Below, piece after piece: positions 1-64,000 of a stretch of 64,000 nucleotides of DNA. Position 1 is the stretch's first letter, and every line of letters starts with the position of its first letter. Source of the stretch: Lophium mytilinum (taxonomy: Eukaryota); the NCBI GenBank assembly GCA_010093605.1, contig MU004187.1, positions 186,001 to 250,000 of the forward strand. Reading direction: 5' to 3'. The translations under genes and the position numbers were made by a program. The notes under the pieces are model-generated. The model ran no database searches and had not been told where the DNA came from. It worked only from the letters and a program-made list of their open reading frames with translations.

Positions 1-1235
1 CTAATATATTTAAGTATAGTTCTATTAAACTAGCTAAACTAATATATAACCTTAGTAAATTTAATTATCTAGATAATAAAGTCTACTTAGTAGTTACGCG
101 TATATAACCTCCGCCCGCTATTCTAGATAAGCTAGATAATTTAGAACTACGCGTTTATATAAGAAGATAACCTAAGAAATAGACTATACTAGCTAATTAA
201 CCTATAGCTAGGCTAGATAAGCTAAATAACTCTATTCTAGTTTACCGCCTATAAGGCCGCCCTAGGAAAACGCCTTAACTAGTAACTAAGCTAGATAAGC
301 TAAATAACTCTAGCCTAGCTTGCCTGTAAGAATACTTTAAGAAGAATAAAATACTACTAGTAGATAAGCTATATTATTATTATTATTAAATTCTATTATG
401 CTAGTATAGCTCCCGTTAGGGTCTATGTAGCTGTTCTATCTAGGCTAATTTATAAGGGGAAACTATTTACTACTAGATAGTATTTAGGTAAAAACCTTAT
501 TCTTTATTATATTTAGTGTTAGGCGCCCTTTTTCTTTATATTTTACTATAGGGGACATATAGTAGGTCTATAAGAACTACTATAGAATAAGCTATTAAGA
601 TGCGTCTTTCTATATCTATCTAGAAAGGTTTATTATTATCCTTCTAGGTTTAGGCTAAGTAGAATCCGGATGCGAGGCTAGTATAGAATTAGCGTAAGGG
701 CCCGCGTATAAGTAGTGCGCTTGCGGGGCCTTTATTTAAGGTAATAAGATAAAATAAATAGTGGCCGTATAGGCTATTAGAGATAGAAAGGCTGCGCAGT
801 ATATAGGTAGTATATAGTAGAGGTATATAGAAAGTATATAGTTTATAGGTAGGCTATAAGAGTAGAAGGGCTGCAAGCAGCTATATAGAGTTTATAGCTG
901 TAGTAGTATATATAAGCCTCTATAGTATAGCTAATAGCTATAGAAGGGCTAAAAGTATAGAGTATATAGTTTATAGTCTATAATTAGAAAGTATATAGCT
1001 ACTTATAGTAAGTATAAGCCCTTATAGTATAACTAACTAATAGTAGAAGAGAGGGAGCCGCGTATATATACTATTATAAAGTAGGTAGACTATTTAAAAA
1101 TAGAAGAGCTATAAGGGACGGAAAGTATATAGAAAGTATATATTATAGAGTATATAGTAGAGACCTAAAGCTAACTATCTATACTAAGTACTAGTTAAGA
1201 GGGGGCGCTAAGGCCCGCTATAGTATAGTTAGGGG

Positions 1236-1397
1236 TAATAGCAAGGCTATAGATAATAGTAAAACTATAGATAATAGTAAGACTATAGATAATAGTAAGG
1301 CTATAGGTAATAGTAAGGCTATTAGTAATAGTAAGGCTATTAGTTATAGTAAGGCTATTAGTTATAGTAAGGCTATAGATAATAGTAGGGCTATAGT
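1236..1397. repeat. 18-bp tandem array, 9 copies (consensus TAATAGTAAGGCTATAGA) in the LINE 3' region
   Basis: Counted directly. Confidence 0.9.
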
Positions 1398-4300
1398 ATT
1401 AAGCGGGAGGGCTAGGTCTACTTTCTTTCTATCTCTCTTACTATTAAGAGGTAGGGTAGTAGGTCTATTTTCTATAGAAACTACCTAGCTACTACCTTAG
1501 GTCTCTTTTTACTTTTATATATTTCCTTATACATCTAAGTCTTTACTTTTTTAAATAGTTTACCTCTACTCTTTATATACCTCTTATAGTTTATTACTAT
1601 ATAGCGTAGTAATTAGAGGCTGTGCCTGCAGGGGTAGGCTAGTATTAGATAGCCTAGCACCTATATATAGTGTAGGTATCTATTAAGCTCTATATACTCT
1701 ATTTATAGGTTTATAAGAATAGTACTTTTAACTTTTATAAGCCCTTTATATATAGTCTTCTATTATTTACTCTATTTAGTATTAAGGGCCGGCGTTAGTA
1801 GCCTACGCTATTCTATTTTATAAAAGAACTTCTATGCCTTCTTCTACCTTTCTTTATATTTACATTTAATTATAAATCGCCTTAAGCGCTTATAGGCTTT
1901 ATCTAATTTATCTTTATACCTAGTATATAACCTTATAGCCTTTACTATAAGGTTATAGAGTATATTATAGCGGCTAGGGCTATACTTTAGCCTTATAAGT
2001 AGCCTATAGTAGGTATAGATTTTCTATTATATATTACTATATACTATTTTAATATACTAGCGTGCTAGCTCTTTATATATATAGTCCGCGTAAGCTACTA
2101 TAAGTTCCTCTAGTTTTAGCTAGAGTAGTAGGTATAATATTTTATATTCTAGTACTATAGTGCTTATAGTCTTATAGGCCCCTAAGATTCTCTAGAGGTA
2201 TTAGTTCTAGGTTATTTTAAGCTACTTAATCTTTATCTTACTAAGCTGCTCTAGCATGCCTAGTATAGTGTACTAGGTAGTATATCTATATATAATAGTA
2301 GGCCGGACTACTACTAAGTATATTAGGCGTGCTTTTCTAAAGCTAGCGCCCTAGGTAGATACTATAAGCCGCGTAAGTACCTCTATCTAGGTTATAGCTT
2401 TATTCTTTATAATGCTAATATGCGGGCCCTATTTAAGCTTTAAGTCTACCTATACCCCTAGTACTCTTAGGTCTATTATAGGGCCCTCTATAAAGCCTTA
2501 TATATTAACTATAGCTCTTAGGTTAACTTCTTTATAGGCTCTTATAAAGTATATTAGGTAATATTTATCTAGTATAAATACTATACTATACTTTCTTACC
2601 TATTCTATATATCTATTATAGGCTCTCTTAATAGCCCTATAGTTTACCTCTATAGTTCTACTATATATAAGAATATTTATATTATCTATAAACCTATAGG
2701 CTATTATATTACTATCCTAAAGAGTTAGTAGTAGTATACTAGCAAAGAAGAGAAAGAGAATAGGTAATAGAGAGAAGCTCTATAGAATGCCTATAGTAAC
2801 TATAATTAGTTCTACTATATAGCTTTCTATAGAGAGCCTAGTTATACAGTCTTATAGAAAGAATTTAGTAAATCTTATTATCTACTCTAGTATACTCTAG
2901 ACCTATAGGTTATATATTATTTATTTATATAAGACTTAATTAAACGCTTCTAATATATCTAGGCTAAAAAGTAATACTATAAGCTATAGGTTTCCTTTCT
3001 ATATAGCATGGATTTATTCTATAAGAAGTTTAAGTGCTATCTATATAGAGCGTTCCGGCTATACCCCTATTTAGCTAGGTAGTAGTATACCCTTTTTCTC
3101 TACTATCTTAGAGAGCCTCTTAGCTATAATACGTTTAAATAGCTTACCTATTATTTCTAGCAGTATAATAGGCCTATAGGCTTTTACTATTATATAGAAT
3201 ACTTTCTAGGGTTTACATAGAACTACTATAATTAATTCTTTAAACGGGCGGGGGTAGTATTCTCTATATAGATACTTTATAAAGAAGCGGGCAAGTACTA
3301 GTACTAGTTGCATCTTATACTTCTTTAGAAATCTATTTATAATTCCTATAATTCTAGAGGCCTTATCTAGCGCAATTTCTATTAGTACTAAGAGTATGTC
3401 TTTTATAGTAACTTCTATAGAGGTAGTATATAGTTCTAGGTATTAAAACTCTTCTAGGTTAGATAGGTTAGCTTCTACTAGTAGTAGAAAGAACTGTTTA
3501 GTAAGTATATATGCTTTTATCTTATTATCTATATATAGGGTAGAGTTACCTAGCTAAAAGAGAGGGGGAAATTAAGAAGGGGGCCTTAATTTCTTTCTAA
3601 CTATATAGCCCTATTTAGCTAGTTTCTATACCCCTTTAAAGTTATTTATTACCTTCTCTACTATATAGCGCTATACCTTAGTACTCTCTTTCTATATAGC
3701 TCTTTTCTTGCGGTTATACTAGACCTAGTATAATATCTAGTTCTCTATAGAGTATAATAAGCACTATATTCTATACGCCCGCCTAGTCTTATATACCTCC
3801 TTTAAGTACTTCTTAGTCTAGAATAGTAATGCGTGCTATAAGGGCCGTGCTATTAGTACTATAGCGTTAATAGTAATTTTAATAAGTTAGTAGAGAATAT
3901 ATATAAAGTTATCTAGGTCTTCTTCTTTTTTATTATCTAGGGGGTTATTCTAGTTTTCTAGCTTAACTAGCTAGGCTGTAAGGTGCTTCTATACGTTCTT
4001 CTATATAATATTCTTCTATAGCCGGCGTAGGGGCTATTTAGTTACTAGTAGTAGTATAATATTAAATTCTATATATATAGGGCGGTAGTCTAAGTAATAG
4101 TTCTACTTCTCTTAAACTATATAGAATATTATATATTCTATTAGCTATTTAGATGTAAATATAAGGTTAATTATAGTCTACTATATTTCTCTTACCTATA
4201 TTTCTATGCCCTTCTCTATAGCTAGGGTTAGGCCTGCTTCTATTATAATGTAAATAAGCTTCTTAGCTTACTCTTCCGCACTAATTACCTATATTTCTCC

Positions 4301-6395
4301 CTAGAATAGGTAGTATAGATTTATATCGCCTATAAGTATATACTCTACCTTCTTATATAGTATAAGGGGTAGTATAGCTATAATTCTATATAGCTTTAGG
4401 TTATAGATATTATAAATTTAAATATCCTCTCCCCTAGCCTAGAGGGAGAGAGTAATAAGGTCTAGTAAGTAGTGCTCTATAGTCTATTAGCCTAGGTTTA
4501 GGTACTTATTAATATACGTATATATTCTAGTGTTTAGGCTTCCTCTATATAGTAGGTAGTATAATTTTATGCATAGTAAGGTATATTTCTAGGTATTCTT
4601 CTATAGTTCTTATATAGCTAGTACTAGTAGTTAGGGCTAGGCCGCCTCTACCTTCTTAAGAAACTCCCTTTAGGTCTCTTAGCTCTTATTAATGTTATAC
4701 TATATAATAGTAAGTATATTAGGTTGCTCTAATATTAGGTATCTATAGAGTCTTTAGAGTTATTTATTATAGCCTAGCTAGCCTTAGTATAGAGCTAATA
4801 GCTTACTACCTCTTCTTTCTAGGTAGACGGTACCTAAGTTACATTAAATTATAATAGTCTAGCGTTATTACTATAGGTTATTATCTAAGAGTAGTATAGT
4901 ATTTTATAGGTAGGCTATAGGGTTCTATAGAAAGGCTGCGGGCTATTATAGTAAGGCTATAGGTTATTATAGTTAGGCTACTATATTAAATAGAAAGTAT
5001 ATATTAATTAGGTAGTCTATATAGTATAGGTAGACTATAGTACTCTATTTATCTTTAGTTATTTTAGGTTCTTATGCGCGGTAAATATAGTAGATATAGG
5101 GGGGCGTTCTACTCTTCTTAAAGTACTGCCGTCTAGTGCGTTACTATTCTTAGTAGCCTTCCTCTTTCTACTTACCGCGTTAAGAGCTTATAATTCTATT
5201 ATAGATTAGAATATTACTATGCCCGGCGTGCTATTAGTATTATTATTAGGGCTATTATTAGCCCTATAGTAGGTTAGCGCTGCCCACCTCTTTATATTAG
5301 CTTTTAGTTAAGTATTTTTTCTTATAGTGCACGTTGCACTATATAATAGGTAGCTTTTCTTATAGTTAGCGCACTTTCTAATACTCTTCTCTATGCATTA
5401 TCTTATATTATAAGCTCCTATATACGCTGCGTATACTACCTTCTTCTTATAGTATCTAGCAACGTGCCTATAGCCCTAGTATTAGAAGCATTAGGTAGCT
5501 ATAAAGCCTACCTTATACTTTAAGGCCTCTAGTATATATCTATTCTATGCTAGCCCGCTATCTATAATCTTATTTACTATTACCTCCGTGCCTATAGTAA
5601 CTATAGCTAATAAGGCGCGCTATTTAGAGTTATTTCTAATAGCCTAGATTTAATTTAGGTGCTTCCACGTAATCTTATATATAGCTAGGCCTAGGTATAG
5701 TACCTTATTATCTTATATAATACTACTTTACAGCATTAGATCCTCTAGGTCTATCTCTTTAGGTACTCCATACACCTCTAGAAGGACCTTAGGTAGTTAG
5801 ATTTATACTATTTTACCTAGAACCTTTATCTATTCCTTCTTCTTTAATAGGGCTTTCTTAGCAGTTACGTCTAGTATGTAGGCCTTTACGTCTCTACTCT
5901 AGAGCTTTCTAATGCTATAGATCTTTATTATATTAGGCTCTTCTACTACTTAGAGCTTATAGGTAATAGTTGCGTTTAAGTTCTTATTTATTACGGCGTG
6001 TTTCTTCTTATTCTTAATATATATAGTAATTTTATAGGTAGTCTATATTATATACTCTCTATTTTCTATAGTCTTACTATTTCTTTCTACCGCCGCTACT
6101 ACTATATAGGTTATTTCTTATATAGATAGCGCCTATACGCCCTTCTATATTTTCTCTATTATTTTTATTATCTTTCTCTATAGCGTTTATTATAGGTCCT
6201 CTATAGTACCTAAGAGGCTAGCTAGTATGCGCCCGGCGAAGTTCTAGAGGTACTTAAGGGCGTTATTTATCTTAGAGTTAGAGAATATAGGCTTATTCTA
6301 TAGGGAGTTCTATATACTATAGGCTTCTTTAATAAGCGCTTAGATATTAGCGTAGATATTCTACTTAGTCTTTAGTTAGTAGGTTTAGTTTTAGA

Positions 6396-6416
6396 ATTAT
6401 TATTAGTATTATTAGT

Positions 6417-6447
<31 letters not shown>
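6396..6447. repeat. (ATT/AGT)n microsatellite near the LINE 5' end
   Basis: Read directly. Confidence 0.85.
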
Positions 6448-6449
<2 letters not shown>

Positions 6450-6620
6450 ACTGCTATATAATAGGGGTTATAATACATAATTCTATTATAACGCCGCTAG
6501 CACGGCTTATAGAGCTCTAATACTGCGTGTAAACATTTATATAGCCTTAAGTAGCCCCTAGAGGCCCTCCTTAGGTTATATTTCTAAGGTGCTGTAAATT
6601 TAATTACATTATATTTTTTT

Positions 6621-8860
6621 TAGATAAGCTATATAATTCTACTACTAAGAAGCTGCCTATAGATAATAAGCTAAATAATTTATCTAAAGTAACTATTTTT
6701 ACTAGTAATTAGATTCTTTAATAGGTTTAAAAGTACTTAAAAGGTAACTCTATAGTTTAAGCTATTAAATATACTAAATACTAAAATTAGCGCTAATTAC
6801 CCGTATAATTCTATTAAGACTATTATTTATAAATAGAGCTAGGTAACTATAAAGTTATTAATAACCTTCTCTATATCTATAAGTAGCTCTATATTCTAGA
6901 TATTAAATAACTATATACTTATATTATCTAATCTATATATAAATCTAAGCCTACTAGATATACTAGAATAACTTTAATCTATATATAACTCTATAAGTAC
7001 TATTACTAGCCCTAAATAATATTCTCTATAGACTAGTATATTAGTGCCTATCTAGCTTATAAGAGATCTAAATACTCTTAAGAGGGTAAATAAGAACTAC
7101 TCTATCCCCTATCTATTCTAGACTAATATTAGTATTATATCTCTATTAACTTTATTACTCCCTTACTAATCTATAAGTAATAGGGATATAAGCTTAAATA
7201 TATTATAGTTATTATTAATTAGTTCTTAAAAAAGAGAAAGTTTATAGCTATAAACTCTATAGAGGCTAAAGATATTATATAGGCATTTATTAAATAGATC
7301 TAGTAAGAAGAAGAATACCTATATTTTATTATTTCTAACCGCGGACCTTAATTTATATTATATTTCTAGAAATAACTATATACTTAGATAGAAATAAAGC
7401 TAAAGCTCTCTACTACCTTCTACTTTAAAATAGATAGATAAACGGAAATTACTAATATAGCTCTTAAATAGTACTTACGCGCGTATATTAATTATAAGTA
7501 GAATAACTAGGCTAACCTCTTACCTATTACTAAGTTTAAAGCTAATTTAGATAAGATAACTATAGGTATTTCCCCCTTTATTACTATAAAAGAATATAAT
7601 CTATATTTTAGTCTTAAGCTAGCTAATAACTCTATAGCTAAAGAACTATAGAAGGCCCTTAGAGAGAAGGCTAATACGCTCGCTAAGTAACTAAATAACC
7701 TCCGTCTCTTTCTCTATAATAAATTAATTTAGGTATAAGCTAGATAGAAAGAGTTTACTAACTATAAATAGAAACTAGCTATAGAGTTTAAAGTTAGTAA
7801 CTAAGTTATATTAGACACGCGCAATATTAAGACTTAGCGCCTAAATAAGTTACTAGACTATAAATAACTTAGTCTATTTAAAATTACTAAGGTTATTAAT
7901 AACGCCGCTTACTAATTAGCCCTTCTATATACTATAAAGGGGGTATTTAATATCTTCTATCTATAGCTACTCTATTATATTACTTATAAGCCGCTAGAAG
8001 AATAAGTCTAGAAGAAACTAGAACTAGTTAAAATTAATAAAGAAGGCTATAAGTAATAGAATATTAATAAAATAGTTAACTTATATATTAATAATGCTAT
8101 ACTTAACCTAGCTATAAACTAAAAGGGCCTACTTTAGTATAAGATCCTCTATACTAGTTACCCTAAGTAGAATACTAATTCTTAATAAGAATTTTATACT
8201 AGTATTACTAACTACTATAATATTATTATAGACTATTACTATATCTACCTAAAAGTAAAAGAACTCTATAAGTTCTTCTAGAAGCCTAAGTATTAAAAGC
8301 TGCTACTTACCCTAATTATAATAATACTCTATAGATAACGCGTTCCCTATCTTACTAACTTAACTAGTACTAACTAGTTAAGCTATTACTAATTTATATA
8401 AAATTAGATAATACTATACTATATAGACTATATAAATAAAGCTTAGTAATATATATAAGATTAACTATATTACTAACCTTATATTTAAGGCCTAGCGCGC
8501 ACCTATTATAACTCTTCTATTTATATAATTGCAAGATAATTTATTAAAAGAATTAACTAAAGAAGGACTATCTTATAGTAAGTATATATACTAAAATAGA
8601 AAGGCTATATATATATAGCTTTCTTTTAGAGGGGGGTAGTATTATAGCTATAATATAACCCTTATTATAATATACTTCTATTATAAGTAATAGTATTATA
8701 TAGCCTCTATTATGTATTACTATTATATAACTTTACTTAGCGCCAGCCTTACCTACCTCTTAGCTAGCGCTCCGCGCCCTACTCTCTCTTCTTATAGCTA
8801 CTTTATTATATACTTAATACTATCTAGTTTTCTATTATAATTCTATATTATACTATAATA
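6621..8860 (+). mobile_element. RIP-degraded Ty3/gypsy (chromovirus) 3' part: integrase, probable chromodomain, PPT, 3' LTR; bases 1-374 are probably its upstream continuation
   Basis: Plus-strand IIN*FLKK (VVDRFSK), ISNRGP*FI (ISDRGPQFV, ~7331), KLSTTFYFKIDR*TE (KLSTAFHP-TDGQTE, ~7402-7447), SLFKI (GPFKI, ~7871), VFNIFYL*LL (VF-VFHPWLL, ~7943). Purine tract at ~8627-8639. Confidence 0.88.
8640..8860 (+). repeat. 3' LTR of the gypsy element
   Basis: Immediately follows the PPT AGAGGGGGGTAG. Begins TATTATAG and ends CTATAATA, read as RIP-mutated TG...CA inverted termini. Confidence 0.75.
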
Positions 8861-9565
8861 TTTTTAGCCTAGCCTTTATACTCTTACTACTTAGTACTTA
8901 TATTATAGCTTATACTTATAAATAGCTTTAATATCTACTAAATAGCCTAAACCTATTAAGATATTACCTACTAAATTAGCCTTAAAGTATTAAAAGATTA
9001 AATTAAATAGATAGTAAATTAAATAGATAGTAAATTAAATAAATAGTAAATTAAATAGATAGTAAATTAAATAGATAGTAAATAGATAAAGAATTAATAG
9101 AGATATATACCTAATTCTAGTAGTATAATATAGCTAGGCCTCTAGAATATAGCCTAGTAATATAGGTATAGATTATTATATTATATCTAGCTACTATAGG
9201 TAGTAGATATATAGGTAGCTACTTATTTAAGTAGCCGGCCTATACTATATTACCGGGCTATATTCTAGAGGCCTAGCCGCGTTATACTACTAGAATTAGG
9301 TATATATTTCTATTAATTCTTTATCTATTTACTATCTATTTAATTTACTATCTATTTAATTTACTATCTATTTAATTTACTATCTATTTAATTTACTATC
9401 TATTTAATTTACTATCTATTTAATTTAATCTTTTAATACTTTAAGGCTAATTTAATAGGTAATATCTTAATAGATTTAGGCTACTTAGTAGATATTAAAG
9501 CTATTTATAAGTATAAGCTATAATATAAGTACTAAGTAGTAAGAGTATAAAGGCTAGACTAAAGA
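8861..9565. repeat. Fold-back inverted repeat: arms 8861-9165 and 9245-9565, each with a 16-bp tandem array (5 vs 6 copies)
   Basis: Arms are reverse complements differing by transitions and one 16-bp unit (AAATTAAATAGATAGT). Confidence 0.92.
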
Positions 9566-10161
9566 AAAGAAATACTATCTTACTAACCTAATATTAATAA
9601 GAGTATAAAGGTAGATAGTAAGAGTATAAAGGGCTAAACTAAAGAAAGATATAATAGAGAATAATTACTATCTATACTAGTAAGACTAGTAGCTAAATAC
9701 TACTTTAAGACTAGTAGTATTTCTTTTACTACTTACTATTTATATTTAGTATCTTTTTACTACTTACTATTTATATACTTTTTTCTACTATAATAAGGGC
9801 TTTTCTTTTAAAGAGGGGGATAGTAGAGTAACTAAGTAGTTACTAGTAAATAGTACTTAAAAGAATCTAAAAGTAGAGTATTATTATTTAGAGCTATTAT
9901 AGATAGTATTAAAGGGCTATTTAGTCTTATTATAAATAGTAAGTATTCTTTTAGAGAGGGGGATAGGTATAGGCTAGCTACTTAGATAAGCAGTCGCCTA
10001 TATACCTGCCGCCCGTAGTAGCTAGATATAATACAACAACCTACACCCGCATCACCGGGCTACAGCGCCCCGCCATCTTGGCAACTCCAGCCGACCCACT
10101 TAAACTTTTGCTTTCGCTGCGGCTTCAAACTACAACACGCATATCAACCAATACCTCGACA

Positions 10162-11082
10162 ATGGCAACACGCAAGCGGAACGAATGGCTAGATGCCGAG
10201 GAGAGTGATGATGACGAGCAGGGCTACGATTCCGCCGAGGAGAGCAAGACCAAGGCGTTACCTGGACGCGCAACGAAGAGGCGGAAGGTCGACGACGATT
10301 CGAATGAGGAAGATGTCTCAGACCATGCCGACGAAGCAGAGGATCAAGACCAAATAGCTTCACGAGTAGAGGAGGACAAGGAAGATATCATGCCTACAGA
10401 GAAGCCTACGAAGTCGAAATCGAAAACCCTCAAAACGCTCTCGCAGAAAAAGCTTCGTGCCGCAGAAAAGGCCCGTGCCTCAACCGGCGTCATCTACCTC
10501 TCACGCGTCCCTCCCTTCATGAAGCCCTCGACCGTAAAGCACCTCCTTTCGCAATACGGCGAGATCGGGCGCATCTTTCTTGCCCCTGAAGATCCAGCCT
10601 CCCACACGCGCCGTGTCAAGGCCGGCGGAAACAAGAAACGCTCCTTTACTGAGGGCTGGGTCGAATTCATCGACAAGAAAGACGCCAAACTAGTGGCAGA
10701 GACCCTCAATGCGCAGATCATTGGCGGCAAGAAGGGTGGATGGTACCACGACGACCTGTGGAACATAAAATACCTCAAGAACTTCAAGTGGGACAAGCTC
10801 ACCGAGCAGATCAATAATGAGAATGCCGAGCGGGCAGCCAGGCTACGGGCGGAGATTTCGAAGACGACGCGCGAGAACAAGATGTTCCTGGAGAACGTGG
10901 AGAGGGCGAAGATGCTGGACGGCATAGCTGCCAAACGGAAGAAGAAGGCTGATGATCACGACACCGAGGACAGGGGGTTTGTCACCTCGGCGCACAATCG
11001 GAGAGAATTTAGACAGATCAAGGTCAAGTCCAAGTCGAGTACCGATCAAGGGGAAGCGATCGTGCCGCTACGTCGTCTGTGA
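10162..11082 (+). CDS. ESF2: Pre-rRNA-processing protein ESF2/ABT1
   Basis: GVIYLSRVPPFMKP, FTEGWVEF and IIGGKKGGWYHDDLWNIKYLKNFKW motifs, with an acidic N-terminus. Confidence 0.93.
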   Translation: MATRKRNEWLDAEESDDDEQGYDSAEESKTKALPGRATKRRKVDDDSNEEDVSDHADEAEDQDQIASRVEEDKEDIMPTEKPTKSKSKTLKTLSQKKLRAAEKARASTGVIYLSRVPPFMKPSTVKHLLSQYGEIGRIFLAPEDPASHTRRVKAGGNKKRSFTEGWVEFIDKKDAKLVAETLNAQIIGGKKGGWYHDDLWNIKYLKNFKWDKLTEQINNENAERAARLRAEISKTTRENKMFLENVERAKMLDGIAAKRKKKADDHDTEDRGFVTSAHNRREFRQIKVKSKSSTDQGEAIVPLRRL

Positions 11083-11798
11083 GGTGTGCCTAAGAGTCGG
11101 ACCCAACCAGAACCCGTGTTTCGAAACAAGGAGCACAACATCCCTATGTGCCCCTAAGCAATCACGTTTCCCGTGCAGGGAACTGAGCTACTCATACTTC
11201 AGCTTGAGCAGTGGCTGTGTTGGGGTGAGCGTATCTTGAATCGAGCCTGAGTACAGTAGCTCATTGGAATTCAGTTTTGCGCCCGTATTCGACAGAGAGG
11301 GCTGAGACTGGGTCCCTCCCATTTCCGGCCCATATGCTTCCAGGTTTCAATTTCAGAGCGCGACTCGTAATCTCCGCACGTGATAGAGAGCACGTTGGAG
11401 GATCACGATCACAAGTCGATACTTCCCGAGGCCCCCTCCGGGGATTCCTCGAGATTTTGACTGATATCAATATACAGCCGAATCTCATTAATTCCTGCTT
11501 AGCCCCCTACTGTGACTTGGAGAACCCCTGAGGATTCTAAGAACGAAAGGCGATGTCGAGTCTCAAGCAGCGTAGATTGGCCTGCCTCTTGACTAGTCAA
11601 CGATTCGCAGTCGGGCCACCCCATACAGTGGTGTTAAGTGAGCAAAATCGAAGCCAATCAGTGACAGATTTGTGTGCCCAGACATATGACGAAGTCCTGT
11701 AACCCACTCGTTTAGATTCGCCTAGTAACCGGATCACTACAGGACCACCAATATATCTCAATAGAACAAAGCCCGCGAAAACCAGGCGTTCATACCAC

Positions 11799-12645
11799 TC
11801 AACCCGTCGCAAGCTTCTTCAAATTGTCCAACGACCCATTAAACGTATCCGCATCCCCCCCATACGCATACCTACACCACATCAGCGTTCTTGCTCTTCC
11901 ACCGCCACAACATGGAAGAACTTACGAGTTACTGTACTGCCAGATAGTCTGATATCCCCACCCTCCCGGAATCGCCCCCGGCGAACTTCCATACCTTGCC
12001 AACACCAACGGCGAGTTCGCCGAAAACGCCTTACTATTTCCCGTGCACGTTGTCCACCAGTCGTTAGTGCTATAGATCATGGGATACCGTCCCGTGAGGC
12101 TGTGGTACTGGTTCACGAAGTCTGTGATCCAAGATACCATGGCCGAGGTCGAGAGCCCGTAGCAGGCGCTCGTGGGTCCGTACTCGATGTCCAGCATACC
12201 TGGGAGAGTTTCGCCATCGCCGGACCAGCCGCCGCCGTGCGCGACGAAGTAGGAGGCTTGGGCTGTGCCAGAGGCGCCGTCCGGGCGAGCGAAATGGTAG
12301 CCACCCCGAATGAAGCCGGCGGCAGTGGCGGCGGTGTAGTGGGAGGAGAAAGAGGGGTCCTGGTATGTGTTTCCTTCCGTGGCCTGGGTATTGTTAGGTT
12401 GTCGAATAGTATCGAGAGGTGAGAAGATCTAGGGAGCATGCCCGTGTCGGACAAGTCGAGAGAGCAGATGTCTCCACACCTTTTTACGCGAAACTTGTCC
12501 ATACCTTGATGATCACAAACCGCGCTCCTGAGCTATATGCAGCCCCGAAATTCACATTGGTCTGGTAGTGCGAGATATCGAACCCCTGGACGACGGCTTC
12601 GGCGACACCAACGCCAACGGCAAGCAATGAGAAAAGAGATTTCAT
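11799..12645 (-). CDS. Secreted GH25 lysozyme (Chalaropsis-type N,O-diacetylmuramidase), 3 exons
   Basis: Signal peptide, then VQGFDISHYQ, IIK|ATEG, GFIRGGYHFA, TLPGMLDIE, TIWQY and last exon YAYGGDADTFNG...LATG*. GT-AG introns at ~12384-12504 and ~11872-11925. Confidence 0.93.
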
Positions 12646-13531
12646 GTCTGCAAGCAGGTTGTTTGTTGAGAAGTGGGTATTGGATTGATTGCAGAGAAGT
12701 AGTGAGCAGTAATAGTTTATCCAATGGCTTTATACAAGTCCGTGGTCCCTGTATAACAGCAGCTAATTCTGTAGCTCCTCCAACACGAAATACAACGTAA
12801 GAGGCGTTCTTTTGTGTGATACGAATGAGTTACTGCGAGGCGGAGTTTGTCCACGTTGTGTTGCAATTGGCTCGTATTCGTGGTCAATATGATGAAGGGG
12901 CGGTCCATTCGCTGGATCATCGTTGAAGCTATCCGGGTCGTACCGCCATGGACATGGTACAAGAAGTGCCATCTTTACGGACCTTCCCGATTGTAGCCAT
13001 TTGTGTGTATAAGCCCCACAGTTAGGCAATGCCTCTGAGCTTCTGTTGGGTGGAGAGACATGAACTATCGCGATGCGGCAGCTAGAAATCACCGTCCGGC
13101 TCTCCGTGTTTCAGCACCCGAATCTGCACTCTGGCCCCTTGTACAGTACTCACGTGATCATGCGCCGATATGGCTGAATTCAGCTCAGGCCCAGCTCACC
13201 TGCGTGCAACCTACATAGGTCTCCACCATTGAACATCAAATCTACCAGCCCACCCCTATGGAAGAGTTTAATCACATGTGAGTACCATAGCTACCTCAAG
13301 CCAACCATTTCCTCTAGGTCGCAACTTTCTGTGAGTTCCTCATTCACCACATATTTCCTCGAGGATATGATTTCTTCTTTTTCTTCTCTGGCAGAAAATC
13401 GGTCTTCATCCCTCTTGTAGGTACTTTTAGGTCACCCAACGTCTACGTCCCTCACGCAAAATGTAGACAAACTGATTGACGTCAAATACCCAACACCTTT
13501 GCCAGGCCATTCGCTAGTGTGGATAAAGACG

Positions 13532-14881
13532 ATGGGGAGTAGTAATCTGCCGATGGACCTGACGCATGTAATCAAAGAACCAGCTCCTTCGTTGGGCAGC
13601 GTCTCGTGGATTGGAGCCGATGATTATGACGAGGGCGACGAGTTCCACGATCGAGCGACCAAATTCTTCGCATCTGTCAAATGGGACGTGCTCGCGTCCC
13701 ATGCATCCACCATTCGCAATGGTATACCCTGTGATTTCGGAGAAAAATTCTCGATTGGCCATTTCAATATGGTTCGACTGATTACTTTTGAAGACGGTAT
13801 CCGATGGATCGCCAGACTGAGGCTGCCGGAGCTGAAGGCCGTCTTTGGTGATCGCGAAGGGCTCGACTATATCAACACCATGAAGGTGGAAATTGCAAGC
13901 ATGAAGTTCCTGAGGTATTATGTCTCCTTTCGGATTATGTTAAGATGACGCTAATTCAAGCCTCTTCCTTAAAGATCAAAAACCTCAATTCCAGTACCAA
14001 CAGTACATGGCTACAGCGTTGATGCGACGATTGATATCGGTGCACCCTATATCTTGATGGACTACATACACGGAACGGTTGCAACTGAGCTCCGGGACGT
14101 AAAAGAATGTGCCGCCTACCCTTCATTTGGCACTCAAGCTCAAGACCGAAAGTTCATGCAGCAGATAGCTGATATCCACGTGCAACTATCCCAAGTCACA
14201 TTTGACCAGGTCGGAGGTCTGTATTACGATGAGAGTACGGATGAGTTTTCCGTTGGCCCAGAACTTGAGACTGGGAGAGGTCCATGGCAGCTCTCAACCG
14301 ACTACTACAGTGCGCTGGCCGACCACGCGCTGAAGGTCTGCGTTGCTGATGCAGACGAAGACGTGCAGTCGAGTGCCTCGCTTTCCCTCCCAGTTCTGTT
14401 TAAGCATCTTATGTCAGTCTATGGTAACGCTGGTGGTACTTTTCGGCTTGCAAATCGCGACTTTGGCGCTCACAATCTTCTTGTGAATGACGACTTTGAT
14501 ATCATTGGAGTCATCGACTTCGACGGCATCATGGCGGCTCCACTCGAAGTAGCCGCGCAGTATCCCACTTTCGCAGGGCTAGACCAGCAGCCTCCTGGTA
14601 ACGTTGAGAACCGGCCAGCCGCGATTGAAACGTACAAAAAATCTGAGATAAGACGCAGAGAGTACAAGGAGATGGTAACATTGTCAGAAGCTAGACTGGG
14701 CATTGCCAGCACGACACAGCCAGCACTCTCAACGTGCTTGGAATCAGATGCTGCGTTCGTCTACCATGGGATGTTCAAGTATGCTGGCCACCAGAAGTTC
14801 GTGAATGACAAGTGGATGGATGGGTACTCTAGGATGCTACGTCAACACATCAAATCTGGGGCATCGAGCTCGAAGCGTTAG
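13532..14881 (+). CDS. APH/phosphotransferase-family (kinase-like) protein, 2 exons
   Basis: GHFNMV..F.DG..WIARL, EIASMKFL|RSKTSIPVP.V.GY, NRDFGAHNLLV and GVIDFD motifs. Intron 13915-13974. Confidence 0.85.
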
Positions 14882-17423
14882 CCAGCTCCGCTGCCTTTTC
14901 ATTTACTAGAGCCACTCATGACGGACGGGTTTCGAAGCATTTTCGAACCTGGTGAGTGGCAGTAAAATGGAAAAGTAATCAAGACCAGATGCGGGGCCAA
15001 AAGAGATTGTATTGATGATGATCGAGAAGCTAAATATTGAGTGTAAGGAAGGAAGGTATACACAAGATGCTGAGCAAGCCTGCTAGAAGCACATCCGTTG
15101 CATCCTTTATTACTCAGCTTGCTTTCTCAGCCTTCACCTTCTAGCTGGACTTTCTCCGCTCCAAAATATATAACAACTCGTTATCACCTCAATGCAACTC
15201 ATGTTTCCCTCACGCATTGCCTCGCATCCATACCCCAGCTGCAAGAACCTTACGAAAATATCTGTAAACCTCTCAACGGGCCTCGTTTCGAAGACTGTTC
15301 AGTCTCTTTTGCAGGAAGACTAACCGACCGGTTCATAAGGTAACGGAGTTGCATTGTATTGTCACTCCCCGTATATAAGTACTCTAGCCGGAATCACGCA
15401 TATAGCCCTCATTCAAAGTCTTATACAAGCATAATCGCCTTCCGTGATCCTTCCACTCCGCGGTTTATACAGCAGGATAGTTTCATATCTATCAAGGTGG
15501 TCGGTGAATTCATATTCCGTATTAACTTTAGGTTAGAGGATGCAGTATATAATTGCCCTCTTTAACTATGAAACTTCCGTGGTATCTACTTTGTGTTGTT
15601 TAGTGAGTCATAGTGTTAGGCATTCGATCCAGGTCCAATGATCTTAAGACGGAATGACTACGTAGACGGACATATTACTAAGACGGTACGGGAAGTTCCT
15701 GACATGCTTGGCTTCGATTTTGCTCACTTGATACCACTGTAGGGGGTAGCCTGGTTGCGAAGCAGCTGACTAGTCAAGAGACAGGCTAACCTGTGCTGCT
15801 TGAAACTCGACCTCGCCCTTGGTACTTCGAAATCCTCGGGGGTTCTTCAAGCAGTGGTGAACTAGTGTGCCTAAACTTAAGGCCTTTCGCTGTACATACC
15901 TGGTCATCACAGGGACACCAACGAGAGCATAAAGCCCCTGAATACGAATCAACTAGCAAGAATTTTAGCTTGTGATTAGATGAACGTTGAGTATTCTCTT
16001 GCGGAGGATCCCTTGGGATAAAAATAGCATTGTACTCGATAGGTAAACTATATCTGGAGTGGCCATTCTTGGCCCGTGCGCAATCCACTACACGGCTTTT
16101 CAAACTTCCACCTCATCGAACGCGTCTTCCATCACTAGAACCAAAAGTCACGCACTACAGGCCCAGCAAACTCTGCCGCTATCCCTGCCGCCGGTCGCAG
16201 CATTTGCGAAGTGGTTACTCCGACTGTCATCGGCCAGGGAAAGCTTGAGCAAGCATCAATTTCTCAGCCTCGCGCGGGCGATGTCATCCCCTTTCCATCA
16301 AGCGTCAGATCTAACGGAATCCGGGGTGCCGGGCTTCGTCACTACTTGAACTATTCCCACGCAAAGCACTATGACTACATGTAGCAAACAAGCAATTGGA
16401 CGATCGTACAGCTTGCGCTTGATAACTACTCTAGAGTCGCATTTTGCACAGCTGACTTCCCCGCTTCCTATATCCTATGGCACAAGTACTGAACATGTAA
16501 AAGAAAGCCAGGAATTAAGGGTTTCAACATTCTACTATCTCGGCAAGCTTGGTAATCTTTGAATCTCGAGGTCTTCATCTTTCTGACAACGGTCGACGAG
16601 GAACGAAATGCATGCGTTTGTTTTCATTTCCTTTTCTCTAGACGACTTGTGTATTGGACGGTACCTAGAATCATGGTTGCGTTGTCATGTCACTTAATCT
16701 CCATGTGGGTCTTTTGATCATACACCAAAGATGAAATCCGTCTATATTACAGGCGCCTGTTAATCTTCATCGTTATAAACTTTTTCTCAAAGTCAACCTT
16801 CTTCCATCATGGTGGTGATTATCACCTTTTCTTTGTGATAATCTCCTAACAATATCCAGCAAATGTCATGAGAGAACACCATGAGCGTAGTCGTGGTACC
16901 AGTTTTCTATCCCACCATAAGATTTTGTTGCTGTACAGTTTTCATAGCTTCGAAGGGCATTGTACTTGAGGGCTTTCATTCGTACAAGCTTCTTATATCT
17001 ACCCAACGGCAGTGATCTTGCGGGTGTAGCGTGCTGCACGCTGTGCACGTGAGTCCCAACTCCACGATGCTCTCGAGAATTGTTAGAGCAAAGCCGTCAT
17101 CGTGCATTTTTCAATCCTTAACATCCGGCCACCAGCCTTTACCACCCGCATGCACCTGCATTCACACGCTTAAACTCCCAATCAAGTATTATAATTCACC
17201 GAATCCGGGGATGGTGATTCTCGCAGTCTCCGTATAAATATCTCCATTTTTCCTAAACCTCAAACCAGTTTTCCCATCACCACCTTATCACTCTACCCCA
17301 CACCACCCACAATTCTTAACCACCAAACACACCTTCCCAATTACAAACTCTACTCAGCGCTTCAAAGACACTTGGTGCTAACTCACTTCAGTCAAGCAGA
17401 CGCTTGTCTTACGCTGCAAAACA

Positions 17424-19558
17424 ATGGCTCCTAAGAGAAAGGCCAGAAGCGACGAAGACGAAAATCCAATTGAGCACTACTACCAGAGCCTGCCTGCTTC
17501 GAAGTCTCGGAAGACAAAAGGCGAGACGTCGGCATCGTCCCGTGCTCTACATGAGTTATCGCCCAAGGTCTATAACTCCCGGCTTGCTATTCAACAGGCT
17601 AGCTGCTACGGCAACAAAATCTTAGACCTGGAAGAGCCACCTACAACGTCTAGCAACCAGCTCGGCGTCACAGCTCGGGAACCGCCCAGGCTAAATGCAA
17701 ATGTCTCTACTCTCGAGGTTCAACGGACGGAGGAAGCTCATTACGGTCAAAGCGAAGCAAACTTCATTCAGCACGTTATAGCCAACCCTGGTCGGGATAC
17801 AGCGTCCACCGCATCCAGCACAACACCGACCACGGAATCTCTCATAGCTACTCATTCACGCGGTGTTGCATCGGACACTGGCCATTCCGCACTCGATCCA
17901 CAGGCTATTGGTGCGGAATCCCAGATTCGAGCACGAGTACCCGGAGATCTCCCAGCCTTTGGCTCCCACTTCGCGGATAGTGGCGCGGCAGACCAATGGC
18001 GAGCGGCCAATGTCGTGAGAATACCATCTATCGACCCTGACGAGGATCCAACGCTCGAATCAGTTCATGCAGAATCACTAAAGTGGGTTGAGCTGATGTA
18101 CAAAATGATAACCAATCGAGAAAATATCGGAGACAACATCAAGAGCGACACGTACAAGAAGTATGAACGCCTTGCGCGCATATCATCTGAGAATACAGAG
18201 GCAGCCTGCCATTACGTTATGGTAAGTCTCCCTTCCACCAACATAGGAAAGAGCACGAGGAGCTAACGATTCAATAGCGGGAAGTATTTACTGTTTGTCA
18301 CTTAGGGTTCTTGCTGGGGGATCCAAACATGGACATGGCTAAGCCACGGAAAGGCAAGAAAGACGGATGGTCTCCGACGGAGAATCCTCACGAGTTTGAA
18401 AAGATTGCAGACGATGAACTCCAATGCTTTATGCGGATGATAAAGATCTGTTACGCGCTGAAGGTATGTAGGCACATGCTGCTACTCTTGCACATTGTCT
18501 TCTTTGCATGCTAACTTTGTGTTCAGCACGAGAAGACCATTTGCGCTGAGGTCCTGAGTGGAGGATTTGGCGACAGACTCGTAAGGCAATTTGTCAACGC
18601 ACCTATCGAATGGCGTCGTGTACGTTCTTCCTTCCCATAACTGATATCACAAAGTGGCATACTTTGCTAATCACTGATGTAGAGGAAAGGCAACAACCGT
18701 CATGGCAACGACGGAAAAGCAGAGAAATCAGTTCAACGAGCAGAAAAGCGCATAGAACAAAAGCGCGCTGCAGAACAAGCAAAGAAGCTTGCAGCTGCCT
18801 CAGGTCAGGGGGCCACTAATGTTGACACCGATGTCACTTCTACGAAGAAGAATGCCAGCGATGCGAGCAAGGCACGTGCATCGAAGAAGCTTGAGCCGCC
18901 AATGAACAGCATAGTCAAAGAGGCATTCGCTCTTGGGATCACGATTCCGGACCTATACGTCGGACTTCTGATTGATGAAGAGGAGGAGGAAGAGGAGCAG
19001 CATGTGCCACTACAATCTCCAGCGACTGCTTCAACTCAGCCTCTATGGTGGCTCGGCGAAGCGATTGAGTACAGTTTCGTTGACAACGTTGGCCCATCCG
19101 ACACTCACCAACCTGAACCTACTCCAGAGGCTTCGAACCAACAACCGGCCGCACCAAAGAAGCGGGCGAGGAGATCCGCAGTGGTGTCAGACCCTCCTAA
19201 GCGGAGGGCAAAAGAATCTAAGACTCCAGGGCAAGAACCTGCTGCTCCAGACACACTTCTGGAGATGCCAGCCCAGCAAGCTCTCCCCAGCTCTACCGAG
19301 AAGTATACTGTTCCTTACAGCTATCAGACCCAGTGGCAGATGGGATCTCCACGAAGCCTCCAGTCGGCGGAAGTATCTTTCGATCACCAGCTACTTCCTA
19401 TCGCGGGCTACCAGAACCAGTTACAGCCTGGGCCATATGACCAATTCCCACCTGCTAGAAACTATCAAGTTCAACCGCCATTCTCTCCCGCAGAACCCAC
19501 AGAGCAACAGCTCCTGGATGCTCACGGTCAAGCACAGGTCGAGGAATGCGATCCTTAG
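17424..19558 (+). CDS. Uncharacterised family protein, paralog A (4 exons)
   Basis: Removing GT-AG introns 18222-18277, 18464-18526 and 18620-18682 gives a continuous frame to TAG at 19558. Homologous to paralogs B and C. Confidence 0.85.
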
Positions 19559-20876
19559 ATACAAGGAATTGATACCACTGTCCGCGTTGACTCCAACGAT
19601 TGGCCGAGGCACGGTATTTCGAGCACGTGGATGGAGCCATTCTGGTTCGACCCAAATAACGCGTGATGTTTCAACGGAGCAAGGTCCAGGGATGGGTCAG
19701 AAAGGCGCTACTGACACTCGATCTTGATTTTCTTTGGTGAGCGAAATTAAGACTCTTTCATACGATTGCGGGAGTTTCGATCATACGGGAGTATTTGTAT
19801 AAGAAAAGATACCTAGGGTTAGAGTGTGTCTTGGCCACATGGGGTTGATGAGACCCTCGACTGCCTTATTCTACATCTACCTATGTCTCTAATAAAAGTG
19901 CTTATAATGAATGAAATTGGTCTGCCTACGCTCCTATTCTATTGTCTCGCAGTACAACGAATTGCTGGAAATAATCCACTTTGAACTCGCCAGCCGATGA
20001 ACACACCACACTGATATATAATTATAATAGATGTGTGGTCAAAGGTTGACTTTATGCAAGGCTGGCGCGTGATATAGCCAACACTAAGACTTATCCGGCT
20101 TAGTCTGTGCCCAACCGCGTACCTTGCAGCGCACCCACCTCCTTTCTCCAGGCTTTTTCGTCGATCCCTCACTCTCCAAAGCAATCCCTCCCAGTGCATA
20201 TCCTCATTTTATTCTCACGGTTGAAACCGGTTTCTCCGCCTGCCCGAATTTTGTTGGGCAGCCTTGCTGAGATGTCACCGTCTTCCACGCAGGATTTTTC
20301 ACGTCGACCTCGAAATTAGCGCCTTTTAGAAACTTATGTACTCGTAGTATCTTACCAAACGCCCAACAGGCGCCCACTGATAGTCGATGGCACAAGGAAA
20401 GGCGCATGCGTTCACTCATCCGGAGCAAACCTTCGCATCGCCATAATTATGTGGGGTTGTTCCAGCGCCCTGGCTGATTGAACGCCGATCATAGCGGCCC
20501 TATTTCCAAAAGGCCCCTAGTCAAGAGCAGAAATGTGAAGAGCTTGCTCAACTAGGATGATCATCCCTAGATATTGTTACCCGAAGAATAGAGACTGGGA
20601 TATACGAAAAGGTTAACCAAAATAAGGTGGCCAACCTTACCTGCCGCCGTGATCGGCCATTATGTGCATCTATATAGGTTTAATAAAGGGGGGTGTCAGC
20701 ACCAGCCCACAAGACTACATAACCATGTATATCCGCGATGGAATGCGCCGAGATAAGTAGTCCTCTAAAACCTCACTTTCGTTCCTGTTGCTCCCCGAAA
20801 TAGTCACCTACAGTCTCTACTTATCATCCTCGTCTATCTTTTTAATCGCGACCTTTCTTTTGCACAACTTGAAGAC

Positions 20877-22067
20877 ATGGGAATCGGCGACCAAACCGCC
20901 CTCCAGTGGGTATTCCCTCCTGGAAATGACCATGAAACTAGCGACGTCGCAGCGAATTTTGGTCCTGTATATGTTCAAGACTCGATTAAAATCGAGTATA
21001 CTCCGGCGGACCAGCCCGCTCAGATCGTATTAGCGTGCGGTTTTAGCGGCGATGCCCAAGGTCAGTACGTATCAACAATACAGCTCTATGACGCCTGGAA
21101 CATCATAGTTGACTTTGATCTAGCATCTGTTATCGAAACTAGAAGTGCCTCCAAGTCGCCATACTTCTGGAATCTGCTCAAGCCCGCTGGAAACGGAAAT
21201 GGCGCATGCCATTTCGCATTCTCTTCAGCATCAGCAGGGAATGGAGATTACTGGGTATACATGTCCGCTAAATCTGACCACATCACTGTCTGGAGCGATC
21301 TCTCTGTGGCTACTGTTGGTACTGCTGCAACAGCTCTGACGCATCCAAGTCAGACTTCATCGGCGGTTGCAAGCAGTGCAGCATCTACTACTTCGTCGAC
21401 ACTCTTGGTCGCTGCCCAAGCGGCGGTATCTTCGAATAGCAGGCCGACAACAATCGTCACAAGTACAACACATTCTTCCATCACCAGGTTAGCACTAGAT
21501 ACATCCAGACCATCAGCTTCGGAAGCTTCAGAATTGGCACTAGCAACAGTCACACCTGCTGCGTCAAGTGGTTCAGCCTCGACCGCAGCACCCACCACGG
21601 CAGACAAGCCCTCTGCAAATCACACAGCTCTTGGCATCGGTGTGACTGCCGCGGTCCTCGCCATCATAGCCTTCGTACTCGGTCTATTCTTGTTTTTCAA
21701 AAAGCGAGGCAGGGATAACTTCATATCCCTACCTGACGAGCCTCTTCCCGACACAAAAGCTACAATATCACGACCTCTGGCCACGAAAAACGTCGGATAC
21801 GGAATTGAGATGGTACCCCAAGAAAAGAGCTGGATGTATGATCGATATACGCAAGGGGCGCAGCGGGTAGGAGACAACGCGCCCCCGAAGGCTGTTGTAG
21901 CGCCGGAGAGTAACGTAGTCTCGAAAAATCCCTACTCAGCGGCTATGATGTATCAAGAGAAACCATACCCACAACTTCCTGAGTCGGGAGGACAGCCGCG
22001 ATCAGCGCCAGCACCACCGCCAAAAGATGCGTCGGAAATGCCAGAACAACCCGCGCAGCCGTTTTGA
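20877..22067 (+). CDS. Ser/Thr-rich single-pass membrane protein (Mid2/Wsc-like architecture)
   Basis: 396-aa ORF with an S/T/A-rich stalk and TM ALGIGVTAAVLAIIAFVLGLFLFF followed by KKR. Confidence 0.75.
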   Translation: MGIGDQTALQWVFPPGNDHETSDVAANFGPVYVQDSIKIEYTPADQPAQIVLACGFSGDAQGQYVSTIQLYDAWNIIVDFDLASVIETRSASKSPYFWNLLKPAGNGNGACHFAFSSASAGNGDYWVYMSAKSDHITVWSDLSVATVGTAATALTHPSQTSSAVASSAASTTSSTLLVAAQAAVSSNSRPTTIVTSTTHSSITRLALDTSRPSASEASELALATVTPAASSGSASTAAPTTADKPSANHTALGIGVTAAVLAIIAFVLGLFLFFKKRGRDNFISLPDEPLPDTKATISRPLATKNVGYGIEMVPQEKSWMYDRYTQGAQRVGDNAPPKAVVAPESNVVSKNPYSAAMMYQEKPYPQLPESGGQPRSAPAPPPKDASEMPEQPAQPF

Positions 22068-22849
22068 GGGCATCGAAGCGAGTTGACGTAATATGAGAAG
22101 CGAATTTACGGTGAAAAGAGATCCTGATCATTGTGGCGGGTTGGATGTTTATTGTGATACCTCTTTCTCTACTGTCGGTAATGTTTAAACCTCGTTATAG
22201 CGTAGACGTCTTCACTCTCAAACGATCTATGAGGTCGAGCAAATCGCTAGTTCGCAGCGGCGGTAATTCTATTGTAGATGCACTAGTCATTGATGGGACG
22301 GGCAGCACGTGCATGACTCGTGCAACACCGGCTTCATGGCGGGGTCCCCGCATCTTACCTCCCACAACTCAACGCCATGATATCTTGCATATTTCCTCGT
22401 TTGCTATATTCTCCAAACTCTAATAGACCCGCGTTCACACAAGAAGACTTACCTTCCCCGCGCACGATACAAGATCAACGCTGGCATTATGTTATCGGTC
22501 TTCGGCCCCTCCCAATCCTTGGCTTTGTCCCCAATCCACGCTATAAGCTACGCTTTACCAGTTTCGATACAATAAGCCCTAGTATTGGAGGCCTCCAAGC
22601 CAAAAGCAGTCGATGACATGACGGAATGGCTGCTATACACACCGATACCCCACGTACTACTCCACTTCTCATGCGGCTCTGTGCCTTGGAACATGGCAAT
22701 TAAGAACCCGATTCTTCAAATCCTTATCATACCTCTAGCTCTTCTGTGATTCTCCAGATCACAATCGACGTCCTATAACATTTGATTAAGGCCCTGGAGG
22801 TGATATTCTGTCGCTAGCTATCGTCACGACTAGTGGAAGAGTTCACATC

Positions 22850-24907
22850 ATGGTCTTCCAAGGCTTAAGGCTATCTCTCCTGCCACTTCTCTTTTCTTCA
22901 TTCGTGGGATCCGATTCTATCTCGTTTGATGTCAACTCATATGGCAATGATGATCCCACGCCCTTCCAGACGTATCTTTCGAACCAAGACGTGAAGCCAC
23001 CGGAGCTTCTTGTGACGAAGAATTCTTCTGGACTTTCTGACGGCTTTGTTTTCATCGGCGTAGATGGAAAACCGACCTCAGGCCAGAACAATCCTGTCAT
23101 CTATGGTCAGAAATACGCGTACGCTAAATCGAACATCACCTAATAGTTCTCCAGAAATGTCAAACAAAAGGCTCGGCTCTCTCATCTGGACAGGCAACTA
23201 CACCGAACCCTTTGATTTCAAAACGCAAATGTATAAGGGGAAGCCACATCTGACAATGTGGGTAGGGGAACTCCTCAATGGTAAAGCTAAGCTGTGAGCC
23301 AAGGTAGAAGATTGACTGACTGAATTATGAGGCTATGGACACGGATCTTACTACATCCTTAATCAATCCTATTCAGAAGTCGCGCATTTCTCGCCCGTCG
23401 GATATCCTGATCTTGGAGACCTTCACGAGTTCACTATTACCAAGGATGATACCGCTTTAGTAACTACCTACGTCGCCAAGCCATGGGACCTGACCGAGTT
23501 TGGTGGCCCGGCAGATGGCTGGATTTTTGAAGGTCTTTTCCAAGAGATTCATATCGAAACGAACGTAAGCTTGGGGGTCCGAATGTTTCTTCTATCACTC
23601 GACTAAGTGACTTACAGCAACTCATCTTCCAATGGAATTCCACAAGTCACGTGGGGTTGAACGAAACCTACAATGAACTATCTGGCACTGGCTCCGAAGG
23701 CTCTCCATTCGACTGGTTCCACATCAACTCCGTCGAAAAGGACGCGAACGGAGACTATCTTGTCTCTGGCAGGGTCATGGATTGCCTGTATAAGATTTCC
23801 GGTAAAGACGGAAGCATCATTTGGCGGCTCCATGGGAAGCAATCAGATTTCGAAGTTGAAGATGCTGCAAATTTCGCGTTCCAGCATGACGCTCGTTGGG
23901 TTGATGATGTAAAGCAAGATCAAATTACTATCTTTGACAACGGCCCTACTGATACCGTCGGATACTCTCGGGGACTTCTACTCGCTGTCGACCAGACTGC
24001 GAAGACAGTCCGACTCATGCGGGAGTTCACCAATGGGGTAAAGACGTTTGCCCAGTTTGAAGGAAGCTTACAGGCCATTGATCCTGGCAACGAGAACACG
24101 AACTACTTCCTGGGCTTTGGTGCTCAACCTTTCTTTTCCGAGTTGAACTCTGACGGAGAAATCCTATTAGACGTCCAGTTCGGCAAAACCAATGCCGTAA
24201 ACTCCTACAGAGCTTACAGACTCCCTTGGGTGGGAATGCCCCTTACCAATCCCGACATATACTATAATCTCGATGCAAAGAAGGTCGCTATATCGTGGAA
24301 CGGCGCAACTGAGGTTGAGCAATGGGTGAGATTCTCTCATGTCTACAAGAAAAAGCGTCCTAGCTTACGCTTCTAGACTATCTACACATCCTCAGATCTC
24401 CAAACCTCCGCCTGGCGGGTCCTTAAAACTGTCGACCGCACCGGCTTTGAAACCTCAGTCGATCTCTCAGATACCTCACCCGCAACCTACGTCCGCGCCA
24501 AAGCAGTCGACGTAAACGGCCAGCCGCTAGGATGGACAGACGCTGCAGATGGAAAATCCCTGTTTCCGGCCAAAACTCCAGATGCCGCGGAGTCTAGTAG
24601 CTCTATTGTGGTCAGCTCCTCTACGATATCGTCGATGAACAGCTCCTCTACGATGCTGTCGATGAACAGCACGTCAGCGAGTATAATCATTATTATGAGC
24701 ACGAATAGCACATCTGCGCGTATGACTATGACGAGCTCAACAGTTACAAAGATTTTTTCTGCAACGAGTACCTCAGCGGAAGTATCGATATCGCCCACCG
24801 GGACGGCTGCTGCAGCTTCGCCTACAAAGACTGGGACTGCTTGGAAGGCGGAGTCACCCAAGGTAGCGATTGTGGTGTTTTTGGTAGCTTTGGTCGTTGC
24901 GCTTTGA
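22850..24907 (+). CDS. Secreted arylsulfotransferase (ASST)-like protein with S/T-rich tail and probable GPI signal, multi-exon
   Basis: Signal peptide; DLHEF, DWFHINSVEKD, FAFQHDARW, SYRAYR and SWNGATEV motifs; hydrophobic C-terminus; several GT-AG introns. Confidence 0.85.
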
Positions 24908-25062
24908 GTAATGAGATTGATGTGTGATAGACCTTAAGAAATGAGATTTGAGCAAGGCTGTGCATAAGGGCATGTCCACCTCAACACGGTTTCACAGCTT
25001 CAGGCCCTGGTTTGAGCCCCCCTGGACTCAACTTGCATCAAATCAGCGTATCTTTCCATGCA

Positions 25063-27549
25063 CTATATGATCGTGAGCGTAGAATCTTCAACGCCCCCAA
25101 AGAAACCAAGAACGTCAGTCGAACATCCAATTCGCTCAAAAGATTCTGACTCTTCACGCGGTCGCCACAGCAAAAGGGCAAAGAGTCCGACGAATCTTAC
25201 GTCCGCAACCCTGAACAAGAACAGAGGACGCGTGCGCTTGTCCAATCCATCCACAACCCACTCAACATCCATCGAAAGAGTGGCGAGAGATGACGTCTCT
25301 GTCTTTACATGGTTGCCTTGGGGGCCTGCACTCCATACCTGCACCAACCCGCCGCTCACTACTAAGCTGGCAGATTCCAGCTGGCCAAACTCGTCGCCCA
25401 ATCTGTGCGGTGTCACTATGCAGCGAATAATCTGGCAGAGCATCTTCGTATGCTCGAATTCGTAATAAGTTACTTGCCCATCGATGCTCGCCCAAGACCA
25501 AGTCGGTGCCCGCCACAGCGGCAGTTGCTGTCGTTGAGTTTCAGACGCGTGACGTTGCCACAGCATGTCCTCAACCAGCGAATGTTCCCACAGGCCCGCG
25601 TAGTACTTTCCAAGGTACTCGAATTGTTTTGCCAGCCCTGTGAGCGCGATAAGACGGTCGCTTGAAAATGTGAAATCCAGACCAGAATACTCTTCCACGA
25701 TCTTGTGCCACCGGGTAATGAGTAAGTCTCGGGCAAAGCGCGTGTCAATGGAAGCCCTGAGGCCTGACATGGACTCTGCTTTTGACATATCAACTCGCGC
25801 AAAGCGCGTGTCAATGGAAGCCTTGAGGCCTGACATGGACTCTGCTTTTGACATATCAGCTCGCGCTACGCGTTGTGCGAACGCGTGATTTTTTTTAGGA
25901 TGTGGTACTCGGGAAATATTGGGTTCAAAGCCGCACTCACAGCGCAACATTGTCGCGCATTCCCATATGAGTTCGTCTGGCCCGAAATGCAAAATTCGTG
26001 GAGATAGGAGCCGCTCTTGGTATACCCAGCCTCGTCTTAATAGCGGCGAGTGCGGCACTGGATTTTCTACTAAGCTGGAGGGGACTAGAGGAACTAGGAG
26101 GTTGTGCAAAGGCCGTAACTGGGGTCTAAGGCGCACCTCCCACTTGTCAACACCGGCATTGCGTGGCCGAAGCGTGAGACTTTGGGCGACGGGAGTGGGT
26201 TTCCAAAACAGCCCATCGGCGTCACTTCTGAGCACTGGGTATGTATTCTGGCCTTCTGCGCCGGATGCGAACAGCGTGAGCGTAGATCTAGCGAATATAG
26301 ACCACATTTCAACAGACTCCTTTTGCCAGTCTTCCTCATCATCCTGGACAATGCAGATGGAGTCTATCCAGATATAGCGAATCCCCAGTCTGCGGGTGAA
26401 GACTATGGCATCTTGAAATCTTTGGGTAAGATCGGACCAGGGGATATTCTGCAGGTACTCCTGGAGTGTTGACTGAGTTGTTCGCGTCATCTCCGAGACT
26501 GGAAGCCATCGGTGGCTTAAGCAGACATAAGGTGCAGCTTCGCCACTGGTCACAAGTAAGCGGACTTTTGGCAGTTGGTCCTTTGGGTTATCGAGACTAA
26601 TGTCGGCGCTGGCTACACCAACGTCAAGTACGCGAGTGGGCAATGGGGATCCATGTGACTCATGGGTTCCAGAGCAATCGGGGTGATATTCTTGGCACTC
26701 GCGCAAACGTGCTTGGGCCCAGAGTAGTGATTCTGTGGAGGAAGTATCTCCCGAAACCATTGTGGTTGGATGATGCATACTAGGCCATGGCATCGGCATT
26801 GCTATAAAAGTCTTTAGCAAGTCAGGCAGACATATAGGGGATATATGAGGTAGAATGGTGTTACAGACATGAAAGCAACGCAAAGCGTTTCGCTGATTTA
26901 CGGAACTGACTCGATAATGGAATCGCAATTTCAATAGCTTACCTCCTACACTGTCCAAATGCCATTGTGATGAGGCATACATACCATCCCCTAGATGACC
27001 TGTAAATTCCAAACGTACACCCCTGTGCTGACCTTTAGTGATCCGTACTTCCGTAACCTCTAAGACTATCCCGGATGCGGCTATTTCATCTACCGGTTTT
27101 CCTGGCGAATCGTCTCTATAGAACCCTCTCAAAACCTCTATCTGGACTACATTCCTCATGGCGAGGATGCCGTCGACGAACAGACAACATGCTTGGCAAG
27201 ACCCGCGGTCCGACGAGAGTGTGAGGTCGTGGAAAGAAACTTCTTTGAATCGGTCGTATGGACCCTCATATAAGAGGATATCTTGGCATATTTCACATGA
27301 CAGCTTCGAATTTGCCTGATCTAATACAGAAGGCTTGCTGCCATCTTCCAAAAGACTGCTGTTACGGGCAGACGTTGATCGGTTTTTGGGTCGCCTCAGC
27401 CATTCCTTTATCTTTTTGAAGCCGCGAGGGGCTACTTGCTTGGCCTCCTCATGGTCAGCTGCTCGTCGCAAGGGAGTCTCTATGATAGATTCAGGATCAG
27501 AGATATCCTCAGTAGAGAATGTCCCAATGCTTGTCCAGTAACGCGGCAT
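25063..27549 (-). CDS. HET-domain (heterokaryon incompatibility-like) protein
   Basis: LPTRVLDV, YVCLSHRW, FQDAI, LGIRYIWIDSICIVQDD..DW, RGWVYQERLLSPR, YYAGLW and APTWSWAS motifs. Start uncertain (27549 or 27759). Probable intron 26802-26942. Confidence 0.92.
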   Translation of the reverse strand: MPRYWTSIGTFSTEDISDPESIIETPLRRAADHEEAKQVAPRGFKKIKEWLRRPKNRSTSARNSSLLEDGSKPSVLDQANSKLSCEICQDILLYEGPYDRFKEVSFHDLTLSSDRGSCQACCLFVDGILAMRNVVQIEVLRGFYRDDSPGKPVDEIAASGIVLEVTEVRITKGQHRGVRLEFTGHLGDGMYASSQWHLDSVGGKLLKLRFHYRVSSVNQRNALRCFHVCNTILPHISPICLPDLLKTFIAMPMPWPSMHHPTTMVSGDTSSTESLLWAQARLRECQEYHPDCSGTHESHGSPLPTRVLDVGVASADISLDNPKDQLPKVRLLVTSGEAAPYVCLSHRWLPVSEMTRTTQSTLQEYLQNIPWSDLTQRFQDAIVFTRRLGIRYIWIDSICIVQDDEEDWQKESVEMWSIFARSTLTLFASGAEGQNTYPVLRSDADGLFWKPTPVAQSLTLRPRNAGVDKWEVRLRPQLRPLHNLLVPLVPSSLVENPVPHSPLLRRGWVYQERLLSPRILHFGPDELIWECATMLRCECGFEPNISRVPHPKKNHAFAQRVARADMSKAESMSGLKASIDTRFARVDMSKAESMSGLRASIDTRFARDLLITRWHKIVEEYSGLDFTFSSDRLIALTGLAKQFEYLGKYYAGLWEHSLVEDMLWQRHASETQRQQLPLWRAPTWSWASIDGQVTYYEFEHTKMLCQIIRCIVTPHRLGDEFGQLESASLVVSGGLVQVWSAGPQGNHVKTETSSLATLSMDVEWVVDGLDKRTRPLFLFRVADVRFVGLFALLLWRPREESESFERIGCSTDVLGFFGGVEDSTLTII
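25733..25866. repeat. 66-bp tandem duplication inside the HET gene
   Basis: Two copies (starting 25733 and 25799) differing at 2 transitions. Confidence 0.95.
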
Positions 27550-27853
27550 CGTAACATTCAGGAACGTGATAAGGTTGTGAAAGGTCGATTTGCGATTCAA
27601 ATTACAAGTCCATCTTAATAACTCTAATGAGAAATGGGATGGAAGTTTAATGCGGGGAATATAAGCGCCTACATACCCAGGGGCGGACAGTGAACTGAGC
27701 TTTGACCACGTGACCCCGTTGTTGGGGCGTTTGTTATGATGCACTTTTCGTAGCGACATCCCAGCACCTTTTCCCTTACCACCATATCAACCCACCGAAC
27801 TCTCCACACGCCGTACCACCACTATCGCGCGCCCCTCACTGCAATTGATCCTC

Positions 27854-29989
27854 ATGGATCCACCACAATTCAAATTCCCGCCCGCATCCCCGGGCACACC
27901 TCTATTCGCCGTCTCGCCCGAACGCGTCAACCGCACACGTTCACCATATACAAGCAGCAGCAGTGGCGGTCGACACCTCCCGCAATCACCGTCCCTCCCG
28001 GACCTCGGCAGCGGCAGTGGGTCGCCGTTCAGCAAGCGTTCACATGAGCGGACCGACTCGGATGCCCATGTCCAGGGCATGGTTGCGCGGTTCAACCACC
28101 TAGAGTTGAAGGATCACAACGAGCAGCATCGGCGCGACGAGATTGCCTACAAACGTGCAGAAATGGCGCGGGAGATGGCCGAGCTTGATCTGCAAAAGAT
28201 GACCGAAGAGAAGGACGCTTCCGAGAAGGATGGAAAGCGGTGGAGAGAAGAAGTTCGGAAGTTGAGGAAGGAACTTGAAGATGGGAGAGATAGGGAGAGG
28301 AAGGCTATTAAGAGGGTTGAGGTACTGGCTGTATGTCACTTCCATTCATATTTTACCGGGCCTTTGGTCTCGTCAGGAGGGATCATACTAATTGGACTAC
28401 AGAATGAGCTTGATCGATCCAAGGAGGTGACAACACATTCAGCTGGTGCCTACGAGAAGGAGTTACGCCGTGCCAGAAAAGAAGCATTCAAGGCTTCTAC
28501 GACCCTGGTCAAGACGCAGGAAGAGCTTAAGGCGACGCGTAACTCGCTGCGAATAGTCCAATCTGGACTCGAGTCCGAGAAGATGAAGTCATCCACGCGT
28601 GAGCAGGAAGCTTTCACGGCACAATACCAGCTGGTGGGCATCCAAGAAGCTCTTGAGAAGGCGCGCGATCAGATCAAGATAGTTGAGGAGGAGCGTGATT
28701 CCCTTAAGACGAATCTAAAAGAAGAGGAAGTCGCGCGCATTGCCGCCGAGGGCAGAATTGCTTTGCCAGTATCTACTACGGATGAAGACGATGAATTCGC
28801 CTCGCCAGTCAAGTCACCACGGAAGCCGAGAGTCGTTCATGCGACATCTGATAGCGAGAACAAGGAGAATGTCGTTCCCAAGCGAGCAATTGAGCTTAAG
28901 TCGATCCAAGAGGAGCTCTCGCTAGAGAGGCGCCTCCGGGAGCGGGCAGAGGATCAGATCGTATTCATGAAGATGGAATGCCAATTCCAATGCTGCTCAT
29001 GTAGGCTGGCAGAGATCCATGGCTCAAATTACGTTCACGACAGTACATACAACTCAGAGATGGAGAGGATCAAGGCCACCGTCCCTATCTTCACCCCTCC
29101 TCCAAGCAACCACGATGCCGAGGAGATGGAGGGTATTGTAACGGAACTAGTTCATGTCGCTGAGGAGCTAGTACAACTTGTGCAAGAGCCGACTCACGCC
29201 GAGCAACAGCGTGTAGCTACTCCACTTGAGCAGGAACTTAAGCAGGAACTCAAGCAGGAAGTCGAGCAGGAAGCGGTAGAGGAGAAAGAGGAGTCGGAAC
29301 CACAACTTGCATTCTCCCCAACCACGGGTACATTCAAACCAATTAGCAACGAGCAGAAGGAAGAAGAAACACCACAAGAGGCCTCAACACCAGCGCCTGC
29401 CAAGCGATTCCAACTCTCCAACATCGATGAAACAGCACTGGAGTCTTCCCCGTGGGGACCCGGACCAGATCACTCCATGATCCGCACCTCAACAACTTCT
29501 CCACCTCCTTTCAGGCCTGCTCAACCCATCTCCACTCAACTTCAAATTCCCGAAGAAGTCATCGAAGACGACGAGGACGACCTCCCTAGCGACCCTACGC
29601 CTTCTTCTCCTCCGCAATCAGAGCCTCAAACTCCCCTCCACGGACCATCTGCTCCACTCACCCCCGCCTACCTCCTCCGCACTATCACAACCACCACAAC
29701 CATCCCACTCCACTTCTCTCCTGCGACGCCACGCCATCACGATCTCCCGCCCACACCGTCGACGATCTCGCATCTGCCGACTAACGCGACATCGAGCCAG
29801 CCGCTGCAGCCGTTGGAGTTGAATCGGCTGCCAATCGATCGCGAAGCCGCGCTCGAGCAGATCAGACTCCGTCGAGGCAGGGCGAGGAGCCTAGCCATGG
29901 GGCAGGCGACGCCGAAGAAGCAGATGCTAGAGGGAACCGGTGTGAGGCGAGATATCAGTGCGCCGGTAGGCAGAGCTGGAAGGCGATAA
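27854..29989 (+). CDS. Conserved-looking fungal coiled-coil protein with FMKMECQFQCCSCR motif
   Basis: Long ORF with E/K/R heptads and a Pro-rich tail. Probable intron 28331-28402. Confidence 0.8.
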   Translation: MDPPQFKFPPASPGTPLFAVSPERVNRTRSPYTSSSSGGRHLPQSPSLPDLGSGSGSPFSKRSHERTDSDAHVQGMVARFNHLELKDHNEQHRRDEIAYKRAEMAREMAELDLQKMTEEKDASEKDGKRWREEVRKLRKELEDGRDRERKAIKRVEVLAVCHFHSYFTGPLVSSGGIILIGLQNELDRSKEVTTHSAGAYEKELRRARKEAFKASTTLVKTQEELKATRNSLRIVQSGLESEKMKSSTREQEAFTAQYQLVGIQEALEKARDQIKIVEEERDSLKTNLKEEEVARIAAEGRIALPVSTTDEDDEFASPVKSPRKPRVVHATSDSENKENVVPKRAIELKSIQEELSLERRLRERAEDQIVFMKMECQFQCCSCRLAEIHGSNYVHDSTYNSEMERIKATVPIFTPPPSNHDAEEMEGIVTELVHVAEELVQLVQEPTHAEQQRVATPLEQELKQELKQEVEQEAVEEKEESEPQLAFSPTTGTFKPISNEQKEEETPQEASTPAPAKRFQLSNIDETALESSPWGPGPDHSMIRTSTTSPPPFRPAQPISTQLQIPEEVIEDDEDDLPSDPTPSSPPQSEPQTPLHGPSAPLTPAYLLRTITTTTTIPLHFSPATPRHHDLPPTPSTISHLPTNATSSQPLQPLELNRLPIDREAALEQIRLRRGRARSLAMGQATPKKQMLEGTGVRRDISAPVGRAGRR

Positions 29990-30671
29990 TACTTTCCAAT
30001 TGTGCTTCACTAACGTGCGCGAAGAAGATACCCAAGTTCCAAAAGTCCGCTACCTGGTCGCATAGGCGATACGAGTATCAACAGCGGTAATTGGGATGGG
30101 TATTTTGGCCCGGTCCGTGGTGTAGTGTCGGTCCCTTTCATATCTCGGCTAGCGTTTCCAGTCCGTTGGGTTGTCGTTCGCAGGGGTTCAGAATGGGATG
30201 GTTTAGCGGCATTGCTGGGAGTTAGGGGGTGTTTCCTTTCCCTGCAGATGCTCGCAGCTTTCTTTGCTGGGAAAGGGAGATATCTCTATGTGGTTAGATT
30301 GATAGTATGGTGATTGTGCTTCAGTATAATTTAAATCCTGTGTTAAAATCTCTCCTGAGTTGTAGTATAGCCGTGCGAGACCTTTGGTATTTGATGCCTT
30401 CGAGAGCTTTTCGCCACTATCAGCCTGCCACACATATACGCCGTACCAAATTCGTCAGCAGTTGGAGTTTCAAACAACATCCCATTCTTTGCTACCATGC
30501 AACCATGAAAATGTGTATTTGATTCGCTTCGTCAGCCCGGGTACATGCAAAGCCTACCATCAGAGTGGTCCCCCAGTCCAAATCCTGACCTTGAGACGGG
30601 CCTCTACCCAGCTTTTCATCTCCAGCCTTGACACCGCCACACCTAGCCACCAGCACAGAATTATCAATCCT

Positions 30672-31577
30672 TTACCGATTGCTCTTGGCCACACGCTCCA
30701 GCTCGTCCTTCTTCTTGATGGCGTACGAGTTGCTGCTGCCCTTGGCGGCGTTGATGAGCTCTTCAGCGAGGCACTCGGCGATGCTCTTGACGTTGCGGAA
30801 GGCGGCTTCGCGGGCGCCGATGGTGAGGAGGGCGATGGCCTGGTTGACGCGGCGCAGGGGGGAGACATCGACGGCCTGGCGACGAACGGTACCGGCAGAA
30901 CCAATACGGGTGGAGTCTTCGCGGGGGCCGCAGTTGACGATGGCGTCGACGGCGACTTGGATCGGGTTCTGGTCGGTCATGATGTGGATCTGGGAAGAGT
31001 GTGGGGTTAGCTTCGTTGTTGCTTCCATGTATATTTCGAACATCTCTAGTATTGAATTTGTGCCTTCTGATCCCCCATCTCTCTAACTGGGTGCGGTGTG
31101 GCGTTTGTGATGCGTGGAGGGTACGTACGATCTCGAAGGAGTGGGCAACGATGCGGACAGCCATGAGCTTCTTTCCGTTGTTGCGGCCGTTCATCATGAG
31201 CGAGTTGGTCAGGCGCTCAATGATGGGGCACTGGGCCTTCCTGAACCTCTTGACAGCATAGCGGCCAGCGGAATGTGAGATGTAGACGGGCGACCGGATT
31301 TGGATGTAATCGCTGTAGGAAATCGCATGCTCATTAGCCTTGATATCTCTCGAAAGCCACTGAATCTCCCCCAATGCGACAATGCATCGTTCTTCCACCC
31401 CAATGGAATTCCAAAGTGCAGAAACGGGGGCGCCTACGTCAACGAGATATCCCGGATCTCGACATCCTCATAGCTCCATTTGTTGAACAGCTTGATACTG
31501 CCAATTTCCTCGGTGACCTCTTTCGGCAGGACGAGGTAGCCGGATGGGCTCTCGACTTCGACTTCGCCGTCCGACAT
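30672..31577 (-). CDS. RPS5: 40S ribosomal protein S5 (uS7), 3 exons
   Basis: [27 protein letters not shown] and [12 protein letters not shown]...[10 protein letters not shown]. Introns at ~31314-31437 and ~30992-31127. Confidence 0.97.
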
Positions 31578-32025
31578 GATTGCGACTCCGGATGAAGGTG
31601 GTTCGTTCGTTCGGAGAAGACTGGCGTGAGGGGTGGGAGAGAGTGTCGTTGGGCGTGGTGTTTTCACTAATGTCGTCGTTGGCGAAATGCTTCTCTGTGG
31701 GTGCACGGGCCCGTCGCTTAGATTAGACTTGGCATGAACATCCCTGTCAAACTCAACACCACGAAATTATCGCCAGATAGGATCAAGACTGGACTGTAGG
31801 ATAGAAGATCATAATAGCAATATGTTACCCAATTGAACATGCTCCTAACACGTAGATCGCTTTACAAATGGCTAACATCACGGCATATCAGGTTGCACTG
31901 TAGGAGTAGACGGCTGCGTCTATTCTATTAATATATACGAGTACAGGCAGGGTGTTAAGTAGCCGATTAGGATAGTTAAACGCACATCCAAGTATCAAGT
32001 GGTTTGCGAGCCACGAAGTACTCTT

Positions 32026-33060
32026 TCAAGTATTCGCCCTCGCTTTGACGACTTTCTCCAAACACGTGCCGATAGCCTCCATTGACACCCGCCCATCTTT
32101 AGTTTTCAGTCCCACCTCCGCAGCTCCCGCATACGCTTCCTTCATCATGCTTTCATCGATCTTGACAAGCCAGCCTTGACCCGTGATGATGGTGCATTGC
32201 CCGCCCTTTACCTCTCTCGATCCCTCCACAGCACCAGCAACCCTAAGCAGCCTTTCAACCCACTCCCTCTCCCTCTGAGCAGCCCTTGCTGCCTCATTCA
32301 GATCGACGACTCCATTCTCCTTCAGTCGCTTCTTGACAGCGTGTAAGCACCTATCCCTTGTCATCCTCTCTGCCTCTGCCTCCAGCCTCTCCAGCTCCTT
32401 CTTCCTGTCACGTTCTTCTTTTTCCTTCATTCTGATCTCTTCCTCTACAGCTGCCCGTCTTCTCTTCTCCTCGAACAACGCTTCCTCCCTCTCCTCCGCC
32501 CCCTCCGCCTCTTCTGCTTTTTGCGCCTCCGATCTCTGCCGCACGAATTCATGATATGCCCGCCGCTGATCTTTCCGCGCTAGACTCTTCGCTTTCTTTG
32601 CGCCAACTACGCGGCTCTGAGTCTGTCTTTGCGTATGGTTCTGATTCTGATTCGCGGGACCAACGCCCGCATCGTCGTCCTGAAAAGCAAGGTTGGGCGC
32701 ACCATTTATCCCCGGCGGCGGCGGCGTCGGCGCGAGCGGAGGGGGCTCAAATTCTAGGTCATCATCCGAAGAACCATCCTCGACAATAGCTTGTGGCCGA
32801 AGATGTGGGATGATGTCTGCGGCGTCTTCGGGTGCGTCGTCTTCTTCTGTTTCAGTGGGTTGGTGGGGTGGTTCTCCAGCTGTGGGAGGGGCTAGCCGCT
32901 TGGCACGGCGCTCGAGTATTGCAGGCGCAAAATACAGAGCGCTGCAGAGGGCGATGGTGTGTATTATGTCTTGGATGAGGGGCGTGGAGGGGTCAGTGAA
33001 CGGAAGAAGGAGGTCGAGGGCATGGCGTAGGGTGTGGATTATGGATGAGAGGGCCTCCAT
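32026..33060 (-). CDS. Membrane-anchored coiled-coil protein, DDRGK-like architecture
   Basis: N-terminal hydrophobic segment, acidic linker, VGAKKAKSLARKDQRRAYHEF, E/K/R coiled coil and a short C-terminal domain. Confidence 0.65.
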   Translation of the reverse strand: MEALSSIIHTLRHALDLLLPFTDPSTPLIQDIIHTIALCSALYFAPAILERRAKRLAPPTAGEPPHQPTETEEDDAPEDAADIIPHLRPQAIVEDGSSDDDLEFEPPPLAPTPPPPGINGAPNLAFQDDDAGVGPANQNQNHTQRQTQSRVVGAKKAKSLARKDQRRAYHEFVRQRSEAQKAEEAEGAEEREEALFEEKRRRAAVEEEIRMKEKEERDRKKELERLEAEAERMTRDRCLHAVKKRLKENGVVDLNEAARAAQREREWVERLLRVAGAVEGSREVKGGQCTIITGQGWLVKIDESMMKEAYAGAAEVGLKTKDGRVSMEAIGTCLEKVVKARANT

Positions 33061-34123
33061 GTTGACTGTCTGCTGTGGTAATGTTCCCCAGGCAGTGAGA
33101 TGGTGGAAACTGGTGTGGCGAGTAAGTTCGTAGGTGATGAATAAAGATAGAAAGAATTCAAGGTTGTTCCTGAGTGCCAAGAATTTCGGGGTTTGCACGC
33201 GCAGCCGATCTCTCTCCGCTCCACTCAACACCAACTTCATCATCGTGACACTCAAACAATATCATTCCGCACACTAGGCCAATGCTATCTTTCTCGTTGT
33301 TTGAGATCAGCTATGGACTGTACTATGCGTTCGTTATGATACTATTGACTCAACTGTATAACCTTAAGATGTCAGATTAGACTTCAATACCTCGCGGCAA
33401 TACCGAGTGCATCGTCATCTGGCAATCGTTTCATTGTGTGGCGTAAGTGAATAGCTGGAAACTCTCAAGACATCACACAAGACATTGTTGACTATAACAA
33501 CTGTTGTATATTACGTGTACACTATGCTCGATGGTGGAATGACCGGATAGCTGAAAAGCCCACTACAGCGCCTTGTCACGATGTCTAAGACTACATGAGT
33601 GAGGATGGAGTGCTAGTTGCTAACAGGCCATGTCTCCGCAAAAGCGGTTAGGTAGGGTTCGAATGTACAAGGTATAGAAGCATTCCACGTATCCCTTGGT
33701 GTGTTTGCCGATTTTGTCCTGCATTCCGTTCTACTTTTTTCGACAACCATCACATACCGCTGAAGTCAACAACAAAACACACGATGGCCCCGTCAACTTT
33801 GCAACTTTGTGGAACCGTTCCTTTTTTCTCCTTCGTCTTTTGCGCCTCTTGCAACGGCGCATCTTGTTGCCAGCGCATCGTTTGCTGTCCTTTCATCTTC
33901 CTTCTTTTGCCAACCCATCCCAACGGCGCCTTAACTGGGAATTACGCGCAAGTAGCAATTGACTTGACCACGAAAGCATCTCAGCCAATACACAATACCA
34001 GGCAAGACGCGCATTACCTAGCGGCACAGATCGTAAATTGCGTTCCGAGAACTACGCGCTTAAGTAGAGCTCCGAATTCGAGCAAAGCGCACAGCTTTCA
34101 AGTACATACTTGGCAAACGCGAC

Positions 34124-37100
34124 ATGGCTCCCTTGGATATACGTGACCCGTTCGGGGGCCACCGGGAGCTAGGTACGGGCGCACTGATCGGAATTCTCAC
34201 GGGCGTTGGGCTTGCCATACTAGGTCTTCTGGTTGGCCTTACATGGCTCCTTGTCAGAGCTGTCAAAACTCACAAACGGCTGCTTGCAGACCTTGAACAG
34301 AGAGGAGTCAATATAGCTCGTCCACGTATGGCCGAGAGCAGCCATACGCTTATTACGAGGCCTCGCGCAGTTTTGAGACGCAACTCTTTCCTTCCGTTCA
34401 ACTCGCAATCCGGATGGGGTGCACTTCCATCACACGAGACGATCCCAAATCCTGTGCCTCCACCACCTCTTCCACCACAATCAGTGACAACGCTGAGGTC
34501 CACGAATCATGACAAACGGGTCAGTCGTCTATCGTGGCCCTTTCCAGGGCGCAGAAAGTCCGGTCGCGCTTTGCAGCTCAAACGAATTCGAGTGGCGCCC
34601 CTATCAGCAATCGTCGAAAGTCCAAAGGCATCTCCTCTGGTACCAATCTTGAATGGACCTATACAAGGACGTTCGTCAGCGTCCGTAGGAACTAAAAGCC
34701 GGCCAAGCTCCGACCAGTCACTTCTCAAACACCATCCAGCTCTACGTAGCAACTGGGAAGGAAACTACGCAGGAGCGAGCTATCATAAAGACGATTCGAA
34801 TAGTCAGGCGACAGATCCACAGGCCATCACTCTAGCAAAGCGCTACGGACCGAACAGGTCTAAGTCGGTCGCGGCAATTCCTGTGAACGACTCATCGAAT
34901 CCGCCGACCAGCTTCGACCGTCCCAGACTACACCAGAGGTCCATGAGCCTCGGCAGTCAAGCGTCTGGGCTTGCGCCAGATGCTCCAATGCCACCATTGC
35001 CACTAGAAGTCGCGCGAATCAGATCGGAGGCAAAGCGCAAAAGTCTGCTTGCGCGCAGCCCCTCTCGCTTTTCTGTCTCTAGCTTTGAATCCGCTGGAAG
35101 CTCGATCCTCGCTACCCAATCCAGTCCAATCGTCAAACAAAACAATCTCCATCTGCAAAAAGTGACAAAAAGGCACTCGGTCTGTCTTGGACCACGGCCT
35201 CCCCGAGACACGCTTACGCTTCATGGACGTAGCCCACGTTTCTCTCAAAGCTCTATCAAGAGCAACGTGGCGCATTACAGTGTTACAACAACGCCGTCCA
35301 GTAAGCGACACTCTACTGCGTCTAATAAGCGACACTCTGTGGTTGAGGGTATGACATCGAGAGAGAACAGCGGCAATCTTCGGACTATCGCAAACTCCAG
35401 ATCATCAGACTCAGCACGATGGAAACGAGCTTCACTCGCATCGCCGGCAAGTAGCACTCTTACCGTGCGAAGTATGACAACTCCAAGACGGCATTCTGGA
35501 ATCACGGTCACGGCTTTTGGATCACCTCAGGAGCGAAGAAAGACTTCAGCTCTTCGCGATGTCTCAGGGAATCAGGGCCCGCCAACGCGGCAGCTATCTC
35601 AAGCTTCAACTCAGGCCTCATCAACACGCAGCAGCAACGGCAACCCCTTTCAATGGGACCCTGCGCCTCTCCTATCTGGAAAACCTTCTGCACTGAAAGG
35701 CAGTCCTAGTGCGCGAAAGGGCCATCGAAGGCAGAATTGCGTACGCATATCACTCGCACCTACAATACTCGGACCTCCATGCAGGTCGCCTAGCCCTTGT
35801 CCTTTGATTATGAATGACATTCAGGAGGAATCTCCCGACACTTCTCAAAAGGCAGCCCCACATTCCGTCGGCATTGGCTTCTCAAATACAAGATCTCTTC
35901 CGCGACCACCAAGCGCGTCGGTCTTTGCCCCAGATCTAAAACTGAATCCTTCATTCCGAACATCACTCACTCCAAGCTCACCAACTCTATCGCTGACGAC
36001 TTACCGTATGCAAATTGCAGAGTCTCCACATCTTGATCAGTATAAGAACCACTGGAACAGTACTCGCGACTCGAGCCGATTGAGTACGGGCTCAATATCA
36101 AGCATCCCGGCATTCCCCAGTCCGTGTCATGACATCGGATCCATTCGTAGTATAGCAGAGCCCCCACCTACGTTCGCGTTCTCGAGACCATCCAATGAGT
36201 ACGTGCAGGAAATCAGGATGCCAGACTCTCCAGTCGCTCCATCATCAGCATTTGACTCGGCCATTCCAGATTCGACATCCTTGCAAAGAATGCCGGAGCA
36301 AGTCGAGAAATACAATCCTGATGCACCACATCTTGGGTTCTCAAAAGCAGCTATCAGCTCACCAACACAGTTCTATTCGCTTTTCACGCCCGCTTCTGAT
36401 GATCACTTTTCGAGTTTGTGTAGTGGTAAAAAACGTGGCAGAACTCCATCAGACTCTCCTCCATGTTCGCCAAAGACTGTGCGACCCCATGCATTCCTAC
36501 CGATATCCGCCACTCGGCCTCCAGTTGTATTGGATTCGGCAGAACAGCCTTCTCTGGGAGATGGATTATTACTCGATACCATTGACCCAGCACTTCTGAG
36601 CAGAGATATCTTCACCAGCCCCGCCAGTGGGATAAGTAGAAGTTTGTTAAACTCCCCAAATTGTAATACCACACATAGTGCTCGCGGGTGGGACCAATCA
36701 CCCGTATCTACCATCCTCGATCCACTTCTTGAAAACGCATTTCTTTCCCAGCCCCGTACATGGTCTACACCCCCTAAGCTAGCACCCTTGACTTACGTAC
36801 GATCACATGCGCGCTCGCAATCCGCACTCCAACCCCCAGCGTTTCGTCCACAATCCCCGCTCAACTTCAATCTCAATCTAAGTCTTGACCATCCTGCAGC
36901 TTCTAGCAACGAAGCCCCCGAATCACCGACATCAGCGTATTCCTCTCCATCTGCCACAGCTCCATCGTCTCCGCGTCCTGCGCACGCCTCACTCCCTGGG
37001 GCTCTACCTTCGAAACCTACTCGACTCTCTCAAACCACCATCCCAACACTCTCGCCTACTCCCATGGGCCCCCGCGCCAGTCCACCAAAAAACCTCCGTC

Positions 37101-37843
37101 GCACCGTCGCCGAGTTGCGCCGCATGAATTCGGACGCGGAGAGGGGCGGTCGTGGGGAACGGCGGTACCTACGCTTAGGGCGCGAGGCGAGTCTCCCGGG
37201 TTTGAGCGCGGTTGGCGATGATAGTCTATGGGATGATAGTGTGCTGGAGGCAGAAAGGCAAATGTCAGACGTGCATGAAAACTGGGAAGACGCGATCATC
37301 ACTGAAGAAGCAGATACTGAGACTGGTGGCGAGGGTGACCAGACTTTCATTGATATCGGGGACTCGAAAGGCGATGTCCAAGCCAACGGAATGATCAACG
37401 GTCTTCCAGAACCTGACTTTGATCTTGATGCTAGTATTCTCTCGAAGTCATTCTACGGCAACGACGCCCAGGAAAATCGGTCTAGCTCCGTTTGGGAAGA
37501 CGGCGAGCGCTTCTGGCACTCAACGCCACCGCGCCCACGCGAGGCGCAGACTCCTACCCCGTCGCCATCGCCGGTAGCGAAGCCGGAACCACTTCGAGTA
37601 AACGTAACCCAGAAGCGTGCGAGTAGGAAGTCGTTTGTTGTAAGGCCTGACGATGGGGATACTGATGCTGGCGCCGATGCCGGGGTCACTGGTGGAAGCA
37701 AGAAGAGGGTGTGTAGAGTGAGGGGAAGTGCCAACGAAGTAAACGCGTCGAATGGGTTCGCCAGGGTGAGTATACAGATCCAGCCGCCGAGTGAGAGGGG
37801 GACGCCGGGGAGTTTGTATGATGCGCAGGGGTTTTTGAGGTAG
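34124..37843 (+). CDS. Large low-complexity protein with N-terminal TM helix (hypothetical)
   Basis: 1239-aa intronless ORF. TM at residues ~20-45; motifs NGNPFQWD, GHRRQNCVRIS and TPGSLYDAQGFL. Confidence 0.8.
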   Translation: MAPLDIRDPFGGHRELGTGALIGILTGVGLAILGLLVGLTWLLVRAVKTHKRLLADLEQRGVNIARPRMAESSHTLITRPRAVLRRNSFLPFNSQSGWGALPSHETIPNPVPPPPLPPQSVTTLRSTNHDKRVSRLSWPFPGRRKSGRALQLKRIRVAPLSAIVESPKASPLVPILNGPIQGRSSASVGTKSRPSSDQSLLKHHPALRSNWEGNYAGASYHKDDSNSQATDPQAITLAKRYGPNRSKSVAAIPVNDSSNPPTSFDRPRLHQRSMSLGSQASGLAPDAPMPPLPLEVARIRSEAKRKSLLARSPSRFSVSSFESAGSSILATQSSPIVKQNNLHLQKVTKRHSVCLGPRPPRDTLTLHGRSPRFSQSSIKSNVAHYSVTTTPSSKRHSTASNKRHSVVEGMTSRENSGNLRTIANSRSSDSARWKRASLASPASSTLTVRSMTTPRRHSGITVTAFGSPQERRKTSALRDVSGNQGPPTRQLSQASTQASSTRSSNGNPFQWDPAPLLSGKPSALKGSPSARKGHRRQNCVRISLAPTILGPPCRSPSPCPLIMNDIQEESPDTSQKAAPHSVGIGFSNTRSLPRPPSASVFAPDLKLNPSFRTSLTPSSPTLSLTTYRMQIAESPHLDQYKNHWNSTRDSSRLSTGSISSIPAFPSPCHDIGSIRSIAEPPPTFAFSRPSNEYVQEIRMPDSPVAPSSAFDSAIPDSTSLQRMPEQVEKYNPDAPHLGFSKAAISSPTQFYSLFTPASDDHFSSLCSGKKRGRTPSDSPPCSPKTVRPHAFLPISATRPPVVLDSAEQPSLGDGLLLDTIDPALLSRDIFTSPASGISRSLLNSPNCNTTHSARGWDQSPVSTILDPLLENAFLSQPRTWSTPPKLAPLTYVRSHARSQSALQPPAFRPQSPLNFNLNLSLDHPAASSNEAPESPTSAYSSPSATAPSSPRPAHASLPGALPSKPTRLSQTTIPTLSPTPMGPRASPPKNLRRTVAELRRMNSDAERGGRGERRYLRLGREASLPGLSAVGDDSLWDDSVLEAERQMSDVHENWEDAIITEEADTETGGEGDQTFIDIGDSKGDVQANGMINGLPEPDFDLDASILSKSFYGNDAQENRSSSVWEDGERFWHSTPPRPREAQTPTPSPSPVAKPEPLRVNVTQKRASRKSFVVRPDDGDTDAGADAGVTGGSKKRVCRVRGSANEVNASNGFARVSIQIQPPSERGTPGSLYDAQGFLR

Positions 37844-38441
37844 TCGAAGGGAATATGGTCGCTGATAGGGGGTGTGTTCATCACAGTCATTTAGTTTTTC
37901 CTCAGTCGCTTAATCGTAATGCCTTGGTCTTAAGACAATTTTTGGCAAAGTGACTTGGTTACTGGCCTTGTTTCCTTTGTTGGTTTAGATAGCGCGTGCC
38001 TAGCCAACGCTCAGAGCCCTCATCCATGTGAAGGGTTGAGGGCACCAGAATGATCATAGGCCCGCATCACATACCTGACTAGCATCTTAGGAAATTTTAG
38101 TTCATCTACGTCTTTCCATCCACCCAAGTTCACCATCCTGAACGAAATAGATATACAAGAGTCAAGGTATACCCATGACTGTTCAGTGCTATGTACACCC
38201 CTCGCTCGGCGGCAAACTCCTATCACACACCTATGCCGTTCTCTATAGTATTATCAAAGATCGACATCTGGAGTTGCAACCCCTTATCAAGTCAGCCGCT
38301 TTCTTGAAATGCCACCCACAAGAATTGAGACACATCATGGTATGTCCGAATACCGTCTCTGTAAGTCCGGTTGTTTAAGTTTCGCAAAAAGTTCATTCCC
38401 TGCTTACCATGATTTCGCAAGAGAGCGATTCATTGAGCACT

Positions 38442-40580
38442 CTAGAGCTCCTCTTCCATATCATATAGATTTGAGGATCCAAAATCACCCAGATCATTGA
38501 AGATGGAGTAGTCTGGAGCCGCCGTAGGTTCCCTGAGAAACTCATTCCAGAAATCCGGATTTACCCCTGCGGAAGTTTCAGGAAGGTAGGCGTTATCCTG
38601 GATCTCATCGGAGGGAGCTACGCTGTTCTCGGGAAACCAAATGTAGTCAACACACCCAGGAGGAGTATCCCATCCAGCGGCTTCGCTAGTATTGGCCACT
38701 GGGTCAACGGGATGAGCAATGACTGGAGAATATGGTTGGTTTAGGCCTAATGCTGGCTGAATGTTGGTTGTCTGAATGCTCGCTGGCTGAATGTTGGTTG
38801 CTTGAATGCTCGCCGGCTGAATATTTGCGAGATAAGTGAGGGGAGACACAGCTGGAGCAGCCGATTGGTGCTGGGCCTTCCCATGTGGAATGTTACGAGT
38901 TGCCGACGGTGAATCAATGTCGATAGGCGAGTCCCGACGAAGGATTGGTGCATTGCCTATGCTCACATCGTTCTCGAAGGGTGTAGATGATTGAGGATGC
39001 AACTTCTTCGCCCTCGGTTTCGGCGGCGGCTCTGAGGCCTTCTGCGTCTGCGGAGCAAGAATGGTAGGTGTTGCAAGGTTTTCCTCAGCCTGTGCGTTCA
39101 TTCCAACTGGCTGGGCTGCGATTGTTGGTATGATTGTTGCCACCGAGTTTCCGAAATGGTCCACATTGTGGGTTGATGTGACTATCGAAGCTGCACCAGA
39201 GCCAAGTCCATTTCGTGGGACCAGTTGCAGCGTCGGATTGTTTGTATTGGGATGAACCAGTGGTGCTGCAGTTTGCAGGGGAGGTAACATTGTAGACTGT
39301 GCCTGTGTGGGATGTCCTATGTATGCTGCAAATGAGCGAATCCCAAGAGCTGCAGCTTCTCCATACTCTTGAGTCATATCAGGCTCAACATAAGTTTGAC
39401 GCGGTTTATCCTCCTTGGGCGCCTTGCGATTGTTGTTGTTTTTTCGATTGCTTTCTTTGCGGCGGCGCCATTCGATTGGTGTATTGACAAACTGCTTGAT
39501 CACTTTATCGCCGGTGTCTCCCTTAAGAACATCCTCGCAGACCATCTTTTCCTTCTTCAGCGCGTAGTATATTTACAAGACTCGGTCTGCACAGGATAAT
39601 TCTCGGTCCGGCTTACTGCCTAATCTGGAGGTCCCGCACGGTTTGTCCAATGTCAGGTCAAGGGTCTTGTCAGCGAGAAAGAATCCCTCTTTACAGAGAG
39701 TCAACATCTCTTCGACAAGCTCGTGACACGCAAGCTGAAGTTCCTCTACAGTAAAGTAAGGTTTCTGGACGAAATGTTCGCGGCCCTTGCTGGTGGGATT
39801 GTCCTTAACATCCGATTGATCAGTCATACCCTGGTAGAAGAGGTTGACGATCTTCAATCTATCTGCTTCTATCTCAACGATTGTCGGATCATCTGTACAA
39901 GGTATCCACGGTAGTCTGCAAATATTATCTCGACGCCATCTCCGAGCCTCGTCGAGATCCGCGAAACGGTTGGCAAAAGGAGGGAAAACGCTTGCCGCAG
40001 TTTTAGAAGCTAGGGTAGTTAGAGAGATTGGTGCGTGCTGGATAGCTGGGTCGGTGTGAGCGGCAGGGTCTGTCCGGGAACTTGCGGTGGTTTGGAACGT
40101 TCCGGTCGGTATGGCTCCCTGGACCTCCGTCGAGTCGAGTCCATGATGCATAGACGCAACCATATTTGAGTTTGTGGCGGTATGGGACGAGGCTGCTGTA
40201 TTCAGCATTTGACTCGGTCCAAGGCGCTGGGTGTGCAGATAGCCAGGATCCATCTGCTCATGGTAAACCTGAGACTGATCTTTCAATTCTGTTCGGTACC
40301 CTGTCCGTCCTTCCTCGTGCTCGTCTACTTCATTCTCGTTCGTAGAATGAGCCGATGAGAATCTGGTGTTATATAGCTGTGAGATGTTTTTTTCGATCGG
40401 CTCCGCCTGGGTAGCGTGCGCCCTGATTGAGGTCGGAATGTTGATCGATATTGCTTGGAGGGCTCTCCCTTGGGACGGTATTTCCATCCTCGTACCCTGG
40501 TCACTAAGTCGGGACTTTTTGCGAACTTGCTCGCTGGGAAGCAATTCCTCGACCTCTCCAAAGCTGCGCTTAGGCGCCAT
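38442..40580 (-). pseudogene. Uncharacterised family protein, paralog B: no coding introns, in-frame TAA at 39573-39575
   Basis: ORFs 39573-40580 and 38442-39545 are in one frame, reading ADRVL*IYYALKKEKMVC, which aligns with A (MRMIKICYALK|HEKTIC). Confidence 0.8.
38749..38823. repeat. 30-bp coding tandem repeat (NIQPASIQAT) x2.5 in paralog B
   Basis: Read directly. Confidence 0.85.
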
Positions 40581-42859
40581 GGCGTCGGTCTGCTAACATC
40601 TAACATCTCAGGTTAGAATATGATGAGGAGGTGGTGTGAATATAATTGGGGTTAAGACAAAAGGGTATATCGGGTCCAAAAGAGAACAGGAAGCTCTGAG
40701 TGGTGTAGGGAAAGAGTGAAGATGTGCCCGAGCTTCGAAACAAGTGGAGCAACTTACCAAGAGGGACTGATCTGTTTTAGGCGCTGGAATCTATGAGAGC
40801 GAGCGTAACGAGTCTTGAAGAGATTGGTTGTGGTGTTGGTGGAAGAGCTTGGTGTGAAGAGTTTGGTGGGGGGGTTGGTGGGAGGAGGTTGATGGGAAGG
40901 TTACGCGTAGGAGTTGGTGATCCTTTTATAGTTCAAGTGCAGGCCGCATAAATATCATCTATTAGTGAATCGAAGTAGGCTGAAGGGCACTGGCGTGCGC
41001 GACTGATGCTTCTCTGAGCATTCACGTCCTCGATTCTTCGGGATATATAAAGAGCTTGATTCCATTGTATTCCACAGTATCACTCTATGCTGTCATCCAC
41101 TTACCAACTTCAACGAGTCAGAGAAACTGGCTCGGTCAATTTGCTAGGATCAACCAACTAATGGAAGCTGGTTTCAAGTTGGGTCGATCAACTTAAAAAC
41201 ATCTCACAGCTAATGGAAATCGGTTTGCGTCTTTGTTTCCAAGTATTTGAGGATAAGTATGAGAGTTCAATGTGCCAAATGATGTTGATGATCATCATTT
41301 GGAAAAGACGAGCAGCACCAACTAAGAGAGATGAAGAAGAGAATCTTCGAACATGGCGATGAAGTATCCTGAGCTTCGAAACAATCAATACCGCAAACTT
41401 CGATAGATAATCAGCTAGATCCTATTGAATGGAATCTTAATGCATTGCATCACCCTCTGACCCTCTTGAAGTGATTTTTTCCCTTGTGTAGTTGGAGCAT
41501 TAGGCGGCGTTGCTGGATCGAGGGAATCGCAGCCGAGAGGCCGCCGAAAGAGTGAAGGAGATCGATGAGAAAGCAAGCTCAAAGGCCAGGCTGAGCGCCT
41601 CTAAAGGAAATAAAGCTGACTCTTCTATAGATTTGCTGGTTGGTTGCTGTTTGACTGCTGCATCTAGACGTATAGCTTCGAGGAAGATAAGAAATTTCGC
41701 GTCTCCCCTTTGCCTGTTTGTCCTCCAACGAGGTAGCTTCTCTAACTAGATTCAACTGAAATCAAGCCATTGCCTGAAGGAACTATCAAGATCTTGAAGC
41801 ATTAAGATAGCGATAAATTCTATGAGTATCAGCACGTCGTCAATGAAACCAATTCGATGCCCAACTGCTGATTCCTTAAGATGTTAACACCTCTTTTCAG
41901 CGGCCACTTTCAATCCCGCTGAAAAGATCTGCTGAAAGTGATACTTGAAGCCCACAATGTTTGATCAGGTGACGAAGAGTTTGCACGACAGCTGACAAGT
42001 CTATGTGGGGACAAGCTGACGCGCTCTCTGCTTGCATCTCTCAAACGCATCTCATCTCAAGTTTCGGCCCCTATGGAGCTGCTAAAGTGTAGCTTTCCGA
42101 CGCGTATCTTTGCGCCTTGTATCCGTATTCTAGGGCGAAGTGCCGCCTTTGACGCGTCGCAAGATGCTTGCAATACTAGAGGAGGGTCTCGCAATACCTT
42201 GGCGCTGTCCTTCCTGACTGGGCTATGAGAGAAGCAAATGAAGTGTTTAAAAGTCAGCGTGTTTTAGATGGAGAGTGCTGAGAGAGTGAGCAAGTGCTTA
42301 GTGCGGAGATGTTGAGCACGGACCAGATAGCTCCCCTCTGCCTTCAGGGGCCTCGACATCAACACGATCTTTACAGCCATGACGTAGTAGTGCTCCGCCA
42401 TAACCTGAGAATTAAAGTATTAACATGAGGGTTTTTCCTAGTTCTAATCTAAGCTAAGAGGATTTCCGGGAGGTCTCCGTATCTGAGTATACAATATAGA
42501 CATAGACCAGGAGACATCGCCATGTCCTTTTCCAGGGTTTTTAAACAACAATTAAAGAATCACACGCATCGGCACACGTTATTGTAAGCAAAAGAGAGAT
42601 GCAACACGCATGCAACAAAAATCAACAAGAGCCATCCAAGCACCGCAGCTGTAAACTTGCCCAGCTTCTCCAAAGTCTACAACTCTTCGAAAAGGGAATC
42701 GATGTCCTCTTGGCTCATCACCCTAAATTCCAAAGCACCTTGGGACTGTCCGTCAGAACCCGAGAGCACCTCAGTTTCGAGGATCTCTGACGATGGCTCG
42801 ACAGTCAAAGAAGTTTCATGGGTTGAAATCGACTCTGCGTCTCCCAGCCAGTCATTTTG

Positions 42860-44845
42860 CTAGAATTGGGCATTCCCTGAGAGCCCAGCGTTGTCCCAAA
42901 TTTGGAGTGGGGTGAATTGCGTCCCATAAATCGAAGACGGATCGAAAGACGCCTGTTCCGTTTGAGGTAGTAGTTCAGGGAGTGCATTATATCCAGTCGT
43001 GCCGTCCGAAACTGGGGTTAAATTATCTAGCATTGGTCGCGTGGAAGGGCTCAGAGTGAAGTCCGAATCTAGCTCTTCAGCGAATTGGCCCATCCTTGGA
43101 AGGATCATTTCTGGTGTGGTCGTGCCCGAGGTAGTCGGAACCTCGTTGAAGACGGTTTGAACAGATCGGGCTACCGGTTGTCGGACACCTAGAATGTGAC
43201 TGCTCGATGAAGCGATGGGACTCGGGGACATTGGTGGCAACATGGTTTGCTCCGCACGCTTCCTAGGTTGCTTCGGTTGCGTGGTTGGCCTTCTAGCCTT
43301 GCCCTTCTTTGGATGCATAGATGGGGTTACGCCTGCGGCTGATGGTGGGGCATTTGCTGGGCCCAGCACCGGTTGCGCACCAAAGCTTGGAACAATGTGC
43401 GATGTGTTCATCTGGGGGCTGGGGATTTCAGTATCTGCATCGCCCCCGGGGGTCGCCACTTCGGGCGTGGCCAATGAAGCATCTGGGTGTCCTGCGGAAG
43501 CGTCTATTTCCACACGAGGGCGATATGCATCGGGAACTTCAACCCCCAGGACTAGAAGGTTCCGGTAGGCTAGAGGTATATATATTCCTAGTGCAGCCGC
43601 TGCGAGAGCCACATCGTTAAGCGGAGGCTCCGCTTTTGGTGGCGAATGCGGTATGACGGACGGGTTTGGGAGTACCACTTCCGTCTTGCCCGCGTTCCTT
43701 TGCCTGCCCTTCTCACCCCTTCGCCAGTTTTGGAGGCGGAACTTCTCTTTGTCCTATTGTAGATGTCAACTCATTTTCTTTAAACATGAACGAGGAGATT
43801 TCCGGAACTGACTCACCCGGCGACGAGCTATCGGAGCATTTACGAGTCTCTTCACATTGATATCTCCGCAAACAGCGATCAGGACCTCATCACAGAGGGT
43901 TTTCTCGTGCTAAACACAATATGGGTTAGTATGGAAGAAATAGAAAGACCGTGGCTGCACGTACCTTGAGAGCGTAACAGATTTTCAGTAAGCGCATAAA
44001 GCAAGTGAGTTCGTTGTCTTTGAACTTCTTGACATCGCCAATTAGGCTCTCGTGTAGGCGACAACCTGTCTCGCACACCTCCAATGCTTCAAACTGTGTC
44101 CGCATTAGCTCTGACTCTTTAAGTCAGGGATTCAGAGAAGACCCACTAAGATTTCAATGGACGCGCCCTCAATGTCTTTTGTTGAATACTGCTGCATGAT
44201 GACCATGCGCTTGTATCCCTCGCTGGTGACGGTATCTCTCACAGCAGACAGATCGGTGATATGATTGTAGATAAGTCTGACCCATGCTTCCATTTGGCCG
44301 CGGGCCTGATTGATAGTTACATCCGTTTCAGGTTTCAGGTATGGCTGCTGTCTCCTACTGTCCGCGCGCCAATCGAGACCTAGGCCAAAATCTTTGAAGT
44401 GACCTTGAAAGCCCGGATAGCCTGCTGGTGTTGAGGTTGGGATGGTGGCTACTGTCTCCTCTGGTTCATTTTCTACAACGTAGGGCTGGTGTTGGCGTGC
44501 TCCAAGAAGCTGAGCTTCATCTTGGATCGTCTGCTGGTGTGAGCCGGTCCAACCTCCCTCTACAGTTGCTGTCGTCGGCACTGTAGACGCGAAGCTGGAG
44601 AGTAAATATTCGCTGGCATTTGAGTATCTAGTGTCGGGGGATATAGAACGCTGTGGAGCGCCGTGTGGTCCTTCATGAGTATTGACACGCGGCCCTCCTG
44701 AACTATTCACTGGTAGATCCTGCAAAGCTCGAAAGGAGTTTTGATTGCTGCCATTCATCTGTTGTGGCGCGGACAGAAGTATCTTTTTCCGTTGTGGCTC
44801 TGTGCTCGTCTCGTTCTCGTTACCATTCAGCTTTCGCTTCAGCAT
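42860..44845 (-). CDS. Uncharacterised family protein, paralog C (4 exons)
   Basis: Removing introns 44094-44146, 43910-43964 and 43754-43816 gives a continuous frame containing ELTCFMRLLKICYALK|HEKTLCDEVL..LVNAPI. Confidence 0.85.
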
Positions 44846-46487
44846 GCTGTCGAGTAGGAGAAAAGAGAGCGGAAGTCCCTGGCCGGAGCGTTCGCGGTCT
44901 GGTCGAAGTTAAGAATTGGTGCCTTGACAAGTAATAGTGTTGAGTTCGGGCGGTGGTGGAAATGAATGTGTGTATGTGGTGGAGATGGTAGTGAAGCAAG
45001 GTAGAAACAGAGCTAGCTTTAAAAGGGCGCATGAAAGGGCATAGGTAGTGAATGTGGAGTGGAGATACAATTCAGGGAATCGTGAAGATGTTACTTACTG
45101 CCTTGGCACTGGCTGGTGGATGTGAATTGGAGGATTGGTGGTATTGACGGTCGAGGAAGGCTTTGCATGCAAGCGGGTAGTGAAAGCTCATCCTAATAAC
45201 GACCTACACGTGACCGGCATGATGGACGTGAATGTACCCCTCTGGACGCAACAACTTGACACAGCTTCAACACAGAGCGACCATGAAGAGCGCCGATTCA
45301 AGGGCGACTCGATCGAACCCCTAATACTAGGTCCTAATGGAATTGGTGGAGGAGGGGTCATTCCAATCGACAGCCCCAAACGCTCATATCGTTTCGAAGT
45401 CGGGCGAAAATCATCCAACATCGTCACACCATGAAGGTAGAGGTGTAGCAGGACGGGATAACGTTTAATCATGAGCATCATCATTAGCGGCTTAATATAG
45501 TGGACTGAACAGTCGATGTTGGAGCATCGATATACTCCTTGTAATCGTACCGCTGAAAAAAATCATCGCCATATATTTGCATCGTAAAAGTGTCGAAGGA
45601 TGTTGAACGCAGGCCGTAGTGTCTATCATTAGATGGAAAACAAGCTAATATACAGGAATGCACCCAGGTTTGCTACCGCATCGATTGCCGTAGGTTATTG
45701 TCATAATCTAACAAAGGTTATGCCATCTGGCAGAAAATTGGCTGAAGGGTCCCTAGTTGTGGGATATTATTGTCTCGTTAGCAGATGGGACGTAGAACAA
45801 AGCTGGAGCACTCACGTCAACAATAGGCTTCAAGGACGACGTGAACGGCGGGTAAGGGGTTTCTATGATGGTACAGCGCAATTCACTCGGACTACTTCCT
45901 CGCTTGGGGCGCATATGCAGCCGGTCGAGCTAGCTCACGTCAATGGAAATTGAATCCGCATGATGTTGAGAATCCGAGGGCTTGAACCCGACGATGATGG
46001 GTTCTATGTTCGATAGAATAGTCTGTGTCCCCGGCATGATCCCAAGTGCAGGTGGTCATGGCTTGAAGCCGACTTAGTCAGCTAGCACCCTGGACCTCAC
46101 CCTCATCTCACGTTCAGGTCTACCGTCTTTCCTATCACAAACTGATAAAGAGTTGTTGAAAAGATATCATATCTTCAATGTGAGGATTCTATGAGTAGCC
46201 CCGGAAAATGGCCTGAAATTTGAGGCATTTTGATGCAAGTTGGCGAATCTGGACTGCCGTATCGATGATGACGCGTCTTACGCGGCCGCCGCAAGCCACT
46301 TCCCTTTTAAAGACCAGGGTCCAGCCCAAGAAGCTATCTACATAACAAGCACCTCATTAAATTTCCTCGAGTTCCTTCCGAGCTCTCGAAGCACCTTGAA
46401 AGGCAGGTGTTGCTTTCGGTGATTTCCTTCGTTCTAGCCTTGCGCGCCAACCTTCCCTGTCGCTCCCTATCTCTTATCATCAGCCTA

Positions 46488-47906
46488 ATGAGCCCTTCGA
46501 AGTTGTTCAGTGACCATGACCGGGATGGGGTAGTGTCTGAGCTAGAACTAGAATCTCTGCTTTTAGATGAAAGGCTTGGTGAGCGGGATGTCGGCACAAG
46601 CTCTCATATCCGCTCTAATTTCCGTCGAACGAAACGAGCTCGTAATTGGGGCCGGAAACTACGGATGCCCGTGGCACGGAAGAGCATCGGTGTATCGATA
46701 TGTCCAACCGCAGGGAGGCAGAACTGTACTAGAAGAGGGCTGAGATACCTGATCTTCATGCTTGCAGTTGCTGCTGGAACCTATGTGGGCCTGTAAGTGT
46801 GCCTCGTGCTCTGAAATATCTAGATAACTCACATTTTATAGTTTCATATTTACCGTCCTCCCATGGCTCCCACCAGACCCATTCGACGACGCGTTTGCAC
46901 ATTTCCGCCATCACTCCGATCCGATTTCCGTCGACTCTCCCTACTATCCTACGCACTTTATCCAAAGTGTACTGCCTGTGGTAGGTGTGTTTATTCAGTT
47001 CTTCTTCAATCGAGCTAATTATCATAGCCGTGTCACTCACACAATGACTATTGGCGCCGAACACCACTCTATGCAGCCCTAGGTTCTGGTTGCATAAGCG
47101 TCGAGGCCGATGTATGGCTTTTTGAGAATGACCAACGAGAGCCAGAGTTGTTCGTAGGACACACTACTTCCACATTGAGTGATAACGCGACTCTCCGAAC
47201 CATGTACATCGATCCGCTGGTCAACATCATAGAACGTATGAATGCGCCCAGCACGATCGCGGGACCAAGCGCCATCTCTCACGGCGTCTTCTACCAAGAC
47301 CCAGGCCAAGCTTTGACTCTTCTGATCGACTTCAAGACTGACGGAGTCAACACCTTCGCTCAAGTCCAAGAGCAGCTAGTCCCTCTTCGAGATCGAGGCT
47401 GGCTCACCACTTGGAATGGCACCGCCCGAACCCACGGATTAGTCACTATCGTGGCTACCGGGAACGCTCCTTTCGACCTGCTTACTGCAAACAGAACCTA
47501 TCGAGATATCTTCTACGACGCTCCTCTCGACGCGCTCGAAGATGCCTCTGATCGCGAACCACAGCCTGGGGATCCGCATGGCTTCTCGCCATACGGGTTC
47601 AAGTACAACCCTTCAAACTCGCATCTAGCGTCCGCGCCTTTCATACGCGCTCTTGGTGTCAACAAGGTTACCTTCTCGGCCCCACACATCTGGGGCCCTG
47701 CACTTTCCGAAGCGCAAGCTCTTATAATACGCCAGCAAATATCGAATGCCCGCGCCCGGGGTCTAGTTCCTCGGTATTGGGGCACACCACGGTGGCCGCG
47801 TGCCCTGCGAGACAGAGTTTGGGAAGTATTGTATGACGAGGGAATAGGACTGTTGAATGTGGATGACCTGAGGGCAGCGCGAAAGGGACATTGGGGTAGT
47901 AGGTAA
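46488..47906 (+). CDS. AIM6-like PLC-like phosphodiesterase-fold protein, multi-exon
   Basis: N-terminal TM; CHSHNDYWRRTPLYAALGSGCISVEADVW, LFVGH, LLIDFK, RYWGTP and LNVDDL motifs. Confidence 0.85.
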
Positions 47907-49132
47907 TGTGAAGGGAATTGAATCTATGGTACAATGGAAATTCGAGTCTACGACGAAGCGCTCTTAACACTTGTGCATTTGTGATTGCAAATAATACGTC
48001 AACCGCTGAAATGCTTGTAAAACGTAGGATATGAGCAAACAGCGGGAGGGGGAGACATCTTAGCAACATGCCTGACGTGCGGAAGAGAATTCAGAGGGAG
48101 ATGGAAGGGTACATTTTGTAACGCTAATTAGACACGACTCTAAGGCTCAGTTCGGATTTGGCTTGCGTTGGCGGCGTCTTGTTTTCCAAGGTTGTTATGA
48201 GGTCAACTTAGCTGCGCCATTTCTAAGACGTTATTCTATGTGAAGATAGATGGGCCTCAAGCAGACTCAGCCTTAGGATGTTGGAAATCCTAATTCGTAT
48301 TTCCAAGTCTTAAAAAGGAGCCCAACGAGTATTTTAGCGGTCGTGGAAAACCCTCCGAGAGTCTCAAAGCGGTGCCTACATGGAGCAAACCACTCGCCTC
48401 TTTTCGTGCTCTCTTCAAGCATTTCCTATGCATCTCTCGATCTGCGTTCCCCCCCTAGTAAGCATACAAAGAAATATAAGGAGGTGAAAGATCTTAGATA
48501 AGTTGGTGGAGACAGTCTAATTGAACTCGAGGAGCAGTGAGGCGAAGTCCACTAACTCAAGGGTGGATCTGGGCTTGGTATATTGCCCAGATCAGGTAAG
48601 TCCGAGAAGGACCGAAGACAAAACCATTGAACACAGGGAGTATACCTTGGCAAGCAGCTTGGCATAATAGAAGATGACAAGAAAACAATCCGGCAAGTTC
48701 GTGTAAGACTATGTTACATTTGAGCACAACATTGAGGCTCTGAGCATTCATCTTAGAACCAATCACAGCTCGACCGCATCGGGAGAGCACCGGTGAGGCC
48801 GAAAAAGGTGAACTAGGACATAATTGGACTGAATTGATATTATGAGCGGTTTGAAGTAAATTCTTCGAAACGAAACCGATAACTCGTTAAGAGACGTTTC
48901 ATATAGCTAATTGATAGGTTCTCATAAAGCAAAGATGAGTTTCAAGGATGTCCCGTGGGGTGCAGGAGACTTCACTACCCCAGATTGTGGCGTTGGTGCC
49001 AAGCGAGCTGACCACGGGACCTCGGTTCCTTTCACATGCCATGATGCGTGCCGTCGGCCACGAGGTCTACAACACCGCAACCACCCTCCCTCTTCCTCTT
49101 ATTCTTCCTGTCCTGCTGGAAGATGCTGTATC

Positions 49133-51740
49133 ATGGCCGCCCAATCTACCCTCCGGCATAGCGAGGACCCTCTGCGTGCCCTGTTTGCCCACTACTCCGG
49201 CATCCTACGCTCACGCGTCAAGCATGCCTCGAAGGTCACCAAGCTTCTCTCCACCCTCGCCCTCCTCGTTTCCATAATCGGTGCCGGGTATGGAGGGAAC
49301 AACTGGTGGAAGATTCGTCGGAAAGAGAAGGAAACGGGTCGACGATTGCTGCGGCGTAACTCTGGATTAAGAGGCAAAGACGGCTCCCGGACCATATACG
49401 TGCCGTATCGCGATGCCACCTCCAAAGTCACGATCCATCCCACGAAGCCGACCACCTTCGATGCCCATCGGCGACTCTTTCTGCAGCCGCCGCGTGCAGC
49501 GGGTTTGGGCGATGGAACTGCACCGCAGGTCCCACCACCGCAGACGAAGCCAGGGTTGAACCTCGCCTTCCTGCACCAGTTCCTAAGCCTCCTCAATATC
49601 ATGATACCGCGATGGAGTAGTAAAGAAACGGGACTGCTGCTGAGTCATGGTGTCTTTCTGATGCTGCGGACATACCTCTCGCTGGTTGTTGCTCGCCTAG
49701 ACGGTGAGATTGTCCGGGATTTAGTAGCAGGAAACGGCAAAGCCTTCCTCTGGGGTATCGTAAAATGGTGTGGCATCGGCAGCTTTGCATCCTACACAAA
49801 CGCTATGATCAAGTTCCTACAGTCGAAGGTCTCGATTGCGTTCCGGACTAGACTCACGCGATATATTCACGACCTCTACCTGAATGACCATCTCAATTAC
49901 TACAAGCTCAACAACCTGGATGGAGGGATCGGACAAGGCGCAGATCAGTTCATAACTCAGGATCTGACGCTCTTTTGTCAATCCGCCGCATCGCTTTATT
50001 CGTCACTTGGAAAGCCATTCGTCGATTTATGCGTATTCAACTACCAGCTATACCTATCACTAGGCCCCATCGCACTGAGTGGGCTCGTGGCAAATTACTT
50101 CTTGACCGCAACCATTCTCCGAAGACTATCTCCGCCCTTTGGCAAATTAAAGGCTGTGGAAGGGCGACGCGAGGGTGACTTCCGAGCTTTGCATTCTCGT
50201 CTTATCGCAAACGCTGAAGAAGTGGCTTTCTATGGTGGAGATCAGATGGAAAGACACTTCTTGGATAAGGGATTCCGAGAACTCAAGCACTGGATGGAGG
50301 GAATATACAGCCTTAAGATACGATACAATATGCTGGAGGATTTCGTACTCAAATACAGGTTCGTATGGTCAGATTGTATGATATGGACCATACTAACATC
50401 TTTGCAGCTGGTCCGCGTTTGGCTACTTCATAACATCTCTACCAGTGTTTCTGCCTGCGTGGGGCGGAGTTGCGAAGGCTTTAGAGTCAGTCGACATTGG
50501 GGAAAAACAAGGCCGCGAAAGAAACAGAATGAAAGATTTCATCACAAACAAGCGGCTAATGCTTTCACTAGCTGATGCGGGCGGCCGAATGATGTACTCG
50601 ATCAAGGATCTTTCTGAGCTGGCTGGGTACACGTCGCGTGTGTACACTTTGATCAGCACTCTTCATCGCGTCCATGCCGACGCGTACTTCCCTCCTCCCG
50701 GCTCGCGTCCCGAGCTATACTCTCTGTCCGACGTCCAAGGCACTATCCACAAAGGCTTCGATGGCGTCAGACTTGAACACGTGCCTGTGGTAGCTCCAGG
50801 ATTATATCCTATGGGCGGAGACGAACTCATTGAATCACTCTCATTCATTGTTCATACCGGTGAACATCTCCTCATTACTGGCCCGAATGGCGTTGGCAAA
50901 AGTGCCGTTTCTCGCATAGTTGCTGGACTTTGGCCGACTTACCGAGGTCTCGTGAGCCGGCCTCGATCCGTGGGTACAGATGGCATCATGTTCCTCCCGC
51001 AGCGACCCTATCTCAGTACTGGAACTCTGAGGGATCAGGTCATCTACCCTCATACCGAGGTAGATATGAAGGATGCGCAGAGGCGTGACTTTGAGCTGAG
51101 TGGGGTGCTTGAAGAAGCTCGGTTGGGTTATCTACCCGATCGCGAAGGTGGCTGGGATACCCGGAAAGACTGGAAAGACGTCTTGAGTGGAGGTGAGAAG
51201 CAACGTATGGGCATCGCGCGGCTCTTGTACCATGAGCCACGCTACGCTTTTGTGGATGAGGGTACTAGTGCTGTCAGCAGCGATGTTGAAGGTCTGCTTT
51301 ACGAGCGGGCTAAAGCAAAGGGCATCAGTAAGTTTTGGTTTTCTCTCGCTTTGCTTGAGAATACTAACATGATCTCAGCTCTCATCACGATATCTACGCG
51401 CGCATCACTCAAACGATATCACACGTACACCCTGACTCTCGGCATAGGCGAGACAGGAGAAGAATGGGACTTGCAACGTATTGGTACAGAAAGCGAAAAG
51501 TCATCAGTGGAAAAAGAGTTGGCTGAATTGCGCGAAAGACTCGCCAAGGTTGAAGAGTGGAAGCAGAGGAGACAAGAAATCGAGGATGAGCTAAACAAAG
51601 TCTGGGTTGAAGGCGGCGAGAGCTTGCCTCCACCTCCATATGTCGAGAACACCCCGGATGAGGAAGACGTCGCCCCGAAGACAACACCTAGTGACGGAAA
51701 CACGCCTCCGATCGAAAGCATTGATGCCATTGAGGAATAG
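49133..51740 (+). CDS. PXA1: Peroxisomal ABCD half-transporter (Pxa1 type)
   Basis: EAA motif (ANAEEVAFYGG), Walker A GPNGVGKS, LSGGEKQR and VDEGTSAVS. Introns ~50359-50408 and 51328-51378. The Pxa1 versus Pxa2 assignment is from recall. Confidence 0.88.
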
Positions 51741-51941
51741 GAACATCAATGATACCCCAAAATCAAGACGGGATAATCACGAACGTCTTCGCAAGACAAC
51801 GCGTCCCCGTATCGCCACACTCACATACTCGAACCATTTGAGATCATTCGGCAGAAAGACAACTTGAATATACTAAACACGATACCAAAGATTACAAACC
51901 TTCTCGACGTATGAAGCCATGGCATCAAAGCGTGCTCAAAG

Positions 51942-52780
51942 CTACTTAGGTCCAGCGTAATGCAATTCCTTCGGCATTCCCCACTTATCAAACGTCGCAA
52001 ATTTCCAGTACCCGGGATTCCAGTAGGTGAAGAGATGCATGATCACCAATTTGGCGATCTTTGGGGCTGGCGGAAATGCAGCATGCATTCCGTTCTCGTA
52101 CGTGACATCGTCGTTGCAGAAGAAGAGCCGCAAACCATGGAACTTACTTAACGAACACATGGCCCTCTTCCCGTCTTCGTCCATGAGCTTGAGCATATCG
52201 AGCCTATCCCCGTACTGCGCCAGGTTCAGGATCGTCGGAATCTCGTCGGTGAGATGCTCGATTAGGACGTCTTTGAATGAATCCATCCTATCGACCAAAG
52301 TCTGACCAGCGAATTTGTATTCTCGCCCTTAAAGGCTGCGCAAGTAGGCCGCGAAGCTCTCGAGGCCGCCGTGGAAGACCGCTGCATCCATCACATCAGC
52401 TCTTGGCACCCTTCTTCATGGACAGGAGCAGATCATCGCTCACCATGCTGCTTGACATTTGCGTCCATCAACCCCGTTTCCCCAACCTGCGCCTCAATAC
52501 GTGGAAACAAAAAGTCTTCCTCGCCGTCATGGTGTGCGTTCAGCAGCTCATACCACGCTAGACTATACCCGATGAAGTTCTCGTAATCGTGCGGCTGCAC
52601 GCGTGGCGCTTGGAGATAGATACTATTCAAACCACGGATGACGCTGTTATGGACGAGAGCCATGCCGGAAGCCACTTTGGTGAACTGGTCTATTGCCCCG
52701 GTTTGGAAGAGAGGCGTTGGAAGGAGTGCGAGGGGACCGTTGACCACCCAGCTATACTGCGCTTTTGGTTTGCTGGACAT
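51942..52780 (-). pseudogene. Hemerythrin HHE-domain protein with in-frame TAA (52329-52331)
   Basis: MALVHNSVIRGLNSIYLQA, HHDGEE..LFP, QH|..FH and HLTDEI motifs. Exon 2 reads AAYLRSL*GREYKF. Confidence 0.8.
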
Positions 52781-53880
52781 GTTGCGTTGATCGTCTGTAC
52801 TTTTCGACGTCGGTAGTAAAGTAGACGTTCAAGCCCACCTAAAGATGTAAGACCGTATGTTGTAAAATCATGGGAAATATAGATGCAGCTGAACCGCGCT
52901 GGTTGGATACCGTATACATACAGCCTATCCACTAATCACTCTTTATATCCTCCACCTTACTCCACAGTAACGTCCACCTCCGCTCCGCAACCCACAAATA
53001 AGCTAGTCCAGAACCTTGCCAAGCATCGTCGTCAAAGAACGCAGCCACACAAAGCCCTGATTGGCCCCAAGCCCCCTCTTTCACAGCCCTAAGCACACGT
53101 GGAAATCGCATCCGGCGAATTAGAACGCCAGTATAGTTCCTGCAGTACTCTGCAATATCGCACCTAGTTACTCCTAACAATGTCTTCTCTGCCCCTGAAC
53201 TCAAGGTTGGGGATATTTTTCCCAAGAACGTGGACAGCACTCGCTCCTGAAAAATCCAGGCCCACTCGTGCATAGGACAGATCTATATCGTATCGTGTCT
53301 GCCCCCGTTTGAAATTGGGTGCATATACGGGAAGTCTGCAACGGCAAATGTGGATGGTAACGTGGTTCAAATCGCCTGTTATAACAAAGACACAAGCGAT
53401 AGGGTAAAGAGAGGGGAATGGGGTATACTTTAGATTAGTAAGTCAACAGGCTACATTGCTCTCCTTTTCTTGGTGGTCCAGATTGATAGTTTCGCTCCAT
53501 TGTTCTCAAGAAAAGAGCCACTGAGCAGAATCACTACTTTCTCACAGAGTTACAAGCTAACTAGCCACGGATTGCGCACAGAGATGGGCAGGTTCATGTA
53601 ACCTTCGAATTTGGCTGCGCAGATATTTTGCGGTACGACGTATCATCATATGTTCATTCAGCAGAATCATGTTTGCAATTCAAGAGTCTGCATTTCATAC
53701 ATAAAGCCATCCAAAGGCGAAGAGTTCCATCATACAAGTGAGCTAAGACTTGCTATTTCCTCAATTGATGACTTCCACACCATTCCACTCCTCTCCCCAG
53801 CTTATCAACGAGAGTATCGACAAGCCGTGACCTGCTCCGCTGACACCGGGCACCCAACGGATTAAAGGCAACGTCTGTGC

Positions 53881-55344
53881 CTAAATCTTCGGATGATACT
53901 TGTACCCAGGGTACTGATTGAACTTGCTCTGATCAAACGTGAGCAGAGCAGGGCAGTTGAGCGCACTCGTGACGGGGTTGATGGCATTGTTGACGAGATT
54001 TAGAATTGGCGTGAGTACACTAGCAACGAGTCCGCTCAAAACACCAGGGATAGCCTGTTGCGCGGCTTGGAAAGCAAAACAAGCTGCGTTGTTGCCCTGG
54101 AGGAGAGTCTGCGCGTTGTAAACTCCACCCGTGACGTTACCGAGATCCACGCCGGTGAAGGAGTTGACGGTGCCGGTGTTGCCGCCGACTTCGACGATGT
54201 CCGGGTACTTTGTTGCGAGGATGGCGACATCAGCCTAGAGATGTGTTAGTGACATGAATGATGAGAGGGGAGCAGGATGGCTTACGGCTGCAGCAACAGC
54301 GCCATATGGGTTCGTCAATGGGCGGCGGTACCAGTTAAGTGGTATGCGTTCCTGGCCCTTGTTGTAGACGAGTGCGTTGTCCGGCCCTGAAATGGCGAAG
54401 AACGACTTCAGAACTGCCTTTGTGAGAAACCCATTTGGCCTTTCGGCGGAGTGGTTTGACATCAAGTTGACGACGAAATGATGGGCGATTGGAGGAACCA
54501 GACCAGCGAACGGGGCCGAGAAGAAGTAAGGGTTGTTCTGAATGGAGAAGTCATGGACCTCCTTGTTGTGATTGCGGAGGATGTCAAGGGTGAACTCTCC
54601 GTCGGCATTGGCGGTCTTGTAGAGCGAGTCAAATTTGGAAAGGATCAAGCTAGACGCGTCGCCGTTGTTGAGATAGGCGTCAGACTGTCATCATGTCAAT
54701 ATCTCACCCAGTCTATTACTCTGGTTTAACTTACCCTTGTGGGAGAAGCATCACTCTCGTAGGAGTTATGCGAATGCGAAATTCCCTCCGGATTGGTTAT
54801 CACACCGCCCAGCAGCGCTGGAGTGTAGCTACCCCCGACTGACCATGTCTGGCCTGTGGGATCACCAGTCAACGCAATTGCAATGGCGCTCAGAGCAGCT
54901 GCAAATTCTGGTCCAAATCCGTACGCTTTACCCAGCCCATCAATCGCTACCGATAATTAGCCAACGAACAGTGTCGCGATTTAAGAGTCACTTACTGGTC
55001 TGAACTGTAGTGATTCCCGTGCGGGGAAGAAATCCATGGTTTGCTGCAGCGTTAAGTCCCGGGCATGGCCCACGCTTTGAGTAAATCAGCATAGTTCCAT
55101 GGCTATTTGACTGAACATAACGAACCAAATCATTCGGGCCTGGAGACTGGAACTCGTTGGTAGTACCCGGGCGGACGTCAACAAATTGCGCGCCAGCATC
55201 AAAGGTAAGACTGTCAATAGGACCAGAATTGCCCTCGTCGGCAGAGAGTGGCAGTGCACGCTTGTGAAGGTGTGCCATCGGGCAACCCGGAGCCGGGGCA
55301 GCGAGGGCAGTAGATGCCAAAAGAAGAAGGTTAAAAAGCTTCAT
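53881..55344 (-). CDS. Secreted heme-thiolate peroxidase / unspecific peroxygenase, multi-exon
   Basis: Signal peptide, RGPCPGLNAAANHGFLP, SHSHNSYESDASPTR, NPYFF, MSNHS and ERIP.NWYRRP. Confidence 0.9.
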
Positions 55345-57948
55345 GATGACGAGGATAGGATGGTTTGACGAGAGAATCTGTGAGTAGAAGGTATTTTTGA
55401 TGCCTGCGTCGTATCCCTTTTATACCCACTCCCGTGAAATGGAATAGCATCGTCATATCAACATTCAGGTATGCTCAACAGCGCCAGGTTTACTCCACTG
55501 TAGGCTCTACTGCAAGCACTGAGAGAAGCGAGGTCGCCGAGGTCAAGAAGACAAAAGGGAACAAGATCTTCTCTGCTGCAGAGATGCTAGTTCTAGCTGC
55601 TGATTCTGCAACCTTGATTTGGAAGCCACTATGCAGCCATAGATCTCGGAGGCTACTCCAGCCTAGCGATTGGGCAATTCAGAACTTGACTTGGAATAAA
55701 CAAATGCATGTACGGTGGGCTGACAAATATTGCACCATGGCGGGAATTGACGAGGATGTGGAGGTGCTTAAGCCACAATACCTCTAAGGTTCTCAGAGCC
55801 CAATAGAAGGAAAGGATTAGCAAGTAACAGATGTTGCTGGGAAGGAAAAGGGGGTACTTTGGATTGACGAAACCTATGCACCGATTGCAACATTCTCGAA
55901 GCTGGCGGCTGATGATTAGACTAGAAAGCCACTATCATCACCGAAGCTACGAAACTGGCCCACGTATTTCTTGTTTGCACCCAGGATTTAGTCGGTACAG
56001 GCTCACCCAGCGGTCAACGAAGGAACTCCCGAGCTCGTTTTGAACATCATCTGTAGTTCTCAGTAAAGCCAAAGGTCGAAGGGCGACAGTATGTATGGGG
56101 TGTAGGTTCGACAGGTAAATCTTTTGCCCCCCTGCAGCTTTCTAGAAAGAATCCCATGGGCGTCAAACAGGGTGGTCCCCAGCACTAGCTCTTACAAGTA
56201 CGTAGGACCGGCGACAAGAGCGCAACACAAGGCAGCTCGGCATTTCAAAAGTTGAAAATAAAACATGGCTATTGACGTGGCGTGGGGATTGGCTTGACGC
56301 CAACACGATTTAGCTGATATGACTCTTTGCTGATTGGTTAGGGGAAGTTCATCTAACTTAACCTTAAGGTTCGAACTTAAGGTTGAGATAGCGTGACGAC
56401 CCTGCCGTCCGGAAGTTTACCGGGAGCACAGGGATGTATTATTCTCATGTATCGCCCAATCCAGTTCATAAGGCCCTGTAAGGTCCAGACCATGTCGGAG
56501 ACAATTCCGCTGCCTATCACTCTATTCGAAGGACCTGAAGATCCGGCAACACGGCGATATAGCAGGGTATGCTCCAGCCGACAATGGATCGGTCCTCACA
56601 GCCCTGGTCTCGGGCCAATACAAAGTGCAGACGGGCCGCTGATCATCCCGCAGGTCAGGTCTGGCTGGCGATGGACAAGGGGTGGCGAGCAACCCGCTTG
56701 ACTGGATGATGAGGGTGTGGACTGCCGTGCATGGCACTATTGAGAATGACAGAACTAGATTGGACGGACGGAGAGGACTGCTCTCGAAAGAGTTGAAAAA
56801 ATGAAAAGAGCAATAATTGCGAATGCGGAGGGCCGCCTTGACCTACGCCAGCCCAGCACGCCATGATATCGTGATCGAGTCGAGCCAACGACGATGCAGC
56901 CATTACCACCAAACTGTTGCCATAAATTGATCGTGCAGCAATGACGAAGTGGCTATTTCCATCAGCTCTTGATCTCGGAGACAATTGCATCCGCGACGCG
57001 GGACAGATTCGATCGGCGGGAGATCGCGACTTTGAGGCTGAGATGGCGCCTTACGTTGGGTGTCACGGGAATTAAAAAGAAAGCATGAAGCCAGGTGCCG
57101 TTCTAGTACCACCATTAGCAATGAAATAGACACATAACCTGGATGCCACCTGAGCTATGAGAATGGAGCATCGAGGACCCAAATTCCAAAAGAAAGAAGA
57201 TCTGAACGTTTCACACACCTTTCCCGATCTAGCCCCCCGTCTTCGCTCTGGCGGCTTTCGGAGAAGGACTCACAGACTTCGCGTTTTAGAGGCCAGCGGT
57301 GACAGTCGCACTTCGTCCTGTGACAGCGTCATGACAATCTACGGTAGTTCTAAGTTGATGATAGTTCTAGGAAGTTACATATAATCAAGTAGTAGCGGCC
57401 AGAGACCCGGGGATGCCATCTCTGCCGCGACATAGCTTGAATCACCGAAGACGTGAGTAGGTATCTCCCCAACTTCTACTGTCATTAATGTGAGAATATG
57501 GAAAGTGGGTGAGTTCGGCCGGAGGTGGTCGCGGTGTTGAGGTTCCGATTAGTCATTGCAGCGCTCACGTGATCTATATACAAGGCGTTTGTAGTAAGTA
57601 AGGCTTAGGTCTTTTCAGACCCATACGAAAGCTTCATGAATAATCTTGCCTAGTTAGGTAAGAGGAATTGTGGGACAGACGGTGCCTGAACTCAGGAACG
57701 TATCCCCTCACGTGGCCTTCAGCATGAACGTTGTGCCTCAGCACCTTCCTTCGTTTTGCTAGGAAAGATGTTAGTGTTGTGGAAAAGCAGAGAAACTGGC
57801 GTTGAGCTCGTGTGCTCATAGTATGCCATTTACCACGGGTGAGGTCTATTCGTAATGCTGCCAGTTGCGCAAGCCTCGTAGCCATCATCTCCAAGCTCTC
57901 CCTCCATACGGTCCTCGCTGTCTGCTACCTTTTGAGAGACAGCCTTCG

Positions 57949-58937
57949 CTACTTGAGGCAAGCAACAACGGCGGCGATTGCGGCAAGCGTCCCGTCCGGA
58001 TCCTTCACACGCACTGTCTCCAGACCAAGCTCCTTCGCAGGGTAATCATTGCCGCCAGGGAATATAGCATCCCCAATGAACATCATATGCTCGAGTGGGA
58101 TACCGCTCGCATCGCGCAGCTTCTTGAGGCCGTATCCCTTATCGACGCCTTTCTGCGTGATGTCAATCGAAGTCGCGCCGCCCATATTGATGGACAGGTC
58201 AGGCAGTCGCGTGTGCAAATCCGCCTGTATCACCTTGCGCTTGGCGAAATCAGGATCCCAAATCTCCTTGGCCGCGACTGGTGCCTCCTGGCCGAGCGCA
58301 GAGAAGGTAATCTGGCTGCCGCGGTCCTCAATACGCTCGCCCCAGGTCTGCTCTGGTTTGAAGCCGGTCGCCTCGAGCGAGGCCTCAAAGGCCGCAATGA
58401 TCTTTTTCCTCTCATCGTCGTTGAACAGCTCTGCATAAACCGCCTGCCAGTCGGCATTCTTGTGCGTGTAGAGCTTAGTACCAGTGGTTGGCATTAGCCA
58501 CAGCTTCGAAAGATCTGCGCGTGCTGGTAGGCGGCTTGCGACCTGCTTCCTGAATTGAGACCAATCGCCACCAAAGACTTAAGGTATGCGTTAGCAGTAT
58601 TCACAGAAGATGGGAGTTAGTGGCACTAGTGATCATCAAGGTTCCTTGTGCTTCAATTGCTGATCAAACGTGTTGTAGATACCGCTGGTATTTCAAGTAG
58701 ACTTGTCTAGATGCCACGCGGATGTAGGAGCAGCATTCCACAGTGCAGCATTGACAATTTGAAAAGAAAGGTACGAGAGGTACCAAGAAGTCTACTATGA
58801 ATACTGGAACCGTACTTACTTACCGCCACGTTAGCAACGGCCAGGAGATCGGCCAATGCCTCGCCCATCGTGTCTTTTAAGGGCTGCTTGCTCTCGGCAA
58901 GAGTTCCATCGAGGTCAAAAGCGACAAGGGCGATCAC
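57949..58937 (-). CDS. Bacterial-type HAD-IIB (phosphomannomutase-like) hydrolase, 2 exons, possibly pseudogenised
   Basis: AFDLDGTLAESKQ, IEDRGSQITFSALGQ, GGATSIDIT..GVDK and GDAIFPGGNDYP. Intron 58578-58819. GTG at the expected start. Confidence 0.85.
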
Positions 58938-59423
58938 GATTCCACTCTGTGTGCGTAGTACGACAGAGTGGAGGTGTGTTTGTGGGCTTTCAGTTTGAAG
59001 TTCGAGAGAAAATGATTGTGATCGCTGTTGACACGTTCGTGTTATTCTAGGCTATGCGCTAAACTTCAATTGGATGCATCATTGGTTGATGAATTAGAAA
59101 AGCAGTGAACATTTCCACTTCAGGTCACATGAATCTAACTTCGAGCCTATTACCAGCCACTGCTTCCCGTCTGCTACTGAACATTTCATAGGCTCATGTT
59201 AACAGAGTTGGCCGCCGCATATTGCTTACGCAGGCGCTCCCAGGGCACTTAGTATATAATCATGCCATGGACCGGGAGACAATTTTCGGTAGGCACATAC
59301 TGATCATATGATGCTTTAAGAGAAGATGATTTCACCTGGTTGAGACGTAGAGAGGCTCTTCGGGTATCATTATTAGAGTTCATGTCAACTACAGGAAGCG
59401 TAGTTGCCGACTTCTGGAGCTCT

Positions 59424-60736
59424 CTAAAGCTGGAACCTCGTCCGGACTTTCTCCATTCTCGATTTCCACTCCCACTCCTGGCCGCTTGCTCGTTGGATGT
59501 TCCTGTCTACCCTCCTCAATTTCTATGGCATGTTAGTCAATCTGGCGAAGACGTGAGGTTAAGTGAAATACTGACCAGTGTGAATCTCGGTCCCAGCTCC
59601 TGGAGCCCTGCTCTTATCTCTTCTGCTCCTTTCATTGGCTTGCCGTCCTTGTCGAGTATCGACTTCTCTGAGGCTCTTTTATCCCGAAACACGTATCGAT
59701 GCCGCCGTACAAAGATGTAATCGCGCTGATTATGAAGCGTTACGACCTGCCTTCCTTGAACTTCTGGCTGTGGCGGGAAGATAGTCTTGAAAAGATGCGC
59801 TGTCAACAATCCAAGCGGCGTCCTGAAGTTGTTGAGGATGAGCTCGGGATAATGATTAGTCGGGTTGCCATGACCGGGGAGTTTCCGACCCTCGACCCAA
59901 TTTGAGATTGTGAAATGGAACATGGGGCCGGATGGTAGATGCACGATATCCAGACCCTCGGGTTTCTTCTGGTCCTCCATAAGTATGACCAAGGTGGTGT
60001 ATTCCCTGTTCGCAGCGAACTTGGCAATCTCGCGGACTGAATATTTGTGCGCGTTGAAGTGCGCTGTGCGTCTGATATAGTTACTATTAGGGAATAGACT
60101 GCAGACCAATTCGGCCTCGTAATGGAGGTTGCTGTTGATAGACGTCGTGACGAGGACTTTTGGATCCTTTTCTTGTGCTGCAAACAGCGTCGGGAACTTC
60201 GCCACTAAGCCCTCGGGTGTGAGATCCATATTTGTGCCCGTGGTGCTTGTCGGGCTTGTTGCGCGACGTGTGGGGCCTGCTTCCTTTTGCTTTCGTTTGC
60301 CCTTTGCATTGTCCTCGTCTGAAGAATCGTCCTTATCTTCGTCCTCGTCCAACATGCTATCCATGTCACTGTTATGCTCCTCAACCTCGTCCTCATCTTC
60401 TTCGTCTTCCAGCTCAGCTTCCTGCTCTTGTGCCTCAGTCTTCTGCCGTTTTATTCTGTCCACATCAACCGCAAGCCCCAATGCATCCTCTTCGTCTCCA
60501 CCAACTTGGTCCCACGTCCGCTTCTGATCAATTGTAATTGGTACATTCCGCGCTAGACGTTCCTCTTTCAGCTGTGGGTTCTTCTCTTCCTCTCGCCTCC
60601 TCCGGAACCTCTCATCCCGCTTGAGGCTGTCTCTGGCTTTTTTCTGCTTAACATGGAGTTCGTGGCGCTTCGTTTTATTGCCCGTCTTGAACGGTAGATG
60701 CGACTTGTCGGTCCGTACAGCCCTTGAGGATCCCAT
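59424..60736 (-). CDS. RPF1: Brix-domain ribosome biogenesis protein Rpf1
   Basis: HLPSGPMFHF, PELILNNFRTPLG, TLHNQRDYIFVRRHRY and LQELGPRFTL|KLR. Terminal intron at ~59524-59574. Confidence 0.9.
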
Positions 60737-61043
60737 CTTGAAGACTGGCACTGGTGGTGTGTGTAGGATGTGAATTAGTGATGAAGAGGGAAGTCGAAGG
60801 GTTATTTTTCGCGGGAAAAAGTGGGACCGAACTTTTCTCTTGGCAGTCCAAAATCTCAAGTCCAACCTCGTCGCATCCGCCGAAAAATTACAACCCCGAC
60901 AAGCACTCCACAACCCCTCTAAGTGTCTCAGGACTAAAAACCGAGTGTTATACCCAGCATACTCTCCCTTTCTATCACCTAAAACTAGAAGACAACCTCC
61001 CCACCACTCCACGGAGGTCCGCAAAATCCCCCAACCGCCCACC

Positions 61044-62066
61044 ATGCCCTCGACCTACAAAAAGGACAAACCGTGGGACACCGACGACATCGACAAATGG
61101 AAGGAAGATACCTTCAAGCCCGAAGACAACATCGGCGGCACCTTCGCCGAAGAATCCTCCTTCATGACCCTATTCCCCAAATACCGCGAAGTCTACCTCC
61201 GCACCGCCTGGCCGCTCATCACGCGCTCGCTCGAGAAATCCGGCATCGCCTGCACGCTCGATCTCGTCGAGGGCAGCATGACCGTCAAGACAACGCGGAA
61301 AACCTTCGACCCAGCCTCCATCCTCAACGCGCGCGACCTGATCAAGCTACTTGCACGGTCGGTGCCCGCGCCGCAGGCTGTGAAGATCTTGGAGGACGGC
61401 GTCGCGTGCGATATCATTAAGATTCGGAATCTGGTGCGGAACAAGGATCGCTTTGTCAAGCGGCGGCAGCGGATTCTGGGGCCGAATGGCTCGACGCTGA
61501 AGGCGTTGGAGCTGCTGACGGAGTGCTATATACTCGTGCAAGGGAATACGGTTTCTGCGATGGGCGGGTACAGGGGTCTGAAAACTGTGCGCCGTATCAT
61601 CGAGGACACGATGGCGAATATCCATCCCATCTACGCGATTAAGGAGCTCATGGTTCGGCAAGAGCTGGCCAAGGACCCAGAGCTGGTCGGCGAAAACTGG
61701 GATCGCTTCCTGCCGAACTTCAAAAAGCGCAGTCTGAGTAAGCGCCAGGTGCCGTTCAAGGTCTCGGATAAGAGCAAGAAGCCGTATACGCCGTTCCCAC
61801 CGCCACAGGAGAAGAGCAAGGTGGATCTGCAGATCGAGAGTGGAGAGTTCTTCTTGGGGAAGCAGGCCAAGGAGAGGAGGGCGCGTGAAGAGCGCGAGGA
61901 GAAGATGAAGGAGAAGATGGAGGCGAAGAAGGTGCAGAGGTTGCAGGAGTTTGTGCCGCCGGAAGAGGAGGGTGCTGTGAAAGAGAAGAAGCGGAAGAGA
62001 GCAGACGGGGAGGAGAAAAAGAAAAAGAAGAAAAAGAAGGCAGAGGTCGTGGAGGAGGAAGCGTGA
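61044..62066 (+). CDS. KRR1: 90S preribosome KH-domain protein Krr1
   Basis: [48 protein letters not shown] and WDRFLP. Confidence 0.97.
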
Positions 62067-62645
62067 TCATGCTATGCAGTGTGCGGATTTCATTACCTAG
62101 CGGAGCCAAGGCGTTCGGGGCGCTCTTGTATTGAAGTGGATGCAGGTGGGCAGTCCTTCTTAGTTTGAAAATAGGCTTCTTTTGAGGTACATTTACGTCC
62201 TGCAGAATCAACCTATAGTTCGTCAATCAACTATACTACGTAATTGAAACATAGTGCAATTGAAGTATCTACTAAGCGGGTAAGGGTCCGAAGACTCTCC
62301 TGGAACCATTGGATTGCTAAGGTCTATAGTACCCTGTTCTATATAATACACAGCGGCTGGCGTCAGACACAAGAAAAGTCTAATGGTGGTAATAAAAGTG
62401 TACTAAGACGCTACTAAAGACAAAACCCTAGGGATTGGAAAGCCGGCGGTGTTGCCTGTGAGGTGTATAATCGACGCTCTACGACGATTGATCCAAAGCC
62501 ACAGTAGTGAGGTTGGCTTATTTTTTCTCGTCCGGTCCGGACCATTGCAGGTAAGATGTTGCATTAATTGGGTATACCCATCCACCTTACGACTGCGGTC
62601 CAACCAGTCGAATTCCTGTCCTCGGAATGTACTGCAAACAGCGTG

Positions 62646-63741
62646 CTATCCAGCGATCAAAACCCACAGAAGGAAGACTAGTATCAACCGTCAGTAAACT
62701 ATGAGACAAGCAACGTATACCCAAGAGAGGAGACTCACATATCATCAACACCCCAAACATCTTAGCCACAAGCCACCTATTCCCACTAACCCGACTCCAA
62801 TACTTCATCAACTCCCGCTGTGCCCCTTGCACATTGTCCACCACATCCTCAGTGTTCGCATCGATCCGCTGTATCTGTTCGCTCTGTTCCGACACCATCT
62901 GCGCCAGCTGCCCAAATATACTCCCGAGCTCACTGATCGTGCTTTCGATCGTCTCAATCGCCTGGCCCCGCTGTTGGATATACTGATTCTGCGGCTGCGC
63001 CTCCTCCATCAGCATCAACTGCGCATCACTCTGCGGCCCGTTCCGCATGAGCGCCGAGCTCCCCGCCGGATCTAACGACAGCAGATCCTGTTGCGCCGCA
63101 CTCGTATTCTGGAACCCAGGCGACCGCCCTCTTTGCGGCGTCTGGTTATACAGCGGGCTATCCGTCCTCTGCGGGTCCAGCGACTGGCTATGGCTCGCCG
63201 CCACATTCACAAAGTTCTCCGTCCGGCTCCTGCTCGCCTGAATATTCTTAGTCCGCACCTCCAGCACTTCGCGGAAGTTTCCCCCAACGTCCGCGAGCTT
63301 GCTCTGCAGTAGCATAAGCACATTCTGGTTATGCTCCCCAACTTGATCGCCGCCGCCAGGTTTCGCGTTCGGGTGTTGCGAGGCTGTCAGGCTCTGGAGT
63401 CCCTTGATGTTCGTGTTCAGCGCCGACAGGTCTTGCTTGATGATGTATGTGAGTTCGTTGATCTCCACGGGCCGGTCGTCAAAGAGGGTCTTCCGCTTTG
63501 CGAGTTCCGCCAGGCGCTCCAGCTTGCCCATTGTGCCTGAGATCCCGCGACCGATGTCTGCAGCTCGCCGCGCGAACTCGGAGCGCTTGCTGGTAGCGGC
63601 AGCGCCATTTGCGGAGGCTTGTTGGGAGGGGGAGAGGAGCGGTTGGCGGCCCTGTTGGCCCTGCTGGGGGTGGCGGCGCTGGGCTTGGACGAGGATGGAG
63701 CGGAATTCGGCGGTGCGGTCTTGTATAGAGGTGGTCGCCAT
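62646..63741 (-). CDS. SED5: cis-Golgi t-SNARE syntaxin Sed5
   Basis: SIQDRTAEF, LFDDRPVEI and a SNARE helix. The TM exon FFLLWVLIAG* follows intron ~62678-62738. Confidence 0.95.
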
Positions 63742-64000
63742 GTCGGAGGTGATTATGCGGCGGGAGCGCGCGAAACGGGCGGAGGAGTTGGCGTCGTAAA
63801 GGGTGTTGGTGATGTTGCTGGCCGAAGCGTTCATGAAATGCATCGGCAGGGGCCACGGGGGGTGAGCGATCGGCTAGTTGAGTCAGCATCAGCCTACGCT
63901 TCTTTGGGCGTAGATTACACTCACCATCTTGTTGCTTTATTGTGAGGTTGAACAGTTACAGTGATGTTGGACTAAAGATGTGAGACGAGACACTGGTCAG

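Follow-up and report, generated by a model that had tools for sequence, protein, structure and literature searches.

Probable exact loss of three neighbouring coding introns from one of three paralogues in a 64-kb window of Lophium mytilinum

The window, the whole 64-kb stretch of DNA analyzed here, holds three paralogues, A, B, and C, with a mutual identity of about 30-40%, and one of them, B, lacks the coding introns of the other two. The locus raises the question of whether B lost these introns, and by what route, or never carried them. Paralogue A (17424-19558, plus strand) encodes 650 aa in 4 exons and paralogue C (42860-44845, minus strand) encodes 604 aa in 4 exons; the spliced C model was identical to the public protein P0024 at all 604 residues. 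Paralogue B (38442-40580, minus strand) forms a single frame of 712 codons from the ATG at 40580 to the TAG at 38442, containing one in-frame stop, and sits in tandem with C on the same strand, 2.3 kb downstream.

As originally predicted, A and C are interrupted after ACHYVM and ASIEIL, respectively, after YALK, and after the RR motif, and six introns were placed there, all phase 0, GT-AG, and 53-63 nt long. On the plus strand, A intron 1 (18222-18277, donor GTAAGT) follows ACHYVM, intron 2 (18464-18526, donor GTATGT) follows YALK, and intron 3 (18620-18682, donor GTACGT) follows EWRR. On the minus strand, C intron 1 (44146-44094, donor GTGGGT) follows ASIEIL, intron 2 (43964-43910, donor GTACGT) follows YALK, and intron 3 (43816-43754, donor GTGAGT) follows ARRR. 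A branch motif of the CTAAC/CTAAT type was found in 5 of the 6, and the intron sites of A and C were identical on the family HMM, between nodes 98 and 99, 145 and 146, and 173 and 174. The absence of all three introns from B was likewise confirmed, the frame being continuous through ACHELVEEML, YALKKEKMVC, and EWRRRKES with the residues at these nodes adjacent, no indel, and no codon gained or lost. The corresponding minus-strand sites in B are 39714/39713 (between ACHELV and EEML), 39555/39554 (between YALK and KEK), and 39462/39461 (between EWRR and RKE); introns 1, 2, and 3, respectively, occupy these nodes in A and C and also in the related metagenome loci L022 and L023.

The three genes belong to an uncharacterized, Dothideomycetes-only family whose helical core spans about 200 residues. 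Pfam searches with the A and B pieces and with 15/15 core sequences matched no family, and all 44 tblastx matches between the whole window and 31 related metagenome loci fell within A, B, or C. The family HMM matched nodes 3-194 of B within one frame at 186-187 bits, its scores being 187 bits for B, 170 for A, and 154 for C, and all 13 invariant residues of the family alignment were retained in B. The open frames that continue past the stops of A and C were rejected as truncated coding sequence, with a best E value of 0.23-1 against the family C-terminus HMM and no significant match among 201 family proteins. The frame past the C stop runs for 61 codons to ...SLFEEL, which resembles the ...DMEEEL of B.

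The direction of change was assessed with a maximum likelihood tree of 49 rows, which is unrooted, and with intron mapping; P0003, P0008, P0005, P0006, P0004, and P0010 are proteins only and stand outside the mapping. The window paralogues were resolved as (B,((A,P0003),(C,P0008))) with support of 98/88, B branching before the A/C split. This group fell inside a 7-row clade (support 99/93), and L022 and L023 joined P0010 in a separate 27-row clade (support 100/98) whose names are Pleosporales genera. The terminal branch of B is long, at 0.82 changes per column, and leaves time for separate losses of three introns.

Intron-less outgroup homologs had been named in the original prediction as the sign of gain in A and C. 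Most outgroups were indeed intron-less, the core lying in one uninterrupted frame in 21 of the 31 metagenome loci and in 3 second copies on those loci, but L022 and L023 carry introns. At all three sites the frame runs on without a break in B and in 24 other copies; the pattern is all-or-none, 24/24 uninterrupted copies lacking all three introns, and none of the 31 loci was found with one or two of them. L022 and L023, from the sister, Pleosporales-type clade, have phase-0 introns at all three of the HMM nodes where A and C have theirs; they are near-identical contigs and form the sole intron-bearing lineage that anchors the inference outside the A/C clade. Constraining A, C, L022, and L023 to group apart from B and 14 intron-less copies, a set chosen after the tree had been seen, lowered lnL by 43.1 and was rejected by the AU test (p-AU 0.0065). 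Assuming uniform independent insertion into about 594 slots (198 nodes in 3 phases), the chance of 3/3 coincident positions and phases is about 3e-8. Because L022 and L023 share the three introns and a single intron-bearing clade is rejected by the AU test, the three core introns are taken to be ancestral and B to have lost them precisely, in agreement with the polarity first proposed. Loss is favored over gain because hitting the same three sites twice is improbable.

Upstream of B, a TATA box (TATAAAAG, 40923-40930, minus strand) is followed by a C/A-rich (pyrimidine-rich) leader with no ATG ahead of the position 40757. The motifs that had been reported between this leader and the ATG of B were recovered, with a GTAAGT donor at 40757, a TCTAAC branch site at 40617-40612, and a TAG acceptor ending at 40600, 13 nt past the branch A. 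Together they delimit, by motifs alone, a candidate 5'-UTR intron of 158 nt (40757-40600, minus strand), for which TAG at 40593 and CAG at 40590 are alternative acceptors and inside or bordering which upstream ATGs lie at 40606 and 40599. Donor, branch, and acceptor follow the TATA box in the order and at the distances expected of an intron, and the strict pattern (GTAAGT, CTAAC, and YAG at most 80 nt from the ATG) arose in 25 of 20,000 shuffles of the 350-nt upstream region of B. The motifs of this candidate intron are good, and it may be spliced. A loose candidate was present in 3/3 window paralogues and 1/16 Pleosporales loci, but also in 19% of shuffled upstream regions, and a UTR intron shared by the paralogues was rejected, the candidates in A and C being too weak at that frequency; the TATA box of A falls within the UTR-intron candidate of A itself.

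In-place loss through cDNA is the most likely mechanism for B. The ancestor of the family would have had three phase-0 core introns, retained by A, C, and one sister-clade lineage. The spliced mRNA of B's gene would have been copied into cDNA and the cDNA recombined with the resident gene, erasing the three neighbouring introns, presumably in one step, and leaving untouched the promoter, the tandem place beside C, and possibly the 5'-UTR intron. The main Pleosporales clade would have lost the same three introns independently. The whole explanation, which combines ancestral introns, exact loss in B via cDNA in place, separate loss in Pleosporales, and a young stop codon, is considered probable, with appreciable room for doubt.

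PMC3652778 and PMC2395259 treat the loss of adjacent introns via cDNA as the standard reverse transcriptase model. As in intron loss of this kind in Cryptococcus, Schizosaccharomyces, and Aspergillus (the Fink model), removal in B is exact, neighbouring introns are absent together, and the original locus and promoter are kept, as is a possible intron at the 5' end. B differs in the place of the loss, 41-52% along the coding sequence rather than at the 3' end, and in that its retained 5' intron is a candidate and the mechanism is one that we infer. Read in this way, the locus would be a clean, polarized case in which three adjacent introns were removed exactly and in concert, on two independent occasions within a small Dothideomycetes family, and a single window of 64 kb contains both paralogues that have the introns and one that does not. 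The phenomenon is an already known one, ordinary intron loss, and opens no new question on intron evolution.

The three introns could instead have been removed from B singly, by exact genomic deletions through microhomology or end-joining repair, with no RNA intermediate. Deletion and double-strand-break models figure as recognized alternatives for intron loss in PMC3652778 and PMC3698931, three events are possible on an end branch of 0.82, and no intact reverse transcriptase was found in the window. However, removal was accurate to the base at each of the three sites, with codons unchanged, and the main Pleosporales clade is all-or-none, the 24 copies lacking the complete set and partial states being absent among the 31 loci. 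Stepwise deletion is accordingly held to be unlikely, although it is the alternative that survives best.

Retroposition, the route put forward in the original prediction, would make B a retrogene, in which a family mRNA was reverse transcribed and inserted beside C and then gained a new promoter and a new 5'-UTR intron. Every coding intron is missing from B, and decayed retroelement sequence occurs elsewhere in the window. The accompanying statement that LINE machinery exists was not borne out in the window, which yields just a decayed reverse transcriptase remnant (approximately 2588-3184 from match residue positions, minus strand), whose RVT_1 match (E value 1.6e-5, 25.1 bits) lies below the Pfam cut-off of 29.6, and a weak Tf2-type integrase SH3 hint, both in an AT-rich block at 1-10000 with a GC content of 24-32%. 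The proposed searches for a poly(A) remnant and a target-site duplication around B found neither; the longest A-run within 400 nt after the stop was 4, and direct repeats gave no bracketing pair, merely chance-level pairs of 71-87% identity. Both marks would have eroded at 30-40% protein identity, but B has the same orientation as C at a distance of 2.3 kb, tandem pairs of family members recur in other fungi on the metagenome loci L005, L017, and L018, which fits DNA duplication, and the TATA box and C/A-rich leader of B have counterparts in A. B resembles a processed retrogene or retropseudogene in being without coding introns and having a premature stop; unlike one, it has no poly(A), target-site duplication, or unlinked insertion site and keeps its own TATA box, leader, tandem paralogue, and candidate UTR intron. 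A retroposed origin is thus quite improbable and was not retained.

With introns scored as present or absent on the unrooted tree, plain parsimony needs 2 changes for two parallel gains against 3 for ancestral presence. In the two-gain history B keeps an ancestral intron-less state, and the ancestor of A and C and the lineage of L022 and L023 each gained the introns separately. The divergence of B ahead of the A/C split agrees with it, as do the intron-less far clade (L005b and L017b) and the intron-less state of most near-clade copies, and recent gain of introns via introner-like elements is known in Dothideomycetes. Separate gain would nevertheless need six insertions, three per clade, with both clades hit at identical codon boundaries and in identical phase; the exon flanks of the A, C, and L022/L023 introns have no proto-splice motif in common, and the AU result given above rejects one common origin for the intron-bearing genes. 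Such a history is very unlikely. The family illustrates how incomplete outgroup sampling can mislead, most outgroups being intron-less and plain parsimony favoring gain.

B had been described as reading through cleanly, and this stands at the three junctions, but the conserved core holds an in-frame TAA that had been overlooked (codon 336, 39575-39573, minus strand), five codons before YALK. A (AAG) and C (AAA) encode Lys there, and the consensus of the family motif RLxNII has Asn. Decay amounts to this one stop and zero frameshifts across the 712 codons. B as assembled cannot encode a full-length protein; most likely it is a very young pseudogene or a truncated allele, or the TAA is a base error. 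RIP makes C:G to T:A transitions, and it was rejected as the source of the TAA, since AAR to TAA requires an A-to-T transversion.

The public model P0002 (647 aa) omits a segment of 195 nt at 39749-39555 (minus strand, GTAGAG...AAG), 65 codons that include the TAA. Gene predictors routinely place introns of this sort to dodge stops, and the omission is most likely an annotation work-around. If the segment were instead spliced out as a new intron, as P0002 has it, the TAA would be bypassed by intronization and a 647-aa protein produced. The length of the segment is a multiple of three, its termini are GT and AG, and on the 3' side it stops at the old intron-2 junction. Its donor, however, has A at +5, where all six A and C introns have G; no CTRAY branch motif was found in its last 42 nt; it is three times the family intron length; and its removal would delete 65 conserved core codons, invariant residues among them. 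Intronization is therefore very doubtful; if true, it would mean the rescue of a nonsense allele by a new intron that takes the old intron-2 junction as its acceptor. The combined scenario, in which a nonsense mutation arose after the intron loss of B and was rescued by intronization, with a 5'-UTR intron kept in all three paralogues, is similarly improbable. P0002 is flagged here as a public gene model in which an artificial intron probably conceals a nonsense codon.

The sequences of all three paralogues include basic, KR-rich stretches, suggesting a nuclear protein. Sequence-level searches for a related fold gave no TFIIS_M match at E ≤ 10 in 15/15 core sequences or in the A and B pieces, and nothing related in a PDB profile search, where one chance row had an E value of 1.1. 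Foldseek against pdb returned nothing at E ≤ 0.001, the best row having an E value of 1.3, and ESM Atlas matches to phage terminase clusters (scores ≤ 0.89, low recognition) were treated as noise. When the AF2 model of the B core was compared with 48161 chains (VIA), the best six were all of the TFIIS domain II/Bye1 TLD/PHF3 TLD fold. The top rows were 2dme (Z 7.1, rmsd 5.1, 105 aligned) and 3ndq (Z 6.8, rmsd 3.4, 89/97 aligned), and the six spanned Z 7.1 to 5.6 with the next, unrelated row at Z 4.7; for helical bundles, Z < 8 is within the chance range. The modelled B core may share this fold, to which no sequence-level Pfam or PDB match was found, and a TFIIS domain II-like structure may serve as a first, tentative fold lead for the unannotated family.

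Two paralogues of gene B (38442-40580, minus strand) were found in the window by tblastn with B: gene A (plus strand, exons 17424-18221, 18278-18463, 18527-18619 and 18683-19558) and gene C (minus strand, exons 44845-44147, 44093-43965, 43909-43817 and 43753-42860). The gene model for C agrees with the public protein P0024 at each of the 604 residues. A and C are each interrupted by three GT-AG introns, all in phase 0 and 53-63 nt long, and the MAFFT alignment and the family HMM placed them at identical positions, profile nodes 98|99, 145|146 and 173|174. At these nodes B is continuous without any indel, and intron removal was exact at 3/3 sites.

The absence of the A and C introns from B, as originally predicted, is therefore real, and the statement that B reads through cleanly holds at the three sites, but an in-frame TAA in the conserved core had been overlooked (39575-39573, codon 336, five codons upstream of the YALK motif; AAG in A and AAA in C). 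The public protein closest to the B frame, P0002 (NCBI "hypothetical protein BU16DRAFT_607212 [Lophium mytilinum]"), matches it with 100% identity over the matched stretches and omits 39749-39555 (195 nt, 65 codons), so that the stop is lost together with conserved core sequence. This segment has a poor donor (GTAGAG), shows no CTRAY branch motif within its last 42 nt, is three times the family intron length, and its removal deletes conserved core residues. Its acceptor falls exactly on the ancestral intron-2 junction, which is probably why the predictor chose it. We regard the "intron" as an annotation work-around; that it is genuine is highly improbable. On the family HMM B scored 187 bits (A, 170; C, 154); B retains all 13 invariant residues of the 30-row family alignment, and no frameshift was found across its 712 codons. 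B is intact save for the TAA, from which we take the stop to be of recent date, tolerated, or a base error. Orthologues of B with more than ~55% identity were not found, and the word-based search with region 195-400 returned only P0002 among 440 candidates.

Of 115 distinct core rows, 49 entered the maximum likelihood (ML) tree; the long-branch proteins P0068, P0069, P0120, P0081, P0064, P0065, P0088, P0096 and P0106 and redundant members of two large clades were left out. The tree placed P0005 and P0006 as sisters (99/93) to the group (B,((A,P0003),(C,P0008))), itself supported at 98/88; a further 27 rows formed a clade of their own (100/98), and 14 rows made up a far clade (100/98). Since B branches ahead of the A/C split, the introns of A and C alone cannot polarize the change.

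Intron states were compared among 31 metagenome loci from one contig scan. The core formed one uninterrupted frame in 21 of them (L001-L021) and also in the second copies that L005, L017 and L018 carry in tandem, giving 24 uninterrupted copies (18 distinct sequences). In the uninterrupted Pleosporales genes the complete coding sequence is a single ORF, e.g., 2312-4171 of L002 with 620 aa, the length of P0045. The original prediction held that intronless outgroup homologues would speak for gain in A and C; many are indeed uninterrupted, but the near-identical contigs L022 and L023 carry three phase-0 introns (56, 52 and 55 nt) exactly at nodes 98|99, 145|146 and 173|174. In the tree they join P0010 as basal members of the 27-row Pleosporales-type clade, apart from A and C. 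Copies with one or two introns were not seen among the 31 loci. An apparent extra intron (GTAATA...CTAAC...TAG) was noticed by eye in the N-terminal coding region of L023 (~70-135), with no alignable counterpart in A, B or C. The remaining eight loci (L024-L031) are copies of one repeat, 88-99% identical. The repeat holds ~90% identical pieces of an L009-type gene of the family in scrambled order, the C-terminal core half coming before the N-terminal one; a repeated element in some Pleosporales genome may have captured a fragment of the gene.

A tree in which A, C, L022 and L023 had to form a single clade, without B and 14 intronless copies, was worse by 43.1 log-likelihood units (p-AU 0.0065), the group having been defined post hoc with the tree already seen. 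On presence and absence alone two changes are needed, and two parallel gains, in the A/C and L022/L023 lineages, are more parsimonious than one gain with two losses. Parallel gain, however, requires six insertions to fall on the same three codon boundaries in the same phases, a coincidence with a chance of ~3e-8 under uniform insertion over 198 nodes and three phases, and a common proto-splice motif was not seen in the exon flanks. The three introns were very probably present before the two clades separated, and we conclude that all three were lost in B and likewise in the main Pleosporales clade. The predicted loss is correct only because one basal outgroup lineage outside the A/C clade keeps the introns.

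B lies in tandem with C, 2.3 kb downstream on the same strand. Neither a poly(A) remnant 3' of B (longest A-run 4 in 400 nt) nor flanking direct repeats were found. As described in PMC3652778 and PMC2395259, the reverse transcriptase (RT) model involves in-place recombination with cDNA of the spliced message, by which the introns of B would have been erased. This is the best mechanism for B, favored by the exact sites, the lack of intermediates, the tandem position, the TATA box and leader, and the missing poly(A) and direct repeats. Stepwise exact deletion of the three introns is possible, the branch of B being long. Retroposition to a new site is unlikely, although retroposition was one of the two origins put forward originally, given the tandem with C, B's own TATA box, and the lack of poly(A) remnant and direct repeats. 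Of the "LINE machinery" originally invoked, the window shows no clear case. It has two weak matches, an RVT_1 remnant (~2588-3184, minus strand; E 1.6e-5, 25.1 bits, short of the 29.6 cut-off) and, on the plus strand at ~7800-7970, a hint of a Tf2-type integrase SH3 (E 0.005), which do not distinguish LINE from LTR; a reverse transcriptase source is only hinted at. The loss in B adds a new case to a well-known process, here from a gene family without annotation. Family pairs in tandem on a single strand, in which a far-clade copy comes after a typical one, also occur in Pleosporales contigs (L005, 3478-4059 and 6815-7369; L017, 3211-3786 and 6231-6839; L018 likewise) and recall the C-B tandem; synteny of their flanks with the window was not detectable.

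The splicing motifs predicted upstream of B were recovered. The TATA box (40930) is followed by a C/A-rich leader that is free of ATGs up to the donor. Between the TATA box and the ATG there are a sole consensus donor (GTAAGT, 40757) and a sole CTAAC (40617-40612); 13 nt past the branch A comes the first YAG (40600), followed by acceptors at 40593 and 40590, for a candidate intron of 158-168 nt. Splicing would remove or disrupt the upstream ATGs at 40606 and 40599, the former opening a 93-codon frame that overlaps the B start. When the 350-nt upstream region was shuffled 20000 times by mononucleotide, 25 of the shuffled sequences showed the strict motif pattern. The N-terminus MAPKR, common to A and B, supports 40580 as the start and thus a position of the candidate within the UTR. 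From these motifs the 5'-UTR intron is plausible, and its splicing is slightly favored. Looser candidates upstream of A and C are weak, 19% of shuffles yielding one.

Searching B against 1.84 billion representatives with phmmer gave 119 proteins at E <= 1e-3, sharing B residues ~190-395, and the profile search with names gave 137 at E <= 1e-5; the named ones are all "hypothetical", from Pleosporales genera, e.g., Alternaria, Pyrenophora, Bipolaris, Didymella and Parastagonospora. No Pfam family matched. The AlphaFold2 model of the ~200-residue core of B (39381-40028; 15-row input alignment) is all-helical (pLDDT 78.2, pTM 0.69), and Foldseek returned nothing at E <= 0.001. In an exhaustive VIA search of 48161 chains, the six best were all TFIIS domain II or Bye1/PHF3 TLD, with Z of 7.1 to 5.6 (next row 4.7). 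Helical bundles can reach such values by chance, and sequence search gave no support. As a lead only, the modeled fold hints that the protein is nuclear and associates with RNA polymerase II. The post-stop tails of A and C had no significant match to the family C-terminus; the C frame stays open for 61 codons after its TAG (42677-42862, minus strand) and ends in ...SLFEEL, recalling ...DMEEEL of B, and the A frame likewise for 35 codons.

The surroundings are those of an ordinary chromosome arm, with RRM, APH, arylsulfotransferase and HET genes, and genes for a peroxisomal-type ABC transporter, Brix, KRR1 and syntaxin-5. The AT-rich block at 1-10000 (GC 24-32%), without any ORF >= 120 aa, contains only decayed retroelement traces, the weak RVT_1 remnant and the integrase hint, and looks like RIP-decayed retroelements. 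Between A and the B/C pair lies a 907-codon ORF with a heterokaryon incompatibility (HET) domain (25066-27786, minus strand; E 5e-25).
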